From IMG/VR virus record IMGVR_UViG_3300045051_000531: a DNA stretch of 64,000 nucleotides; one strand, 5' to 3'. The first letter of the stretch is position 1; the number at the start of each line of letters is the position of its first letter. Position numbers and translations under genes: made by a program. A model generated the notes under the pieces. The model was not told the origin of the DNA, did no database searches, and saw only the letters and a list, made by a program, of their open reading frames with translations. This stretch comes from a virus. Below, one piece after another: positions 1 to 64,000 of the stretch.

Positions 1-1
1 C

Positions 2-364
2 GAGGACTTCGAACCGGTCTACGAGGCCCAGATCAATGCGTGGTGGGCTCACAACGTCATCGTGACCAACGCCAACATCCGGTTCGTGACGACCCCTCGG
101 GGCCTGTTCACGTTCCCGGAGTTCAAGCTGACCTACGGCAAGGATCTCATCGAGCACATCCAGGACTACCGGGCAGCCCGGAACGATGAGCTCCTCGAGA
201 TCATCACGCACATCACGTCGCCACTGGTCAAGAAGCGGGTCACCCTGGCTGATGATGCCGGGCGCCTGATCACGCGCGAGATCGTTGTCCTGGACTCCCT
301 GGAGCAGCAGCTCTGGCGACTTCCGGCGGGAACCAAGCTGATGTCGATCGACGATAACGGTTGA
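2..364 (+). CDS. hypothetical protein, 5'-truncated by window edge
   Basis: Frame of ORF 62..364 is open back to position 2 (EDFEPVYEAQINAWW...). Confidence 0.7.
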   Translation, partial: EDFEPVYEAQINAWWAHNVIVTNANIRFVTTPRGLFTFPEFKLTYGKDLIEHIQDYRAARNDELLEIITHITSPLVKKRVTLADDAGRLITREIVVLDSLEQQLWRLPAGTKLMSIDDNG

Positions 365-389
365 CATCTGTATATGGCTCTTGCATATT
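361..389 (+). promoter_or_regulatory. sigma70-like promoter
   Basis: TTGACA(361-366)-N17-CATATT(384-389) upstream of GGA/ATG 418; GGCTCT/AGAGCC inverted repeat (376-396) overlaps the -10. Confidence 0.5.
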
Positions 390-417
390 CAGAGCCTAAC
401 CACTACGGAAGGACAAC

Positions 418-732
418 ATGACCGACGTCACCCAGTACGCGTTCGAAGTGCACGCCCCGACGGCGGGCCGCGAGGGAACCTTCACGGCCACGCTGCGGAT
501 CCCGGTTCAGGCCGGCGAGGGCGGCAAGCCCGGCAACGAGAGCCAGGTCCTCCACTACATCCGGTCGATTCAGCTCAAGAACGACTTCATGAACGGGTGG
601 TGCAAGGACAACGCCGCAGGCTACGGCCTCGAGATCCGCGGCGGCCCCAGGCCGGTCTTCAAGGTCGCCAACGATCGCACCTCGGGGGTCACCGCTTACG
701 AGCAGGACTTCCGGCTGACCCGCCCGATCTGA
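418..732 (+). CDS. hypothetical protein
   Basis: 104 aa, RBS, strongly GC3 codons. Confidence 0.8.
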   Translation: MTDVTQYAFEVHAPTAGREGTFTATLRIPVQAGEGGKPGNESQVLHYIRSIQLKNDFMNGWCKDNAAGYGLEIRGGPRPVFKVANDRTSGVTAYEQDFRLTRPI

Positions 733-733
733 C

Positions 734-1147
734 ATGGCCGACAAGAACGACATCGTTCTGACCTACCTGATGGGGGTCAACCTCGCCGACCAGGAAGCCA
801 ACTTCAGAGGCGTCCTGGAGAACATCGCGGAGGTCCCCGGGACCCCCAAGATCAGGGACCTCGTGATCGCGACGACAGCGATCCTGATGTCCCTGGGTGG
901 TCTGGGTTGGCCGGTCATCATGCGGGTCATGACGCATCTCAAGACGCGTAGTGACTCCCAGCTCCAGCAGGATGCCGTGGCCATCATCAACGGGGCCTAC
1001 TTGGTGCTCCCCGGTGCTGATGGTGCCGTCATCGCGTTGGAGCTCGCTACGTTGCGCACGGTTCCCGAGCTCGGTCCCGCGTTCGTCTCGACGATCTACT
1101 CCATGACGGCGGTATGGGAACGGACCACGGAGATCCTGAAGGGCTAA
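734..1147 (+). CDS. hypothetical protein
   Basis: 137 aa, follows previous stop directly. Confidence 0.75.
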   Translation: MADKNDIVLTYLMGVNLADQEANFRGVLENIAEVPGTPKIRDLVIATTAILMSLGGLGWPVIMRVMTHLKTRSDSQLQQDAVAIINGAYLVLPGADGAVIALELATLRTVPELGPAFVSTIYSMTAVWERTTEILKG

Positions 1148-1686
1148 CGGCACGGTGCCCGGTCTGTGGAACTGAAGTCCGAGCCGAGGACATCAGAGCC
1201 CTGATCGCCGCCGTGAAGAAGTGCTGCGCCGCGACGCGCGTCTCTGAGACGCGCGTCCGCCCGTTTCCGGAGGTCCCGCAGCGCCGGCCTGATCCCTTGG
1301 AGCTCCCGTTCGTGGCCACGTTTACCAAGCTGGTGTCGTCGCAGAACAAGACTACGTACAGCCATTGGTCCGTGCATCACGCCGATAAGAAGGCCTGGAT
1401 AGCCCAGGTCAGGCTTCGGTTGCCGAGGTTGTTCGGGCTCCGGGCACCGTGGTCTCGTTGGAAACTTGAGCGAGTCTACTCTGGCAGGAATCGCGAGCTC
1501 GACTTCGCCAACCTGGTTGGTGGCGCCAAGCCGCTGATCGATGTCCTCACCGAGTTCGGGATCATCGTCGATGACTCCCCGGCGCACTTCCTGTGCGAGT
1601 ACGATCAGCGACGCGATGACAGCAGTCGCACTATCCTCACCCTCCTGGAGATCCGAGATGCCCGCCCGACCGACGAGGTTCGATGA
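1114..1686 (+). CDS. rusA: RusA-like Holliday junction resolvase family protein
   Basis: ELDFANLVGGAKPLIDVLTEFGIIVDDS matches RusA DxDN..K...DxL..G..xDD; start uncertain. Confidence 0.65.
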   Translation: MGTDHGDPEGLTARCPVCGTEVRAEDIRALIAAVKKCCAATRVSETRVRPFPEVPQRRPDPLELPFVATFTKLVSSQNKTTYSHWSVHHADKKAWIAQVRLRLPRLFGLRAPWSRWKLERVYSGRNRELDFANLVGGAKPLIDVLTEFGIIVDDSPAHFLCEYDQRRDDSSRTILTLLEIRDARPTDEVR

Positions 1687-2620
1687 GTTCAACGGTCAAC
1701 GCGACGCCGTCTTCAACCTGAAGATCGCGGTCCGATCGGCTCTTCGGCAGGAGCGGGCTCTGTCCCACGCGTTGTTCACGGGTCCAGCTGGGCTCGGGAA
1801 GACCACGTTGGCGTTGTCCGTGCTGCCGGCTGAGCTCGGTACCGATGTCAGAGCAGTGAACTGCTCCTCGATCGAGAAGCCGCAGGAGCTCACCACGGTG
1901 CTCAGCACGATGAAGGCTCGCAGCATCCTGTTTCTCGACGAGATCCACGCCTTGATCCCAGCAGCCCGGGAACACCTCCTCACCGTGATGGAGGACCGCA
2001 AGCTGTACGTCAGGATCGAGGAGGACCGCGATGTCATCGAGATCGGGTTGCCCGAGTTCACCGTCATCGGGGCGACGACCCGAGAGGGTGCCCTCGATGG
2101 GCCCCTGCGGAGTCGCTTCGGGCTCAGCTTCACGCTGCAGCCCTACGATGACGACGCCATGGCGGCGATCATCAAGTGGCATGTCTCCGAGTCCAAGTTC
2201 CTGATTCCCGACGAGGCCATCCAGTTGCTCCTGGGGGCTGCACATGGCGTCGCCAGGCGTGCCGTCAATCTGATCGAGGCCTGCATCGATTCCGCCTACG
2301 GGCGTGATGACGGTAACCGGGCAGTCGCAGCTACACCGCTGCTGAGCCCAGACATCGTGGCGTTTACGCTGACCAGGCTCGGGTTCCGCGGCAGCTTCGA
2401 TGCCAAGGAGATCAAGTACCTCAAGGTCCTGGACCGAGCTAGGCGGTACATCGGGCTCAAGGCCCTGGCAGCCACGTTGGATGAAACCACCGCGACTGTC
2501 GAGGAGGTCTACGAGCCCTGGTTGCTCAGACAGGGGTACATAGAGCGCGCCGCAGCTGGGCGCGCAATCACACAAGCCGGGATAGATGCCCTGGCTGCAG
2601 CCGAAAGGAAGGCTTCATGA
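1658..2620 (+). CDS. ruvB: Holliday junction branch-migration ATPase RuvB
   Basis: RPTRFDEFNGQ, Walker A GPAGLGKTT, Walker B LFLDEIH, IGATTREGALDGPLRSRFG, C-terminal EEVYEPWLLRQGYIER..GR; ATG 1658 chosen by homology. Confidence 0.93.
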   Translation: MPARPTRFDEFNGQRDAVFNLKIAVRSALRQERALSHALFTGPAGLGKTTLALSVLPAELGTDVRAVNCSSIEKPQELTTVLSTMKARSILFLDEIHALIPAAREHLLTVMEDRKLYVRIEEDRDVIEIGLPEFTVIGATTREGALDGPLRSRFGLSFTLQPYDDDAMAAIIKWHVSESKFLIPDEAIQLLLGAAHGVARRAVNLIEACIDSAYGRDDGNRAVAATPLLSPDIVAFTLTRLGFRGSFDAKEIKYLKVLDRARRYIGLKALAATLDETTATVEEVYEPWLLRQGYIERAAAGRAITQAGIDALAAAERKAS

Positions 2621-3237
2621 TCGTATCTGTCTCAGGGAGGCTGACGAACGTCTATCGCATAGGTCAGGACGTCCGCGTCATCATAGAGATCCCCGCTGGG
2701 GTCAGTTTCGAGATCGTCACGGTGACCAAGCCGAAGCAGGAAGTCGGTGATCCGAGCGTGTTCATGCACACCTGGCAGGTGTTCCGTGAGGACTACCAGG
2801 TCCTGTTTGGGTTCGACAGCCTCGATGAACGGCTTCTGGCGGAAGCTGTGGCGGAGACTGATGGTATCGGACCGCGGAGCGCTGCCCGGATCGTCCGGGT
2901 TTGCGGAGGCCCCAACATCGCTACGGCGTTCCGGGCCCAGAAGACTGATGTCCTCAGGGAGCTGCTTCGTGGATCCGGGATCGGCCTGAAGACGCTCGCC
3001 AGCCTGATCCTGAACAACAAGGTCGGCGATCTCATCGATCGTTTCGATGGCGGCGACGTGCCACCGCTGTCGGCCACCATGGCGGTACGGGCACAGGCGG
3101 CTCTGGCCGAGCTCGGCATCGAGAGCCGCGAGGTCGACAATCTGATAGCGGAGACCATCAAGGCGGTTCCCGATATCACGATTGAAAAACTGGTTGGACA
3201 GACCCTCAATCTGGTTCGCGGTCTGGAGAAGAAGTAG
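2617..3237 (+). CDS. ruvA: Holliday junction DNA-binding protein RuvA
   Basis: MIVSVSG start, FREDYQVLFGF, HhH motifs TDGIGPRSA and GSGIGLKT, C-terminal ALAELG domain III-like segment; ATGA overlap with ruvB. Confidence 0.85.
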   Translation: MIVSVSGRLTNVYRIGQDVRVIIEIPAGVSFEIVTVTKPKQEVGDPSVFMHTWQVFREDYQVLFGFDSLDERLLAEAVAETDGIGPRSAARIVRVCGGPNIATAFRAQKTDVLRELLRGSGIGLKTLASLILNNKVGDLIDRFDGGDVPPLSATMAVRAQAALAELGIESREVDNLIAETIKAVPDITIEKLVGQTLNLVRGLEKK

Positions 3238-3617
3238 TGCACGTCATCGTGACATCGAACAAGACGCATCGTGTTCTCGGGCTCAAGGCGAACCTGAGCG
3301 CTGCACTGGCGGTCACCGTCGGCAACGCGTTCACGGAATCCTTCGATCCCGAGGCGCCGCTGCATGATCTCCTCAGGTCGATGTTCGGGGAGCACAAGTA
3401 CCGGTGGTTCTGTGTCGATCAGTCCGACGTGGTCTACGCGATCACGTTCTCTGACGCCGCGAATCCGCGGGTACTGGAGTACCAGGGTGCCCCGGCATCG
3501 ATCAGTGCCCCGGATCGGGCCACGCTGGAGATCAGGATGCAGGACATCGACATGATCAGGCCTGGCCGGGTGAACGTGAAAAGCGCACACTACATCCAGG
3601 ATGTTTCGCGTTCGTAG
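3237..3617 (+). CDS. hypothetical protein
   Basis: 126 aa, TAG/GTG overlap with ruvA. Confidence 0.7.
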   Translation: MHVIVTSNKTHRVLGLKANLSAALAVTVGNAFTESFDPEAPLHDLLRSMFGEHKYRWFCVDQSDVVYAITFSDAANPRVLEYQGAPASISAPDRATLEIRMQDIDMIRPGRVNVKSAHYIQDVSRS

Positions 3618-3623
3618 AGGCTC

Positions 3624-3651
3624 TTGCGATATCAGGCACCACCGCTAACCT
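3624..3651 (+). promoter_or_regulatory. sigma70-like promoter
   Basis: TTGCGA-N16-TAACCT in the intergenic gap before ATG 3670. Confidence 0.45.
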
Positions 3652-3669
3652 CCGGACCAGGGGACCTAC

Positions 3670-4881
3670 ATGGCTGACGACATCAACGAACGCTACGCGC
3701 AGAAGCTGAAGTCCAACTCGGATAAGGCTTTCGCGCAGCTCGAAAAGCTCGGTGGTTCCGCCGGTCAGGCCGCAGCCGCGGCTCACACCCAGCTGCTGAA
3801 CTGGCTGATCCAGATGGACCGGGTCACCAGGAACCCCGCCGAGCTCGCCGATGACGCCCTGGCCAATACGGCCTGCAATGTCTTCGAGAAGGTCGTCACG
3901 AAGCAGTCCAAGGGTGCCGATGATAAATGGGCCAAGCTGAACGAGGCCTTCTCGGCGCTCGGGGACGAGGACCAGCTCAACCTGATGCGGTACATCTTCG
4001 CCGCGGTCTTCGGTCACCAGGCCGTCGCAGCGGCCCTGCTGAGCCGGAGCTCCGGGAACTTCCTCTGGGAGAACACCGCGTTCCACATCGACGGCGACCT
4101 CCGCGTCGCCTTCGCCAAGGTGGGTCGCGAGCTCTACCAGGCCATCGGCTTCGACGACGGCATGCACTACATCGGGACCGATGGGTCCAAGACGCTGTGG
4201 ACCCGGGACTGGGCCATGGCGGTTCTGCTGCCGTGGGCGCCTCCGTTCACGGTCACCAAGCAGGAGGTCGAGGAGCTCGCCGAGGGTCCCAAGCTGCCGG
4301 ATCACCTCACCGAGGCCGAGATCCCCAAGATTGCTGGCGCCATCGCCAACATGGAGGAAGAGCTCGCCAAGTACAACAAGGCGTCGGCTGAGGCTAAGAA
4401 GAATGCCGAGGCTGATCTTCGCGACACCATCAAGCTGGTCCGGATCCAGGTTGTCCGGTTGGACAAGCACTGCGAAGCCTGGGTCGACAAGAACCCCGAG
4501 TACGGCCTGAACTTCGAGGCGCTCGAAGTCACCCAGCTCGCCATCACCATCCTGGAGTACCTCAGGATGCTGTTGGACAACGACAAGATGCATCGACAGA
4601 TCCAGGCTACCGTGCTCTGCGTCGGGACCCCCAAGGAGGAGCGCGCCAAGCTGTTGGACACCCTGTTGAGTGGCATCGCGCAGCAGCTCCCGCTTGAGGG
4701 TGCCACGGTCGACGGGGACGCCATGAACCGACGTCTCGACGAAGCCGCGCAGGCGATTCCCGAAGCTCGCGATCTCCTGATCCAGTTGAAGACGCAGAAC
4801 CCGGAGTGTTCTGTGCTCCAGGCAGCCAAGGAACTGATGATCTGGCTGCAGCAGGAGCGGACCAAGTTAGACGCCAAGTAG
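3670..4881 (+). CDS. hypothetical helical protein
   Basis: 403 aa, very GC3-biased codons, flanked by promoter and terminator. Confidence 0.85.
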   Translation: MADDINERYAQKLKSNSDKAFAQLEKLGGSAGQAAAAAHTQLLNWLIQMDRVTRNPAELADDALANTACNVFEKVVTKQSKGADDKWAKLNEAFSALGDEDQLNLMRYIFAAVFGHQAVAAALLSRSSGNFLWENTAFHIDGDLRVAFAKVGRELYQAIGFDDGMHYIGTDGSKTLWTRDWAMAVLLPWAPPFTVTKQEVEELAEGPKLPDHLTEAEIPKIAGAIANMEEELAKYNKASAEAKKNAEADLRDTIKLVRIQVVRLDKHCEAWVDKNPEYGLNFEALEVTQLAITILEYLRMLLDNDKMHRQIQATVLCVGTPKEERAKLLDTLLSGIAQQLPLEGATVDGDAMNRRLDEAAQAIPEARDLLIQLKTQNPECSVLQAAKELMIWLQQERTKLDAK

Positions 4882-4904
4882 ATCGCCTGATTCATCTCTC
4901 ACCG

Positions 4905-4936
4905 AGCCGCTGGTACCACCAGCGGCTTTTTCTTTT
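4905..4936 (+). terminator. intrinsic terminator
   Basis: AGCCGCTGG/CCAGCGGCT stem followed by TTTTCTTTT. Confidence 0.85.
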
Positions 4937-4946
4937 CAAGGAACCC

Positions 4947-5393
4947 ATGGTCGAACAACCCAAAATCGCCTCCCGGCTGGTCGAAGCTGCCAGAACAACG
5001 ATTCTGACCGGCTCAACCTTCGAGCTCATCGTCGATGTCATCGCGACGGATAAGCAGGGGGTCCTCGTCAACATGGACGCCTACACGCTGGCCGAGTTGA
5101 AGCGTGCCCAGGAAGCCACGACGACGTACAACAAGGTGACTCCGACGCCGCTGCTCTCCGTTCGTGGACTGACTCCCGATCAGATCGGGGAGTTCATCCA
5201 GCTCATAACCGACGGCGCCATCACGTTGCGCAACGTCATGGCCAACTTCGATTTCGCCGAGCTCGACGACGTCGCCAAGGACGCTAAGGAAGAGGAGGCC
5301 AAGGAGAAGCCGGCGGCTACCGAGACCAGCCCGGCTAGCGGCCCGGTCGTTAGTTCGTCATCGTCGGTCTCATGCGACGCGGTGGAGCCTTGA
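4947..5393 (+). CDS. hypothetical protein
   Basis: ATG 4947 after AAGGA; acidic, Ser-rich C-terminus. Confidence 0.75.
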   Translation: MVEQPKIASRLVEAARTTILTGSTFELIVDVIATDKQGVLVNMDAYTLAELKRAQEATTTYNKVTPTPLLSVRGLTPDQIGEFIQLITDGAITLRNVMANFDFAELDDVAKDAKEEEAKEKPAATETSPASGPVVSSSSSVSCDAVEP

Positions 5394-5752
5394 TCGAGTC
5401 GATCCCAGTGCAGGAGCGGATCCGGCATGACGCCGAGGACCTCCTACGTACCGGGCGTTTCCTGTACCTGGAGAACGGCGTCAAGTTCCCGCCGCGGACC
5501 AAGTACGGCAACCTGGTCGATGTTCTCGCCGATCGACACGGGCTCACCGTGATGCGGATCCGGAGGTACCTCTTCGCGGCGCGTTTCTCGCCGCTGGAGG
5601 CTCTGCAGTGGTACCGAGCGGTCTGCGGGGCCCAGGCTGTGATACCTGTGCTCTTGGAGCCCAGGGCGCCTGCGAGAAGGGCTGGACCACGCCACATCAC
5701 GGAGACACTGCGGGAGATCACCCGTGGCGCCTTCGGGGTCCACGCGCATTAA
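5390..5752 (+). CDS. hypothetical protein, possible HTH
   Basis: TTG start after GGAG overlapping previous TGA; LADRHGLTVMRIRRYL. Confidence 0.6.
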   Translation: MIESIPVQERIRHDAEDLLRTGRFLYLENGVKFPPRTKYGNLVDVLADRHGLTVMRIRRYLFAARFSPLEALQWYRAVCGAQAVIPVLLEPRAPARRAGPRHITETLREITRGAFGVHAH

Positions 5753-5770
5753 GTTCTTGCTGCGGTCAAC

Positions 5771-6562
5771 TTGTGCATAATATGTACAAGCGTGGGGCAC
5801 ATAAAAGATCGCACGGGACTTTGCATTGGTGGGGCAACCGTTATTGGTCTGGCTTCGAAACAGCCTGGGGACGCACACGCTTACTGGCGATTACGGTGCA
5901 TATGTGGGCGTGAGTTTACAAGGTCTTCAACCATGCTTGGCGCAGTCAGGGCAGCCCGACGGCCCATTACGTGTGGCTGTATCCGGGACAAGGTAGCTAA
6001 GCAGCTTTCAGCGATGCGGACTATCGATCTTACCGGGTTACGCTTTGGCAGACTGACCGTGGTAGGCCAGGTTGAACGCCCGGCGCATGTGACCGGTAAA
6101 AATCGGGCGGCCTGGTGGAGGTGTGTCTGCGATTGCGGCCGGAGTCATGTAGTCACAGCTACCTCTATGAAGTGTGGTGCTACGCGTAGCTGTGGTTGTC
6201 TCAGGATGGAGCAGCTTAAACAGCGCGGCAGCTTAATTCCGGTTAGACGGTACTTGAATACATACGTTCGAGCTGCATTGGGGCGTGGACTGGCCTGGGA
6301 ACTGTCTGTCGAGCAGTTCGAAGCCCTGATAAAGCGTCCATGCACCTACTGTGGTGAGCCGCCGAGTAAGCCGATTAAAGCGCGAGCGCATGTCGAGTTG
6401 TTCAATGGGATCGACAGGCGGGATAACAGTCGCGGCTACACACCCGATAACGTAGGCGCCTGCTGTGAACAGTGTAACAAGGCGAAACGCAGGATGTCAG
6501 CGAAAGAGTTCTTAGCCTGGGTAACCAAAGTCTATAACTTCAATAGGACAAACGATTTATGA
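5771..6562 (+). CDS. HNH/His-Me finger endonuclease, homing-endonuclease-like
   Basis: Two DxTG..G..TV..WxCxCxCG..CGC repeats plus CTYCG..GIDRRDNSRGYTPDNVGACCEQCN; more AT-rich than neighbours. Confidence 0.8.
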   Translation: MCIICTSVGHIKDRTGLCIGGATVIGLASKQPGDAHAYWRLRCICGREFTRSSTMLGAVRAARRPITCGCIRDKVAKQLSAMRTIDLTGLRFGRLTVVGQVERPAHVTGKNRAAWWRCVCDCGRSHVVTATSMKCGATRSCGCLRMEQLKQRGSLIPVRRYLNTYVRAALGRGLAWELSVEQFEALIKRPCTYCGEPPSKPIKARAHVELFNGIDRRDNSRGYTPDNVGACCEQCNKAKRRMSAKEFLAWVTKVYNFNRTNDL

Positions 6563-6870
6563 GGAAAGCCTGCGCGTCATGCGCCAGGAAACATCTCGCT
6601 CAGGCCTGCGTGCTCGCCATGGAGGCCAGGAAGGGATACCCGGTGCACGCCTGGTACGCCATCGGGCATCTCGCCGAGGCCGAGGACGAAATCCTGGAGC
6701 TCGACGAAGCCATCGCGGCCCGGATCCGGGAACACCGCGTGCTCTACATGCAGTACATCACTGAGGGCGGTCCTCGGTACGACATCCCGTACGAAGAGCT
6801 CATCCTTGGGCTCGGTAAATACGACAACGATATCGGCGAAACGCTGATCGAACCAACGAGGCAACCATGA
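6559..6870 (+). CDS. hypothetical protein
   Basis: 103 aa, CxxC..H near N-terminus, ATGA overlaps. Confidence 0.7.
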   Translation: MRKACASCARKHLAQACVLAMEARKGYPVHAWYAIGHLAEAEDEILELDEAIAARIREHRVLYMQYITEGGPRYDIPYEELILGLGKYDNDIGETLIEPTRQP

Positions 6871-7571
6871 CCGTAGTTATCTTGGACACCGAGACCGGCG
6901 GGTTCTCGCCGGCTCGGAACCCCCTGCTGTCCGTGGGGCTCCTCTTCGGGAAGCCTGGCGAAGTGCTTGAGGTCTGCAGCATCAAGATCAAGCCGCCTGA
7001 GGACACCTGGCTCGAGATCCCGATCCCCGAGGATCAGCTCAAGGGGAAGAACTCCAAGGTCATCGAGAAGTGGCTCAACCTGACCACGGGGACCCTGCAG
7101 ACCCCGACGGAGACCAAACCAGACCTCCTGATCACGGCTGTTGCCGCTGAGGTCAACGGCTTCGTAGGTGCCAGTGAGACCACACCTGGCTGGGACCTCG
7201 CACCGGCGCGGGCCTGGGGTCAGATGTCCTACAAGGACGCCTCAGCCGAGCTCCGCAAGCAGCTCGAGAAGTGGGCCCCGCTGCAGGCCACGATCGCGCA
7301 TAACGCCACGTTCGATCGAGACTTCGTGGCAACCTGGATGCCTGAGCTCACGGATGTCCTCCCGAAGCCGTGGCTGTGCACGCAGCGGACCTACAAGGCC
7401 AGGTTCCTGGGCGGCCAACAGAAGGGGTCCAGCGTCGGAGCGATCTGCAAGGTTTCCGGGTACACCGGAAACACCGGAGATCTCCATACCGCTCTGGGTG
7501 ACATCCGGGCCACTCATCACATCTGGAGCTGGTTGCTCAAGCAGGGCGACGGAACGATCGTCGCGATATAA
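6867..7571 (+). CDS. DEDDh 3'-5' exonuclease (DnaQ-like)
   Basis: ExoI ILDTETGG, ExoII IAHNATFDRDF, ExoIII LHTALGDI. Confidence 0.88.
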   Translation: MTVVILDTETGGFSPARNPLLSVGLLFGKPGEVLEVCSIKIKPPEDTWLEIPIPEDQLKGKNSKVIEKWLNLTTGTLQTPTETKPDLLITAVAAEVNGFVGASETTPGWDLAPARAWGQMSYKDASAELRKQLEKWAPLQATIAHNATFDRDFVATWMPELTDVLPKPWLCTQRTYKARFLGGQQKGSSVGAICKVSGYTGNTGDLHTALGDIRATHHIWSWLLKQGDGTIVAI

Positions 7572-7577
7572 TCAGAG

Positions 7578-7625
7578 TTCAAGCGGGCCCGGAGTCCATT
7601 CCGAGTCTTCCGGGCCCGACTTGAA
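7578..7625. repeat. bulged inverted repeat / hairpin
   Basis: TTCAAG-CGGGCCCGGA ... TCCGGGCCCG-A-CTTGAA. Confidence 0.85.
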
Positions 7626-7649
7626 ACCCCATACGAACTGCGTTAGGCT
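7621..7649 (+). promoter_or_regulatory. sigma70-like promoter
   Basis: TTGAAA-N17-TAGGCT, then GAGGAGG and GTG 7669. Confidence 0.6.
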
Positions 7650-7668
7650 GAACAGCCGAGGAGGCCAC

Positions 7669-7890
7669 GTGGCAGTTATTCCGGGGCGCGCCCCACAACA
7701 CGATCCAGAAGATATCATCGGTAGAATGAACGATCTCTGCGAGCTCTCCGGGGAGGATTCCAAGCTCTCCGATTGGGAGATCGATTTCGTTGACAGCGTT
7801 GCCAAGCAGATCGAACAGGGGCGCACGCTGTCGGCGGCTCAGCAGAACAAGGTGCTAGATCTGCACCGCAAGCACTGCGGCGGTGGCTGA
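7669..7890 (+). CDS. hypothetical protein
   Basis: GTG after GAGGAGG; LSDWEIDFVDSV..Q..GRTLS motif. Confidence 0.75.
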   Translation: MAVIPGRAPQHDPEDIIGRMNDLCELSGEDSKLSDWEIDFVDSVAKQIEQGRTLSAAQQNKVLDLHRKHCGGG

Positions 7891-8369
7891 TGTGGATCCT
7901 CGCCATTGACGTGCGCGACGGGCAACGCCTCGCGTTCCCGCAGCTCACCACTGCGATCAGCTTCGATGTCGCCAAGCACAAGAGCTGGCTGGAGGCCGAG
8001 ACCAAGCGTCTCGAGTTCACCAAGGACGCCGCGCTCGCCAAGCATCGCGCCGAGATCGTGCTGGGTACTGTGACCGGGCGTGAGAACAGCATCGAGCGTC
8101 GCGAATACGAGGAACGCATCGAGGCCATCATGGCGTCCGCGATGGACCAGGCCGACGAGCAGTTCAAGGCGTTCAAGCGTCGCGCCGCCAAGGAGTCCTC
8201 GCTGGAGGCCTTGCTCTACTTCAACGGCGCCGCCTATCCGGTGCGTGCAGTTCGTCTGGTGACGTCATGGGACGACGTCGCTCATTTCACAGGACGTGAG
8301 CCGGAGCGGTTCTCGACCGATGACAAAGACATGCCCAAGTTCGACGATAAACCCAAGCCAGGAGGCTGA
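7890..8369 (+). CDS. hypothetical protein
   Basis: 159 aa, TGATG overlap. Confidence 0.8.
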   Translation: MWILAIDVRDGQRLAFPQLTTAISFDVAKHKSWLEAETKRLEFTKDAALAKHRAEIVLGTVTGRENSIERREYEERIEAIMASAMDQADEQFKAFKRRAAKESSLEALLYFNGAAYPVRAVRLVTSWDDVAHFTGREPERFSTDDKDMPKFDDKPKPGG

Positions 8370-8370
8370 C

Positions 8371-8634
8371 ATGGCCGTGCTCATCACTGCGGACGGAAAC
8401 ATCACCGACGTCGCGCTGTCGCCAGAGGCGAGTATGGATGAGCTCATCAAGCTTGTCGGCGGGGTACCGTACGTGGACTACGAGCACAAGACACCGTACA
8501 GCACCGTGCTGATATCGACTGATCAGGACGGTCCGTTGAATCAGCGGGCTACCGAGTTGTTCAAGGCGCCCGTGTATGGGTCCGTGCTGCTCGTCGGTGA
8601 TGACCACGGGTTCGGGCCGCTGGAGTGGCGGTAG
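8371..8634 (+). CDS. DUF3846-like protein
   Basis: MDELIKLVGG...PLNQRATEL...YGSVLLV pattern. Confidence 0.55.
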   Translation: MAVLITADGNITDVALSPEASMDELIKLVGGVPYVDYEHKTPYSTVLISTDQDGPLNQRATELFKAPVYGSVLLVGDDHGFGPLEWR

Positions 8635-8658
8635 CGTCACGGTTCTGGCCACGTACAA

Positions 8659-8816
8659 TGCAGGCGCCGAGGAGGTTCGTCATGGCGCACTGCAGGACGT
8701 TCGGTTCCGGGGTCTCGGCATAGTGGACGGCCCGGACCGGTCCCTAAACCTGTAGCCCGCAGGTAATCCTGTAGAGAGGCACGAGAGCCGCACCACGAGG
8801 TGCGGCTTCTCCGTCT
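8659..8816 (+). ncRNA. candidate structured RNA / 5' leader
   Basis: 193-nt gap in a densely packed genome with several helices (8659-8694, 8706-8736, 8760-8771, 8783-8811) after TACAAT (8654-8659); no family assignment. Confidence 0.35.
8682..8723 (+). CDS. possible 13-aa leader peptide MAHCRTFGSGVSA
   Basis: AGGAGG at 8670-8675, ATG 8682, TAG 8721-8723. Confidence 0.3.
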   Translation: MAHCRTFGSGVSA

Positions 8817-8827
8817 AGAAAGGAACG

Positions 8828-9190
8828 ATGCCTTACACAGATCGGATCCAGGAGTTGCAAGGTGAGGTCGGCACCCGGGCTTCCAAGCTGCTCGCGATGT
8901 ACCGCGAGCTCGGGGATACCGGTGGGACCTTTAGCGTTCAGGACGTCACCGTTACGGTCTCGCCACGACAGGGGGACCAGCTCGATAGCCGCGATGTCGA
9001 CGAGCTCCTGGACACCATCAGCCGTGATGCTGATGTCCTAGTCCAGCGAGGTGAGAACTCCATGGAGCTCTTGCTCGGGGTTCTGCTGTTACGGGCTCCA
9101 GGCGCTGTCCTAGCGCAGATCGCGGAAGACTTCAGGGACGCCGTTGTCGGCGAATCTGAAGGCCAGTCTCATATCAATTTACAGCAGTAG
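8828..9190 (+). CDS. hypothetical protein
   Basis: 120 aa, AGAAAGGA RBS. Confidence 0.8.
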   Translation: MPYTDRIQELQGEVGTRASKLLAMYRELGDTGGTFSVQDVTVTVSPRQGDQLDSRDVDELLDTISRDADVLVQRGENSMELLLGVLLLRAPGAVLAQIAEDFRDAVVGESEGQSHINLQQ

Positions 9191-9200
9191 GAGGCCAAGC

Positions 9201-10073
9201 ATGGCACTGCAGCCGTGCCCGGCTTATTATGCCGGGCCTGAGAAGTTCATTCGTAACTGGGCCAGGTTCACCAGAGGGCTCCCGGTCGAGATGCCGGTGG
9301 CCAACGAGTTCCCGACGTTCGATGCTTCACTTGTTCAGGCCAGAGATATCTGCAGCAAGTTCCTGAGTTTCGAGGGCCACGTCTTTCCGGCTGGGCTAAC
9401 CGATGCGGCTGCTCGTCGGACATATCTGACCCGTGATTTCGATTCGAACGCGAACGCCTTGCGGATCGATCAGGCCAGGTTGGGTGAGTACGTCGATGCG
9501 TTGGACCGCTACATCATCGAAAACATCGGTCCAGCCCAGATCAATAAGTCGCTTCTCGAGGATTTCTTCCTCGAAGGCGACCCGGCCAAGTTCATCGTCG
9601 AGGGAATCCATGTCTCGGTACCGCATCTCGAGCACTGCTTCCACTCGCTTGGCGGCATCAGCCGTGAATACCAGATCGACGGTCACCGGTTGCTCGGTCC
9701 GGTACCAGCCATACCGCGGTTCATCGTCGACATCAAACTGCTGAACGGGGTCAAACCCGGCGGTGGTTATGATGCCGAGCTCTGGGCGCCGTTCGCCATT
9801 GGGAACTGCGTCCCTGATACGGAGCCCGGGCGCTACAAGCTTCTGCTTGACTCGCCGTTGTGGCACATGTTCAGAACGGCCTGGAAGATGTCGAGGTTCC
9901 CGAACGCCAGCGCTAGGGCGCTTGGCCCGCGTGGCATGCTCCCGTTGGCGCATGGTTTCACGGCCTGGCTGACCCGTCGGATGTCGTCCGCCAACTGGCG
10001 CACCCTGTTCAAGGGTCCGCTCATGAATGACATCGTTGAGAAAGGATACCAGCTTGGCAACTCTCTCTTCTAA
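9201..10073 (+). CDS. hypothetical protein, shared-N-terminus paralog 1
   Basis: GGAGG RBS; YAGPEKFIRNWARFTRGLPVEMP. Confidence 0.8.
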   Translation: MALQPCPAYYAGPEKFIRNWARFTRGLPVEMPVANEFPTFDASLVQARDICSKFLSFEGHVFPAGLTDAAARRTYLTRDFDSNANALRIDQARLGEYVDALDRYIIENIGPAQINKSLLEDFFLEGDPAKFIVEGIHVSVPHLEHCFHSLGGISREYQIDGHRLLGPVPAIPRFIVDIKLLNGVKPGGGYDAELWAPFAIGNCVPDTEPGRYKLLLDSPLWHMFRTAWKMSRFPNASARALGPRGMLPLAHGFTAWLTRRMSSANWRTLFKGPLMNDIVEKGYQLGNSLF

Positions 10074-10830
10074 ACCGCCAAGCCCGAGTCACTACACGGA
10101 TCCGGCTCAGTTCGTGAGGAACTGGGCCCGGTTCTCGCGTGGCCTTCCGGTCGAGATACCGGAGCGTCCGGGTTGCAGCCGGGTCCAGCATCTCCAGGCG
10201 TGGGATGAGGTCATGGTGAGGGTCTGGGCTCTGTGTCCAGAGTTACGGATCACTGACGACGCCGATCACACCCTCTCGACCGACGAGAGCATTCGGGCAC
10301 TGGTGATCGTTGATGAGTTCTTACAAGCCACGGCCTCAGCCGAGATCATGAATAAAGAGATCGCGAGGTTAGCCGACTTCACTGACTTCCGTAAAGACGG
10401 GAAGGACCCGATCGTGGTGACCAGGGTAGCCTTGGCTCAGAACGAGGTCAGACTGGTTACCTTGGCAAGACCAGGGGCTCCGTTCAGGAAGGTCGCCGCG
10501 GTTCTGCCGCCGTTGTACGTGCATTACTCCTGTGATCAGTTGGACATCGAGGAGATCATCGGTGACGACTACGAGGAAGATAATGACGACATCAACAGCC
10601 GAAACGGCTGGGTCGGGACGCGTAATTCGACGCATATGGTAGACGTCAACCCTGGTCACACGATGCACTGGCCGGATCACAACTTCTGCGATGTTCCGAT
10701 CATGGATGAGACCCCCGATAGCGCCTCTCTGGCAACGACGTGGGCAGTCAGTTTACTCGATCACGTGTACAGCGAGGACATCTGGACGAGGTACTTCGGT
10801 ACCGAGTTCGGGAAGAAGTTCGAGGCATAA
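10054..10830 (+). CDS. hypothetical protein, shared-N-terminus paralog 2
   Basis: TTG 10054 after AGAAAGGA; YTDPAQFVRNWARFSRGLPVEIP. Confidence 0.8.
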   Translation: MATLSSKPPSPSHYTDPAQFVRNWARFSRGLPVEIPERPGCSRVQHLQAWDEVMVRVWALCPELRITDDADHTLSTDESIRALVIVDEFLQATASAEIMNKEIARLADFTDFRKDGKDPIVVTRVALAQNEVRLVTLARPGAPFRKVAAVLPPLYVHYSCDQLDIEEIIGDDYEEDNDDINSRNGWVGTRNSTHMVDVNPGHTMHWPDHNFCDVPIMDETPDSASLATTWAVSLLDHVYSEDIWTRYFGTEFGKKFEA

Positions 10831-10839
10831 GGAGACCAG

Positions 10840-11631
10840 ATGCCAGACATCCAAGTGAAGGCTCCGGTTGCTCACGACTACAAGGAGCCCGGGGAGTTCA
10901 TCAATGCGTGGAGACGGTTCACGCTCGGTAAAGAGATCCCGCCGCCAACGGCGGATGCTGTCGTCAAGTTCCGCGACTTCGCCAAGTTGATCCACGACAC
11001 CGCAGCCGCGTTCATGCATACCAGGACAGAGAACCAGTACCGGTACTTCTGGTCTCACTTCCCGGCTCGTGTGACGTTCGCCGAGCTCATGGATCCAGCG
11101 TACATCGAGCAGCGTAACGTCGGGCCTGCCACCATCGGTGAGTTCATATCCAATAAGCTTGAGGAGCACATTCGGGCGCAGGTTATGCCAGCTATGCACC
11201 GGCTGTGCAGGAAGGTTTGTTCGTTCAGGAAGTTGCACGTTCACCTCACTACACCTTTCGATTACACGATCCAGCATAGCCCGGAGCTCTTCAGTCGTCT
11301 CGACTTCGGGGAGCCGTGTACGTTCGGGTTGATGTGCAAGCTCAGTTTCGAGTTCGTACCGCCTCGGTGTCAGAACCGACGCAGCATGACCATCGGGGCG
11401 CCACGGGATCTCGTAACCTGGGCGCGACAGTTCCCTGGTGGGGTCTACGAAGCCTTGGCATGGCTCGCCATCGATGCCAGCCGGTCCTACCACCAGGGCC
11501 GGCACAGAGGTAACCGGGAATACGACTACGTCGTCGGTTCCGATCCGCAGTTCTGGGTTCCAAACGCAGGTAAGGTGGAAGCTCGCTTGCTTGCTCCACA
11601 GCTCCGTCCGTTCGTCCGTACGAATCCTTAG
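10840..11631 (+). CDS. hypothetical protein, shared-N-terminus paralog 3
   Basis: AAGGAG RBS; YKEPGEFINAWRRFTLGKEIP. Confidence 0.8.
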   Translation: MPDIQVKAPVAHDYKEPGEFINAWRRFTLGKEIPPPTADAVVKFRDFAKLIHDTAAAFMHTRTENQYRYFWSHFPARVTFAELMDPAYIEQRNVGPATIGEFISNKLEEHIRAQVMPAMHRLCRKVCSFRKLHVHLTTPFDYTIQHSPELFSRLDFGEPCTFGLMCKLSFEFVPPRCQNRRSMTIGAPRDLVTWARQFPGGVYEALAWLAIDASRSYHQGRHRGNREYDYVVGSDPQFWVPNAGKVEARLLAPQLRPFVRTNP

Positions 11632-11645
11632 AAGAGAAAGACACC

Positions 11646-12173
11646 ATGCCCGAAGATACCCCCATCCACACCGTGACCGCGACGTCCACGTTCCAGGTCA
11701 CCTCGAAGCTCCTCCGTCGCCTCGCCTCGAACGAGGAGGACATCCTGAAGGAGACCCTGGAGGGCGGCGGTCGTGACTGCTCGTCCGATCTGCTGATCTA
11801 CGACATCACCAAGGGCGACTGGCGCGCCCCCGGCACCCTGATCGCCTGGAGCCCGAACGACGAGCGCACCGACGAGATCGAGACCGCGTTCCTGAACGCC
11901 GCCATCGTGTTCGCGAAGGCCTACGTCGCGAACAAGGATGACCCCGAGAAGAACGCCAAGCCGGTGGTCCAGGAGGGCTGGCTCTGGGTCGACGAGGGCG
12001 TCATCCTGGACTGGATCAAAGGCGTCGTGGTCGACCACGGTCTCCAGGCGTTCTGCAACGGGGCCCTGACGGACATGGCCGCCGACCCGGCTGTCGACGG
12101 CTGGCCGTTCGAGATCGATGACGAGCTCCTCTACGAGTCCTTCGTCCGCCACGTCATGAAGAAGGATGACTGA
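11646..12173 (+). CDS. hypothetical acidic protein
   Basis: 175 aa, GC3-rich. Confidence 0.8.
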   Translation: MPEDTPIHTVTATSTFQVTSKLLRRLASNEEDILKETLEGGGRDCSSDLLIYDITKGDWRAPGTLIAWSPNDERTDEIETAFLNAAIVFAKAYVANKDDPEKNAKPVVQEGWLWVDEGVILDWIKGVVVDHGLQAFCNGALTDMAADPAVDGWPFEIDDELLYESFVRHVMKKDD

Positions 12174-12411
12174 GGAAACCAGATGGCTCGGTGCACTAAG
12201 GCGTGGCGACCACGCCTTAGTGCACTACTGGCAACCTAACGCGATCCGCTGTTTCTGTGGGGTCGTCCGTAAGGACGACCCCCGGTTGCAGCGGCTCAGC
12301 GGAACCGATCTTGCCAGGATCCCATGGAGACCTTGCAGGAAGTGCGGGGTCCCGACGATCGATGCGATAGCGAAGGTAATCCTACCAGCCCAACCACAGG
12401 AGGTATCATGA
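12166..12411 (+). CDS. hypothetical protein with Cys motifs
   Basis: CFCG and CRKCG; overlaps both neighbours. Confidence 0.55.
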   Translation: MTEETRWLGALRRGDHALVHYWQPNAIRCFCGVVRKDDPRLQRLSGTDLARIPWRPCRKCGVPTIDAIAKVILPAQPQEVS

Positions 12412-12989
12412 ACGATGTGATCCGCGAAGCCGCGGACATTACGCGCCGTATCGGCGAGATCGAGAAGCAGAAGGAGGCCCTGTCCACCCAGTTCCGCTCG
12501 TTGGGAGACCAACAGGAAAAGCTGGCCAGCCGCCTGAACGACTTCAAGGGCGAGCTCATCGGGAAAGGGCTGTTCGAGGGGACCATGCAGACCAACAGTC
12601 TGTACCGGACCCGGAACGGTTCCCTGGTCATGGCCATGCAGCCCTGCGATGTCCTCCCTGGCGTCATGGGATCGGTGTGCGATGTTGCCGTGCTGCGCGG
12701 TGGTCACGGCATCGACAAGGTCCGCGGCAACAGGCCTGGTTCGACGTACGCGGTTCAGTGGCGGTTCCCGACACCCGAGGAAGCCGCGGCGACGAAGTCG
12801 GCCGAGGAGGATGACGAGATCCCCGAGGAGATCCGCAAGCTGCTGGCCAGGCGTCGGCGTCACGCCGAAGACGACGAGCTCGTCGTCAACGAGGCCCCCG
12901 ATATCTGGCGACTGGACGGTGCCAGCTTCATGGGGATGTACGGCATGGGGATCGCCGCCTTCGTGAGCTCCGTCGAGTTGCCGACGTGA
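12408..12989 (+). CDS. hypothetical protein, N-terminal coiled coil
   Basis: ATG 12408 after AGGAGG. Confidence 0.8.
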   Translation: MNDVIREAADITRRIGEIEKQKEALSTQFRSLGDQQEKLASRLNDFKGELIGKGLFEGTMQTNSLYRTRNGSLVMAMQPCDVLPGVMGSVCDVAVLRGGHGIDKVRGNRPGSTYAVQWRFPTPEEAAATKSAEEDDEIPEEIRKLLARRRRHAEDDELVVNEAPDIWRLDGASFMGMYGMGIAAFVSSVELPT

Positions 12990-13309
12990 CCGAAGTTCCT
13001 GCCAAGCGGGTCATCGTGACTGAGCACGCCAGGTTGCGTGCTCGGGAGCGGTTCCCCGCTTTGCGGGGACGCTCGGATCGATACCTGAACTCGGTGCTCA
13101 CAGCGATAGCGTTCCAGGGTCCACTGTACGGGGAGTCCGTTGTGGTCGGGCATGAGTACAGGCACGGCAGCCATGGACCGGCACGGGACGTCGTGATCTG
13201 TGTCAGACCGGATCAGGACGATCCCACCAAGCTCATGGTGGTGACCGCGCTCACCGAGGCCGAGGTGAAACGAGCAGGTCCATTTAGACCAGGTAGCCAG
13301 ATCACTTGA
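12986..13309 (+). CDS. DUF4258/BECR-like small protein
   Basis: VTEHARLRARERF ... LMVVTAL pattern. Confidence 0.45.
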   Translation: MTEVPAKRVIVTEHARLRARERFPALRGRSDRYLNSVLTAIAFQGPLYGESVVVGHEYRHGSHGPARDVVICVRPDQDDPTKLMVVTALTEAEVKRAGPFRPGSQIT

Positions 13310-13354
13310 GTCCAATCTATTGCAGTTAGAACGTCACCCCGCTATGGAGGCCCG

Positions 13355-13933
13355 ATGACTGAGCTCCGCCAGAAGATCACCACGTTGTTCTCGCTCGCCG
13401 GAGCTGGTCTTGTGGTCACCCTGCTGACCCCTGCGAGGTATGCCGAGGCGGCCTCGTACGATCCCGTGCCCGTACGGCCCGAAATGGTCGTACCCTACCC
13501 GCCGGACGTCCCGGAGGAGATCGTGGTTCCAGCGCGCCCGGAGTGCCCCTCGCGGGTCATCCGGATGCGGGTCACGGCGTGTTCCCCGCAGGACCCCCAG
13601 GACGCCGAGTACTACGCCCGGCACGGCTATGAGGGTGGCATCTACGGGATCGCGGCGTACACCAAGCAGTTCCCTAAGGGGACCCTTATGAGGGTTTCCG
13701 GGTACCTGGATAAGTCCTACCCGGACAAGTTCTGGTCGGTCGATTCGGCAGGTGGCTCCGTGATCCGGCGTAGCGCCCGGTCAGGGGTTCCCCACATCGA
13801 CGTCAAGTTCAGGACCTACTACACCGCGCAGCGCTGGGGGAACCGGTGGATCGACGTCGAGGTCATCGACGCCGACGACTACAGGGCCTGGCAGCGAGCC
13901 GCGGCGGAGTGGGATCGTCTCTACGCCAAGTAG
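13355..13933 (+). CDS. exported 3D-domain (MltA-B/RlpA-like) protein
   Basis: Hydrophobic leader ending AEA; RVTAC..IAAY..FPKGT..VDSAGG..HIDV..AQRWG. Confidence 0.7.
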   Translation: MTELRQKITTLFSLAGAGLVVTLLTPARYAEAASYDPVPVRPEMVVPYPPDVPEEIVVPARPECPSRVIRMRVTACSPQDPQDAEYYARHGYEGGIYGIAAYTKQFPKGTLMRVSGYLDKSYPDKFWSVDSAGGSVIRRSARSGVPHIDVKFRTYYTAQRWGNRWIDVEVIDADDYRAWQRAAAEWDRLYAK

Positions 13934-13940
13934 GAGAACC

Positions 13941-14561
13941 ATGCCCCTTACCCGGCTGAGTCGTGCGGAGCTCCCGCACATCGTCTATTTCCGTTCCCCG
14001 GTTCAGATGTGCCAGCGTGTCGGCACCATCGATACCTACGATCCCAAGGTCGACCGGCTCTTCGAGCAGGGCAACTATCTGATCAAGGACATCATCACGG
14101 GGCGGCGCTACGGGATCCCGATCAAGGAGACCAGGCACCCGAATCCGGACAAGATCAAGGGGGTCTACAGTCTGGATCTCTGCTTCGACATCGAGACGGC
14201 ATGGCGGGACTACTGGCACACCCAGGCCTATGAGACCCACCGCAAGCTGACCAAGTTGGACGTCGGAGCCTTCTTCGACATCGGTGTTGGTGATGGAGCC
14301 GCGTACTATGTCGTCACCATGATGCGCCGGCTCCGGTGCTTCGTGGAGTGGCGCGGGTTCAGCGGTGACGAATGGGCCGACCACCATTTCGGGTACGGTG
14401 GCTGGTTCCTGAACCGCGAGATCCAGGGGTACTGCTCGTTCCAGCCTCCGATCTTCGGCTACGAGAAAGTCGGAGCCGAGCGGTCCTGGGAGCAGCTCGA
14501 AGCCGAGGGGTTGGTCCCCAAGGATGTCCTGGAATCAAACCAGAAAATGCAGGTGGCCTGA
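13941..14561 (+). CDS. hypothetical phage protein
   Basis: 206 aa; GVGDGAAYYVV..VEW..GYGG. Confidence 0.8.
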   Translation: MPLTRLSRAELPHIVYFRSPVQMCQRVGTIDTYDPKVDRLFEQGNYLIKDIITGRRYGIPIKETRHPNPDKIKGVYSLDLCFDIETAWRDYWHTQAYETHRKLTKLDVGAFFDIGVGDGAAYYVVTMMRRLRCFVEWRGFSGDEWADHHFGYGGWFLNREIQGYCSFQPPIFGYEKVGAERSWEQLEAEGLVPKDVLESNQKMQVA

Positions 14562-14794
14562 TGACCCAGAAGTGCGTCACGATCTGCGATACCTGTCACT
14601 ACGAACAGGATCACTCCCAACTCATGTTCGGGTCGGGACGCGCCATGTACCCGGACGGCGAGTTCATGGGGATCCAGCGGCATATCTGCGAGACCTGCCA
14701 GGAGCTCCGGAGACACAACGAGATCAACAAGATGTTCAGTAAGTTTCGCGAAGATCTCAAACTCGGACTCACCGACAAGCCGGAGAAACCATGA
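14561..14794 (+). CDS. small Zn-ribbon-like protein
   Basis: CDTC ... HICETC. Confidence 0.7.
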   Translation: MTQKCVTICDTCHYEQDHSQLMFGSGRAMYPDGEFMGIQRHICETCQELRRHNEINKMFSKFREDLKLGLTDKPEKP

Positions 14795-14958
14795 CGGACC
14801 AAGAACTCGTTGCCGATGCCCGGCGCAAGCTGGAGCTCGGCCTCGATAGCCTCAAGATGGTGGAGAACCGCACCGCGGATGTCTCCCACGCCATCATCAA
14901 GCTGGAGTCAGCGCTCCGCGGGATCGATGACTACGAGAAGAAGAAACCCGAGAAGTGA
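14791..14958 (+). CDS. hypothetical protein (55 aa, not in ORF track)
   Basis: MTDQELVADARRKLE...; ATGA and GTGA overlaps on both sides. Confidence 0.7.
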   Translation: MTDQELVADARRKLELGLDSLKMVENRTADVSHAIIKLESALRGIDDYEKKKPEK

Positions 14959-15311
14959 TCGATAAGTACTGCCAGAAGTGTGGGGCACCGTACCAGGAAG
15001 GTTCGGTGCCCCACGAGTGCCCGAAGCCAGCGCTGACGGTGTCGCCGTTCCTGATTGCTCAGGCTCCGTCGCTACACGACGTCGACGAGCTCCTCGCTGA
15101 TATCGACGCCATGCTGAACTGCATCAGCATGGGAGCCAAGTTTCTGGATGACATCGTGGTGACCCACAAACGGATCCGCGAGATGCGTAACAAGATCGCT
15201 GTGGCCAAGACCGCTATGTTCATGGTTGGTTACGCGGACACCGGGTGCCACTGCGCCGAAGTCCCGTTTCCGCACCGACACGGGGTCAACGGGATCGAGC
15301 CGTTGCAGTGA
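14955..15311 (+). CDS. hypothetical protein
   Basis: CQKCG and CHC motifs. Confidence 0.65.
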   Translation: MIDKYCQKCGAPYQEGSVPHECPKPALTVSPFLIAQAPSLHDVDELLADIDAMLNCISMGAKFLDDIVVTHKRIREMRNKIAVAKTAMFMVGYADTGCHCAEVPFPHRHGVNGIEPLQ

Positions 15312-15484
15312 GCCATCCGATCACGCACGTCATCGAGCAGCTCATCGGGCTCGATGGGGCCACGGAGTCAGAAGTTCAGGAAGCCCTATGGGCTATGACA
15401 AAACCGCTCAAGGAGGTCACACTAGCTGACGTCGCGGAAGAGATCCGGAGACGTCGCGCCGAAGCCAAGGAGAACCCTGCATGA
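15308..15484 (+). CDS. hypothetical protein
   Basis: GTGA/ATGA overlaps. Confidence 0.6.
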   Translation: MSHPITHVIEQLIGLDGATESEVQEALWAMTKPLKEVTLADVAEEIRRRRAEAKENPA

Positions 15485-15687
15485 ACCTGACACCAGGTGT
15501 CCAAGAGCTCTTCGACCACCATCTCGAAGATCTCAAGAAGCTCATCGCCGATAAGCAGAAGGCTGCGGCCGGACTGCAGTGGGGGTCCATGAGGACCATC
15601 TTTGCCCCATTTCCTGATCTCATGAAACAGCTGGAGCCCTACCTGGCCCAGTACCACGCCCTGCCTGGAGTCCGGCATGGTTCGTGA
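15481..15687 (+). CDS. hypothetical protein
   Basis: 68 aa in gene chain. Confidence 0.65.
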   Translation: MNLTPGVQELFDHHLEDLKKLIADKQKAAAGLQWGSMRTIFAPFPDLMKQLEPYLAQYHALPGVRHGS

Positions 15688-16438
15688 TCTCCTCATCCAG
15701 GCTGTGGTCGCCGTCAAGGAGCTCCGTAACAACGCCATGGGGAGCCAGGACGAACTCGCCGCGTTCGTAACCGCGAACCCCAAGTTGGCCTGGGAGTTCA
15801 TCAGCATCCTCATGGATACCGCGGAAGCCGTGGATCCGATCAAGGGGATCCTGGACTACGATCAGGATCCCGTGGATCTGGAGACCGCCGATTTCGCGAC
15901 GGGGTACTGTATCGCGCAAACCGATCGTAACGGGCTGTTCAACAAGCCATGCAAGGTTATCGGAGGGATCTCTCACGCCGTTGGTGAACGCGTCAGGCGT
16001 TACGGCATCGTGGAACCAGGCGATGGCGACTACCTGACCTGGAACACCTGGCAGGAAGCCAACGCGGTGTTGGAGTCCATGGAGCCCGACATCAGAGCGG
16101 CGTTCCGGGTGTTCCCTGTGCTGTTGGCGTTCGGTGTCGAGGCCAAGCGGGTCAAGCCGCGGGACGAACGTCCCGAGACGATCGATCTGCCGCCGGCCAA
16201 GGCGCCGTCAGAGGACGAGATCAGGTGTCCGCACTGCAACGAGGTCTACGTGCTCCCCGAGGTCGCCGAGCTGAACTGCGAGAACTACGGGACCACCGGC
16301 TTCAACCTGAAGCACAGCTGTGGGCACGTCATCCGGGTTCTCACGGGCCGCGAGGTCAAGGTCTACGGCATCGAGCGGGCTCCACCGACGGCCACCGATG
16401 ACTTCGGTGAGGGGGCCACGGACCCCGCGAAGAAGTGA
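15677..16438 (+). CDS. hypothetical protein with C-terminal Zn ribbon
   Basis: CPHC ... HSCGH. Confidence 0.75.
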   Translation: MVRDLLIQAVVAVKELRNNAMGSQDELAAFVTANPKLAWEFISILMDTAEAVDPIKGILDYDQDPVDLETADFATGYCIAQTDRNGLFNKPCKVIGGISHAVGERVRRYGIVEPGDGDYLTWNTWQEANAVLESMEPDIRAAFRVFPVLLAFGVEAKRVKPRDERPETIDLPPAKAPSEDEIRCPHCNEVYVLPEVAELNCENYGTTGFNLKHSCGHVIRVLTGREVKVYGIERAPPTATDDFGEGATDPAKK

Positions 16439-16818
16439 TCATCATCTATCCGGACGGCCGGATCGAGAACGTGACGTACACCGACTACACCTCGATCCAC
16501 GCGGCCGTGAATCCGCCTGGCCGCGATGATGCCTTCACGGCTGTGCCGCTCCGGGAAAGCCACCGGTGCGGGTACACCGTGTACGTCAACGAGGTCGGGC
16601 TCCACACCAACATGCCGGTGAACGAGTTCGCCGAACGGCTGTGCGACTACGCGCCTCTCGTTGGTCCAGCGGTCATCGTGACCCACGAGGAATCCAACGA
16701 AACCGATCTGCTCGGTGACCTGATCCCGGAGTGCCGGGAGTCCTTCAAGCGGAGGCTCGGGCAGGTTATCCTGTGGGCCAAGGAAGCCGTAGCCAAAGCG
16801 AAGGCGCAGGAGAACTGA
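16435..16818 (+). CDS. DUF3846-like protein
   Basis: VYVNEVGLHTNMPVNEFA..LVGPAVIV. Confidence 0.6.
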   Translation: MIIIYPDGRIENVTYTDYTSIHAAVNPPGRDDAFTAVPLRESHRCGYTVYVNEVGLHTNMPVNEFAERLCDYAPLVGPAVIVTHEESNETDLLGDLIPECRESFKRRLGQVILWAKEAVAKAKAQEN

Positions 16819-17180
16819 TGCCGGATCCACAACAGGCGATCATCATTCAGCTCGAAGAGAAGATCATCGAGTTGGAGATCAAGCTCAGGGTGGCCAACGA
16901 GCTCCGCGAAAAGGCTCAGATGGAGCGCAACGCGATCCGTGCGGAGTGCAACAGGATCTGGATCCGGAGGGTCACTGATATGCGCAGGATCTACCGGAGA
17001 TTCTACGCGATCACCAAGCTCTACGTGGATTCCGTGACCTGCTACTATCTCCTTGCCCAGATGGGGATGCCTCAGCCTGAGCACCCCGAGCGGACCAAGT
17101 TGTGGCAGGAGCTCGTCATGGCATTACACGACTGCAACCCGGGCCCGAAACCCGTGAAGAAGGAGGAAGATCCCGGATGA
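16818..17180 (+). CDS. hypothetical coiled-coil protein
   Basis: TGATG overlap. Confidence 0.7.
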   Translation: MPDPQQAIIIQLEEKIIELEIKLRVANELREKAQMERNAIRAECNRIWIRRVTDMRRIYRRFYAITKLYVDSVTCYYLLAQMGMPQPEHPERTKLWQELVMALHDCNPGPKPVKKEEDPG

Positions 17181-17398
17181 CGACGTTCTTTCAGCCCAAG
17201 TTCGAAACGGGTGTCAAGGGGCGCACCATCGTCGGCTGCGTCGACGTCGCCATGTGTGATGGTGACCGGTGGCCTGGTCTCATGCTCGATGATGGCTCCT
17301 ACATCCTGATCCAGTCCGATGGTGAAGGTAACAGCGGCGGTTTCATGGAACTCAGCGATAAGACCGGTAAGCGTATCGGTTGCGGGGGCATGAAATGA
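17177..17398 (+). CDS. hypothetical protein
   Basis: LMLDDGSYILIQSDGEGNSGG. Confidence 0.7.
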   Translation: MTTFFQPKFETGVKGRTIVGCVDVAMCDGDRWPGLMLDDGSYILIQSDGEGNSGGFMELSDKTGKRIGCGGMK

Positions 17399-17598
17399 GC
17401 CGCGTTCTGAAGCCGTGTCCGTGCTGTGCCTGCAAGACGGTGTACGTGCTCACGGACATGAGCAACTCAGTACCCGCTAGGGTGATCGGTGGCGGCGTCC
17501 GCTGTGGCCGTTGCAAGCTCCAGATCGATAGAAGTACTCCAGCTGCGGCCATCAAGGCCTGGAACAGGAGACCCCGTGGAACTCGTCGTCGACGCTGA
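17395..17598 (+). CDS. Lar (restriction alleviation) family-like protein
   Basis: LKPCPCC ... CGRC ... AIKAWNRR. Confidence 0.6.
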   Translation: MSRVLKPCPCCACKTVYVLTDMSNSVPARVIGGGVRCGRCKLQIDRSTPAAAIKAWNRRPRGTRRRR

Positions 17599-17788
17599 TC
17601 GTCTCAAGTACGACGATCTCACCAAGATCTATGTGCGAGCCAAGGACCCCGACGGCAAATACGGGACCTTCGATATCGCCACGCTCACCAAGGCGTCGCT
17701 CAAGGAATGGCTCCTGAGCCGCAACGATGCTCTCTGGCAGGCCAACGTGGTCGCCGTCATCCTGGGCCACGGGCAATTCGATAAATGA
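17576..17788 (+). CDS. hypothetical protein
   Basis: GTG after AGGAG. Confidence 0.65.
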   Translation: MELVVDADRLKYDDLTKIYVRAKDPDGKYGTFDIATLTKASLKEWLLSRNDALWQANVVAVILGHGQFDK

Positions 17789-17931
17789 GTCGGACCAAGA
17801 AGGGCGCCAAGGGCCCCGGGTACGAGTACTGGGGGAAGCGGCCGGGGCCCAGAGACCCCGGCCGGTACTCCAAGACACAGACGCATCGCGCCGAGAGGCG
17901 CGCAGCCAAACGCATAAAGGAGGCCGACTAA
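17785..17931 (+). CDS. small basic protein (48 aa, not in ORF track)
   Basis: MSRTKKGAKGPGYEYWGKRP...THRAERRAAKRIKEAD; ATGA and TAATG overlaps. Confidence 0.7.
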   Translation: MSRTKKGAKGPGYEYWGKRPGPRDPGRYSKTQTHRAERRAAKRIKEAD

Positions 17932-18197
17932 TGGCCACGAAAACCACGAAGCGGAAGCCACTGACCACCAAGATCCGCGTCGACAAGGGCTTCGGTGACG
18001 TCACCGGGGATCGCAACAAGATCCGGATCGCTGGCACCTGCATCGACGACGTCGCCCTCAACGCGCGCGACGTCACCATGACGATCTCGTTCCAGGAGAC
18101 CGGCCCGGTGCTGGTGACCTACGACACCGACGGCAACATCCTGCGCTCCGGCAAGTTCACCTGGTCCGAGATCACGTCGCGTCTCGACGTCAAGTGA
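17931..18197 (+). CDS. hypothetical protein
   Basis: ATG after AAGGAGG. Confidence 0.75.
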   Translation: MATKTTKRKPLTTKIRVDKGFGDVTGDRNKIRIAGTCIDDVALNARDVTMTISFQETGPVLVTYDTDGNILRSGKFTWSEITSRLDVK

Positions 18198-18919
18198 CCC
18201 CGGAGGTCCGAGCGGATGACATCAGCAATCACCCGGTGTGCCAGAGCTGCCGGGGGATCTGCTGTGTCCGTTTTCAGATCTTGGTTGGCCTGACCCCGGA
18301 TGGTACCCCGGACTGGGATCGCAATGCCAGGGTTTGCAATGTGCCCGACGTCGAACGGGACTTCATCAAGCAGCATTTCGTTCCGATCAAGCCGCCTGGT
18401 GGATTCACGGAGATCGCTGGTAGGGCGTCCGATGGTGTCGAGCTCAGGCAGATGTGGTTCACGTGCCTGGCGTTCAAGGATGGGAAGTGCTCGAAGTACG
18501 AGCAGCGCCCCAGGGTCTGCAGTACGCATCTCTGCGAGCCAGCTGAGAGATACGGGCTGAACCCGGAGCTCTTCATCGAGACCGGTTGGGAGCCCGGGAA
18601 GGCGTATCGGTACGCCCAGTTGTTCCCCGGGCTATACGATCTGAATCGCGGTGTCCCGCCGGAGCTCGGGACCGAGCTCGGTCCAGTTGATGCCGTGGGT
18701 TATTCCGCGGCGTCAGCCAAGTTACGCGAGGCCATCGATGCTGAACTCGAAACCCGAGTTGTGGCTGCTATGGAACGAGCTGGGATCTCAGGTGGGATTC
18801 CAGATCTGCTCAAGTTGATCAAGGAGCGCGGAGACGCGTACCACAAAGCCCGTATGACCAAGTGGCTCCCCATCGCCGTTGAGGCGGCCACAGAACCGAA
18901 TGCACAGGAGGTCAGATGA
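18194..18919 (+). CDS. YkgJ/UPF0153-like Cys-cluster protein
   Basis: CQSCRGICC ... CLAFKDGKCSKYEQRPRVC. Confidence 0.72.
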   Translation: MTPEVRADDISNHPVCQSCRGICCVRFQILVGLTPDGTPDWDRNARVCNVPDVERDFIKQHFVPIKPPGGFTEIAGRASDGVELRQMWFTCLAFKDGKCSKYEQRPRVCSTHLCEPAERYGLNPELFIETGWEPGKAYRYAQLFPGLYDLNRGVPPELGTELGPVDAVGYSAASAKLREAIDAELETRVVAAMERAGISGGIPDLLKLIKERGDAYHKARMTKWLPIAVEAATEPNAQEVR

Positions 18920-20088
18920 CCAAGTCCAAAGCTGCTTTTTTGCTCGAAGAGGAGCCCAGTTCCAAGGATGACGATGCCGAGACCAAGGAGGCCAAGGCTT
19001 CCGCGGATCCTCGTTACGTTGGGATCTGGGTCCGCAGCGGTTCCCAGTTCGACATCTACGCTCCGGCCGTGGGCACCAAGCTGGAGCCCGCGACGTACGT
19101 CGTCCAGGCCGCCCCGATGCGCGGGTTCTACCTGGAGCTCCTCGCCGATCTGCCTGTCCCGACTCGGATCTACGGCATCAACCATGCCGAGCGGATCATG
19201 AGGTCCTACAGGAGCCGTGCCGAACAGGGCACCTCGACGGGTGTCTGGCTCAACGGGGAGAAGGGTTCCGGGAAGACCATGCTGGCTTCCGTGCTGTCCA
19301 AGATGGGCCGCGAGCTCGGGCTCCCCACGGTGCTCGTCCAGACGCCCTACACGGGTCCCGGGTTCAACGCGCTCATCGAGCATCTCGGCCAGGCCGTCGT
19401 GGTCTTCGATGAGTTCGAGAAGGTCTACAGCGAGGACGGCCACAAGGACGGCCTCCTGACGATGTTCGCTGGCTCCGTCGTGGCCAAGCATCTCTACGTC
19501 GTCACGACGAACTCGGACTGGAAGGTGTCCGAGGCGATGCGGAATCGCCCCGGGCGGATGCGCTACTTCATCGACTACAAGGGGGTCAGCGAGGACGTCG
19601 TCCAGGACTACCTCAACGAGCGCCTCAAGGACAAGTCGGTGATGAAGGAGCTCGTCAAGGCGCTGGCGGCAGTTCCGGAGTGCAACTTCGACATCCTGAT
19701 GGCAGCTGTCGAGGAGCACAACATGTTCGGCGGATCCGTCGCGGATCTCCTTGCCATCATGAACATCAACCGGCGTGCCCGTACGATCTACAAGATCACT
19801 TACGTCGGAAAGGATGGCGACGGGGAACACATCGAGGGTACCGGCGAATGGACCGGTGAGCTCGATGATCTCCTCCACGGCAGCGAGTCCACCGATGAAG
19901 GTCACGTCATGTTCGGGGTCAGGTACCGGAACGCGGCTGGCAAGTCCTGCCATACGCATGTCATGTTCGAGGCCCCCGATGTGCCCGAGTTCGACGAACT
20001 CGGTGGCATCGTTCTCCGTAACACCAGTGGTGTTGCAGTGCTCCGTCAGCGGTACAGCGGTTTCAGCAAGTACCGGCAACAGTTCTGA
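18916..20088 (+). CDS. AAA+ ATPase
   Basis: Walker A GEKGSGKT, Walker B VVVFDEFEK, NRPGRMRY arginine finger. Confidence 0.9.
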   Translation: MTKSKAAFLLEEEPSSKDDDAETKEAKASADPRYVGIWVRSGSQFDIYAPAVGTKLEPATYVVQAAPMRGFYLELLADLPVPTRIYGINHAERIMRSYRSRAEQGTSTGVWLNGEKGSGKTMLASVLSKMGRELGLPTVLVQTPYTGPGFNALIEHLGQAVVVFDEFEKVYSEDGHKDGLLTMFAGSVVAKHLYVVTTNSDWKVSEAMRNRPGRMRYFIDYKGVSEDVVQDYLNERLKDKSVMKELVKALAAVPECNFDILMAAVEEHNMFGGSVADLLAIMNINRRARTIYKITYVGKDGDGEHIEGTGEWTGELDDLLHGSESTDEGHVMFGVRYRNAAGKSCHTHVMFEAPDVPEFDELGGIVLRNTSGVAVLRQRYSGFSKYRQQF

Positions 20089-20106
20089 TAACTACAGAAG
20101 GAACAC

Positions 20107-20727
20107 ATGAAAAGCTTTTATCCCACCGTGGCCCAGTTGCTCGCAATCGAGACGCTCGCGATCAGAAAGGCGGAGATCGCGGCTCGGCATCTCGACAAGA
20201 TCAGCAAGGCTGCCGCGGCCAAGAAGCCCAAGAAGGGCGCCAGCACCGGCGGCCCGGATATCCAGAAGGTCGTCGCCGCTATCAACGACTTCGACGAGGA
20301 CCGCCGGGACCTGGTTGCCAAGCTGATGTCGGCTGCTCTCGGGAAGCCTGAGATCGTCGACATGATCGACAAGGACGGCGGCAGCTCGGAGGCCAGAGCC
20401 GCTCCGATCCCAGGGTTCTTCTCGAAGGCTGGTCGCTGGGCCCTCGGCGTCGCCGTGGTCCCCCTGGAGTGTAACAACGATCACGACTACGATCTCAACG
20501 AGGTTGTCTTCATGTCGGGTAACTCCGATGATCAGGGCTACCGGGTTGACTCCGATGGCGAGTTCAACCCAGGCAACAGCCTCGGCGATACGGAGGGCGC
20601 CTGGCGCCCCGCCACGGTTGCCGAGATCAAGTCGGTCATCGAGAACGTCCGGGATCGAATCCAGGAAACCGACAACGAGTGGAACGCCAGGAACCCGTTC
20701 GGCTCCGCGTTGACGGAGTCCGACTAA
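20107..20727 (+). CDS. hypothetical protein
   Basis: 206 aa, AGAAGGA RBS. Confidence 0.8.
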   Translation: MKSFYPTVAQLLAIETLAIRKAEIAARHLDKISKAAAAKKPKKGASTGGPDIQKVVAAINDFDEDRRDLVAKLMSAALGKPEIVDMIDKDGGSSEARAAPIPGFFSKAGRWALGVAVVPLECNNDHDYDLNEVVFMSGNSDDQGYRVDSDGEFNPGNSLGDTEGAWRPATVAEIKSVIENVRDRIQETDNEWNARNPFGSALTESD

Positions 20728-21209
20728 TGGCCACGTACTGCGCCGCTCCGAGGCGTACGCTGAAGCATGGTGACCTGGTCAAGTTCATCGTGGACGGACA
20801 GGAGGTCCAGTACCGAGTCTGTACCGAGCACCTCGAGAACCCGTACGGACCGAACTGCAAGATATTCGATATGCTGAAGCTCGGCCGTGGTGCGATTGCA
20901 CAGGAAGCTTATGGGTACTACACGGATGACTCATCGGGCTGGCCGGGGTCGCACAACCGGGACTACGCGGCGTTGACCAGGCTTGTCAGGCTCCTGTTCG
21001 ACAAGATCAAGAAGCACAACGCTCGTCCGACTACGAAGGAGTACTGCCGGAGGCGCAAGCTCCCGGCTCGTTTTGCCGAGGTCGTCGAGTTCTTCAGGAA
21101 GAACAACTTCGGGTGCCAGAACGGGGCGGCACAGAGCCTCATGGAGGCCTACTTCGGTTGCTCCGTCAAGATCACCAGTATCCTGCCGGAGACCAGATCG
21201 GCCAGGTAA
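20727..21209 (+). CDS. hypothetical protein (paralog of 24060..24650)
   Basis: TAATG overlap; shared L..GD.V.F.V/N.KI.D/WP/LF..I pattern. Confidence 0.75.
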   Translation: MATYCAAPRRTLKHGDLVKFIVDGQEVQYRVCTEHLENPYGPNCKIFDMLKLGRGAIAQEAYGYYTDDSSGWPGSHNRDYAALTRLVRLLFDKIKKHNARPTTKEYCRRRKLPARFAEVVEFFRKNNFGCQNGAAQSLMEAYFGCSVKITSILPETRSAR

Positions 21210-21210
21210 C

Positions 21211-21411
21211 ATGAACGTCCTCCTGAAGTTCGACTGCCAGACCTGCAAGTACACCGAGGACATCGGTGTCGACGTCGCCTGTGGCGTCGTCATCCAGGGA
21301 ACCGTTACCGTGATCTGTCCGAGGTGCGGCCACATCATCATCGTCAAGGATATCATCGCGGCCGTACCGGTTCGGTTCAAGCTGGAGCACAGGAAGGAGG
21401 ACGACGCATGA
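21211..21411 (+). CDS. Zn-ribbon protein
   Basis: CQTC ... CPRCGH. Confidence 0.7.
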   Translation: MNVLLKFDCQTCKYTEDIGVDVACGVVIQGTVTVICPRCGHIIIVKDIIAAVPVRFKLEHRKEDDA

Positions 21412-21599
21412 ACGCGATACAAGAGGCCCGCGAGGCCATGTTGAAGATCTGGCCTCGCGGGAAGGACTGCGAGCACGTCCACGCCAAGGAAGCCTTCGAG
21501 GCCTTGGACCGTGCCGACAAGGTGCACGACGAGCTCAAACAGCGTTACGAAGAGCTCAGGCGGCAGTACAACGAGCTCCCAGCATGTCAGCGGCTGTAA
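21408..21599 (+). CDS. hypothetical protein
   Basis: ATGA overlap, GGAGG RBS. Confidence 0.65.
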   Translation: MNAIQEAREAMLKIWPRGKDCEHVHAKEAFEALDRADKVHDELKQRYEELRRQYNELPACQRL

Positions 21600-21862
21600 G
21601 CCACTGGCGCGACCGGATCACGGTTCGGGTCCGCAAGCTGCCTGGCCGTGAGGAATGGCGATGCACGGTAACGTATCCCAAGCACAAGGCCGATAACTAC
21701 CGTGGTGGGAGGCACTGCAGCGCTGCGACTCCGGCTGAAGCGATCATCGGAGCCCTGGAGCATCTCAAGCAGCGGCTCATCAAGCGGGTCACCTTCCGTC
21801 CCCCGAGGAGGCCGCGTGCCAGACAAGCCGATGCCTGCACTCCCGTGGCCACCGGGAACTGA
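21584..21862 (+). CDS. hypothetical basic protein
   Basis: 92 aa in gene chain. Confidence 0.55.
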   Translation: MSAAVSHWRDRITVRVRKLPGREEWRCTVTYPKHKADNYRGGRHCSAATPAEAIIGALEHLKQRLIKRVTFRPPRRPRARQADACTPVATGN

Positions 21863-22061
21863 TCCAGCGATAGCGTTTCAACGGGAACTCATCAAGGCTA
21901 TGGCGCCGCGCCCACACGGTGGCGACCATAGCCCCAATGAGTTCTGTTGTAGGGATCCAGCCACAGGAGAGCCCCTGACGTACGGGGAGCTCCTGGAGAG
22001 GTACTCCGTGGCGATGCTCATCATCGCTGAAGTTGAAGCCCGAGCTAAAGGAGGCCCATGA
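21816..22061 (+). CDS. hypothetical protein
   Basis: GTG after GAGGAGG. Confidence 0.55.
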   Translation: MPDKPMPALPWPPGTDPAIAFQRELIKAMAPRPHGGDHSPNEFCCRDPATGEPLTYGELLERYSVAMLIIAEVEARAKGGP

Positions 22062-22648
22062 AGACTACCGCAGGTATCGAGTACGGCCTTCACGCCAGGC
22101 TGTACGGTAAGTACAGGCATGCCAGGAACCGGGCTCTCCATGGGCCCGGTTCGTTCTGGCGTCGCAAGCACTGGGCTCATGTAGCCAATGCCATCTTCAT
22201 CAGGTATCCCTGGGCGGCTCAGCCGCCGAGGTATGAGATCCGGTTCGACCGGATCCAGATGCCTAAGATCGCTGGCGGCTTCCCGACAGCGGATCTCAGA
22301 GCCATCCTGACCGCCGAGGAGAACTCCTTTATGCAAGCAGCCGGAGTACCGGAGCCCATGCTGGTGTACCGGGAGCCCACTCCCGAGGAGATCGCTGAGC
22401 ACGACCGTATCGCAGCCTGGGAGCGCCAGGGTAAGCTGCATCCCGGTGTTCAGGGGAGATCCACGAAGATCACCCGTGAGGAGTACCTCAAGGGACGCAC
22501 GGATCCCAAGATCCTGGAGCTCCTCGACAAGAACCCCATGGCGACGCTCTACTGGTACGATGACATCAGGTTCCTCAGCGGCACCGCGGGTTACGCGGTG
22601 GTCCTCAACGGGAAGTGCCTGGGTCGCCAGGTCATCAGGATGTCATGA
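22058..22648 (+). CDS. hypothetical protein
   Basis: 196 aa, AAAGGAGG RBS. Confidence 0.75.
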   Translation: MKTTAGIEYGLHARLYGKYRHARNRALHGPGSFWRRKHWAHVANAIFIRYPWAAQPPRYEIRFDRIQMPKIAGGFPTADLRAILTAEENSFMQAAGVPEPMLVYREPTPEEIAEHDRIAAWERQGKLHPGVQGRSTKITREEYLKGRTDPKILELLDKNPMATLYWYDDIRFLSGTAGYAVVLNGKCLGRQVIRMS

Positions 22649-22682
22649 ACCCGTCTATCACCACAACATCGGAGGATACTCC

Positions 22683-23687
22683 ATGACAGCCGTACTCCCA
22701 AACATTGAGAACTGGGTGAATCTCACGACCGAAGAACGGAACCTGCTCTGCCAGGCTGACCGTGCCACCCGGCCTGCCAATGAAAAGGAGGCGCAGGCCT
22801 GGTTCAGTGCTCGATACGACGCCTGTGAAGCTCTCCTCAAGCCTTACATCATGGGCCTCGGACAGTTCAAAGTCATCGCGGCCCACAAGCATGGGATGAG
22901 TGACTCCAAGGAGAAGTGGTACCACGAGCATCTCGTGGAATCCATTGTCCACGCGATGGTCGGAAGGCTCTGGGTCATGCAGCCACCGGTTGTCCAGGAG
23001 CTGATCGACAAGCACAAGGCCGGCGAGACGATCGAGCTGATCGGCTGCGAAGTGCTGCGGTGCTGGGCCTGTGGTGAGTCCAGTAGCATCATCGAGATGA
23101 AGGGGAACACCCTGAAGCCGCTGCAGTACCAGCACCCTGGGTCACTGAAGGACTTCCGTCACGTCGAGTTGGATGAGTGTCCCATCGACCCGAAGCTGCC
23201 GTACAGCGTTGAGATCAACATCCCAAGCGGTGAGATGGTAGTGGCCAACCACTTCAGCTCGCTGTTTGATGAGATCAAAGATCGGTACTCGGCGGAGAAG
23301 AGCATCAACTTCCTGTGGGGCCGTAAGAACTGCACCGAGGAGTACGCCAAGCAGGGCTACATCGAGATGAACATCGGGAACTGCTCGTGCCGGATGTACC
23401 AGATGAACAAAGCAGGCACCAAGTTCGTCATGGGGGCCTCGGACTGTGTCAGGGGCCGCAAGCCGGTCGCCAACGTCTGCACCGACTTCTGGGGCTACGG
23501 CATCACGGATAGGCAGCTAGCGCTGAAGAACGGTCTCGAAGCCATGATGAAGGATCGTCCCCACATGGATGTCGACGTCGTGAAGTGCAAGCCAGGTCGT
23601 TATCGGTTCACTCACCGCTACCACCTCTGCCGTGAAGATGAACGTGGCATCTATACCCACATTGAGTGGGTCGGGGAGACCGCATGA
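22683..23687 (+). CDS. hypothetical protein
   Basis: ATG after GGAGG; 334 aa. Confidence 0.8.
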   Translation: MTAVLPNIENWVNLTTEERNLLCQADRATRPANEKEAQAWFSARYDACEALLKPYIMGLGQFKVIAAHKHGMSDSKEKWYHEHLVESIVHAMVGRLWVMQPPVVQELIDKHKAGETIELIGCEVLRCWACGESSSIIEMKGNTLKPLQYQHPGSLKDFRHVELDECPIDPKLPYSVEINIPSGEMVVANHFSSLFDEIKDRYSAEKSINFLWGRKNCTEEYAKQGYIEMNIGNCSCRMYQMNKAGTKFVMGASDCVRGRKPVANVCTDFWGYGITDRQLALKNGLEAMMKDRPHMDVDVVKCKPGRYRFTHRYHLCREDERGIYTHIEWVGETA

Positions 23688-23860
23688 AATCTATTCTCGT
23701 TCTAGGGGTACTGATCCCAGTTCTCATGTATGTCGTTGTGGCTGGGATCGCCTGGCAGTTCAGGAATCCACTGGCTAACCGGGCCACCTTTTGGACGCAT
23801 CTCCCTGAAGCGCTGACGTTTCAGAAGATGCCATATTTCCAGATCAAGGAGGACCAGTGA
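23684..23860 (+). CDS. small membrane protein
   Basis: Hydrophobic N-terminal helix. Confidence 0.6.
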   Translation: MKSILVLGVLIPVLMYVVVAGIAWQFRNPLANRATFWTHLPEALTFQKMPYFQIKEDQ

Positions 23861-24057
23861 GTACTCCCGACGGCAACCCTGACGGTTCCGAACAGCTCGA
23901 GGCCGTCAGTATTCGCGTCGAAGCTGTTCCCGGTGCACTGCGGTTCATGAAGAACAACACTGGGATCCAGGCCGCTGACCGGGTACTTCTGGAAACCGCT
24001 GCTCAGGTGATCGAACAGCTCGTCAAGGACATCAAACAACTAAAACAGAAGAGGTAA
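23857..24057 (+). CDS. hypothetical protein
   Basis: GTGA overlap, AAGGAGG RBS. Confidence 0.6.
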   Translation: MSTPDGNPDGSEQLEAVSIRVEAVPGALRFMKNNTGIQAADRVLLETAAQVIEQLVKDIKQLKQKR

Positions 24058-24059
24058 CT

Positions 24060-24650
24060 GTGCCCGTCTACCGGAACTCCAAGGAGCTCGGCTCCAACGT
24101 GCTCGCCAAGGGCGACGCCGTCATTTTCGACGTCAGATCGGAGATCAAGTTGTTCGGATTCCAGATCCGTGAAGGCGTCACCCACGTCTACACCGTGACG
24201 GTCGACGACGACAAGTCGGTGTTCCTGAAGCATCGGGATGGCGGTAGCTATAACCGGAAGATCTGGGATGACATCGGGGTCGGTAGTCACCGGCTCCAGA
24301 TTGCGTCAGCCATCGTCGGGAAGCCGTCGATCACTGACAGGAACTGGCCATGCGGCAGGGACTGGAACCTGGTCGATCAGACCAAGGTGGTATACGCCCT
24401 GTTCGAGCACATCGAGGGCATCAAGGACATCTCGGACGGTCTCGCGGAGAAGCGGGTCAAGATGCAGGACGAGCTCAAGAGGAAGATCGCGGAGCCCAGG
24501 ACCGTGGATCGCGTCGCCGTGGTCAAGGCGTTCGCGAAGGGTGACTGGGGGTGCCAGAAGAACTCCGTGACTGAGCTCGTCGCGGCCCTGATCGGGTTTA
24601 CCTCGGAGGAGCTCGTCGAGGCCAGCCAGCATATCGAGGTCTACACGTAA
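24060..24650 (+). CDS. hypothetical protein (paralog of 20727..21209)
   Basis: 196 aa; shared motif pattern. Confidence 0.75.
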   Translation: MPVYRNSKELGSNVLAKGDAVIFDVRSEIKLFGFQIREGVTHVYTVTVDDDKSVFLKHRDGGSYNRKIWDDIGVGSHRLQIASAIVGKPSITDRNWPCGRDWNLVDQTKVVYALFEHIEGIKDISDGLAEKRVKMQDELKRKIAEPRTVDRVAVVKAFAKGDWGCQKNSVTELVAALIGFTSEELVEASQHIEVYT

Positions 24651-24656
24651 GGCACC

Positions 24657-24842
24657 ATGGACCGAGCCCCGGCTCCTGCCAGAGATCTCGATATCTTCGC
24701 TCCGCTACGGAACCAGTGGCTCCGGTGGAGACACGGTTCCGTAGCGGAGCGGGAAGACATGGTCAGATTAGCCAAGAAGTTCCCGGAGATCCTGCAGGGG
24801 CAACGGCTTCGGGATCTCTGGCTCGGCTTCAATACCGACTAA
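24657..24842 (+). CDS. hypothetical protein
   Basis: 61 aa filling gap. Confidence 0.5.
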   Translation: MDRAPAPARDLDIFAPLRNQWLRWRHGSVAEREDMVRLAKKFPEILQGQRLRDLWLGFNTD

Positions 24843-24860
24843 CACAGAAAGCGAGGCGAA

Positions 24861-25055
24861 ATGGCTAACCCGGAACCCGAGAACCACTGCCCGAACGACA
24901 ACCGGGCCAAGATCGAGGCGGCGTGCCGTCGCTGGTGGGACTGCCCTGACGTGGGTGGTAAGCGTATCGCCACCAGAGGGTGGGATGAGATCCCCGAGGA
25001 GTGGAAGCACGACTACCGGCGCCGCATGGCAGCTGCTCTGGAGCTCCTCGGATGA
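24861..25055 (+). CDS. hypothetical protein
   Basis: WDEIPEEWKHDYRRRMAAAL. Confidence 0.65.
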   Translation: MANPEPENHCPNDNRAKIEAACRRWWDCPDVGGKRIATRGWDEIPEEWKHDYRRRMAAALELLG

Positions 25056-25210
25056 CCTGTCGGATCACGAAGCACGGCGACGTCGTGATCATTGCCTGTA
25101 GCAATATCTCGGTGCTGCAGCGCTGGCCGAAGCGGCTGCCCAATGGGGCCCAGAACATCACGTACAAGCAGGCCGTCCGGTTACGCGACAGGCCTAGGAA
25201 GGACACATGA
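25052..25210 (+). CDS. hypothetical protein
   Basis: ATGA overlaps on both sides. Confidence 0.5.
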   Translation: MTCRITKHGDVVIIACSNISVLQRWPKRLPNGAQNITYKQAVRLRDRPRKDT

Positions 25211-25452
25211 CCGAAGCTGAGGAGATCGAGCTCAAGGAGCTCCGGGCCTTCAAGGCCAAGGTGGAGCCCGTGATCCAGAACATCCTCGATATCCTGTACT
25301 GGGATCCGGACCGGGGCTGCTATGACCCCGACTATGAATGGTCCCAGGACGAGATCGAGTACGTCGACGCCGAGATCCTGAAGCTGTACAGGAAGCCCAA
25401 GCTGGGCACCACGGCGTACCCCAAGCTGAAGCTGGGGCGGCGATGCCGGTAG
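25207..25452 (+). CDS. hypothetical protein
   Basis: 81 aa, GC3-rich. Confidence 0.7.
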   Translation: MTEAEEIELKELRAFKAKVEPVIQNILDILYWDPDRGCYDPDYEWSQDEIEYVDAEILKLYRKPKLGTTAYPKLKLGRRCR

Positions 25453-25694
25453 CCCAGTTCCGAGGCCACCAGGTCACCGTTGTCGCCATGCCTGGGAAAG
25501 AGCTCAAGCCGGGGACCCCTGAGGAACAGATGCAGCGAACCGATGTCGCCTTGGAGATATACGTAGCTGGGGCCGGGCCTATCTTTGCCGATCGCAACGG
25601 CTGGTCTGGAGGGCTCTACAAGGTCAACCGGATCGCGTCACCGTTTTCAAACCTGCAGGCTGCCCTGCACTACTTCGGGAAGGACACCGCATGA
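25443..25694 (+). CDS. hypothetical protein
   Basis: Internal ATG 25443. Confidence 0.6.
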   Translation: MPVAQFRGHQVTVVAMPGKELKPGTPEEQMQRTDVALEIYVAGAGPIFADRNGWSGGLYKVNRIASPFSNLQAALHYFGKDTA

Positions 25695-25945
25695 GCTTAC
25701 GACCAGAGGGTTGTGGCCGTACTCTGGGGCACGGGGAGACCTGCTGTCCTGGACACCTTTGCGACGCCTGTGGTCGAGATTACAGGCCGCCGGAGGGGAA
25801 CCCCGCTGGCTGCAGGCGCACCATGGGGCACGGGGAGACCTGCGGCCCCGGTAATCTCTGTGATGACTGCGCCCCGCTGAGTTCTGTTCACCGCGTCCGT
25901 GGTGAAACCGAGATCGTGATAACCGTTAAAGTGCGAGATAGATAG
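25691..25945 (+). CDS. Cys/His tandem-repeat metal-binding-like protein
   Basis: GCxRTxGHGETCxPGxLCDxC twice. Confidence 0.7.
   Translation: MSLRPEGCGRTLGHGETCCPGHLCDACGRDYRPPEGNPAGCRRTMGHGETCGPGNLCDDCAPLSSVHRVRGETEIVITVKVRDR
25725..25843 (+). repeat. 20-nt exact direct repeat (coding)
   Basis: TGGGGCACGGGGAGACCTGC at 25725 and 25824, 99 nt apart. Confidence 0.9.
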
Positions 25946-25954
25946 GAGGCCCAT

Positions 25955-26233
25955 ATGGCGAAACCCAAGAAGCCGAAAGGCAAGTTGATCTGGATCGAAC
26001 AGAAGCGAGTGGAGAACCGGTTCTTCCTTGTCGAGGTACACCCTGAGGCAAGCGAAGACGACATCCTGCATCTGTTCGAGCGGCATCATCTCGCCGAAGA
26101 CCATGAACCGGATATCGTCAACGACGATCTGCCAGAGTTCAATATGGCCCGCAAGAAGGTGACCGCAGCGGATCGGAGATCGTTCAAGAACGGGGCCGTC
26201 GGGCTTGAACTCGTCGAGCTGACGAAGCCATGA
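25955..26233 (+). CDS. hypothetical protein
   Basis: AGGAGG RBS. Confidence 0.75.
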   Translation: MAKPKKPKGKLIWIEQKRVENRFFLVEVHPEASEDDILHLFERHHLAEDHEPDIVNDDLPEFNMARKKVTAADRRSFKNGAVGLELVELTKP

Positions 26234-26571
26234 CCCCCGAGAAGCTGACGAGGTCGCTGGTCGAAGGCGGCCTGAAGTCCTTGCTGGTCACGATCAACGC
26301 GTTCGAAGGTCTCGACATGCGGGACTCCGTCAGGCATGCCCGTGAAGCCTTGGACCACTTCATCGCTGGGCTCGCGCTCCTAGATGCCTACGGCTACGGG
26401 GTCAAGCCTGGTCTCCAGACGCTCGACAAGGTCTTCGTCAAGGCGGGCTGGGACAACAACGGGCTCCGCTGGGACCTCGCTCCTCGGAGCTACAAGGTCC
26501 CCAGGGAGCTCTATCGTATCCAGATCGTGGAGTTCCTGAACAAAGAGAAGACAGCCTGGAAGAAGGCATGA
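26230..26571 (+). CDS. hypothetical protein
   Basis: ATGA overlaps. Confidence 0.75.
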   Translation: MTPEKLTRSLVEGGLKSLLVTINAFEGLDMRDSVRHAREALDHFIAGLALLDAYGYGVKPGLQTLDKVFVKAGWDNNGLRWDLAPRSYKVPRELYRIQIVEFLNKEKTAWKKA

Positions 26572-26807
26572 GCAAGAAGGTTCTCTGCGTTATCGATGTC
26601 ACCACGGGAACCGTGGTGGCTGCCGATAACCTGTTCGTTGTTCAGGCCTCTGAGACCGCGGTACGTCGGGCCGAGAGCAACGATGCCGCCGCTTACGCGT
26701 TAGCTATGAAATCAGGGCGGTATATCGATATTGAGGTACTGCAGGGGATCGTCGATCGGAAGTCCATTCAGGAGGTCCTCAAGAAGCTCAAGCCGGAGGC
26801 CACATGA
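26568..26807 (+). CDS. hypothetical protein
   Basis: ATGA overlaps. Confidence 0.65.
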   Translation: MSKKVLCVIDVTTGTVVAADNLFVVQASETAVRRAESNDAAAYALAMKSGRYIDIEVLQGIVDRKSIQEVLKKLKPEAT

Positions 26808-27064
26808 CTTCTCGTGGGAACCCAGGGAACAGAGCGTTCCGGGCGTCGCTGCGGGATCCAGCCACGAAGACAGAGATCGTCGTGGTTCCGATGACGTTTC
26901 GGATCACGTACGCGGTCCCCGAACACCGCGAGTACCTCATGAACGAGATTGCTCACACCAGCTTTTCGATCAGTGGTGCCGGGATCACAAGAGATGGGAG
27001 CAGTGCGAAGTCGTACAGCGCTCGGTGTCTCGGGGTGAAGACCAAGAAGAAGAAGCGTCGCTGA
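26804..27064 (+). CDS. hypothetical protein
   Basis: 86 aa, Lys-rich tail. Confidence 0.55.
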   Translation: MTSRGNPGNRAFRASLRDPATKTEIVVVPMTFRITYAVPEHREYLMNEIAHTSFSISGAGITRDGSSAKSYSARCLGVKTKKKKRR

Positions 27065-27204
27065 TGGCTACCCACCATCACCACCACTACCATCACCGAG
27101 GTGGTGGCGGTGGTGGAGGAGGCGACGACGGCTGCATGGAGAGGGCGTTCGAGTTCGTTGTCATCATGATCATCATCGGCTACATCTTGAAGGGGTGCAG
27201 CTAA
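27064..27204 (+). CDS. His/Gly-rich membrane peptide (46 aa)
   Basis: MATHHHHHYHHRGGGGGGGGDDGCME..VVIMIIIGYILKGCS; TGATG overlap. Confidence 0.65.
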   Translation: MATHHHHHYHHRGGGGGGGGDDGCMERAFEFVVIMIIIGYILKGCS

Positions 27205-27219
27205 CAACAGGGAGGCCAT

Positions 27220-27615
27220 ATGGTCAACGCGGCGGACATCATTGCTCGGGGCTACGTCTTCGAGAAGGAATACGAGGCCATGAGTGCCTCCAAGAAGCTC
27301 TGCAAGATCAACCTGCGTCACGCTGATGGTGAAGTCGAGGGGATCTGGATCTACCCGCTCGAAAAGGATACCGTCGCTGGGACCAAGTTCCATTTCGTGT
27401 TCTTCAATGACCCCCTGGCGTTCCTGGGTGGGCCCCGTCCCACAGCTGGCATGGTTGGCATCGGTACCTCGACTGGGTCCGAAACCAGGGGAACCGCGGA
27501 AGCCATGGAGTGCATCGAGCTATTCAAGAAGGCTGGGGAACCTGCGATCAAGGAGTTCAGGGACTCCGCGGCCCGCTACGAGGCCGAGAAGAAAGCCAAA
27601 AAGGAGGCCAACTAG
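27220..27615 (+). CDS. hypothetical protein
   Basis: GGGAGG RBS. Confidence 0.8.
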   Translation: MVNAADIIARGYVFEKEYEAMSASKKLCKINLRHADGEVEGIWIYPLEKDTVAGTKFHFVFFNDPLAFLGGPRPTAGMVGIGTSTGSETRGTAEAMECIELFKKAGEPAIKEFRDSAARYEAEKKAKKEAN

Positions 27616-28014
27616 GTGCCCAACATGATTCGCTCTGATCTCGAGGAATACGTCGTCCTGCACAACGAGGGTGAATGCTTCGTTGACGGACGCCTTGGTG
27701 CCCGGGTCAGCAAGCTCTACGACGACGCGACCAAGTTAGTCAATGCCTCCTACGTCACCGTGGGGCAGGACTCCAAGTCGAAGCGGCTCTACCTCGGGTA
27801 CCACGAAACGATGTCGGAGCTCACCCTGGACCAGATGGTCAGGGGTTGCACCGAGATCCTGCAGTGGAAGGGGAAACTGGAGCTCGACGTGGAGCCCTGC
27901 CGGCCCGGCTACGAGGTCCACGTGATCTTCCTGTACCCGGCGCGGCACCTTAAGGAGTTCAAGAAGATGATCGCTTTGGCCCAGAAGACGATGTCGGTGG
28001 CCTGGAGGGCGTAG
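27616..28014 (+). CDS. hypothetical protein
   Basis: AAGGAGG RBS. Confidence 0.75.
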   Translation: MPNMIRSDLEEYVVLHNEGECFVDGRLGARVSKLYDDATKLVNASYVTVGQDSKSKRLYLGYHETMSELTLDQMVRGCTEILQWKGKLELDVEPCRPGYEVHVIFLYPARHLKEFKKMIALAQKTMSVAWRA

Positions 28015-28292
28015 TGTCGGCGACCGTCATACTGTACCAAGCAAACTACGGCCCGACCTGCGATATCTTGATGCCAGAAGGCGCCAAGGTGCTGGAGTTC
28101 ATCATCGATCAATGGGACAACGTCCAGTTAGCAGCGCTCGTCGACATGAACGCACCAGTTATAAATCACCGGTTCTATGTGGTCGTACAGGGTGGCTTCA
28201 CCGACGAACCCCTGGGGGCATTCGTGAACTCCGTGATGCTGACAGGTGGTCTTAGGTACTACTTCTTCCTGTCGAAACGAGGACATCAATGA
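28014..28292 (+). CDS. small beta-protein, paralog of 28289..28561
   Basis: ILMPEGAKVLEF...LAALVD pattern. Confidence 0.65.
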   Translation: MSATVILYQANYGPTCDILMPEGAKVLEFIIDQWDNVQLAALVDMNAPVINHRFYVVVQGGFTDEPLGAFVNSVMLTGGLRYYFFLSKRGHQ

Positions 28293-28561
28293 GAACTGTT
28301 TACAAGTACCGGGTGCCTATCGATGACACCTCGGTTGTCGAGCTCCCCAGGGGAGCTCAGGTCATCAGGTTCGGATGCCAGGGTAACGAGATCTTCCTGT
28401 GGGCTGTCGTGGATCCCGCTGAGAAAGAGACCACGAAGCACATCTACTGGATCCGCGGCACCGGGCACCCGATCCCGGATTCCCTTGGCGTCTATATCTG
28501 CTCTGTCGATCTACCGAACGGGCTCGTGTTCCACATCTTCGATGCGAAAGGATGGACCTGA
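28289..28561 (+). CDS. DUF7352-like phage protein
   Basis: TVYKY..VELPRGAQVI..LWAVVDP..GTGHPIP..LVFHIF. Confidence 0.7.
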   Translation: MRTVYKYRVPIDDTSVVELPRGAQVIRFGCQGNEIFLWAVVDPAEKETTKHIYWIRGTGHPIPDSLGVYICSVDLPNGLVFHIFDAKGWT

Positions 28562-28884
28562 TGAAAGATCGTTTAACTATGTCGGTTATCCTGCTGTTCG
28601 CGGGCGGCATTACCGGGGTCCTGATCCACGCCTGGATCATGAATCTCGAGGCCCACGCCAGGCTGGATTCCGTTGAACCGGCCAAGCCGGTTCAGGATCC
28701 CAACGTCTGGAAGAAGGCCTACCTGGGCAAGCTGTTCCGGATCGGTGATACCAAGGGAACCGTGGCCGGTTTCGAGGGGCTCTATGAGACCGGGCGTGCC
28801 AGGGTCGTCCTGCAGAACGGGGATTCCGTGTACGTGGAATGGATGGCTGTCGCGAACCAGCACGGCCCGGCAGTGCAGCCATGA
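28552..28884 (+). CDS. membrane-anchored protein
   Basis: N-terminal TM helix, C-terminal SH3/KOW-like beta segment. Confidence 0.7.
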   Translation: MDLMKDRLTMSVILLFAGGITGVLIHAWIMNLEAHARLDSVEPAKPVQDPNVWKKAYLGKLFRIGDTKGTVAGFEGLYETGRARVVLQNGDSVYVEWMAVANQHGPAVQP

Positions 28885-29297
28885 GAACCGCGATTCTCTG
28901 GCTCGTCATGGTGAACCCGGTCCTCGCCGGACTCCTGTTCGTGTATACCAACATGTGGCCCTACCTGTTCCCAGTGGCCCTGGCGTTCTCATGCGTCGCG
29001 CTCGTCGAGCTGAACCGGCGGGACCAGCTCTTGGCGATGTTCCAGATCGATCACCGCTACGATGGCATCTTTGGTCAGGAACAGAGACCAAGAGGGCTGC
29101 AGTCGCCACGGATGAAGCGGCCCATCCTGGTGGATTTCATCATTGAGACCCAGGATGGCCGCAGGTTCCTGTTCAGGTACGGGGAGCCTGGTATCCTCCC
29201 GCATCCCAGGCTGGTGCTGGGGGTGGACCCCGATGAGCGCAACCTGGGTGAACTTGCAGCGGTCTCCGAGCTACCTAGGCTGAAGATCGACACATGA
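28881..29297 (+). CDS. membrane protein, two N-terminal TM helices
   Basis: AILWLVMVNPVLAGLLFVY..WPYLFPVALAFSCVALV. Confidence 0.7.
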   Translation: MRTAILWLVMVNPVLAGLLFVYTNMWPYLFPVALAFSCVALVELNRRDQLLAMFQIDHRYDGIFGQEQRPRGLQSPRMKRPILVDFIIETQDGRRFLFRYGEPGILPHPRLVLGVDPDERNLGELAAVSELPRLKIDT

Positions 29298-29695
29298 GTT
29301 CAAGCTCACATTGCATCCTGCACGGGAAATACACCACGCTCAAGGCGCTCACGAAGTCGGGGACCCGTAGGCGTCCGAGTCGCGATGACGCCAAGCCTGC
29401 GCTGCCTGAGCTGCCCAAGTCGCGACGGAGCCGGCGCGCCTACGTCAAGGCGCGCTGCAAGCTGGTCAAACGGATGCTGAAGATCATCTTCCCCAAGCTT
29501 CGCGTCGCCAAGAAGTGGAGTGGGCCGACCAAGCAGGAGCACAGCTGTGGCAGGGTTGCCAAGCTCCTGGACGTCCCCACGGACCACGTCTACTTGGTCA
29601 TGATGGGGGTCGCCGGGGAGCCGCAGTGCAACCGGATCGTTACGGCGATCGAGAAAGCTCTGAAAGCCTACAACGACGGAGGTCGTCATGACTGA
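29294..29695 (+). CDS. basic protein, possible HTH
   Basis: Arg/Lys-rich; VAKLLDVPTDHVYLVM. Confidence 0.6.
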   Translation: MSSSSHCILHGKYTTLKALTKSGTRRRPSRDDAKPALPELPKSRRSRRAYVKARCKLVKRMLKIIFPKLRVAKKWSGPTKQEHSCGRVAKLLDVPTDHVYLVMMGVAGEPQCNRIVTAIEKALKAYNDGGRHD

Positions 29696-30680
29696 CAAGA
29701 TCACGGAACTCCGATCTGGGGATCCGTCATGCGTGTTTTGTTCTGGGCACGACTACACCGGGCAAGGTGGTCCCGATGGGAGCATGGATAGCCGGCAGTG
29801 TCCGGTCTGTGCGCCCCAGATGATCGCGCGTCGGGAAGCCATGATCGGTGATCTCGAGAAGCAGCTCGCCGATGAACGCGCCGGGTTCAAGATGATGCGC
29901 GAGGCCAGGGCGACGCACCGCTGCAAGGTCTGCGCGGCGCTCTGGGTCCGGCACCCCGATGGGTCCTGGTCGCTGTGCAGTGATACCTGCGGGAAGTGCT
30001 GCGACGTCGCCGCCATGGGGTCCCAGATCGAGCCCATCGGGATCACCGCGGAGCTCGAAGCGCTCAAGGCCAGGCTTGTCATGACTTCAGCCAAGGAGGC
30101 CAAGCTCCAGGATTACCGGGAAGGTCACTGGGATCGCCGGGAACCGCAGAGCTGTATCGAAGAGCTCGTCGAGATCTGTGATGCCAGGACTGCTGAACTC
30201 GTCGAGGCCAGAGCCGAGCTCGCGGAGTCCGAAGCGGAAGTCAGGCTGATCATGCGGCAAGGCGACCTGCTGACCAGGACGGCCAATGCGTTGCATGGTG
30301 GTCCCCTTCCCAACGGGCTCTGGTCGCATCACGACCTCCCCGAGCTGGCCCAGCAGCTCCAGGATGCCCTGGTCGAGGAGCGCAACCATCGCGAGAAGTC
30401 TGATAACATCGCCAGGGAAGCCGCAAAACAGCGGGATCAGGCCCGAGAGGAACTCGCCGCTGTGCGAGCTGACGCCGACGCGGCAAACAAAGAGGGCGCC
30501 GGGTTTGCTTTACAGGCCTGTAATGCGACCCTGGAGAACAACGCCTTGCGCGCCGAACTGGCTGCGCTCAAGGAGCACAAGATCAAGCTGCCGGACTGGG
30601 AACGCAGCATGGAGTCTCACAGCGACTACATCGACGTGCTCCGGGAATCCCTGCGTCGCCAGGGTTACGAGGTCATATGA
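29688..30680 (+). CDS. Cys-motif and coiled-coil protein
   Basis: CVFC, CPVC, CKVC..CSDTCGKCC, long heptad region. Confidence 0.75.
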   Translation: MTDKITELRSGDPSCVFCSGHDYTGQGGPDGSMDSRQCPVCAPQMIARREAMIGDLEKQLADERAGFKMMREARATHRCKVCAALWVRHPDGSWSLCSDTCGKCCDVAAMGSQIEPIGITAELEALKARLVMTSAKEAKLQDYREGHWDRREPQSCIEELVEICDARTAELVEARAELAESEAEVRLIMRQGDLLTRTANALHGGPLPNGLWSHHDLPELAQQLQDALVEERNHREKSDNIAREAAKQRDQAREELAAVRADADAANKEGAGFALQACNATLENNALRAELAALKEHKIKLPDWERSMESHSDYIDVLRESLRRQGYEVI

Positions 30681-31018
30681 GCCTGTCGACCTGCGAGAAG
30701 TGCGGTGGTCATGTATCCCTGGGCCCCGATGCCTCGAACTGCTGCGAGGAGTGCGGCGCCCATGTCTTCGCCGTGGAGCCCAGCAACTTCATGGCGAAGA
30801 CGGGACCAGGGACGTACTCCGGGGCCATGCAGGATCTCATCAACAAGCAGGACGCCGAGATCGCGGCTCTGAAGGCCAGGAAGGTCGAGCTGCCTGCGAA
30901 GCTCGTCGATGAATCCGGGAAGCCGACCTGGGGCGACTACAAGGCTGGATACAACACAGCGATCGAGGCCTGCAGGCGTGCCATCAGAGCTGCTGAGATC
31001 GAGGTCTCCGATGGCTGA
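30677..31018 (+). CDS. hypothetical protein
   Basis: CEKCG..CEECG; KVELP..YKAGYNTAI. Confidence 0.7.
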   Translation: MSLSTCEKCGGHVSLGPDASNCCEECGAHVFAVEPSNFMAKTGPGTYSGAMQDLINKQDAEIAALKARKVELPAKLVDESGKPTWGDYKAGYNTAIEACRRAIRAAEIEVSDG

Positions 31019-31190
31019 TCCCAAGCTGACCCCAGCTGAACTGCTCATACAGAATCAAAGGCTCAAGAACCTGTTAGCGGTTGCGCTACGGGATCTAACC
31101 GGAACTCGGGCCGGGCGTCTTACCCCGGAGCAGCTCAGCATCTTCCTTGCCGACTGCGAAGCCCTCATCGGAGATTGGAGGAAAACATGA
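31011..31190 (+). CDS. hypothetical protein
   Basis: Internal ATG after GAGG. Confidence 0.55.
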   Translation: MADPKLTPAELLIQNQRLKNLLAVALRDLTGTRAGRLTPEQLSIFLADCEALIGDWRKT

Positions 31191-31516
31191 GCGATGATCT
31201 CAAGCCGTGTCCGTACTGCGGCGCCGAGCACGTCGGGAGCTGTTGTTCCTCGTACGACGGGAAATGGTTCGGCAACCTGGGCTGCGTGGTTTGTGGGGCC
31301 ACGTTCGAAGTCGAGAACCAGCCAGATCAGGCCACCCTTGAGGCCGCCCTGGCGAAGCTCTGGAACGCGAGAGCCATAGCGCAGGAAGGCTTGGAGCTCC
31401 TCAAGGAGGCCCCGTGTACGTGCACGGAGCCCAACGGTATCGGGATCGTGGATCACAGCGAGACCAACCCGGCCTGCTTCCAGAACCGGGCAAAGCTTTA
31501 CCAGCTGAAACCGTAG
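31187..31516 (+). CDS. Lar family-like protein
   Basis: LKPCPYCG ... CVVCG ... LAKLWNAR. Confidence 0.6.
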   Translation: MSDDLKPCPYCGAEHVGSCCSSYDGKWFGNLGCVVCGATFEVENQPDQATLEAALAKLWNARAIAQEGLELLKEAPCTCTEPNGIGIVDHSETNPACFQNRAKLYQLKP

Positions 31517-31526
31517 TCGAATAATT

Positions 31527-31817
31527 ATGAAGCCACATCTCAGACCGAAGAAGGCACCGCTGTCAGCTCTGACCGTGGACAACCTGGTGGTATCCCGGCG
31601 GATCGCCAAGGAGATCCTGAAGAAGCAGGGTCCCCAGAAGCGGACCTCGTTGCTCATGACGATGATCAATACGTACCGGTTCCGACATAAGCTCATCGTC
31701 GATGTCGGCCAGATGACGATCGCGATGCGGCAGCTCATCGCTGAGGGCGACATCATCGATACCGATGGGATCGTTGCGCTCGCCAAACACACGAAACCAG
31801 GAGGTCGACATGCATGA
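31527..31817 (+). CDS. basic protein, possible winged helix
   Basis: 96 aa; AMRQLIAEGDII. Confidence 0.6.
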   Translation: MKPHLRPKKAPLSALTVDNLVVSRRIAKEILKKQGPQKRTSLLMTMINTYRFRHKLIVDVGQMTIAMRQLIAEGDIIDTDGIVALAKHTKPGGRHA

Positions 31818-32124
31818 TGTCGCCAGAACCGCAGCGGTTCTCCAGGAGGTCGCCCGTGAGCGCCTCAGGCAGATCGAGAGGGGGTTCACCACGCAGCACG
31901 ACGACCAGCACACCTATGGTGAACTCGCCGATGCTGCCGCGTGTTACGCACTGAACCAGGGCTGCGAGACGTACTGCCCGGCCCCGAGGACGTGGCCGTG
32001 GTCGTTGACGTTCTGGAAGCCGAAGACGAGGCGAACTGATCTCCTCAGGGCTACCGCGATGCTGGTCGCCGAGATCGAGCGTCTCGACCGGGCCCAGGAC
32101 CGAGCCGACAAGCCGGACCGATGA
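31810..32124 (+). CDS. conserved phage hypothetical protein
   Basis: ERLRQI..HDDQH..GELADAAACYA..WPW..WKP..LLRATAMLVAEIERLDR. Confidence 0.8.
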   Translation: MHDVARTAAVLQEVARERLRQIERGFTTQHDDQHTYGELADAAACYALNQGCETYCPAPRTWPWSLTFWKPKTRRTDLLRATAMLVAEIERLDRAQDRADKPDR

Positions 32125-32333
32125 TCTCAGATACCTGCTACGTTTGCGGTACCGAGTTACACGATCTCCGTCACGGGATCCCGATCTATGAGAGCGTCGT
32201 GGTGCCCGACAACTGGACGGGCCCCTGGATCGGGTATCCGGTCTGCCGGAAGTGCTTCGACGCGAACCGGGATCCCGTGGTGCCCAGGCTCCCGGTTCCC
32301 GGGGACGCCGAGTTAGTGGGGAGACCGACGTGA
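32121..32333 (+). CDS. small Cys-motif protein
   Basis: CYVCG ... CRKC. Confidence 0.65.
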   Translation: MISDTCYVCGTELHDLRHGIPIYESVVVPDNWTGPWIGYPVCRKCFDANRDPVVPRLPVPGDAELVGRPT

Positions 32334-32357
32334 CCCCGCATCAGGTGGAGGGGCGTC

Positions 32358-32621
32358 ATGGCCAATAACGAACAGCGGCGTAGGGCGAGGCGTGAATACG
32401 ACGTCATGCATCGCAACGAGCGGGCCCCACGCCCCGTGCTGAAGGATGGCCAGGAGGCCGTCCAGGTGCTCGACCTCCGGATCGGGGACCGCGTCGACCT
32501 CGGGTACGGGTTCGCTGTTCTACGTGTTCTCGGGATGTCCCGGCGGGGTCACCCGGTCCTGGAAAACGGGATCACGCTGTGCCCCCGCACGATGTGGGTG
32601 GCGCGGTGCAAGCCGGGTTAG
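32358..32621 (+). CDS. hypothetical protein
   Basis: GGAGG RBS; LRIGDRVDL SH3-like segment. Confidence 0.6.
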   Translation: MANNEQRRRARREYDVMHRNERAPRPVLKDGQEAVQVLDLRIGDRVDLGYGFAVLRVLGMSRRGHPVLENGITLCPRTMWVARCKPG

Positions 32622-32716
32622 CCGGAACCCCCGGGGGGTCCCCTCGGGGATCTCGACGTCGGAGTGTCCCGATCAGCTTAGCTCATATGAACCCATAGCT
32701 TCTCAGAAAGGAGCTC

Positions 32717-32986
32717 ATGTCTTCCACGAAAACGAACATTGCGATGGTGGCCATCGTTGCCGCCCTGGTGGCCACCCTGTGTGGCCTCCTCACTTCGATC
32801 ATTTTGGACGCCTACCGGAACCGCCGAGACTTCATCGACAAGGAGGTCACCGTGAACGGGATCCGGGGTGTCGTCGTGGATACCTCGCATCTCTCCCTCA
32901 CCGTGATCCTCCAGGGGCCCAAACCGATCCGGGTTCACGTGGACCCCAAGGATGTCGTCCTGGTTACGGGACCCGAGAAGCCCTAG
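32717..32986 (+). CDS. membrane-anchored protein
   Basis: AGAAAGGAG RBS; TM helix plus SH3/KOW-like segment. Confidence 0.75.
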   Translation: MSSTKTNIAMVAIVAALVATLCGLLTSIILDAYRNRRDFIDKEVTVNGIRGVVVDTSHLSLTVILQGPKPIRVHVDPKDVVLVTGPEKP

Positions 32987-34909
32987 ATGCCGAATCGATT
33001 CCAAGTCGATCCTAGGGCCTTTTTACGTGAGTACCTCGGGGAACCCTACCGGGAGGCCAACGCGGTCAGAAACGAACCGGAGAGGCCCCAGGCTGACCCG
33101 ATACGGGCTGATCTCACCACAGCTGAGGAGGTCGCCAGGATTGCCGAAGAGATCGCCCGACAACAGAACCCGGCTGAGACCTACGCGGTTCGGCAACCCG
33201 GTCGGATCTTCCACGGAGTCGTGAACGCTGAGGCCCATGATGTCGTCGCGCAGGCGTACATCGCGGAACAGATCCAGCGGCGTGCCGAACAGAGAATCCA
33301 GGCTGCCGCTGCTCCAACGGCTCCGAACGCCGATCCTGGCCCGATACGGAGGAACAACGAGGCCTTCGTGGATGAGCTCATCGCAGATATGGAGCGCCAC
33401 AGGGCAACCACGACAACTGGGACGCTCGGACAGATCCTGGAGAACAACGGGGCCCAGGTACCGCTGGCTCCGATGGCTCCGGTACAGGTACAGGGTACCG
33501 ACTGGGCCCGCGAGGCCCGAGCGGTCCAGGAGCACCACGAGGTCGTCGCCAGGCTTCAGCAGGAAGCCCAGCAGACCGCTATTCCCGATGTCACCGTTCT
33601 GCCTGATGTGGTCCCGAGGACCCCGACAACGGGTACCTGGATCACTACGGCTGGAACTGGGACAACCTTTGGCGCCGCCATGTTGTACCACGACGTCACC
33701 GGGAACATGACCTGGGCGAACACAGCGGCCTTCGATCAGGTCCGGGTCGGGCTCGGCGTCGACGAGGATCCCGCTGAAGCCGCAGCAGCCGAGATGCTGC
33801 GACAGATCCAGCTCCGCGAGGAGCGCGAGACCAAGCAACGGGCAGCGGCCATGAAGGCGTACAACGAGCGCCCCGCCTATGACCAGAACCCGATGTTCCG
33901 GGACAACCTGGGGTTCATCAGGACCAAGGAGGACATCATCCTGGCCCATACTCGCGAGGTCTTCGGAGCCCAGAACCTCGTGTTGGCTCGGGAACGCGTC
34001 AACGAGTTCACGAAGGCGTGGAAGAGCGCCAATGTTCCCGAGCCTATTCGGAAACTGTTAGTGCATATCACGGACGCGTATATTAAGGCCATTTCGGATC
34101 CCTACCTGTTCCACCCTAAGATGTGGCCCATGCGGATTCAGATGTCATCGCGTATATCTGATATACTGAAAAGGTATTACAGGAACGCGAATAATCCGCA
34201 CCCGCTCTTTTATGAGGCAGATCCCGGTCAAAAAGAGGTATTATTTGGTACCGACAAGTCGGTTAGGGTCGATATAGACATTATTGATGTCAATGGTGCC
34301 GAGTGGCTCGCGGTGAAGCAGGGCAAGGCCGTCACCAAGACGAAGCGGATCCATGTGGACCCATCGGCCCTCAAAATTGTCCGCGTGAACACTTATCTGC
34401 CCAAGATCAGGGGCTGGGTCCAGGCGACCAAGTCCGGTGATATCCAGGGACTCGAAAAGCTGCGGGAGTCGCTGGAGCCTAATAAGTGGAGGTACCTGCG
34501 CCGTTACCTGTTCGCGCCAGAACACTCCAGAACGGCGTTGCCGCAGATCTGGGATGAAATGAACAAGCTGCGGATCGCCGAGATCGAGATCCCGAACACC
34601 GACTTGCTCGTCGGGTTCCAGTTCACGACGTGGTCCAACGGCAACGAGTTCGGCGCCGTGATCAGCGTGGAAACCAAGGGCGGCCGGTCCGTTGGAGACA
34701 GTCATCGGGTCGCCCGAGACCTGATCCGCCAGGTTCGGACGGCTGGTTCAGCGGGGAGCGACGAAGCCGTCGTTGAGGTCCTCGTCGAGCTCATCCTGAA
34801 ACCGGGGTTCGCCAAGATCCTGCATGGCATCGGACGTATCGATGTTATGGACCGACTGATCCCACGGCTCGACGAGGTCGTAGCCGGTCTGCTCGTAGCT
34901 CGCGGTTAG
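32987..34909 (+). CDS. hypothetical protein (640 aa)
   Basis: Low-complexity Ala/Gln/Thr N-half, globular C-half. Confidence 0.85.
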   Translation: MPNRFQVDPRAFLREYLGEPYREANAVRNEPERPQADPIRADLTTAEEVARIAEEIARQQNPAETYAVRQPGRIFHGVVNAEAHDVVAQAYIAEQIQRRAEQRIQAAAAPTAPNADPGPIRRNNEAFVDELIADMERHRATTTTGTLGQILENNGAQVPLAPMAPVQVQGTDWAREARAVQEHHEVVARLQQEAQQTAIPDVTVLPDVVPRTPTTGTWITTAGTGTTFGAAMLYHDVTGNMTWANTAAFDQVRVGLGVDEDPAEAAAAEMLRQIQLREERETKQRAAAMKAYNERPAYDQNPMFRDNLGFIRTKEDIILAHTREVFGAQNLVLARERVNEFTKAWKSANVPEPIRKLLVHITDAYIKAISDPYLFHPKMWPMRIQMSSRISDILKRYYRNANNPHPLFYEADPGQKEVLFGTDKSVRVDIDIIDVNGAEWLAVKQGKAVTKTKRIHVDPSALKIVRVNTYLPKIRGWVQATKSGDIQGLEKLRESLEPNKWRYLRRYLFAPEHSRTALPQIWDEMNKLRIAEIEIPNTDLLVGFQFTTWSNGNEFGAVISVETKGGRSVGDSHRVARDLIRQVRTAGSAGSDEAVVEVLVELILKPGFAKILHGIGRIDVMDRLIPRLDEVVAGLLVARG

Positions 34910-34954
34910 TAGCGGTCATTGCGAACTCCGGGATGAGGGGTAGCTTATCCAGCC

Positions 34955-35815
34955 ATGGGTGAGTTGCTTCGCATCCCGGAGTACACGCAGCGAAACAAGC
35001 TGTTGGGGTACTGGATGCTGCGCAAGACGGCGGACGACCAGTACCGATTCACGGCTCAGATCCCAGACGCTGGTCACGTCGTCGTGGACACCAAGGAGCC
35101 CCGGCATGCCGTGGCTGCTCTTTACAACGCCTACGTTGGGTTCCTGGGGAAAAGGCTCGATGCCATCGATGCCCAGCTCTCCGAGCTCCCACCGGAGGAG
35201 TTCCCGAAGCCAGGCTTCAGGCCTGGTTGGCTCAATAGGCTCAGAACGACCCTGCGGACCGAACGGGCCGCCGTACTCAAGGAGAACAGGACGAAACTAG
35301 CGGCTCGGTTGAAGGATCTCCGCGAACGCGGGTGGCCGACAACAGAGTTGCCCAAGCTCCCCTGGGACACCGTCGATGGAACACAAGCCGCCCAATCAGC
35401 GTGGGTCCCGCGAGGACCTCATCGTGAAGCTTTACCACCAGGACGGCCTCCAGCCGAACCAGGTCGCCAAGATGGTGGGCTGCGCGTACTCCACCGTGAT
35501 GGGGACCCTGCACCGCCGGGGGATCCCGATCCGCAAGAAGGGAGTCTGCGCCCCGCGCGGCTCGGACCACCCTTCGTGCAAGCTGACCGCGGAGGAGCTC
35601 AACGAACTCGAGTCCGAGCTCATGGCTGGGCGCCAAAAGTTTGGGGATCTCGGGATCAAGTATGGGCTGAGCCGGGAGCGCGTCCGGCAGATCGCGAAAC
35701 GCCTCGGGGCCCCAACGGGACGCCAGATCCAAGCGATGACCCGGATCGCCCGAGCAGCCCAGGAGAGCGAGGCCAAGGCACTGGCGGCACAGGCCAGGAA
35801 GGAAGCCCGCCTTGA
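34955..35815 (+). CDS. hypothetical protein; C-terminal 146 codons overlap next gene
   Basis: First ~140 aa have normal codon usage; the rest lies in an alternative frame of 35376..35987. Confidence 0.6.
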   Translation: MGELLRIPEYTQRNKLLGYWMLRKTADDQYRFTAQIPDAGHVVVDTKEPRHAVAALYNAYVGFLGKRLDAIDAQLSELPPEEFPKPGFRPGWLNRLRTTLRTERAAVLKENRTKLAARLKDLRERGWPTTELPKLPWDTVDGTQAAQSAWVPRGPHREALPPGRPPAEPGRQDGGLRVLHRDGDPAPPGDPDPQEGSLRPARLGPPFVQADRGGAQRTRVRAHGWAPKVWGSRDQVWAEPGARPADRETPRGPNGTPDPSDDPDRPSSPGERGQGTGGTGQEGSPP

Positions 35816-35987
35816 GAAGTACCAGCGCTGGCAGGCGCTCTGGGATCGTGGCCTCACAGTACCTGAGATGGCCGCAGAACTCGGGATGACCCCAGGCTCG
35901 GTGTCCGTTCGTATCGTCATGCTGCGGCGCCGGTTCCCGGATTGGTTCCAGCTCAGGCGGCAGTCCTACGGGACCAAGGCGTCTTGA
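35376..35987 (+). CDS. multi-HTH DNA-binding protein with sigma70 region-4-like motif
   Basis: QVAKMVGCAYSTV; LGIKYGLSRERVRQI; EMAAELGMTPGSV. Confidence 0.8.
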   Translation: MEHKPPNQRGSREDLIVKLYHQDGLQPNQVAKMVGCAYSTVMGTLHRRGIPIRKKGVCAPRGSDHPSCKLTAEELNELESELMAGRQKFGDLGIKYGLSRERVRQIAKRLGAPTGRQIQAMTRIARAAQESEAKALAAQARKEARLEKYQRWQALWDRGLTVPEMAAELGMTPGSVSVRIVMLRRRFPDWFQLRRQSYGTKAS

Positions 35988-36451
35988 GCGAGCTCCCCGA
36001 AGCCGCGTTGTCCGTGTTCCACGGGCTCCGCGCCAACGCGTACATGATCCAGCGGTGCCGTGTCATCGCGGAGCGTGTCGCCAAGCATGGACCACCGAAG
36101 GACCAACGGGCCAAGCCGGTCACCAAGCTGCCCAGCTTGGACCCCGGGATCGAGGCCGCGAATCGGATCGCGGCACGGGATGTCTTCGCTGGTATCGAGC
36201 CGGCCCCGTTCGTCGTACTCCGGGTCCGCAGGCTCGCCGAGCGGATCGAGATGACACGGAAGTCGTACGAGAGCCGGTACGCCTGGGCCAACGAGCTCTG
36301 GCGACAGGGCTACACCCTGAAGGAGATCTCACGTCGGATCGGAGAGCTCCGACACACCCTGTTCGCCCTGATCTTCAAGATGCGGACCAGGTACGGGATG
36401 TTCCCGAAGCGTCCCAGATACGGATACAAGCAGCCCCCGGGGCTGCCATGA
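35984..36451 (+). CDS. HTH-like protein
   Basis: TTG overlapping previous TGA; GYTLKEISRRIG. Confidence 0.6.
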   Translation: MSELPEAALSVFHGLRANAYMIQRCRVIAERVAKHGPPKDQRAKPVTKLPSLDPGIEAANRIAARDVFAGIEPAPFVVLRVRRLAERIEMTRKSYESRYAWANELWRQGYTLKEISRRIGELRHTLFALIFKMRTRYGMFPKRPRYGYKQPPGLP

Positions 36452-36465
36452 AGGCTTTTTTTTTT
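36431..36465 (+). terminator. intrinsic terminator ending the accessory block
   Basis: GC-rich pairing (CAGCCCC/GGGGCTG, GCC/GGC) followed by T10. Confidence 0.7.
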
Positions 36466-36521
36466 AGCTATGACCTCCCACCTGAAGCCCTTCCTGATTC
36501 CGGACCACTAGATAGGATGCC

Positions 36522-37679
36522 GTGATGCGTGGTATCGGTACGTTCATCGGCATGACGACACAGAGCGTTGGAGCCACGGCGGCCCCGTTGCCGCCAGTTG
36601 CCCTGACGCCACCGTCGATCTCGGGAACCGGCTACATCGGGTACACCCTGACGGTTGTCCCGGGCACCTGGGCGAACTCGCCGACGCAGATCGACTATAT
36701 CTGGGAGTACTACGACACCTTCCTGGCGCAGTGGATATCGTTCGGGTCTTCGCAGAGCACGACGATCCTGGTGACGCTCGATGCCGAGGGCCACGACATC
36801 CGGTGCAACGCCATCGGTTCGAATCCAGCTGGGTTCGGGAACGCGGTCTCCAACACTCTGGTCGCCCTGTGGAGCCCGTACCTCGCGATCCCAGCGAGTG
36901 TCGAGGGCTGGTTCGATGCCGAGGCCACCAGCACGATCGTCTTGGCCCCGAATGTGGCGCAGTGGGGAAGCCGTCGCGATGTCCTCGGATCGGATGTCGT
37001 CACGGCAGCTACGCTCGCCCTGCAGCCCACCTACAGCGCCACAGGCTGGGATGGCACCAGGCCAGCGATCAGCTTCAACGGCACCAACGGTCTCGGTAAG
37101 ACAATCGCAGCGGCTCGCTGCAAGAATGTTTCCGGGTACCGCGTCGCCATGGCCTACAAGGCTGACGCGTTCGTCGGTAGCCAGACCAGGTATGTGTCCA
37201 TCGCAAGTGGGGCGACCCCGGTCGCGGTGCGGTACTCGACGGGCACCAATGGTGGCCAGCGCAACGTCGGTGCCCGCCCCTTGGATGCGGGATCCTTCGT
37301 GACCGCGGTTCCGTCTGGTCCGGCTGAGGATCTCAACACGCACATCCGTGTCGATGTCGCCAAGTTCTTGACGGGCGGGGCTTCTGGTGAGGTCAACATA
37401 CGTATCGATGGCACCGTGTATCCGACGACCGCGGTTGCCGGGTGGCCCAACACGAACACGTCGAACACGGACTCCCTGTCGCTCGGCATCGGTATCCAGA
37501 ACGGCAGCACGATAACGGGGCGCATCAACGCCCGGGTTCATGAGATCCTGCTGCTCTCCGGTGTCGGGACGAACGCCGAGAACGAGAAGATCGAGGGTTG
37601 CCTGGCGTGGCGCGCCAGGCTTACGGCCAAGCTGCCCATCACACACCCCTATAAAACCGCACCGCCGACACTCGTATGA
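36522..37679 (+). CDS. virion/adhesin-like protein (Ig-like plus LamG-like)
   Basis: PSISGTGYIGYTLTVVPGTW..Y.W Ig-like unit; GWFDA..V.QW..; C-terminal KIEGCLAWR..LP.THPYKTAPP. Confidence 0.7.
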   Translation: MMRGIGTFIGMTTQSVGATAAPLPPVALTPPSISGTGYIGYTLTVVPGTWANSPTQIDYIWEYYDTFLAQWISFGSSQSTTILVTLDAEGHDIRCNAIGSNPAGFGNAVSNTLVALWSPYLAIPASVEGWFDAEATSTIVLAPNVAQWGSRRDVLGSDVVTAATLALQPTYSATGWDGTRPAISFNGTNGLGKTIAAARCKNVSGYRVAMAYKADAFVGSQTRYVSIASGATPVAVRYSTGTNGGQRNVGARPLDAGSFVTAVPSGPAEDLNTHIRVDVAKFLTGGASGEVNIRIDGTVYPTTAVAGWPNTNTSNTDSLSLGIGIQNGSTITGRINARVHEILLLSGVGTNAENEKIEGCLAWRARLTAKLPITHPYKTAPPTLV

Positions 37680-37987
37680 TGGCTTACCTCTTCAACACGA
37701 TCCCTGAGGCCGAGGCAGCACTGGTTGCCCTGGAGCCCATGCTGCGCGCCGCGCTCCTGGCTCGGGGCTACACGGCGGTCCCCGGCAACGGCGTCGTCGG
37801 CAAGGACATCAACGGAGCCGATGTCCCCGGCACTGAGGTCTCCACGGTGTGGGGGCCCGTTCAGGAGACCATCGAGGGTGCCTTCTGTATCCCATCGATT
37901 CGCGCCATGTTCCCGGAAGCCTTTGGGTCCATCGAGGTCACCCTGGGACTCCCGTATCCCGTCAACGTCACCCTGCTTGAATCCTGA
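37676..37987 (+). CDS. hypothetical protein, possible fibre partner
   Basis: ATGA overlap. Confidence 0.65.
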   Translation: MMAYLFNTIPEAEAALVALEPMLRAALLARGYTAVPGNGVVGKDINGADVPGTEVSTVWGPVQETIEGAFCIPSIRAMFPEAFGSIEVTLGLPYPVNVTLLES

Positions 37988-38005
37988 TTCGCGTAAGGAA
38001 CTCCC

Positions 38006-38329
38006 ATGCCTGGCTACCACACCTTCACGGACACCCTGCCTGCTGGGCACCTCACGGGGTCCACGACGCTGACGGGGACCAGGACCAAGCTGACCCCGAC
38101 GTTCCCCGCGGACTACGTCGGCACCCTGACCCTGCGGGTCTACACGACCGCCGACTTCACCTTCGCGTCGGCGGACAACGCCGTCAACGAGGTCCCCGGC
38201 ATCAAGGACACCTGGTTCGACATCCCGGTGATCAGTGCTGACCAGGTCACCTGGTTCAAGCAGAGCGGGGGATCAGGCGCCACGCTGTACTACTGGCTCC
38301 TGATCAAGACGACGCTCGGCAACGTCTAA
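38006..38329 (+). CDS. hypothetical Thr-rich structural-like protein
   Basis: AAGGA RBS, GC3-rich. Confidence 0.8.
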   Translation: MPGYHTFTDTLPAGHLTGSTTLTGTRTKLTPTFPADYVGTLTLRVYTTADFTFASADNAVNEVPGIKDTWFDIPVISADQVTWFKQSGGSGATLYYWLLIKTTLGNV

Positions 38330-38334
38330 GCGTC

Positions 38335-38362
38335 TCGACAACTCGGGCAGCACAGCTAGTGT
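38335..38362 (+). promoter_or_regulatory. sigma70-like promoter
   Basis: TCGACA-N16-TAGTGT in intergenic gap. Confidence 0.4.
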
Positions 38363-38383
38363 CGTGGACACCTAGGGGACCCA

Positions 38384-40888
38384 GTGGCTCTCACTGACGG
38401 CTACATCACCAACGATGACGGCGGCGACTGGCAGTTCGCCAACACCGGGGGTGCTGGTCGCGGTGATTCCATCGATCCCAACGGTGACGCCTGGGCTCGC
38501 TTCGAACGCGTCAGCGGTGGCGTCACCGGAACGAAGTGTGATGAGAACGGGGTCGTGTCCGAGGGCCCCAAGATCACGTTCTCGACACCAGATGGGCTCC
38601 TCAGCGGTGCCGCCGAAGCCGACGGTAAGAGGCCATGGGTGGTCTGGGCCGGTGTCTCCCCGATGTCGCTGCGGGAGATCCTGGTCGTCTTCAACAAGCC
38701 GGTTGTCCTACTCAATAAGTCCAAGATCAGCGGTGGTGATGTCGTCGCGTTGACCGGCCGCCTCCTCGTCATCGCGATGGAGGACCCGATCTCGATCAAC
38801 GGGAAGCAGCGCGTCACGGTGTCCATCGGGGCCGGCGCCCTGGGGTTCTACACGGAGCCCGATGAAACCGAGGAGACCCCGACGACATCGGGGACGACGA
38901 CATCGTTCTGCCCGGAGCCCGCCCCGAAGACGGCATCGGAGCCCGGCGGCGAGCTCCCCGAGCTCGAGGACTACGACCTGCCGTGCGACTGCACCGAGGT
39001 CAAAGAGGGTGACAGCGGTGGCGGCGACGACACCAGTGGCGGCGCCGCTGAGCTCAACGATGCCCTGGTCTTCGCCGACATCTGCAACGCTGGTGCCCAG
39101 TGTGGCGAGTTCCAGGGCGACCAGGCCTCCTTCGCGGTCAACAACACCCTGGTGTTCCCAGTTAGGTGCACGCACCCCTTCGTGCTGCTCAAGCTGAAGA
39201 TCTGTGGCTGTGCGACGTGTACCAAGGAGGCCAAGGTCTGGATGGCCTGCATGGAGGTCTTCGGCTCCACGGTGCCGTTGGAACTCTTGCCCATCGACAA
39301 GCTGTTCGACATCGATCCTTGCAACGTCCTGAGCAAGTACGCCAACGGGTTCCCGGCGCGGCTCTCCGGTGCCGCGGCCTGCTGCGGCTCCGCGGATGTC
39401 GTCATCGCGGCGTCCGCGGGTCCCGACGTCAGCCCCAGCGATGTCGGGCTCTGGGAGGGCAACGTCCCCGGCTTCGACAATCAGGTCTGCCTGTATCTGC
39501 CACCGTGCCAGGAGGACTGCCAGGAGAACCCCTGCAAGGCCGTGGTTCGCCCCGACTTCGAGGATTACTACGTCGCCGAGGACATCATCAAGCCGAGCCA
39601 GCGAGAGCTCCCCGTGAGCTTCTTCGACACCTGGCTGGTGACGATGACAACGATCACGATTCCGTCGACGATCACGTCAACGACGCTGACCATGCTGACG
39701 TCGTTTGATACCACGACGTTCGACTTCCTGCCGACCTCGGCGCAGTACGCGACGTGGACGTTCCCGACATCGATTCGGACCGCGGAATGGTCCCTGCCGT
39801 TCTGGTCGCAGCAGACCATTACGGATATGATGCAGTTCATCGCGAGCGACGTATGGACTGGGTCCAATTTTGCAGGTCTGACGTCGCTGCTCTACGATTC
39901 AGGGGTCACGCTTCAGACCATCGGAACCGAAGCCAAGTACGTCATCACGGCGGTCAACGGGTCCAACATCGATGTCGTCAGTGTCCCAGCCGGGGCCAAA
40001 TGGCTCCTCGGGTACGGCGTCGTCGCGATCACGTACTGCGACGAAGGTGGTAACGAGCAGGTCGTCAACGTGGTTACCTCAATTTCCACAGCTGATGCCG
40101 GGGTTACCGCTGTAGGGGTCGTTACCGAGGCTATTGGAACCAACGTTATCGTGATTACGTCGCTTGGTCAGACGACCCGTAATTTCGTCACGGATGCCGG
40201 TACTTCAGAGATCAATTATCTCAAGGTTCTTTTTGGTCAGCCAATCACCAACTACGACATCGCGAAGGTCGACATCACCGCGATGCAGGCGACCTCGGAG
40301 GTCGTCATCAACCTGCCCACGGAAATCCTGACCACGGTCAGCAAGTTCGTGACATCGGTTGTCGGGGTCTCCAACATCACCCTGGTGACCTCATGTGCCT
40401 CCGAAGAGGTCGAGGTCACCCTGAACTCGGACACCATCACGGCTGAGGTCCTCAAGGTCGCCACGGATGCCGGAGCGATCACGTTGCTCACCGAGGCCAC
40501 GGACCCGAAGTGCGACGTGAAGTACAAGTTCCTGAATCACCCCGGTGAGGACAAAATCGTCAAGGCCACGGGCCGGATCTCGATCCCCAGGGACTGCTGT
40601 GAGGGTATCGACGAGTTCTGCATCACCTATCAGGCCGACGTGGAGTGGGAAGAGAACTGCAAGAACGTCAAGTTGCTCAGCGCGATGTACGTCGACCGCG
40701 GCGTCGCGGCGCCCAGTGCTGAGAAGTGCCCCTGCTTTGACTGTGAACCCGAGCTCCCCCAGGTCAGCGGCGAGAACGCGACGCCATCGGATGTCGAGAC
40801 CCTTGGCCTCGACAACGACATGCCGTGCACGATCCGGGTCCAGCGCGTCAACAGGCGGTGGTGCATTACCTGCCGTGGGAACATCTAA
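38384..40888 (+). CDS. large Cys-rich probable virion protein
   Basis: 834 aa, ~31 Cys by hand count, Thr/Val-rich middle. Confidence 0.85.
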   Translation: MALTDGYITNDDGGDWQFANTGGAGRGDSIDPNGDAWARFERVSGGVTGTKCDENGVVSEGPKITFSTPDGLLSGAAEADGKRPWVVWAGVSPMSLREILVVFNKPVVLLNKSKISGGDVVALTGRLLVIAMEDPISINGKQRVTVSIGAGALGFYTEPDETEETPTTSGTTTSFCPEPAPKTASEPGGELPELEDYDLPCDCTEVKEGDSGGGDDTSGGAAELNDALVFADICNAGAQCGEFQGDQASFAVNNTLVFPVRCTHPFVLLKLKICGCATCTKEAKVWMACMEVFGSTVPLELLPIDKLFDIDPCNVLSKYANGFPARLSGAAACCGSADVVIAASAGPDVSPSDVGLWEGNVPGFDNQVCLYLPPCQEDCQENPCKAVVRPDFEDYYVAEDIIKPSQRELPVSFFDTWLVTMTTITIPSTITSTTLTMLTSFDTTTFDFLPTSAQYATWTFPTSIRTAEWSLPFWSQQTITDMMQFIASDVWTGSNFAGLTSLLYDSGVTLQTIGTEAKYVITAVNGSNIDVVSVPAGAKWLLGYGVVAITYCDEGGNEQVVNVVTSISTADAGVTAVGVVTEAIGTNVIVITSLGQTTRNFVTDAGTSEINYLKVLFGQPITNYDIAKVDITAMQATSEVVINLPTEILTTVSKFVTSVVGVSNITLVTSCASEEVEVTLNSDTITAEVLKVATDAGAITLLTEATDPKCDVKYKFLNHPGEDKIVKATGRISIPRDCCEGIDEFCITYQADVEWEENCKNVKLLSAMYVDRGVAAPSAEKCPCFDCEPELPQVSGENATPSDVETLGLDNDMPCTIRVQRVNRRWCITCRGNI

Positions 40889-40891
40889 GCC

Positions 40892-41959
40892 ATGGGGATC
40901 CGGTTCCGGCGTGACTTCGCCAACGGGGGATGCTGCGAAAACATCTGCCCAGATGGTCCCGCGTGCAGCTGCGATGACCTCCAGTGGTACTGCGTCAGCG
41001 TAAAGAACTACGAGAACCCGGACTGCATCGGGAGCCCGTATCCGGAGTACCTGACCTGCAAGCAGCTCACTCAGGGTTTCATCGATGCCCTGCCGGCCTG
41101 CATTCCGGGGTTTGAACCCGGTTACGCGAGTTCCTACGTCGCGTACGTCAGCGGCCCATTCACGGACAGCGGGGGCTGCTTGGCGGTGTGCCCGCCGTGG
41201 TACTGCATCAGGTATACGGAGTACGCGACCGATAACTGCACCGGCACACCTGGTCTGATCACAACGCAGTGTGTCCAGCTCCAGCCCACTGAGGTCCCCG
41301 GTCCCGGCGGAACCTGCATCCCGACGGGCCTGGAGTCATCGGTGCTCATGGAGCTCATCAGCGGGCCCCACAACCAGCTCGTGGACTGCAGTGACCTCTG
41401 TGGGTGCTGTAACTTCGATACCCAGTACGCCGGGAAGACGCTGACGATCACATCGACGAGGTACGAGTCCGACGCCGGCTGGTTCCGGAAGCAGACCTCG
41501 GTGTACACCGGCACCTACAGCGGCGGTGGCATTTTCACAGGCAGCTGGGCAGCCAGCGATGTCTACGAGGAAGCCTGGCCGCCGGATCCGCCGGCCCCGG
41601 AGTGCTACGACTTCGATAGCCCGGCCTATGCGTACACGAACCCGGCACAGGCGCAGAACTTCAAGGTGGTCTGCGACCCCTCCGGGTTCTGGTACGACTT
41701 AGAGTACGTCGGGTTCCCGGGCTCCGGGGTGTTCCAGTTCTTCAGGCTTCGTGTCGAATCTGGGGAGTGCACCGGAGCGTTCTCAGGCTGCCTTCCAGAC
41801 GGCTTCTATAAGACGCAGTGCGTGGCGACGTATTCGTCGTCGTGTCTCAACATGTTCGGGTATTACCGTGGCTGCGATGAGTTCTATGCCGAGGATTACT
41901 GCGCCACGAGGCAGTACTCGAACTCGATCGACTGGACTACATCGGCTTCGATCGCGTAA
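40892..41959 (+). CDS. Cys-rich repeat protein
   Basis: ~27 Cys in 355 aa; WYC..C..C..C..SGP..C..C unit twice. Confidence 0.85.
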   Translation: MGIRFRRDFANGGCCENICPDGPACSCDDLQWYCVSVKNYENPDCIGSPYPEYLTCKQLTQGFIDALPACIPGFEPGYASSYVAYVSGPFTDSGGCLAVCPPWYCIRYTEYATDNCTGTPGLITTQCVQLQPTEVPGPGGTCIPTGLESSVLMELISGPHNQLVDCSDLCGCCNFDTQYAGKTLTITSTRYESDAGWFRKQTSVYTGTYSGGGIFTGSWAASDVYEEAWPPDPPAPECYDFDSPAYAYTNPAQAQNFKVVCDPSGFWYDLEYVGFPGSGVFQFFRLRVESGECTGAFSGCLPDGFYKTQCVATYSSSCLNMFGYYRGCDEFYAEDYCATRQYSNSIDWTTSASIA

Positions 41960-42567
41960 TGCAGCCGCTTCTCGACAACCTCGCGGGCCTGCTCACGTTC
42001 ACGTCGGTAAAGACAACGGAACGGATCGACGATATCCCAGCGGCCCCGAGTTGCGGGCTGTGCCGGTTCATCGTGTTCATGTGGCCCACGATCGCTGAGA
42101 AGGTCAAGACGCGCCAGTTCAGGTTTACCCGGCATCGGGGCTGCATCGTGATTCCGTATGATCCCAAGCGGAACGAGGTCGCCTATCTCAGCTTGGTGGA
42201 ACCGTACACCGTGGAGACCGTTGTCCTGGATGCCGAGGTCTTCGCCAAGGAGCTCAGGCCGCCGAGCGGGATGCGACGGGACCCCGGTGAGCCTGGTCTG
42301 ATGAAGAAGGCCAGGACGTTGGCTGGAGCTGTCTTCGACTGGGCCAAGGATGGGTTCCGGATGGCCACCGAGGAGCAAGTCGCCGCTCGTAAGGTGATCT
42401 GCGAGGGCTGCGAGTTCTGGCGCGGTGAGGGCTACAACGGGATGGGGAAGTGCCAGAAGTGCGGGTGCTCTGGGGTAAAGCTGAAGATCGCGGGCTCCGA
42501 GTGCCCCCTGAAGAAGTGGGGCCCGATTCCGAAGCCGGAGCCCGATTCACCTGCTAACGGCTCTTGA
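41959..42567 (+). CDS. DUF6171-like Cys-motif protein
   Basis: RKVICEGCEF..KCQKCGC..K....ECPLKKW. Confidence 0.7.
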   Translation: MQPLLDNLAGLLTFTSVKTTERIDDIPAAPSCGLCRFIVFMWPTIAEKVKTRQFRFTRHRGCIVIPYDPKRNEVAYLSLVEPYTVETVVLDAEVFAKELRPPSGMRRDPGEPGLMKKARTLAGAVFDWAKDGFRMATEEQVAARKVICEGCEFWRGEGYNGMGKCQKCGCSGVKLKIAGSECPLKKWGPIPKPEPDSPANGS

Positions 42568-43118
42568 CGACGCGGTCAGGAACCGCTACACATGTGGCCC
42601 AGGAGACCATTGTGGCCGAAGGCAAGGCGCTCTCGCTTCGTGATGTCCTCGGGATCCTGAAGCCGGCTCCAGGTGGTCAGTTCACGGCAGCGCAGGACGA
42701 CCTCCTCGCCAAGTTCTATGATCTCTACACGTTCCGCGAAGCCCACGAGGCCATGGACGCCTTCTTGAAGAAGGCGAACTGCGGGAACTGCAGGACCACG
42801 CTGATGACGATCATGGCGCAGCAGCCCGATCGGCTCCAGCAGTTCGTGGACGCCATTGACTGGGCCAAGTTCCTGGGCCGGAAGCCGACGGATCTCAAGG
42901 ATGCCTTGCCGGCGCGCGCCACGGCTGATGCCCCCGTGCAGCCGGTCCAGGCACGTCGCGGTCGCCCTGTTTCCATTGCGGGGACCACCCGCGATATCGA
43001 TGACACCCCAGAGGCCTACACGGCCATGATGGAGCACATCAATGGACAAAACGGATACTTCTCAGGACTCACCGTCCGAGTACTCCCCGACACCAGACTG
43101 CGCGTCTATTTCTATTGA
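42564..43118 (+). CDS. hypothetical protein
   Basis: CGNC motif; start uncertain. Confidence 0.7.
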   Translation: MTTRSGTATHVAQETIVAEGKALSLRDVLGILKPAPGGQFTAAQDDLLAKFYDLYTFREAHEAMDAFLKKANCGNCRTTLMTIMAQQPDRLQQFVDAIDWAKFLGRKPTDLKDALPARATADAPVQPVQARRGRPVSIAGTTRDIDDTPEAYTAMMEHINGQNGYFSGLTVRVLPDTRLRVYFY

Positions 43119-43494
43119 GTGTCCGCGCGAACACTATTCCATCACGGTCGAGCTGAAGCCGTCCGCGATGCCTGAGGCGATGTCTTATGCCCTGCTCAGG
43201 GCTCGCGACATCTGGCCTGATGCCATCATGAATACGGGTCGCGACGTCTACGAGACCTATACCGAGGGTCGTCCGAACTCGTTCCGCAGTGTTGAATCGG
43301 TCTGTATTTTCCCATGTTTTGATCGCCTCCTTGCCGGCCAGTTGTTCCGGCGTCAACCCGACAGCGTCGTGATCACCAAGCACGGCACCGAACTCGAGAT
43401 CACGGGGTACCGTGCCGGGATCGATGTCGTCAAGCATTTCGCCAAGATGCCGTTCTGGCGGCACCGGACCTCGGCGCGGTTGCAGGCCGTATGA
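43042..43494 (+). CDS. hypothetical protein
   Basis: GGAG RBS; 77-nt overlap with upstream gene. Confidence 0.65.
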   Translation: MDKTDTSQDSPSEYSPTPDCASISIECPREHYSITVELKPSAMPEAMSYALLRARDIWPDAIMNTGRDVYETYTEGRPNSFRSVESVCIFPCFDRLLAGQLFRRQPDSVVITKHGTELEITGYRAGIDVVKHFAKMPFWRHRTSARLQAV

Positions 43495-44390
43495 GCGATC
43501 CGTTGCGCGGGACTCCAGGCATCATGGGCGGCACGGGTGCCGACATCGCATCCGTCGTGCAGATCGGCGCTGTCCAGGCCGCCAAGGAGCGCGCCCTTGC
43601 CGCGTTCCGGCAGAACATCGCGTTGCCTGATGTCCACGTCGCCGATCGTACCAAGCCCTTCGTTCCCATGATCGTCGGGCAGGATGGCGCCCCGATTACG
43701 CCAGAGCGCCGCGCCGAGATGATGCGGGCTGCTGGGGTCAAGCCGATGTTCGATGAGAACGGCAAGGCCACGAACCAGCGTTACACGGAGAGCTTCGACG
43801 GGGTCATCGAGGTCGAGCGCATCGGGGAATCCGCAGAACGTAACCGCCACCAGATCCGCGTTGTCCAGACCAAGGAGCTCTCCGAAGATGCGCTCCGCCA
43901 GGGCAACATCGGGGAAGCCACCGTGGCTGGCACGGAAGGTGACCTCCATATTCCTGGCGCGGAGGACGTCGTGATCAGGCAGAACTGCGTGTACACCTCA
44001 GGGCACGGGTCACCTGTAAGCCCGACCCAGTTTTTGGCTCATATTCGCGAAGCCCTGACCAAGTTGGCCGCGGCATCAAAGAAGGCCGATGGCACCCAGG
44101 TCGGCTGCAAGGTGTGCGAGATGAGTCCAGCGTCTCGACTCTTCGCGCAGCGCTACCTGAAGACCCAGGGTGTCGGTGTCGGGGCCACGATCTTCGGGAT
44201 CGTGATCACCATCGACCCGGACATGGAGAACGAGATCCGGTTCTCTGGGGACCCCGCGTACCCAGCGTTCAAGGATCTCTACGCCTCCGTGTTCATCCCG
44301 AAGATCCAGTACGAGCGCGCCGCCAAGGCGCTGCATGCCAGTCAGGCCGATACCGACGTCATCGTCATCGAAGATGAGGAAATCACATGA
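43491..44390 (+). CDS. hypothetical protein
   Basis: 299 aa, ATGA overlaps. Confidence 0.8.
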   Translation: MSDPLRGTPGIMGGTGADIASVVQIGAVQAAKERALAAFRQNIALPDVHVADRTKPFVPMIVGQDGAPITPERRAEMMRAAGVKPMFDENGKATNQRYTESFDGVIEVERIGESAERNRHQIRVVQTKELSEDALRQGNIGEATVAGTEGDLHIPGAEDVVIRQNCVYTSGHGSPVSPTQFLAHIREALTKLAAASKKADGTQVGCKVCEMSPASRLFAQRYLKTQGVGVGATIFGIVITIDPDMENEIRFSGDPAYPAFKDLYASVFIPKIQYERAAKALHASQADTDVIVIEDEEIT

Positions 44391-45058
44391 GCGAAGTCGT
44401 GGACCCGTTCTGGAGCTGGATCGACGGTCTCCTGCCAGGGAAGCAGTGGATCTCGTACGCCGTCGATGCCTCCGGGATGCGCGCCGTGTTCTCATCGGTG
44501 CCGGTGTACCATCCGGCCTCGAAGAAGTGGACCCTGATGGGCCCAGGTGATCGCAAGGACATCGGGCTCCTCGATGTCGGCGTCGGCTTCGATGGCTCCA
44601 AGACCCTGCTGATCCGCCCTGGCTTCGAAGCCATCGCTGCTGCCGTTGCACCGCAGGTCGACAAGGCCCGGATGGGCGCCCTGGCACATGACGTCACGGA
44701 CCCCAAGAAGAAGGGTCCCGATGCCTGGGTCGGGGCCATCGCCACCGAGATGACCCCCGAGATGCTGTCCCGCGCCAACGCGGAGGCCATGGGCCTCGGT
44801 CGTCAGCTCAGTGGGACCCCCGATGTCGCCAAGCCAGATCCGACGACCTACGTCGGTGAAGGCGTCGCCAAGGTGCTCGTCAAGGAGTCCATGACTGGCC
44901 CGGTGTTCGCTGCGCCGGCTGGTGTCGAGCTTCCCAAGCCCAAGGGTGACGTCGTCACCAAGTTGATCGCGTTGGTGGTCGCACTCGCTGAGGAGGTCCC
45001 ACCCTCGCGCCGCAAGCACATCGAGAACGAGCTCAAGGCGCTCAAGGAGGCCCTGTGA
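44387..45058 (+). CDS. hypothetical protein
   Basis: 223 aa. Confidence 0.8.
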   Translation: MSEVVDPFWSWIDGLLPGKQWISYAVDASGMRAVFSSVPVYHPASKKWTLMGPGDRKDIGLLDVGVGFDGSKTLLIRPGFEAIAAAVAPQVDKARMGALAHDVTDPKKKGPDAWVGAIATEMTPEMLSRANAEAMGLGRQLSGTPDVAKPDPTTYVGEGVAKVLVKESMTGPVFAAPAGVELPKPKGDVVTKLIALVVALAEEVPPSRRKHIENELKALKEAL

Positions 45059-45273
45059 AGCGGAAGACCAAGCGGACCGGGACCCTGACGGTCTCGGTTC
45101 CCAAGCTGCATGAGGTCGCCGTGTTGAACAAGTGCGCCCGGTGTGGCGGTCACCACCTCGGCCTGACGTTCTTCCCGTTCATGAGGCCGCCGAAGACCGG
45201 CGGGCGTACGATGTGGACGCACTACGCGCCGTGCCCGAAGACCCACGAACCCATCCTGATGAGGAAGACATGA
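45055..45273 (+). CDS. small basic Cys/His protein
   Basis: CARCGGHH ... CP. Confidence 0.65.
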   Translation: MKRKTKRTGTLTVSVPKLHEVAVLNKCARCGGHHLGLTFFPFMRPPKTGGRTMWTHYAPCPKTHEPILMRKT

Positions 45274-45386
45274 TCAAGAAACCCAACCAGGCCCCGAAGC
45301 CAAACGTGAAGACGGCTGCGGTGCAGCAGGAGTTCGTGAAGCGCCTCGTCAGGAAGCAGCTCGAGAAGCCGGAGTCCAAGAAGTGA
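45270..45386 (+). CDS. small basic peptide (38 aa)
   Basis: ATGA/GTGA overlaps. Confidence 0.55.
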   Translation: MIKKPNQAPKPNVKTAAVQQEFVKRLVRKQLEKPESKK

Positions 45387-45838
45387 TCTACGACTTCAAC
45401 GTGCTGACCTGGGAAGTCATCGACGGTGACACCGTGAAGTGCCTCCTCGACCTCGGCATCGGAGTTCGCATGGACATCCGGGTACGCCTCGAAGGCACCA
45501 ATGCCCCCGAGGTCACGACATCCAGCACGGAGCGCGACGCCGGTCGTGCCGTGTTGAACTTCGTGCATGTCTGGTTCGAGATGGCTCGGGCCCAGAAGTG
45601 CACCGTTGCTGTGCTGTCCACGAAGTGGGACAAGTACGGTGGTCGCATCATCGGCGACTTCATGGTGTCGGTCCCCAGCGGCCCGTCGATCTCGCTGGCG
45701 AAGACCTTGCTCTCCCTGGGCTTCGCGAAGCCGTACAGCGGCTCTGGGACCAAGCCTGGGTTCACGCCAGCGGAGTGCGAGGCCCTCGTGGTCCGCGCCG
45801 GGCAGGAGATGTCGCGCATCAACTTCATCGGGAAGTAG
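45383..45838 (+). CDS. thermonuclease (SNase-like)
   Basis: VIDGDTV, VRLEGTNAPE, DKYGGRII. Confidence 0.85.
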   Translation: MIYDFNVLTWEVIDGDTVKCLLDLGIGVRMDIRVRLEGTNAPEVTTSSTERDAGRAVLNFVHVWFEMARAQKCTVAVLSTKWDKYGGRIIGDFMVSVPSGPSISLAKTLLSLGFAKPYSGSGTKPGFTPAECEALVVRAGQEMSRINFIGK

Positions 45839-45839
45839 C

Positions 45840-46034
45840 GTGGTTGAGACAGGTGTCTTCGAGTTGATCGATGAGCCCGGACGTTCTGTTAAGGTTCGCT
45901 CGGTTGCGCACATTCCTTTCTTGAACAAGACCCTGATCTACTTCGTGTACGAGGACGAGCCCAAGCAGCTCCGTGAGATCGCTGAGACCGAGTTCTACGC
46001 CAAGACGAAACCCATCCAGAGAGACCAGCCGTGA
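45840..46034 (+). CDS. hypothetical protein
   Basis: GTG 45840 directly after previous stop. Confidence 0.55.
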   Translation: MVETGVFELIDEPGRSVKVRSVAHIPFLNKTLIYFVYEDEPKQLREIAETEFYAKTKPIQRDQP

Positions 46035-46423
46035 CCGCTACCGCGCTGTTCCGCGTCGAAATCAACATCAGTGATATCAAGACGCGTGTCTTCGATATTC
46101 ACGAGGCCTGTGAGGCTGGTGTCGCAGAGCTCCACAGCTCAGACGACGAGGACTCCTGCACCAAGGATCTCGTGTTGAAGTGGCCCTGTGACGTGGTCCC
46201 GAAGGTCTCCTTTGCACGCTGGATGTCGAAGTACGCGGCTCCGATGCTGGCTCAGGGGGCCAAGCTGTTTATTGGAGTCCGTGACACCGGCGTCCGAGTC
46301 GACATCAGCCAAGCCTATCGTACCGCTGATCCGGTCACCTGGATTACCTTGGACACCGACAAGCTGACCGCGGAAGCCGGGGCCAAGCTTGCCGACATCA
46401 AAGCCATCCTGGAGCGTCCATGA
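46031..46423 (+). CDS. hypothetical protein
   Basis: GTGA/ATGA overlaps. Confidence 0.7.
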   Translation: MTATALFRVEINISDIKTRVFDIHEACEAGVAELHSSDDEDSCTKDLVLKWPCDVVPKVSFARWMSKYAAPMLAQGAKLFIGVRDTGVRVDISQAYRTADPVTWITLDTDKLTAEAGAKLADIKAILERP

Positions 46424-46554
46424 TCGTGATTCGCATCCTGCTGTTACCGACTATCGCGTTGCTGCTGTTCTTGTCGTGGCTCGGTGAAGCCGCCGATGAT
46501 GCCTACTGGATCCTGTACCACTGGACCGACACCCCTGATAGAAAGAAGCCATGA
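46420..46554 (+). CDS. small membrane peptide (44 aa, not in ORF track)
   Basis: MIVIRILLLPTIALLLFLSWLG; ATGA overlaps on both sides. Confidence 0.55.
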   Translation: MIVIRILLLPTIALLLFLSWLGEAADDAYWILYHWTDTPDRKKP

Positions 46555-46781
46555 GCACCGACATCAAGCTCCTCCTCGCCAAGCTGTCCCTCGAAGGGGG
46601 CTGCTTGGTGTCGTCCGCGGACTGCTCCGAGATCGAGATCGTCGATGCCAGGCAACGCGGCGACTTCTACGTCCAGGATGGCGGCCTGGGGTTCGTACGG
46701 CGCCTTCCGGACTGGATGCAGAAACACTCCCGCTTCCATCGGGGTGCCGAACCTGGTAACTGTGAGGTCACCCCGAGGTGA
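46551..46781 (+). CDS. hypothetical protein
   Basis: 76 aa in gene chain. Confidence 0.65.
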   Translation: MSTDIKLLLAKLSLEGGCLVSSADCSEIEIVDARQRGDFYVQDGGLGFVRRLPDWMQKHSRFHRGAEPGNCEVTPR

Positions 46782-47575
46782 TCCCGTTGAAGAAGCCGAA
46801 GGTCAAAGAAGTCGACATCGCGGCTGCCCTCGGCGACTACCTCGCCGTGCGCGGCTACGAGATCTACCCGGAGTTCGGCGAAGTCGATCTCACCGCGTAC
46901 CATCGTGGCCGTGATGAACTCATCGGGGTCCAGGCGAAGCGCGAACTGAACTTCTCCGTGCTCGCCCAGGCCAGGCGGTCCAAGATGGTGACCGGTCACG
47001 ACGCCATCTGGGTCTGCACGGGGGCCTCAGCGATCTCGCTGTTCTGGGCCCCCAGGATCTGCATGCACCCCGACGTCGACCTCGGCGTCGTCGTTGTGGA
47101 TCGAGCTGGTGAGGGCTACGCCAGGCTGGGGTTCCATCCCAGCGTCGAGCTGTCCTACCTCCCGGTACCGAAGGCCGAGCATCACCATCACCGCCGCAAG
47201 CACATGCTGGAGCTGATGTGCCCTGAGGCCCAGGTCTACGCGGCTCCGGGGTCCACGGGGCCCCTGCAATTCACCGAGTTCCGGAAGCTGGAAGTCCTGC
47301 TGTACCGCGCCGCCGAGGCCAGTGGCGGCCAGCTCTCCGAGACCGAGACCCGGAAGATCTGCGGGAAGAAGTGGCGTCGGCAGCGGTTCCTGGAGCTCAT
47401 GGCGAACAAGGCGTTCCAGACCCTGCGGCTCCGCGACGACGGCTCCCTGGAGACCTACAGGGTCTGGGGTTCCCAGGCTGCTGGACACTTCGGGCGAGAG
47501 TGGCCCCTTGCTGACCCAGGACTTGCCGCTGTGCCTCTGCGTGGGCTCCATTGCGGGGCCCAGGCCCCAGTCTAG
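46778..47575 (+). CDS. PD-(D/E)xK-like nuclease (DUF2161-like)
   Basis: YEIYPE..EVDLTA..IGVQAK..LNFSVLAQA. Confidence 0.6.
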   Translation: MIPLKKPKVKEVDIAAALGDYLAVRGYEIYPEFGEVDLTAYHRGRDELIGVQAKRELNFSVLAQARRSKMVTGHDAIWVCTGASAISLFWAPRICMHPDVDLGVVVVDRAGEGYARLGFHPSVELSYLPVPKAEHHHHRRKHMLELMCPEAQVYAAPGSTGPLQFTEFRKLEVLLYRAAEASGGQLSETETRKICGKKWRRQRFLELMANKAFQTLRLRDDGSLETYRVWGSQAAGHFGREWPLADPGLAAVPLRGLHCGAQAPV

Positions 47576-47578
47576 AAT
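47551..47578 (+). promoter_or_regulatory. sigma70-like promoter for tail cluster
   Basis: TTGCGG-N16-TAGAAT, 32 nt before ATG 47611. Confidence 0.5.
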
Positions 47579-47610
47579 GGCCGTGGCCCCAGTAGGGCTG
47601 GAGATCTGCG

Positions 47611-48222
47611 ATGCCCAGGCGCGCCGTACAGAACATCCGTAATGCAGGGGCCCTGCGGCGCGGTGTCCCCGGTACCAACGCGGGGCCCGCGGATGAGATC
47701 CTGACCGCATCTACGATCCTGGCGACCGGGATCGTCTGGCAGGCCAACAACAACGGCACCATTGTGGAGCGGACCTACGGCGATGGCCGGAAGTGGTTCC
47801 CGGTCCAAGCGGTCCCGCCGCCCAGCATTCTGGCTGGTCAGTATTGGATCGAGACCATCGCTGGCACCGACTACTGGTGCTATGTCGATTCAGCCAACAA
47901 TAAGAAGATCCTGGCGCCTGACACCCTGGTTGGGCCCATCAACCTGATCAATGCGACACCCGTGGTGGTCGATACCTTCGCGCAGACCGCTGGTCTGACG
48001 AAGTGGCTGATCTCCATCGTGGATGGTTCCGGCTCCTACCTCGGTGTCGAGGTCCTCGCGGCAACCACGGGCATCAACACAGTGGACTACCAGATCTATT
48101 CCCCAACCTCGGTGCTGACCCACATCATCACGGTGACCCGCGCCGTCGCGGTCACCTCGCTTCAGATCACCGCGGCGGGTCTCGGCTACGCGGCCAGTGC
48201 TCGCCGCATCACGCAGTCCTAA
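47611..48222 (+). CDS. tail/virion protein
   Basis: C-terminal KW.I..EV.A..G domain also seen in 51824..52330. Confidence 0.7.
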   Translation: MPRRAVQNIRNAGALRRGVPGTNAGPADEILTASTILATGIVWQANNNGTIVERTYGDGRKWFPVQAVPPPSILAGQYWIETIAGTDYWCYVDSANNKKILAPDTLVGPINLINATPVVVDTFAQTAGLTKWLISIVDGSGSYLGVEVLAATTGINTVDYQIYSPTSVLTHIITVTRAVAVTSLQITAAGLGYAASARRITQS

Positions 48223-48231
48223 GGGGGACAC

Positions 48232-48621
48232 ATGGCCGAACTTACCCTGAACGTGACCCGCGGGGCCGTTCAACTCCTGCAGAGCTCGTTGATGCGTCCT
48301 GGCTGGGCCAAGGACACCGTCACGCTGTATCGAGCTGGAGCCATCCTGGAAACCATCGACGGGGTCTACAGCGCGGATCCCATGCCGCGGTTGCTGATCA
48401 CGGATCCCAAGGAACCGCCGAAGTCTGAGGTCATCGAGGCGCACACCACAGCGGTCGAGAACTGGGCCATGAAGCCCGCCACGCTGAACGTCTCCGCCAA
48501 GGACTACGAGGTCTGCAAGCTCTGCATCTCCATGGCGGTGGGTTCCGGCGGCCTGATGCCGACGAAGCACTACATGTCGCTGGCTGAAGCGCTCGGCCTC
48601 AACGAGACCCCAGGGAAGTAA
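48232..48621 (+). CDS. hypothetical protein
   Basis: 129 aa within tail cluster. Confidence 0.75.
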   Translation: MAELTLNVTRGAVQLLQSSLMRPGWAKDTVTLYRAGAILETIDGVYSADPMPRLLITDPKEPPKSEVIEAHTTAVENWAMKPATLNVSAKDYEVCKLCISMAVGSGGLMPTKHYMSLAEALGLNETPGK

Positions 48622-48622
48622 G

Positions 48623-51157
48623 ATGCCGGGGAACCCGACGTACGCCCAGCTCGGCTTCGAGGCCATTGAGGCCGGCACCAATGCGCTGCTCGCGATTTCG
48701 ATCGCGTCCAGGCGCGACGGTGTCGACCGCACCGGCTTCTACGCCGGGGCCGCGTTGGCGTACATCGGGTTCGTCGCTGACGGCGTCGAGGTCTTCCGCG
48801 GCAACGCTGATGATGGTTCCGGGAACCCGTACCTGGCATCGCTGGGCTACATCGTTTCCACGAACCATGTCCGCGTCGGAAACAGCCCGGGTGTCTATGC
48901 CCCCGTTGCTGGCGATTTCCGCTTCAACGCGGGCACCTTCCAGGGCTACGACGGCGCCACCTGGAACACGTTCGCTATCGGCATCGGCACCCCGGTCTAC
49001 TGGCTCCGCGATGCCATCAACGAGAAATGGTACACCGACAACCTCGTCGGCCCGACCACGATTGCTGATCTCGGCATCGGGGTCCTCGACATCCAGGCTA
49101 CGAGGACATTAGCCCAGCACTTCGTGCAGACCGCGGGATCCGTCGGCGTCGGTCAGCAGATCCGGATCTACGACTACATCCCAGGTGGCGCCACGGCCAC
49201 GGTTCCGGGCAACGTCGCCTTGGGCTACGGTCTCGAGGTCCCCTCGGGGTACGATACCTCGGGGACCCCCAACGTCGTCGTTGGTTCCGGCATCCAGGTC
49301 ATCGCTGGTGCCGATGCCTCCGCGGTCTTCGGGCGCAACCTCATCGTGGACTCCGGTGCCCCGGATCCCACGGCCAGAGCTGTCGTCCTGGGTGCCGATC
49401 TCTCCACGCTCGCCGGTGTCGCCACGGCCCGCAACGTCGCCGTCGGCTTGGGCACCGCGTTCACGGGCACCGACTTCCTCGCCCTGGCCTCTGACGCCGG
49501 TCCCGTCAACGCGCTGAACTCGATCTACATCGGGCTCGGTGGTGCCGGTGCCACCGACATGCAGGACGCCATCCTGCTGGGTTCCTCGCTGAACAACGCT
49601 GCCATCAACGGCTACTTCGGCATCGGTATCGGCTTCGAGGTCAGCTATGCCCTGCGGGGCACCGCGATCGGTTACCAGGCCGCCGCCAACGCCGCGGACT
49701 CCATGGCGATCGGCTACGCCGCCGTAGCGAACAACACGGCGTCCGTCGCCTTCGGTCGTGGGGCCTCAACGACGGCAGCCAACCAGCTCAGGGTTGGTTC
49801 GGACTCCTACCCGTTGAACGCGTCCGTGGTTGGCCGGGGCTCCTTCGGCGACGGCACCACGTCGGCGTCCTACTTGTTCCCCGTGCTGGCGGCCCGGCAT
49901 CTCCTGGCTCCTCTGGCAGCGGGAACCGATCCGGCTTCGACGCGGTCCGCCTTCCAGGCCGATTTTGTCCTCGCGAACACTATTGGGCTGTACACCGTCG
50001 ACGACGTCGCCGTCGCCCGGATCGCGCACGACGTCCAGAGCTCAGGCCTGGGCTCCTTCAGCTTCGACAACTTCTCCCTCCTCGAGATCGCATCAGGCAT
50101 CGTGGCTGGCCCCAGGACCGGTGGATCCGCCCACGGCATCTGGGTCCGGGACTCCCTGGACCTCGGCGCCGATCGCGCCTATGGGCTCCGCGTCGATCCC
50201 ATCACCGGCGGCGTCCTGGGGAACTGGGCGGCCTGGTTCGGTGGTGCCATCCACGTCGGGGATCGCGCCGCGCCTGGCGACGAGCTCCAGGACGGCGACA
50301 TCTGGCACGCTGCTGGAGCCGGGCTCCGGTTCCGCAGTACGGGGACCACCTACGAGTGGCCCACGACGGACGGCACCGCAGGCCAAGTCCTGAGTACGTC
50401 AGGAACTGGATCGCTGTCCTGGGTCGCTGGTGGAGGTGGCGGTGGGGGTGAGGCCTCTGAGATCATCACGCAGCCCGGGCACGGTTTCACGGTTGCTGAC
50501 ATCGGGGTCCCGCTGCGCTTCAACGGCACCCTGTGGGTCGTCGCGCAGGCCGACAACATCGCCAACGCGGAGAGCCCTGGCCTCCTTGGCGCCATCAACT
50601 CGATCAACGCGTTCACCATCATCTACCTGGGCCCCATCGACAACCTGCCGTTCGTGGCGATTCCCGGTGAGACCTACTTCATGGATGACGCCGTCGCGGG
50701 GCCCCTGACCCTGACGGCACCAACGGCGCCAGGCAGCGTCAATAAGCCCATGCTGCTGGCCACCGACGTCGACAAGGGCGTCGTGCTGCAGTACCGCGGC
50801 TTCCAGGTCCCCGTGACCGCGGTCAGCGTGGCGTCAGGCACGACGTACCTGGCCAACTACAACAACGTGTCCCCGTTCCTGTTCTTCGAGGTCCCGCTCG
50901 GTCAGACCTTGACGAGCATCGATGTCGAAGTCCTGCAGGTCTGGGATGGCGCCGGTGCCGCGATCGAGATCGGTACGTTGGGCACACCAGACGAGTTCTA
51001 TCAGGCCGATGAAACCGAGCTGACCTCGTTGGTTACCTTTGCCAAGGGGTTCTCCGAGCTTGGCCCGGTTGATATTTACCTTACCATTACTCCCGGGCTC
51101 GGTGCCTCGACCGGCCAGATCCGCATTCAAGTCACCACCACGCCCACAGGAACCTAA
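48623..51157 (+). CDS. tail fibre/adhesin with YadA-head-like repeats
   Basis: GDFRFNAGTFQGYDG..W; AIGYQAAANAADSMAIGYAAVANNTASVAFGRGA; GQVLSTSGTGSLSW hinge. Confidence 0.75.
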   Translation: MPGNPTYAQLGFEAIEAGTNALLAISIASRRDGVDRTGFYAGAALAYIGFVADGVEVFRGNADDGSGNPYLASLGYIVSTNHVRVGNSPGVYAPVAGDFRFNAGTFQGYDGATWNTFAIGIGTPVYWLRDAINEKWYTDNLVGPTTIADLGIGVLDIQATRTLAQHFVQTAGSVGVGQQIRIYDYIPGGATATVPGNVALGYGLEVPSGYDTSGTPNVVVGSGIQVIAGADASAVFGRNLIVDSGAPDPTARAVVLGADLSTLAGVATARNVAVGLGTAFTGTDFLALASDAGPVNALNSIYIGLGGAGATDMQDAILLGSSLNNAAINGYFGIGIGFEVSYALRGTAIGYQAAANAADSMAIGYAAVANNTASVAFGRGASTTAANQLRVGSDSYPLNASVVGRGSFGDGTTSASYLFPVLAARHLLAPLAAGTDPASTRSAFQADFVLANTIGLYTVDDVAVARIAHDVQSSGLGSFSFDNFSLLEIASGIVAGPRTGGSAHGIWVRDSLDLGADRAYGLRVDPITGGVLGNWAAWFGGAIHVGDRAAPGDELQDGDIWHAAGAGLRFRSTGTTYEWPTTDGTAGQVLSTSGTGSLSWVAGGGGGGGEASEIITQPGHGFTVADIGVPLRFNGTLWVVAQADNIANAESPGLLGAINSINAFTIIYLGPIDNLPFVAIPGETYFMDDAVAGPLTLTAPTAPGSVNKPMLLATDVDKGVVLQYRGFQVPVTAVSVASGTTYLANYNNVSPFLFFEVPLGQTLTSIDVEVLQVWDGAGAAIEIGTLGTPDEFYQADETELTSLVTFAKGFSELGPVDIYLTITPGLGASTGQIRIQVTTTPTGT

Positions 51158-51160
51158 GCT

Positions 51161-51814
51161 ATGGCCCTTCGCTACCTCTCCGACCTCGCAGGAACGCTGA
51201 ACTCGTTCTTCCGCATTGCCGGACTCCGCCTCAAGAACACCACGGACACCCTGCTGTCCATCCGCAACGCCGCGGATACCGAGTACCGCGACGCCAGCGT
51301 CCGCGCTCTCGAGCTCCGGCGCGTCTCCGGCACCAACAAGGTCGCCTTCGCGATCGGGTCGGAGCCCGCCGCGGACCGGACCTACAACTTCCCGGTGGCC
51401 TACGGCACCACGGGTCAGGTCCTCGCCGATGACGGCGCCGGCAACCTGAGCTGGACTTCGGTGGCCACCGGTGCCAACCAGGTCAAAGCGGAGCAAGAGC
51501 TCGTCGCGTTCAACTCGGGTTCCACGATCGCGATCTTCACGCCCCCGGCCAACGCCACGATCCGCACGGTGACCGTCGAGATCGAGACCGCCTTCGACGG
51601 TGTCGGTGCCCAGCTCTCCGTGGGTGTCGCCGCGCAGCCCGCCCGCTACATGGGCGCCACGCAGAACGAGCTCTCCCTCGCCGCGATCTTCGAAGTCACC
51701 CCGCTGTACGAGGAGGACGGGACCCCCGAGCAGGTCGAGATCGCCTTCGTCGCCGGTACCGGCGCCTCGGCGGGCTCCGCTCGGATCACGGTCGAGTACA
51801 GCAACCCGGCCTGA
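51161..51814 (+). CDS. short tail fibre/virion protein
   Basis: GQVLADDGAGNLSW; C-terminal domain similar to that of 48623..51157. Confidence 0.75.
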   Translation: MALRYLSDLAGTLNSFFRIAGLRLKNTTDTLLSIRNAADTEYRDASVRALELRRVSGTNKVAFAIGSEPAADRTYNFPVAYGTTGQVLADDGAGNLSWTSVATGANQVKAEQELVAFNSGSTIAIFTPPANATIRTVTVEIETAFDGVGAQLSVGVAAQPARYMGATQNELSLAAIFEVTPLYEEDGTPEQVEIAFVAGTGASAGSARITVEYSNPA

Positions 51815-51823
51815 TAGTTCGCA

Positions 51824-52330
51824 ATGCCCGACCGCTACCTTGCGGATCTCGCGGGCACCCTGCGGAACCAGTTCCGGATCACGCCGGCTGCGACATCAGG
51901 GCCCCCGGTATCCGGCACTCATCAGGAGGGCGAGCTCCACATGGACTCCTTGGGGTCCGTGTGGAGCTGCGTTGCTTCTGGGACGCCGGGTACCTGGGTT
52001 CTCCTGGACCCAGTCATCGGCGGGCAGTCCCCCAGCCTTCCAGTCAGTACGACCGTCTTGGACTCCTTCCTGATCGCGGACTACGTGACCGTGAAGTGGG
52101 CCCTGGATCTCAGGAAAGGAACCAAGGCGCAGATCTTCGAGATCGTGGGAACCCACGATGGCACCAACCCGACCGATCAGCGCCCCACGAGCTTCAGGAT
52201 CGGAACCGGAGCCATCGATATCGACGCCGATGTCGACATCACGGGCGGCACCACGATGCGGCTCACGGTTACACCGGTCACCACGGGCTGGACGGCGACG
52301 TGGCGACGTATGTTCGCGTTGGAGGCCTGA
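51824..52330 (+). CDS. tail/virion protein
   Basis: N-terminus RYLADLAGTL..FRI shared with 51161 gene. Confidence 0.75.
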   Translation: MPDRYLADLAGTLRNQFRITPAATSGPPVSGTHQEGELHMDSLGSVWSCVASGTPGTWVLLDPVIGGQSPSLPVSTTVLDSFLIADYVTVKWALDLRKGTKAQIFEIVGTHDGTNPTDQRPTSFRIGTGAIDIDADVDITGGTTMRLTVTPVTTGWTATWRRMFALEA

Positions 52331-52331
52331 C

Positions 52332-53156
52332 ATGGGTAATTCAGCCTTCATCTTCCCTATCGGTGGCATCGGTGACCGGTACACCAATCTGACCCCGTCA
52401 CCGATCGGTGTCGGCGGCCTCGTCGTGGGTTCCACGTTCAACGACGAAGGTCTCGCCGACATCGTGGATCGCATGATGTACCCGTACCAGCTCCCGACGT
52501 TCTCATCGTTCTCGATCCAGGCGATCCCGAATCCCTTGGAGGTCGGTGACGCGATCCCGGCGTCGGTGACGTTCCTGTGGGCGACCACGAATCCCGCGAA
52601 TATCCAGCCGAACTCGCTGAGCCTGATCGACGTGACCTCAGGCAACATCGTGCTCGCCGCTGGCCTCGCGAACGATGGCTCCGAGGCCGTCATCATGGGC
52701 GCCCCGATCTCGTACTCCGGGCAGGCCTCGCACGTCTTCCGAATCATCGGCATCAACACCCAGGCGAACCCGTTTCAGCGCGATGCCACGTACAACTGGC
52801 GGCACCGCTCCTACTACGGCAACAACGTCGCTACCACGGTGGTCGAAGCCGACATCGAGGCCATGGCGACGAACTTCCCGGTCACTGGCATCGCGGGGAC
52901 CTACGTGTTCCCGGCTGGCGGCTACAAGTACATCTGCGTCCCCGATGCCCTCGGCGGCCAGATCAACACGATCCTCGATGGTGGCGGCTTCGCGGTACCC
53001 ATGGCTGGGGTCCCTCAGGGTTACACGAACATTGACGGTGGTGGCTTCGGCTACCAACTTGTGAGTGTGACCAATGCGTTCGCCGTCGTGATGAACTACC
53101 GGGTCTACCGGACCCTGAACTCGCTGGGCGGTGCTCTGACCGCAACGGTGACCTAG
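52332..53156 (+). CDS. virion structural protein
   Basis: ATG after GGAGG; YKYICVP..YRVYRT pattern. Confidence 0.7.
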   Translation: MGNSAFIFPIGGIGDRYTNLTPSPIGVGGLVVGSTFNDEGLADIVDRMMYPYQLPTFSSFSIQAIPNPLEVGDAIPASVTFLWATTNPANIQPNSLSLIDVTSGNIVLAAGLANDGSEAVIMGAPISYSGQASHVFRIIGINTQANPFQRDATYNWRHRSYYGNNVATTVVEADIEAMATNFPVTGIAGTYVFPAGGYKYICVPDALGGQINTILDGGGFAVPMAGVPQGYTNIDGGGFGYQLVSVTNAFAVVMNYRVYRTLNSLGGALTATVT

Positions 53157-53617
53157 TGGCCCAGATCCCAGGCTCAGTACCGCTTCCTGGCTTCGTCGCT
53201 CCGTCGGATTCCACGGACACCTACCCGAGCCACGACTCCATCTGGGGTCGCGGCGGACTCCGCGAGGTCGCCACTCTTGCGGATCGTAATGCGATCACTA
53301 CGGACCGGCGTCGCGAAGGCATGTTGGTCTACGTGGCCACGGGCAGCACGTACTGGCGGCTACTGCCATCACCGTGGACCGGTACGGACACCGATTGGAC
53401 CGCTTTTTCTGGCGGCGGTGGTGGCGGTTCCTACACGCATAACCAGGCCGTTGCGGCACTCGTCTGGACCGTGAACCATCCCTTGAATGGGCTCCCCAGC
53501 GTGGTCGTCGTGGATTCCGGCGGCACACACGTCGAGGGAACCATTCAGTACGTGACCAGCTCGCAGCTCACGATAACTTTCGAATACCCCATCAGCGGCA
53601 CCGCCCAGCTCAACTAA
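53156..53617 (+). CDS. virion structural protein
   Basis: DRNAI..RREGMLVYV; WTVNHPLN..PSVVVVDS..I.F...GTAQLN. Confidence 0.75.
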   Translation: MAQIPGSVPLPGFVAPSDSTDTYPSHDSIWGRGGLREVATLADRNAITTDRRREGMLVYVATGSTYWRLLPSPWTGTDTDWTAFSGGGGGGSYTHNQAVAALVWTVNHPLNGLPSVVVVDSGGTHVEGTIQYVTSSQLTITFEYPISGTAQLN

Positions 53618-53638
53618 GCCTTTCCAAAGGACTCCCCC

Positions 53639-55900
53639 ATGGCCCGCAAGTTCCTGACCCCGATCGACATGACCAACCTGGAGGTCCTCAGCCTCCGCCT
53701 GCAGATCACCCAGCCGGCTGGAACAGTCGCTGGTCTGATCTACTACGACAACTCCACGACGAACCGGCCGCAGGTGTACTCGTCGGCGGCCTGGAACACG
53801 GTCCCGTTCATCGGAGCAGGAACCCCCGGCACCATCGGTGTCGGTGACGCCGCTGCTGCTGGCTCCAGCAACAACGCGGCCCGCCTCGATCACACCCACG
53901 CCTCGCCTGGCCTCGCCGCTGGTCCCAGCACCAACGGCTTCATGGCTGGCTCCGACAAGGCCAAGCTGGACGCCGCGACCTCGGTCGCCACGGCCTCCAC
54001 GCTGGTCATGCGTGACGCTAGCTCCCGGTTCCGCGCCGCGGATCCCAGCGACGTCGCCGATGTCGCCACCAAGGGCTACGTCGACAACGTCGCCGCGGGC
54101 ATGTCCTGGAAGCCGGCGGTCAAGCGGGCCACGGTTGCCGTCATCGACCTCAGCGCCGGTACCCGTTCCGTCCAGGTCCTCACCACGGGCACCGCGGACC
54201 TCAGTGTCGACGGCGCCAACGTCTCGAACACGCAGCGCATCCTCGTCAAGGACGGCACCACGGGTCTCGCCGGTGCCGGCAACGCCGACAACGGCATCTT
54301 CGTGGTTTCCGGCGTCGGCACCGACGTCACCCTGACCCGTGCCACCGATATGGACACCTGGCCGGAAGCTCCGGCTGCGGCGGTCTTCGTCGAGCTCGGC
54401 TCAACCCTCGCTGACACCGCCTGGGTCTGCACCGCCGATGCCGGTGGTACCCTGGGCACCACGGCGATCACCTTCGCCCAGTTCGCTGGTGCCTCGACGT
54501 ACACCTTCTTCACGGACACCGGTTCCGTGGGTACCTCGCTGAAGTCAGCGGACAGCACCGCGAATCAGTTCGTCCTCAAGGGCATCGTCGCGGGTTCCTC
54601 GAAGATCACGCTCGCCGGCAGCACGGTGAACGACGTCGCCGTCGATGTCTCCGAGTCCAACCTGACCCTGAACAACATCGGTGGCACCCTCAGCGCCACC
54701 AAGGGCGGCACCGGGCTGACGTCCTACGCCCAGGGCGACATCATCTACGCCTCGGCGGCGAACACCCTGAGCGCGCTCACCGGGGCCGCCACGGGCAACG
54801 TCCTGCTCAGCGGCACCGCCCCGAGCTGGGGCAAGGTCACGCTGACGGGCCACGTGACCGGGACCCTGCCGATCGGCAACGGTGGCACGAACTCGTCAAC
54901 CGCGCTGGCTGGTTCGACGATCATGATCTCGAACGGTTCCGCCATCGTGCAGGGTGCCGCGGGCACCACGACGACGGTTCTGCACGGCAACGCCTCTGGC
55001 GCCCCGACGTACGGCGCCGTCGCACTGACGACGGATGTCAGCGGTACCCTGCCGGTGGGCAACGGCGGCACCGGGGCCACCACGCTGACGCAGTACGCCG
55101 TGATTGTCGGCAACGGCACCAGCGCGGTTCAGTTCGTGGGCCCCAGCCCGAACAACGGGTACCCGCTGGTGAGCCAGGGCTCGGGCGCGACCCCGATCTT
55201 CTCGCAGCTCAACCTGACCAGCGCGGTCACCGGAGTCCTGGCCGCGACCAGCGGCGGTACCGGACAGACCTCGTACACGGTCGGTGATATCCTCTACGCC
55301 AGCACGACCACGGCCCTGAGCAAGCTTGGCATCGGCACCACGGGCCAGGTTCTCAAGGTCGTCGGCGGCTTGCCCGCCTGGGCTACCGACTCGGCCACCC
55401 CGGCCGGTGCGGATACCCAGGTTCAGTACAACAGCTCGGGTGCCTTCGCGGCCAGCGCGAACTTCACCTTCGCCTCGAACGTCCTCAACCTGGGTTCGGC
55501 CAGCGGCGCAGTTGGCGCCCTCAAGCTGAACGGCAGCACCAGCGGTTCCGCGACCATCAAGGTCGCCGCTGTGGCTGGCGCCCCGGCCGATCTGACCCTG
55601 CCGACGACGTCAGGTTCGAGCGGCTACGTCCTGACCACCGACGGTGCCGGCGTGCTGTCCTGGGCCGCGGCTGGTGCCAGCGTGATCCGGGCCTCGGCGA
55701 ACGTCGGCGCCATCACCGGCGGCTCGCCGGTGGTGATCACCACGGGCGTCACGGCTGCTACTCCGATCGTGCAGGTCTACGAGATCTCGACTCAGGCCCT
55801 GGTCGAGTGCGATATCGTGATCACGAGCTCGACGCAGATCTCGCTGACCTTCGCGGCCAGCGCGTCGGCGGACACCTACCGCTGGGTGCTCCTCGCCTAA
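53639..55900 (+). CDS. tail fibre protein
   Basis: ATKGYVD; RILVKD..NGIFVV..LTRATD; repeated GTL.xxxGGTG..Y..GDI.YAS units. Confidence 0.8.
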   Translation: MARKFLTPIDMTNLEVLSLRLQITQPAGTVAGLIYYDNSTTNRPQVYSSAAWNTVPFIGAGTPGTIGVGDAAAAGSSNNAARLDHTHASPGLAAGPSTNGFMAGSDKAKLDAATSVATASTLVMRDASSRFRAADPSDVADVATKGYVDNVAAGMSWKPAVKRATVAVIDLSAGTRSVQVLTTGTADLSVDGANVSNTQRILVKDGTTGLAGAGNADNGIFVVSGVGTDVTLTRATDMDTWPEAPAAAVFVELGSTLADTAWVCTADAGGTLGTTAITFAQFAGASTYTFFTDTGSVGTSLKSADSTANQFVLKGIVAGSSKITLAGSTVNDVAVDVSESNLTLNNIGGTLSATKGGTGLTSYAQGDIIYASAANTLSALTGAATGNVLLSGTAPSWGKVTLTGHVTGTLPIGNGGTNSSTALAGSTIMISNGSAIVQGAAGTTTTVLHGNASGAPTYGAVALTTDVSGTLPVGNGGTGATTLTQYAVIVGNGTSAVQFVGPSPNNGYPLVSQGSGATPIFSQLNLTSAVTGVLAATSGGTGQTSYTVGDILYASTTTALSKLGIGTTGQVLKVVGGLPAWATDSATPAGADTQVQYNSSGAFAASANFTFASNVLNLGSASGAVGALKLNGSTSGSATIKVAAVAGAPADLTLPTTSGSSGYVLTTDGAGVLSWAAAGASVIRASANVGAITGGSPVVITTGVTAATPIVQVYEISTQALVECDIVITSSTQISLTFAASASADTYRWVLLA

Positions 55901-55934
55901 GCAGTAGGGTTGAACTGAACCTTAAAGGGGTTAC

Positions 55935-58900
55935 GTGGCTCGCCAGTTCCTGACTCCGATCACGCTCCCGGCGGCAACGACATCGATTCCATCGATGACG
56001 TTGCCGCACGGGACGGCGCCAACGACGCCTGTGAATGGGGCTCTGTGGACCACGACCGCGGGTCTCTACGCCCAGATCAACGGTGCCACGGTTGGCCCAT
56101 TCACGTCCGGCGGGGTTGGCACGACGGGTTCCCCTGTTTCAGGGGATGCTTCGTTCTTCTCTGGCGCCTCCACCGTCACCAATGCGGCTGGCATCCTGGC
56201 TGGGGCCACGTTTACGGCGACGGCGACTGCCAGCGGGTTATCCTACCTGTCTAACTCTGGGACATTTACTACCGATGTTTTCGCGGTTGGTTTCAGCATT
56301 GTGGCTACTAGCAGTGCTGCCCTGACCAGTTCAAACAGCCACACAGCTCTGCAAGGCGCGGGTACGTTCAATGGGTCAGCGGCAGTAGCGTCCACCCGTT
56401 TCTCCGCCTTCAGGAGCTACCTCTCCGGGACGCCTACTGGTGGTTCTGGCGTGTTGGCGTCTACGCACGCCTATGCGGTCGTCACCGCCACAAATAACTC
56501 CGCGAGTCTGACAGTCGTCAGCGTGGACGCGAACCCGCTTATCTCCGTCGGCGTAGCGGGATCGGTTCTCTACTCATGCGCTGGCGTACGCAGTGCACCT
56601 TCCGTGGCAGCGGCAGCTACCGCTGGCAGCACGACAACTGTAACAAACTGTTTCGACTTTTTGTCCACGCCTGCCCATTCGTCAGCTGTTGCCACGGCGA
56701 CGTTGGTGATCACGAACGCCTACGGTTTGTACCTGACGACTCCGGCTACCTCCGGGTCTGGCACGGTGACGATCACGAATCGTTACGGTATCTACCAAGA
56801 GGACACGCTCGCTCAGAACTTCTTCGCTGGATACAGCGGCCTCGGCATAGCCGCTACGACGGGAACCGCCCTGAATCTTCCGGCGTCTGTGGCTGCGCGC
56901 AGCAGCCTGCGGATCCCGCACGGTACCGCTCCGACGACGAATCTGGCCAACGGCGACATTTGGACGACCACGGCTGGCATGTTTGCGCGCATCAATGGCG
57001 CGACCGTGGGCCCGTTCACCGCAGGGGGACTCACCACGACGGGCTCCCCGGCTTCCGGCCAGTCATCGTTCTTCTCCGCTGCGACCACGGTTACGAACGC
57101 TGATGGAGTCGTCGCAGGCGCCACCTCTACTGTATCGGCTCTCGCGGGCGCCGCCCAGTTCGCGATGGGGTCCGGTACTTTCACGACGAGTGTGTCGGCT
57201 TCGGCACTGAGTGTCACCGCTGCGACAACGGCCACATTGACTGCTGTTGTGCGTCAGCAGGCCTTTACGGGATGGATAACGACGTCGAGCAGCACAACGG
57301 CTTCCGGCAACGTCATTGCTGGAGTCACCGGCCTTGTCTCCGGTACGCCGACGGCTGGCTTCGCAGGTGAGTACATCGGCGTCTTCGCGTACTCGTCGCG
57401 CCTGACGGATGGCGCCGCAGCATCCTCAACGGGGACGTTCACAGGCGTGAAGGCGATCACCGCCTTCGACACGCTGCTGTCGTCAGGCACCGCGGCCACG
57501 AGCCTGTACGGTGTCCGGGCGTCGGTACAGGTCGCGCACACCGCCGCCAGTGGCACGTCGCTCGTCACGAACCTGTTCGGGTTCGCCAGCGAGCCCACGA
57601 TCACCGTGACGAACGCCTCCGCGACGTTCACGATCACGAACTACTACGGGCTCTATCTCGCCACCCATACAGCGGCTGGGGCCGGCACTCTGGTACTGAC
57701 GAACCGCTACGGGGTGTACCAAGCTGACGCAGCCGCCACGAATCTGTTCTCCGGTCTGGTATCGACATCGGCCTCGACAACGACGCGCTCCGGTCTGCGC
57801 ATCGCGCATGGCACCGCCCCGACGTCTCCTGTGAACGGAGACATGTGGACGACGACGGTCGCTCCGTGGGTCCGGGTCAACGGTGCCACTGTGGTGTACG
57901 CCACTGCCGCCACCCCGTTCGGAACTCTCAACAAGTTCCCCGTGTGGACCACGACGGGCACCGGACGCCTGGTCGACAGCGCCCTGACGTACTCGGCTTC
58001 CGGTGGCAGTCTGACCACGGTGTCGCTGGACTGCACGTACACCAGCACAGGCTCAGGCATCAAGTTGTTCCAGGCCAACATGACCTCCACGGAGGGCACG
58101 CAGAACGCCACCGGTGCGGCGGTCTATGGGTCATGGAGCGCCTCCTTCGTCAACGGGACAGCGGGAACCTTCATCGCTGGTGTCCACGGATACGGCACGT
58201 CCTCGCTGGGTGTCGCTACGTCGGGGACCCCTGAGATCATCGGCGTCTACGGCAACGGGCACGTCTCCGGCGGCACGTTGTTCAGCGGCAGCTTGTACAC
58301 CGTCGTCGGTGTGCGCGGTGACGCGACGGTCGTTAACACGGCCACCCAGACCGGCACGGTCCTGAACTCCATCTGCGGCATGTCGGCCAAAGCGACGCTC
58401 TCGTTCACGGGCACGCTGAACTCCGCCACCGTGACGGAGGCCTGCGGCCTCAAGATTCTGGCGGGGTCCCTGACGGTCGCCACGGGGCGCACGATCACGC
58501 TGACGAACTACTACGGCATCTACATCGCTGGCCCCACGACGGGTGGCGGCGGTACCGCGTCCATCGGCAACAAGTACGGCATCTACCAGGCCGACGCGAC
58601 CTCATCGAACTTCTTCGCTGGTACCATCAGCGCCTCCAACCTGTCCGGCACCAACACCGGTGATCAGACTATCACGCTGACGTCGGACGTCACCGGATCT
58701 GGCACTGGTTCCTTCGCCACCACGATTGCGGCTGGCGCGGTGTCGCTTGGCAAGATGGCCAACCTGGCCGCGAACAGCATCATTGGCAACAACACCGGGA
58801 GTCCCGCTACACCTATTGCGCTGACCGTCGCACAGACGACTGCGATGCTGGACGTCTTCACCACCTCGTTGAAGGGCCTCGCGCCGGCTAGCGGTGGCGG

Positions 58901-59744
58901 GACGACCAACTTCCTGCGCGCCGACGGCACCTGGGCGGCTCCTACCGCTGCTCCGGGCGGTTCGACCACCCAGCTCCAGTACAACAACGCGGGGGCTTTT
59001 GGTGGTGTCGGCATCAGCGCTTACGATGCGACCAATGGAACCCTGACGTTCACATCGACAACGTCGGCATCGGGTAGCAACCTGCGGATGTTGGCAACCT
59101 ATCTCACCACGACCGGCACGATGTCGAGTGGCGAGGCCGTCGAGGCAGTGAAGGCTTATGTCTACGTGCAGGCTGGTGGCGCCTCTAATGCCGAGTACAC
59201 AGGCGTTTACGGGAGCGTGTTCCCGATAGCTGTCTCAGCGCTGCGGTACACTGATTCCTACTTCACTGGTGGGCGCTTCCAAGCCAACTTCACCGGTTCA
59301 GCTACCAGCGGCACCTCTTTGGGAACCTTGGTAGCGCTGAAAGCCGTGACGTCGGTGGTGATGGGCCAGACATCGGGGTCCACGACTATCTCGAACGTGT
59401 ACGGACTCCAGGTAGCCCCGGATTCCTTCTCCACGGCTTCAGGCGGTACAACTGTCATCACGAACTACTACGGGGCCTATCTTGGCACCGTCACGTTTAG
59501 CGATGCCGGCACCACCACGATCACGAACCGCTATGGTATCTACCAGGCTGACACCTCAGCCTCGAACTACTTCGCTGGCCACGTGAAGACCGTGGAGTCC
59601 GTCGAGGTCGGTTCCGCGAAGTGGTTCTACATGGGCGACCCGACGACCGACGGCACCTGGCGCATGGGCCGCAGTGGCAACGATCTCCTCATGGAGCGTC
59701 GTGAGTCCGGATCCTACGTCACCAAGCAGACCATCCTGGCCTAA
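55935..59744 (+). CDS. long modular tail fibre (1269 aa)
   Basis: Four ~290-320-aa modules ending TNxYG..RYGIYQxD..NxFxG; three HGTAPT..NG..WTTT units. Confidence 0.8.
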   Translation: MARQFLTPITLPAATTSIPSMTLPHGTAPTTPVNGALWTTTAGLYAQINGATVGPFTSGGVGTTGSPVSGDASFFSGASTVTNAAGILAGATFTATATASGLSYLSNSGTFTTDVFAVGFSIVATSSAALTSSNSHTALQGAGTFNGSAAVASTRFSAFRSYLSGTPTGGSGVLASTHAYAVVTATNNSASLTVVSVDANPLISVGVAGSVLYSCAGVRSAPSVAAAATAGSTTTVTNCFDFLSTPAHSSAVATATLVITNAYGLYLTTPATSGSGTVTITNRYGIYQEDTLAQNFFAGYSGLGIAATTGTALNLPASVAARSSLRIPHGTAPTTNLANGDIWTTTAGMFARINGATVGPFTAGGLTTTGSPASGQSSFFSAATTVTNADGVVAGATSTVSALAGAAQFAMGSGTFTTSVSASALSVTAATTATLTAVVRQQAFTGWITTSSSTTASGNVIAGVTGLVSGTPTAGFAGEYIGVFAYSSRLTDGAAASSTGTFTGVKAITAFDTLLSSGTAATSLYGVRASVQVAHTAASGTSLVTNLFGFASEPTITVTNASATFTITNYYGLYLATHTAAGAGTLVLTNRYGVYQADAAATNLFSGLVSTSASTTTRSGLRIAHGTAPTSPVNGDMWTTTVAPWVRVNGATVVYATAATPFGTLNKFPVWTTTGTGRLVDSALTYSASGGSLTTVSLDCTYTSTGSGIKLFQANMTSTEGTQNATGAAVYGSWSASFVNGTAGTFIAGVHGYGTSSLGVATSGTPEIIGVYGNGHVSGGTLFSGSLYTVVGVRGDATVVNTATQTGTVLNSICGMSAKATLSFTGTLNSATVTEACGLKILAGSLTVATGRTITLTNYYGIYIAGPTTGGGGTASIGNKYGIYQADATSSNFFAGTISASNLSGTNTGDQTITLTSDVTGSGTGSFATTIAAGAVSLGKMANLAANSIIGNNTGSPATPIALTVAQTTAMLDVFTTSLKGLAPASGGGTTNFLRADGTWAAPTAAPGGSTTQLQYNNAGAFGGVGISAYDATNGTLTFTSTTSASGSNLRMLATYLTTTGTMSSGEAVEAVKAYVYVQAGGASNAEYTGVYGSVFPIAVSALRYTDSYFTGGRFQANFTGSATSGTSLGTLVALKAVTSVVMGQTSGSTTISNVYGLQVAPDSFSTASGGTTVITNYYGAYLGTVTFSDAGTTTITNRYGIYQADTSASNYFAGHVKTVESVEVGSAKWFYMGDPTTDGTWRMGRSGNDLLMERRESGSYVTKQTILA

Positions 59745-59747
59745 CCT

Positions 59748-61760
59748 ATGCCCGGTCTCAAACTTCCCAGCGCAGCCTTCGGATCCCCTGGTGACGGTAC
59801 CATCGGTATCGATGAGAACGGTGACCTCGTCTTCCGGAAGGCTAGCGTCACGAAGTACGTCGTCGCCACGGTGACGCCCACGATCACCGCGTTCGACATG
59901 CTGTCCACGCTGACAGCTACTCCGTATGCGGTCAGCGCCCCAGAGGTCTTGGCGGCTAGTAAGCTGGGTGGCTGGGTTGACGCCAGTTTCACGACAGATG
60001 GCATCCTGGTACTTCCGACACCGTCAAACGGCAAGGTCATCGGCGTTCGTGTTCCGAGGACGGGCGCCGCCGGTATGAGCACGAAAACTATCGTGCGCCC
60101 GAGCACACAGGTGTACCAGGGCACCGGGCCCAGCAATACGACGATCACGGCCGTCGTTGCGCAGCCCGACGGTAAAGTTCTGGTCGGTGGCACCTTTTCA
60201 ACGTGGAGCGGCGTCGCTGTAGAAAATCTGATCCGCTTGAACGCTGACGGTAGCTTGGACACCAGCTTCAACACCACGATCCCGGCGTCGTCAGCAGCCC
60301 CGAACGCCATCGCCTTGGACGCTAGCGGCAACATCTATTATGACCACGGCACGACGATACGGAAAGTGTCGTCGTCGGGAACAGCTGACGCCACGTTCAA
60401 CTCCGCTGTCGGTACCGCAGACAATAATGGTGTTGAAGCCATCGTCGTGTTGTCCGACGGAACCGTCATTGTTGGTGGTGACTTCACCAACGGGTGGGGT
60501 GGAAATACGACGGGGTGTATCGTCAAGTTCTCCACAGCTGGTGTCCAGGACACCACGTTCCTGACCAATGTCGGTAACGGCGCCCCCAGTGGTATCGTCT
60601 ACGCGTTGGCCAAGAACTCGAGTGACGACATCTTTGTCGGCGGCACCTTCACAACCTTCAACTCGACGGCTCGCAACCGTCTCGTGAAGTTGTCCAGCGC
60701 CGGCGTCGTTGATGGGACGTTCTATACGAACCATGGTACCGGCGCGTTCAACAGCACCGTGTTCAGCTTGGCGGTTCAGACCGACGGCGAGATCTTGGTG
60801 CTCGGGGCATTCACCACCATTGGTGGGGTCACGTATAACAAGTTCGCCAGGCTCAACACAAACGGTACCGTTGACAGCACGCACTACACCAACACAGGTG
60901 GAGCAGCATCCACCTTCGATACTGCCGTGAGCACTCGGTTATCGGTAGCGCTCGACAGCTCTAACGCCGCATTTATTTGGGGCCGCATAGCTACCACAGA
61001 TAACGGTCCGTCGTATAACATCGGTTACGCGATGAAGTTCGCCAGCTCAGGGACGCGGGACCTGAACTACTTCAGGTTCACTGGTGGTCCCGCTGGCTGC
61101 GCGGCTATCAGCACTACTCCAACAGCCAACGTCGGAAGCATGGGAAAGTGCGCCGTCGACAGCAACGGTTACTTGATCATCTGTGGCGAGTACGAGCTCA
61201 TCCAGAACAGTTCGACTGGTGTGAAAGCTCTGACTCGCATACCGGCGTCTAGTACTGAGTTCTTCTCGGTAACGCTGCTTCCGGGGAACAGCGTCGTCCT
61301 GCGGTGCACCGCCACTGGCTACGTCATGGTGAGCGCCGACTTGGCCACAGGGATGGTCCCCGGTGGTCAGATAAACTTTGTTGCGGTGACCACGAACCCG
61401 ACAAAGGGTACCGCTAGCAACACCGACAAGCTGTGTTGGGCGCGCAACGGGTGCATGGTGACGCAGCGCCTCGACTACGTTCAGACCGCTGCGGGTACCG
61501 CTGGGTCAGGAGACTACGCGTTTCCTTTGGTGTTCGAGGCCAACACGTACCACTATGACGCTGGTTTTGCCGTTGACACAATGGCGGCTGCCGTTGGACG
61601 TGGCATGATTGACGGCCTCCAGGCTGCCGTTGGACTCCGCAACAGCACACAAGCTTACGTCGAGACCGACACCGATATTTGGGGGTCCTCGTATCTTCCG
61701 TTCAGCAACACGACCAAGTACGTGTCGCTTGAACTCAGCTACATCGCCTTGGATATGTGA
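59748..61760 (+). CDS. receptor-binding-like protein with delta-60-type beta-propeller repeats
   Basis: VAQPDGKVLVGGTF..LIRLNADGSLDTSFN; AVQTDGEILVLGAF..RLNTNGTVD. Confidence 0.8.
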   Translation: MPGLKLPSAAFGSPGDGTIGIDENGDLVFRKASVTKYVVATVTPTITAFDMLSTLTATPYAVSAPEVLAASKLGGWVDASFTTDGILVLPTPSNGKVIGVRVPRTGAAGMSTKTIVRPSTQVYQGTGPSNTTITAVVAQPDGKVLVGGTFSTWSGVAVENLIRLNADGSLDTSFNTTIPASSAAPNAIALDASGNIYYDHGTTIRKVSSSGTADATFNSAVGTADNNGVEAIVVLSDGTVIVGGDFTNGWGGNTTGCIVKFSTAGVQDTTFLTNVGNGAPSGIVYALAKNSSDDIFVGGTFTTFNSTARNRLVKLSSAGVVDGTFYTNHGTGAFNSTVFSLAVQTDGEILVLGAFTTIGGVTYNKFARLNTNGTVDSTHYTNTGGAASTFDTAVSTRLSVALDSSNAAFIWGRIATTDNGPSYNIGYAMKFASSGTRDLNYFRFTGGPAGCAAISTTPTANVGSMGKCAVDSNGYLIICGEYELIQNSSTGVKALTRIPASSTEFFSVTLLPGNSVVLRCTATGYVMVSADLATGMVPGGQINFVAVTTNPTKGTASNTDKLCWARNGCMVTQRLDYVQTAAGTAGSGDYAFPLVFEANTYHYDAGFAVDTMAAAVGRGMIDGLQAAVGLRNSTQAYVETDTDIWGSSYLPFSNTTKYVSLELSYIALDM

Positions 61761-61763
61761 GCC

Positions 61764-62186
61764 ATGATCTACTACGAATACGACGCTGATGGGTGGCTGG
61801 TGGGTTGGCACGAGGACGCCGAGCGTGCCAACAGCACGTCGACCTCCTACGACCCGATCCCAGCGGTCCGGGCGCGCTGGGTCGCCAGCGCCTGGGTTGA
61901 AGACGCCAGCCGGGAGACCGCGCAGCTCGCTGCGGTCTCCCAGGCTGAGGCGATCAAAGCCGTACAGGCCCGTCTGGACACCCAGGCTCAGGCCTGGGGC
62001 TACGACAACATCTTCACGGCGTGCACCTACGCCGAGGAGCCCGAGGTCCCTCAGTTCCAAGCTGAGGGCCAGGCCCTCCGCGCCTGGCGCAGCGCGACGT
62101 GGGCGGTATGCTATGAACATGCGGACGCCCCATCACTGGACGCCCTCCTGGCTCTCCTGCCTGCCCCACCGACTCGCCCAAGCTGA
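61764..62186 (+). CDS. tail fibre assembly/chaperone-like protein
   Basis: RLDTQAQAWGYDNIFTACTYA..FQAEGQALRAWRSATW..C. Confidence 0.7.
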   Translation: MIYYEYDADGWLVGWHEDAERANSTSTSYDPIPAVRARWVASAWVEDASRETAQLAAVSQAEAIKAVQARLDTQAQAWGYDNIFTACTYAEEPEVPQFQAEGQALRAWRSATWAVCYEHADAPSLDALLALLPAPPTRPS

Positions 62187-62194
62187 GGTCAGTC

Positions 62195-62728
62195 ATGGGA
62201 GGTAACGACAGGCCCAATGGCACCAGCCAGACCGACATCGATGCCAAGCTGTTCAAGGTCCTCTACGAACTGAAGTTGCAGTTAGACACGCAGTTCAAGG
62301 AGGCCCGCCAGCAGAACAAGGAGGACACCCAGCAGATCGTCGAGCTGGCTGTGTCACGAGCCGTGCACCCCGTGATGTCTGAGATTCAGGGGATCAAGCA
62401 GCAGCTCCAGGAGGGCAACCGGCGCTTCGACGAGCAATCCAGCAAGATCACCAAGGCCACGTCCCTCGCCACGCAGGCCGCCTCCGATGCCCTGGTTGCG
62501 AAGACCGAGAGAGCCCTGCCGCTGCAGACGGTCGAGGAAGCCAAGCCCAAGGAGGGCTGGATCAGTGCGTCGACCCTGGTAGCCCTGCTTCCCGCGCTGG
62601 GATCCCTGATCGCCACGATCCTGGCATCCATTGCTTTGATGCGGGCTCCGGCTCAGAGCGATCAGCAGGCCTCGCCGCAGCCAGCGACGCCGACGCCAGC
62701 GAACCCGGTTACCGCGACGCCCCCGTGA
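62195..62728 (+). CDS. coiled-coil protein with C-terminal TM helix (holin-like candidate)
   Basis: Heptad region then LVALLPALGSLIATILASIALM. Confidence 0.55.
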   Translation: MGGNDRPNGTSQTDIDAKLFKVLYELKLQLDTQFKEARQQNKEDTQQIVELAVSRAVHPVMSEIQGIKQQLQEGNRRFDEQSSKITKATSLATQAASDALVAKTERALPLQTVEEAKPKEGWISASTLVALLPALGSLIATILASIALMRAPAQSDQQASPQPATPTPANPVTATPP

Positions 62729-63168
62729 AGATCGCCTTTCAGAAGCGGGACACCGGGGTCTTCGCCTGGCTGATCAAGCTGTGGACGTGGTCGAAGTACA
62801 GCCATTGCGAGGTCGTCTTCAGCGATGGGACCGCGTTCTCGTCACACATCGCGAACGGCGGCACCCGGTTCATCAGCTTTCTGTCGCCGTCGCCGCGGGT
62901 CTGGGACTTCATCGAGATCCCGGCGAGTCGGCAGGAGGAAGACGAGATCCGAGCCTGGTGCGAGTTCGAGCTGAACTGCAAGTACGACTGGTTCGGGATC
63001 TTCTTCAGCCAGGTGCTCCCGTTGCGGCGCGAGCACCCCGATCGCTGGTTCTGCTCCGAGCTCTGTGCCACGGTGGTCCAGAAGCTACTCCGGCTACCGA
63101 CTCGGCCCCCGGCCTGCGCGTACAGCCCAGGCGGCCTGTACCGGGAGCTCCGCGAGGTCATCCCGTAG
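62725..63168 (+). CDS. permuted papain-like (YiiX/YebB, NlpC/P60 superfamily) enzyme
   Basis: KYSHCEV (His) precedes YD..WFCSELC (Cys) and SPGGL. Confidence 0.8.
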   Translation: MKIAFQKRDTGVFAWLIKLWTWSKYSHCEVVFSDGTAFSSHIANGGTRFISFLSPSPRVWDFIEIPASRQEEDEIRAWCEFELNCKYDWFGIFFSQVLPLRREHPDRWFCSELCATVVQKLLRLPTRPPACAYSPGGLYRELREVIP

Positions 63169-63269
63169 CTCTGGGTCTACGTCGTGCTTGCCACGCCCAT
63201 CGGCTTCGACAAAGTAGAGCACCCAGCACTCCCGCTGGGCTTACAACACAGAAAGGCAGGGTTCCGACA

Positions 63270-63836
63270 GTGAAGAACCGTGACCTCATCAATAGCGTTG
63301 AGTCCATCAACGCCGTCGCTGCTCTGAAGCAGCTCCCTATCCCCGTGGCGTTCGCCGTTGGCCTGAATCTGAAGGCCGTTCGCGATCACATGGAGATCTT
63401 CGAGACCCACCGCAAGAAGATCCTCGAGGCGCACACCAAGAAGGACGACAAGGGCGTCCCGGTCCCCGTCTATCTCCCCGAGAAGGATGCCGACGGCAAG
63501 CCGCGTCTCGACGCCAAGGGGGACGTCCTCATCGTCAAAGACGACAAGGGTGAGATCGTCAATAAGATCCATGAGGGCCAGGTCAAACTGGACGACCCCA
63601 AGACCTTCAATAAGGAGATCGAGGAGCTCCTCAACATCGACATCACCGACGACCTCAAGATCCGCAAGGTCAGGCTCTCCACGCTGCTTCCCTCGAAGGA
63701 CATCAAGGACGACAAGGGGACCACGCTGGAGCCCTCGCACTTCGCCAACCTGCTCTGGATGTTCATCGACGACATCTCGGGCGAGGCCGTCGAAGAGAAG
63801 CCCGAACCCCGGTCTGGCAAGAAGGCCAAGGCCTGA
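63270..63836 (+). CDS. hypothetical protein
   Basis: GTG 63270 after AGAAAGG; Lys/Asp-rich. Confidence 0.75.
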   Translation: MKNRDLINSVESINAVAALKQLPIPVAFAVGLNLKAVRDHMEIFETHRKKILEAHTKKDDKGVPVPVYLPEKDADGKPRLDAKGDVLIVKDDKGEIVNKIHEGQVKLDDPKTFNKEIEELLNIDITDDLKIRKVRLSTLLPSKDIKDDKGTTLEPSHFANLLWMFIDDISGEAVEEKPEPRSGKKAKA

Positions 63837-63859
63837 ACCTGTAACCTAAGGAGAACACG

Positions 63860-64000
63860 ATGCCCGAAGACACCAATGACAAGGTCCGCAAGACGCTGCT
63901 CGGCGGACTCCTGAACCCCTGGGTCGGCGTCGCCGCCCTGGCTGGCGCCATCGTCGGCTACATCATCGGTCGCGTCGTCGTGACGGATAGGTTGGACACA
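63860..64000 (+). CDS. membrane protein, 3'-truncated
   Basis: AAGGAG RBS; WVGVAALAGAIVGYII TM helix. Confidence 0.6.
   Translation, partial: MPEDTNDKVRKTLLGGLLNPWVGVAALAGAIVGYIIGRVVVTDRLDT

Follow-up and report, generated by a model that had tools for sequence, protein, structure and literature searches.

The virus record IMGVR_UViG_3300045051_000531 is a complete rhizosphere (soil) phage genome of 191.5 kb, and the stretch of it that was analysed (64,000 nucleotides, hereafter the window) encodes a conserved block of seven genes close to its start (Table 1). Read directly from the DNA, three + strand genes at positions 1114-3237 overlap in the order resolvase-ruvB-ruvA, as the initial annotation stated: the TGA codon of the RusA-like gene (1684-1686) lies 29 nt inside ruvB, and the sequence ATGA at 2617-2620 is common to ruvB and ruvA. 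The gene upstream, up137, likewise ends at 1147, running 34 nt into the RusA-like gene, and together these overlaps imply co-translation. The open reading frame of ruvB spans 1541-2620 (359 aa), and its true start is the ATG at 1658, which is preceded 9 nt upstream by GGAG and yields a product that begins with MPARP, as in its relatives. The window contains no tRNA genes; at the DNA level, a search among GenBank phages for distant similarity to positions 1000-3400 returned no match, and scanning ten large proteins of the window against PHROG returned almost none.

Table 1. Genes of the conserved block (coordinates are positions in the window)
Feature	Coordinates	Strand	Basis
up104, first gene of the conserved seven-gene block	418..732	+	no Pfam or PHROG match
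up137, conserved gene	734..1147	+	nine homologues, 36-55% identity
RusA-superfamily resolvase, long form, 190 aa	1114..1686	+	fold match to RusA
RuvB AAA+ branch-migration ATPase, 320 aa	1658..2620	+	Pfam RuvB_N, RuvB_C; PDB RuvB
RuvA, 206 aa	2617..3237	+	E. coli RuvA match; RuvA_N; GIGP
dn126, conserved downstream gene	3237..3617	+	no Pfam or PHROG match
dn403, last gene of the conserved block	3670..4881	+	no Pfam or PHROG match

The contig is a phage genome and not a bacterial one. The virus record carries terminal repeats, with a CheckV completeness of 100%, and the two genome ends share a 127-bp overlap, indicating a circular assembly; G+C content is uniform; and the 88 large proteins surveyed include a gpA-type terminase ATPase (GpA_ATPase) and other viral-type gene products, with no housekeeping genes among them. 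A search with the Pfam terminase model PF03237 gave no match. The ruv module sits within the replication and recombination region of the phage, with genes for an SF2 helicase and a family-A DNA polymerase 13 kb and 6.5 kb upstream of it, respectively, and one for a DEDDh exonuclease 3.6 kb downstream; SbcC-like and SbcD-like domains are encoded elsewhere in the genome. In keeping with the proposal that the motor is paired with an enzyme other than RuvC, a search of the whole genome with PF02075 gave no match at E<=1, the same search being positive in 11 of 14 reference genomes used as a control. RecU, endonuclease VII, canonical Pfam RusA and RecA were not found in the whole genome either, the absence of other resolvases being judged by Pfam models that divergent ones could escape.

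Phylogenetic comparison with bacterial RuvB, proposed in the initial annotation, separates the phage proteins from their cellular counterparts. The phage RuvB clade is monophyletic (support 99) and falls outside a supported clade that holds all 81 sampled bacterial RuvBs, in a FastTree phylogeny with long branches, so that long-branch attraction could partly explain the placement outside bacteria. The best bacterial matches are 32-37% identical and are scattered over many phyla, which, together with the position of the clade, argues against recent capture from a host. In favour of an origin as a mis-assembled bacterial ruv operon, or as a recent passenger with no phage-specific role, stand the RuvB matches in GenBank phage records, all of which are less than 37% identical and most of which look like contamination, and the four IMG/VR RuvBs that nest among bacterial sequences in the same tree. 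This origin has a negligible probability for the present locus and is in practice already refuted: the assembly is a complete circle in which viral genes lie to either side of the module, the gene order is not bacterial, identity to any bacterial RuvB is low, and the monophyletic clade recurs in independent samples beside the same phage genes. RuvAB has been regarded as cellular machinery, phages being known for resolvases and not for the motor. Its rarity in phages, also asserted in the initial annotation, is borne out by the GenBank matches just described; a literature search found no paper on phage-encoded RuvA or RuvB, and no published phage has the combination of RuvA, RuvB and a divergent RusA-fold enzyme with a zinc module.

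Profile searches identify both motor subunits, as had been anticipated. RuvB matches Pfam RuvB_N at 5.9e-41 (140.3 bits; cut-off 27) and RuvB_C at 5.1e-18 (65.2 bits; cut-off 24.7), and its full length matches RuvB structures in the PDB at 6e-52 to 1e-39, the best being 3pfi (6e-52). Assignment as a clamp loader, the name borne by the best PHROG matches, was rejected because the RuvB-specific N- and C-domain matches and the full-length structure matches are far stronger. The residues of Walker A and B, sensor 1, the arginine finger and sensor 2 (G45/G47/K48/T49, D94/E95, T140/T141, R153 and R200) show little or no variation among eight clade members and 67 RuvBs, and the catalytic motifs are intact. 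Two peculiarities that had been singled out in this protein are literally present but not diagnostic: the pre-sensor-1 beta-hairpin KLYVRIEEDRDVIEI, the element of RuvB that receives domain III of RuvA, is 2 residues shorter than in the RuvB of C. jejuni or P. aeruginosa, but loop length differs by 0-3 residues within the phage clade itself; and of the altered motif AAAGR only GR is conserved in the clade, C. jejuni RuvB having TAKGR at that position. Both look like ordinary variation.

Residues 7-197 of the RuvA protein match E. coli RuvA (1bdx) at 2.5e-11, and a profile built from four phage RuvAs finds RuvA structures at 1.6e-15. Against a cut-off of 23.6 bits, the Pfam model RuvA_N reaches 22.8 bits with the protein sequence and 24.8 bits in a six-frame search. 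The layout is that of RuvA: domain I is an OB domain whose acidic pin reads RED, FREDYQVLFGF aligning opposite VREDAQLLYGF of E. coli; domain II has two HhH motifs, HHH_5 giving a weak match to the window protein (0.012) and scoring above cut-off in the homologues from L003 and L002; and a putative domain III follows. The alignment with E. coli RuvA reaches residue 197 of 206 (residue 199 of 203 in the E. coli chain), and confidence is low for the final 60 residues. The motif G-x-G-P (GIGP) is invariant in seven RuvA homologues, and a search for homologous proteins with the window RuvA returned only the query itself.

The product of the open reading frame at 1114-1686 has the RusA fold. The six top Foldseek matches of its AF2 model (pLDDT 86) are all E. 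coli RusA (probability 1.0; TM by target 0.62-0.70), and VIA-align superimposes 110 of 118 residues on E. coli RusA with a Z of 10.3 and an rmsd of 2.9 Å, compared with a Z of 5.5 for the next unrelated fold. A CxxC...CC zinc-ribbon and a helix occupy residues 1-45, and a flexible linker (residues 45-62) joins them to the RusA core (residues 63-187). Sequence comparison gives a PHROG 34 (RusA-like) score of 2e-3 and an hhalign E of 0.0026 against E. coli RusA; Pfam RusA (PF05866) fails to match the protein at E<=0.1 or the six-frame translation at E<=10, and a profile of the family has no match among PDB sequences, RusA being found only by fold comparison. The family to which the protein belongs numbers 2,410 cluster representatives, outside Pfam recognition. 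Designation as a RusA-type resolvase therefore holds for the fold but not in the sense of a canonical RusA, the Pfam match being absent, an N-terminal extension of 60 residues being present, and two positions of the active region being changed.

Alignment equates D130, N133, K139 and D153/D154 with D70, N73, K76 and D90/D91 of E. coli RusA, and the equivalents of S13/N15 are also conserved, whereas D72 and R69 are replaced by Ala132 and Leu129 and a 3-residue insert lies ahead of the K76 equivalent; near the place of the arginine-rich DNA-binding loop only R127 remains, which is R or K in 150 of 163 family members. Among these 163 proteins, D130, K139 and D143 occur in all, N133 in 162 and D154 in 161, and the D80 equivalent is also invariant or nearly so. 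Judged from this alignment, D130, N133, K139, D143 and D154 are under purifying selection, as are the invariant motifs of RuvB. The position of D72, a residue essential in E. coli RusA, is Ala in 82 members, Gly in 46 and Asp in 24. Loss of D72 and R69 might signify that the protein no longer cuts and is instead a junction-binding adaptor that targets RuvB, in the manner of RuvA, while a host nuclease or an unrecognised phage nuclease resolves the junction; RuvB-linked lineages without a recognisable adjacent RuvA (L004 and L151, see below) would suit such a role. We consider it improbable, given that the equivalents of D70, N73, K76, D80, D90 and D91 hardly vary, if at all, throughout the family and that no other resolvase was found in the genome. 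Moreover, variation among Ala, Gly and Asp inside one family argues for dispensability of the D72 carboxylate and not for inactivation, so that this large family of RusA-like proteins would do without a side chain on which E. coli RusA depends.

Comparison across phage genomes, a check suggested in the initial annotation, shows that adjacency of the RusA-like gene and ruvB is kept across diverged phages and is linked to the N-terminal zinc module. The block up104-up137-RusA-like-RuvB-RuvA-dn126-dn403 recurs in L001-L004, L007, L010-L012 and L014, with identities to the window of 43-53% for RuvB, 36-57% for the RusA-like protein and 16-26% for RuvA; a clade of large phages from soil and freshwater has conserved the set. 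The RusA-like gene is immediately followed by ruvB in 12 of the 13 loci that encode the CxxC...CC long form and in none of the six that encode the short form (Fisher's exact p 2.6e-4, for loci that are not phylogenetically independent). RuvA directly follows RuvB in most of the window's clade, but L004 retains no more than a remnant of it. L151 and the P0072 contig form a second lineage, in which a long-form RusA-like gene also overlaps ruvB and no recognisable RuvA adjoins ruvB; the 150-aa open reading frame after ruvB in L151 was considered as a candidate RuvA and has no recognisable similarity to it. Of the three, RusA-like and RuvB form the best-conserved pair, and a RuvA that evolves fast, is a remnant in one phage and is unrecognisable beside ruvB in another indicates that a fixed three-part complex is not universal.

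Analysis of the locus suggests a phage-borne module for Holliday junction processing, in which RuvA would bind four-way junctions and load RuvB; RuvB hexamers would carry out ATP-dependent branch migration; and the presumably dimeric RusA-superfamily nuclease encoded by the overlapping upstream gene would cut the junction. Its likely tasks would be the debranching of recombination-dependent replication intermediates before packaging and the restart of broken or reversed forks. We favour action of the three proteins in one junction-processing pathway (probability roughly 0.6), presumably on the same junction. A direct physical complex of the three is a possibility to which we give distinctly less than even odds.

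RusA is the standard example of a resolvase acting by itself. Indeed, the E. coli enzyme functions without RuvAB (PMC1636454; PMC10956419), so that adjacency at this locus may reflect only a shared pathway or the timing of expression: the RusA-like enzyme would cut by itself, RuvAB would perform branch migration or fork reversal, and the zinc module would be an extra DNA-binding element, as zinc ribbons often are. Phage replication modules commonly pack related genes whose products do not interact, with overlapping stops and starts, and RuvA can be lost or moved while the RusA-like protein and RuvB stay. Such mechanistic independence is a tenable, if rather unlikely, account, against which stand the retention of RusA-like/ruvB adjacency, usually with overlap, in two lineages whose other neighbours differ, and the presence of the N-terminal module in RuvB-linked forms when 111 of the 163 aligned family members are without it. 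We tentatively propose, as a more specific form of the one-pathway reading, that the zinc-ribbon/helix module tethers the nuclease, through the flexible linker, to RuvB (or RuvA). The long form might dock on RuvB by its N-terminal module, a RusA fold replacing RuvC or RecU; where there is no adjacent RuvA (L004, L151), it might also target junctions, so that two proteins would suffice as a minimal machine for both branch migration and cleavage.

Known systems resemble the proposed module in part. Like E. coli RuvABC, the phage encodes a RuvA with an OB domain and its acidic pin, HhH motifs and a putative domain III, a RuvB with all AAA+ motifs and a winged helix, and motor genes beside a presumably dimeric, Mg-type junction nuclease; unlike it, the module is virus-encoded, its overlapping genes have the order resolvase-B-A, its RuvB is remote from those of bacteria, and its nuclease has the RusA fold and not the RNase-H-like fold of RuvC. 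The RuvAB-RecU resolvasome of B. subtilis (PMC8583203) is a precedent for RuvAB working with a resolvase whose fold has no relation to that of RuvC. In that organism, unlike in the phage, where RecU was not found, the partner is a cellular PD-(D/E)XK enzyme.

RusA of E. coli DLP12, of phage 82 and of related phages (PDB 1q8r, 2h8c) shares with the phage protein its fold, phage origin and the conserved active-site equivalents listed above, and differs in its D72, its R69, the absence of the insert before K76, its recognition by Pfam and the absence of the N-terminal zinc-ribbon, helix and linker; the phage gene also differs in adjoining ruvB. In phage T4, UvsW helicase and endonuclease VII constitute a branch-migration motor and a debranching nuclease for recombination-dependent replication and packaging, although the protein families are unrelated to those described here and the T4 genes are neither adjacent nor translationally coupled. 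Metagenomic phages (L016-L069), including complete genomes of 393 kb and 427 kb, also carry RuvB homologues on viral contigs; unlike the RuvB of the window, these stand alone, with neighbours that include no RuvA, RuvC or RusA-like gene, and five such records searched in full gave no RuvA_N or RusA-like match. With a viral RuvA and RuvB beside a RusA-fold nuclease that bears an extra, tether-like module, RuvAB joins the recombination functions that large phages can provide on their own, and the set offers a compact, expressible system for learning how a branch-migration motor couples to a resolvase of unrelated fold.

The remaining genes of the block are conserved along with the module. The AF2 model of up137 is confident (pLDDT 92.9) and has no PDB match by Foldseek at E<=1e-3 (best E 0.25); a MerR-type regulator was rejected, the best VIA-align Z of 6.1 being at background level. 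Homologues of dn403 occur in L001-L004, its Atlas model being poor and the matches of that model uninformative. Homologues of dn126 occupy the same position in L001, L003 and L004, and those of up104 (34-64% identity) do so in L001-L004 and L007.

Genes on the plus strand run through the first 5 kb of the window, and three of them encode a RusA-like protein, RuvB and RuvA. This trio is best interpreted as a phage-encoded module for branch migration and resolution; it brings known kinds of protein together in a new combination. The overlapping run in the order rusA-like, ruvB, ruvA described in the initial annotation is borne out by the DNA: the last 34 nt of the gene directly upstream (up137) overlap the RusA-like gene; ruvB begins with an ATG (position 1658) 29 nt ahead of the RusA-like stop, with GGAG 9 nt upstream; and ATGA is common to the end of ruvB and the start of ruvA. 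These overlaps imply that the trio is co-translated.

Features in the window, with the identity of proteins from related conserved blocks to the window protein
Feature	Coordinates	Strand	Assignment or evidence	Identity of block relatives
up104	418-732			
up137	734-1147		137 aa	
RusA-like	1114-1686	+	190 aa; RusA fold by model comparison	36-57%
RuvB	1658-2620	+	Pfam RuvB_N 5.9e-41, RuvB_C 5.1e-18	43-53%
RuvA	2617-3237	+	phmmer match to E. coli RuvA 2.5e-11, residues 7-197	16-26%
dn126	3237-3617		126 aa	
dn403	3670-4881		403 aa	
Cys-rich ORF	5771-6562		263 aa; repeated C-x-C-G and CxxC motifs; no Pfam match	
End of window	63981-64000		16 of 20 bases unlike the genome record; remainder of window identical	

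The proposed RusA-type identity of the first protein is upheld by its fold. The ORF has no significant Pfam match and a weak PHROG match (phrog_34, RusA-like resolvases; 2e-3); a large protein collection holds 19 homologues, and S-Q-N...H-W, D-[FY]-A-N-L-V-G-G-A-K-P and V-D-D are invariant motifs in the RusA-like alignment. The AF2 model made from the 19-homologue alignment is confident (pLDDT 86); E. coli RusA (1q8r, 2h8e, 2h8c) occupies Foldseek ranks 1-6 with probability 1.0, and VIA-align matches model residues 63-181 to RusA with Z 10.3 and rmsd 2.9 A (110 of 118 residues aligned), the next unrelated fold scoring 5.5. In the ESM Atlas the core falls with viral 'hypothetical' clusters (TM 0.81-0.91), in two of which 13-14% of members carry Pfam RusA. 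Alignment and model both set residues 1-45 apart as a small module, a beta-hairpin with CxxC and a helix ending in CC, joined to the core by a linker modelled with low confidence.

In E. coli RusA, D70, D72, K76 and D91 are reported to be critical (PMC1636454, PMC10956419). Alignment with the K-12 sequence by hhalign places S76/N78, D130, N133, K139 and D153/D154 of the window protein at RusA S13/N15, D70, N73, K76 and D90/D91, respectively, and L129 and A132 at R69 and D72, so that the protein is without one catalytic carboxylate as well as the principal DNA-binding arginine. Because it lacks these two residues of canonical RusA and falls below the Pfam threshold, the nuclease is not a canonical RusA. 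The family is large: an exhaustive profile search finds 2,410 cluster representatives with E<=1e-3, of which 485 reach E<=1e-10. In an alignment of its 163 best members, D130, K139 and D143 are present in all 163, N133 in 162 and D154 in 161, and position 132 is variable (A 82, G 46, D 24). The alignments suggest a branch of the RusA superfamily that can do without the D72 carboxylate, rather than an inactivated copy.

The second gene product, judged by its sequence, is a bona fide RuvB: it matches all solved RuvB structures full-length (6e-52 to 1e-39), and Walker A and B, sensor 1, the arginine finger, sensor 2 and the winged-helix G-R are invariant. Earlier remarks on a shortened beta-hairpin and on AAAGR in place of TPRGR are literally true, but these positions are variable both inside the clade and in bacteria. 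For RuvA, the phmmer match includes the acidic-pin segment, a profile of four phage homologues gives 1.6e-15, and RuvA_N exceeds its cut-off in a six-frame search.

The trio belongs to a block of seven genes (up104, up137, RusA-like, RuvB, RuvA, dn126, dn403) that is found again in independent metagenomic contigs (L001/L013, L002, L003, L004, L007, L010, L011, L012, L014/L015). In L001 an inserted FkbM-like methyltransferase ORF (5951-6613) separates ruvB from ruvA; in L004 an additional 171-aa ORF of unassigned function (4557-5072) separates the RusA-like gene from ruvB, and of RuvA only a remnant is left (5974-6321). The conserved up137 is translationally coupled to the RusA-like gene; the very confident model of its product (pLDDT 92.9) is helical in the N-terminal part, contains a small beta unit and ends in a C-terminal helix, and it has no convincing PDB match (best Z 6.1, to a MerR-type regulator). 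Neither dn126 nor dn403 can be assigned by family, fold or Atlas.

The N-terminal CxxC...C module is present in 52 of the best 163 RusA-like members (long forms, median 177 aa) and absent from 111 (short forms, median 124 aa). L010 had appeared to encode a short form through a miscalled start; a CPKCG...CC module lies in frame upstream. The distant long forms P0054 (in L151) and P0072 are both directly followed by an overlapping ruvB, then by a 130-150-aa ORF not recognisably RuvA and a PolB-exonuclease-like gene; these loci are of a different phage lineage from that of the window. In the very distant long form P0144 an NT5C-like gene takes the place of ruvB, and no RuvB lies within 2.5 kb or more of the short forms at six distinct loci (L005/L006, L155-L159). 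RuvB thus adjoins 12 of 13 long-form versus 0 of 6 short-form loci (Fisher's exact p 2.6e-4, the long forms being interrelated). The parts of the trio are identifiable and intact, and the adjacency of RusA-like and RuvB is conserved; we infer that the three proteins may act on the same junction as one complex, with the zinc module of the RusA-like protein as a putative tether. The main rival to such a complex, itself plausible, is that the proteins serve one pathway but do not couple physically.

Across the 185,579 species genomes scanned, the bacterial RuvBs found are only 32-37% identical to that of the window and are spread over Bacteroidota, Campylobacterota, Bacillota, Pseudomonadota, Chloroflexota and others. 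A FastTree phylogeny of 132 rows, 81 of them bacterial, unites the nine trio-clade RuvBs (support 99) on a long stem, outside a clade (support 96) of all 81 bacterial rows and four IMG/VR rows that resemble host DNA; at least 38 further IMG/VR RuvB-like rows also fall outside. This deep placement is provisional because it comes from FastTree with long branches. The 89 immediate neighbours of other viral RuvBs (L016-L069) include no RuvA, RuvC or RusA, and five of the records with these RuvBs, searched in full, two of them complete jumbo genomes (393 kb and 427 kb), contain no RuvA_N or RusA-like match. GenBank phage records yield 37 RuvB matches, all below 37% identity and most on short contigs or prophage edges; no paper turned up in literature phrase searches on phage RuvA or RuvB.

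The element is, as initially proposed, a phage: IMG/VR classes the 191,518-bp record as a virus with terminal repeats, CheckV completeness is 100%, 127 bp are repeated at its two ends (a mark of circular assembly), and a Pfam overview of the 88 proteins of at least 200 aa finds a gpA-type terminase ATPase and no housekeeping genes. Rhizosphere metagenomes contain the stretch in full and may be where it comes from. Six-frame searches of the whole genome, in which the positive control RuvB_N matched at its expected place, found no RuvC, Pfam RusA, endonuclease VII, RecU or RecA; the trio is therefore not a RuvABC resolvasome, whose nuclease in E. coli is RuvC. A family-A DNA polymerase lies 6.5 kb upstream, with an SF2 helicase and a DEDDh exonuclease also nearby, placing the trio within a replication and recombination module. 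The same overview reveals helicases and an accessory set that is unusually rich for a phage of 191 kb: multisubunit RNA polymerase, SbcC-like and SbcD-like, TROVE/Ro60 and ThiF (E1-like) domains and a family-41 glycosyltransferase.
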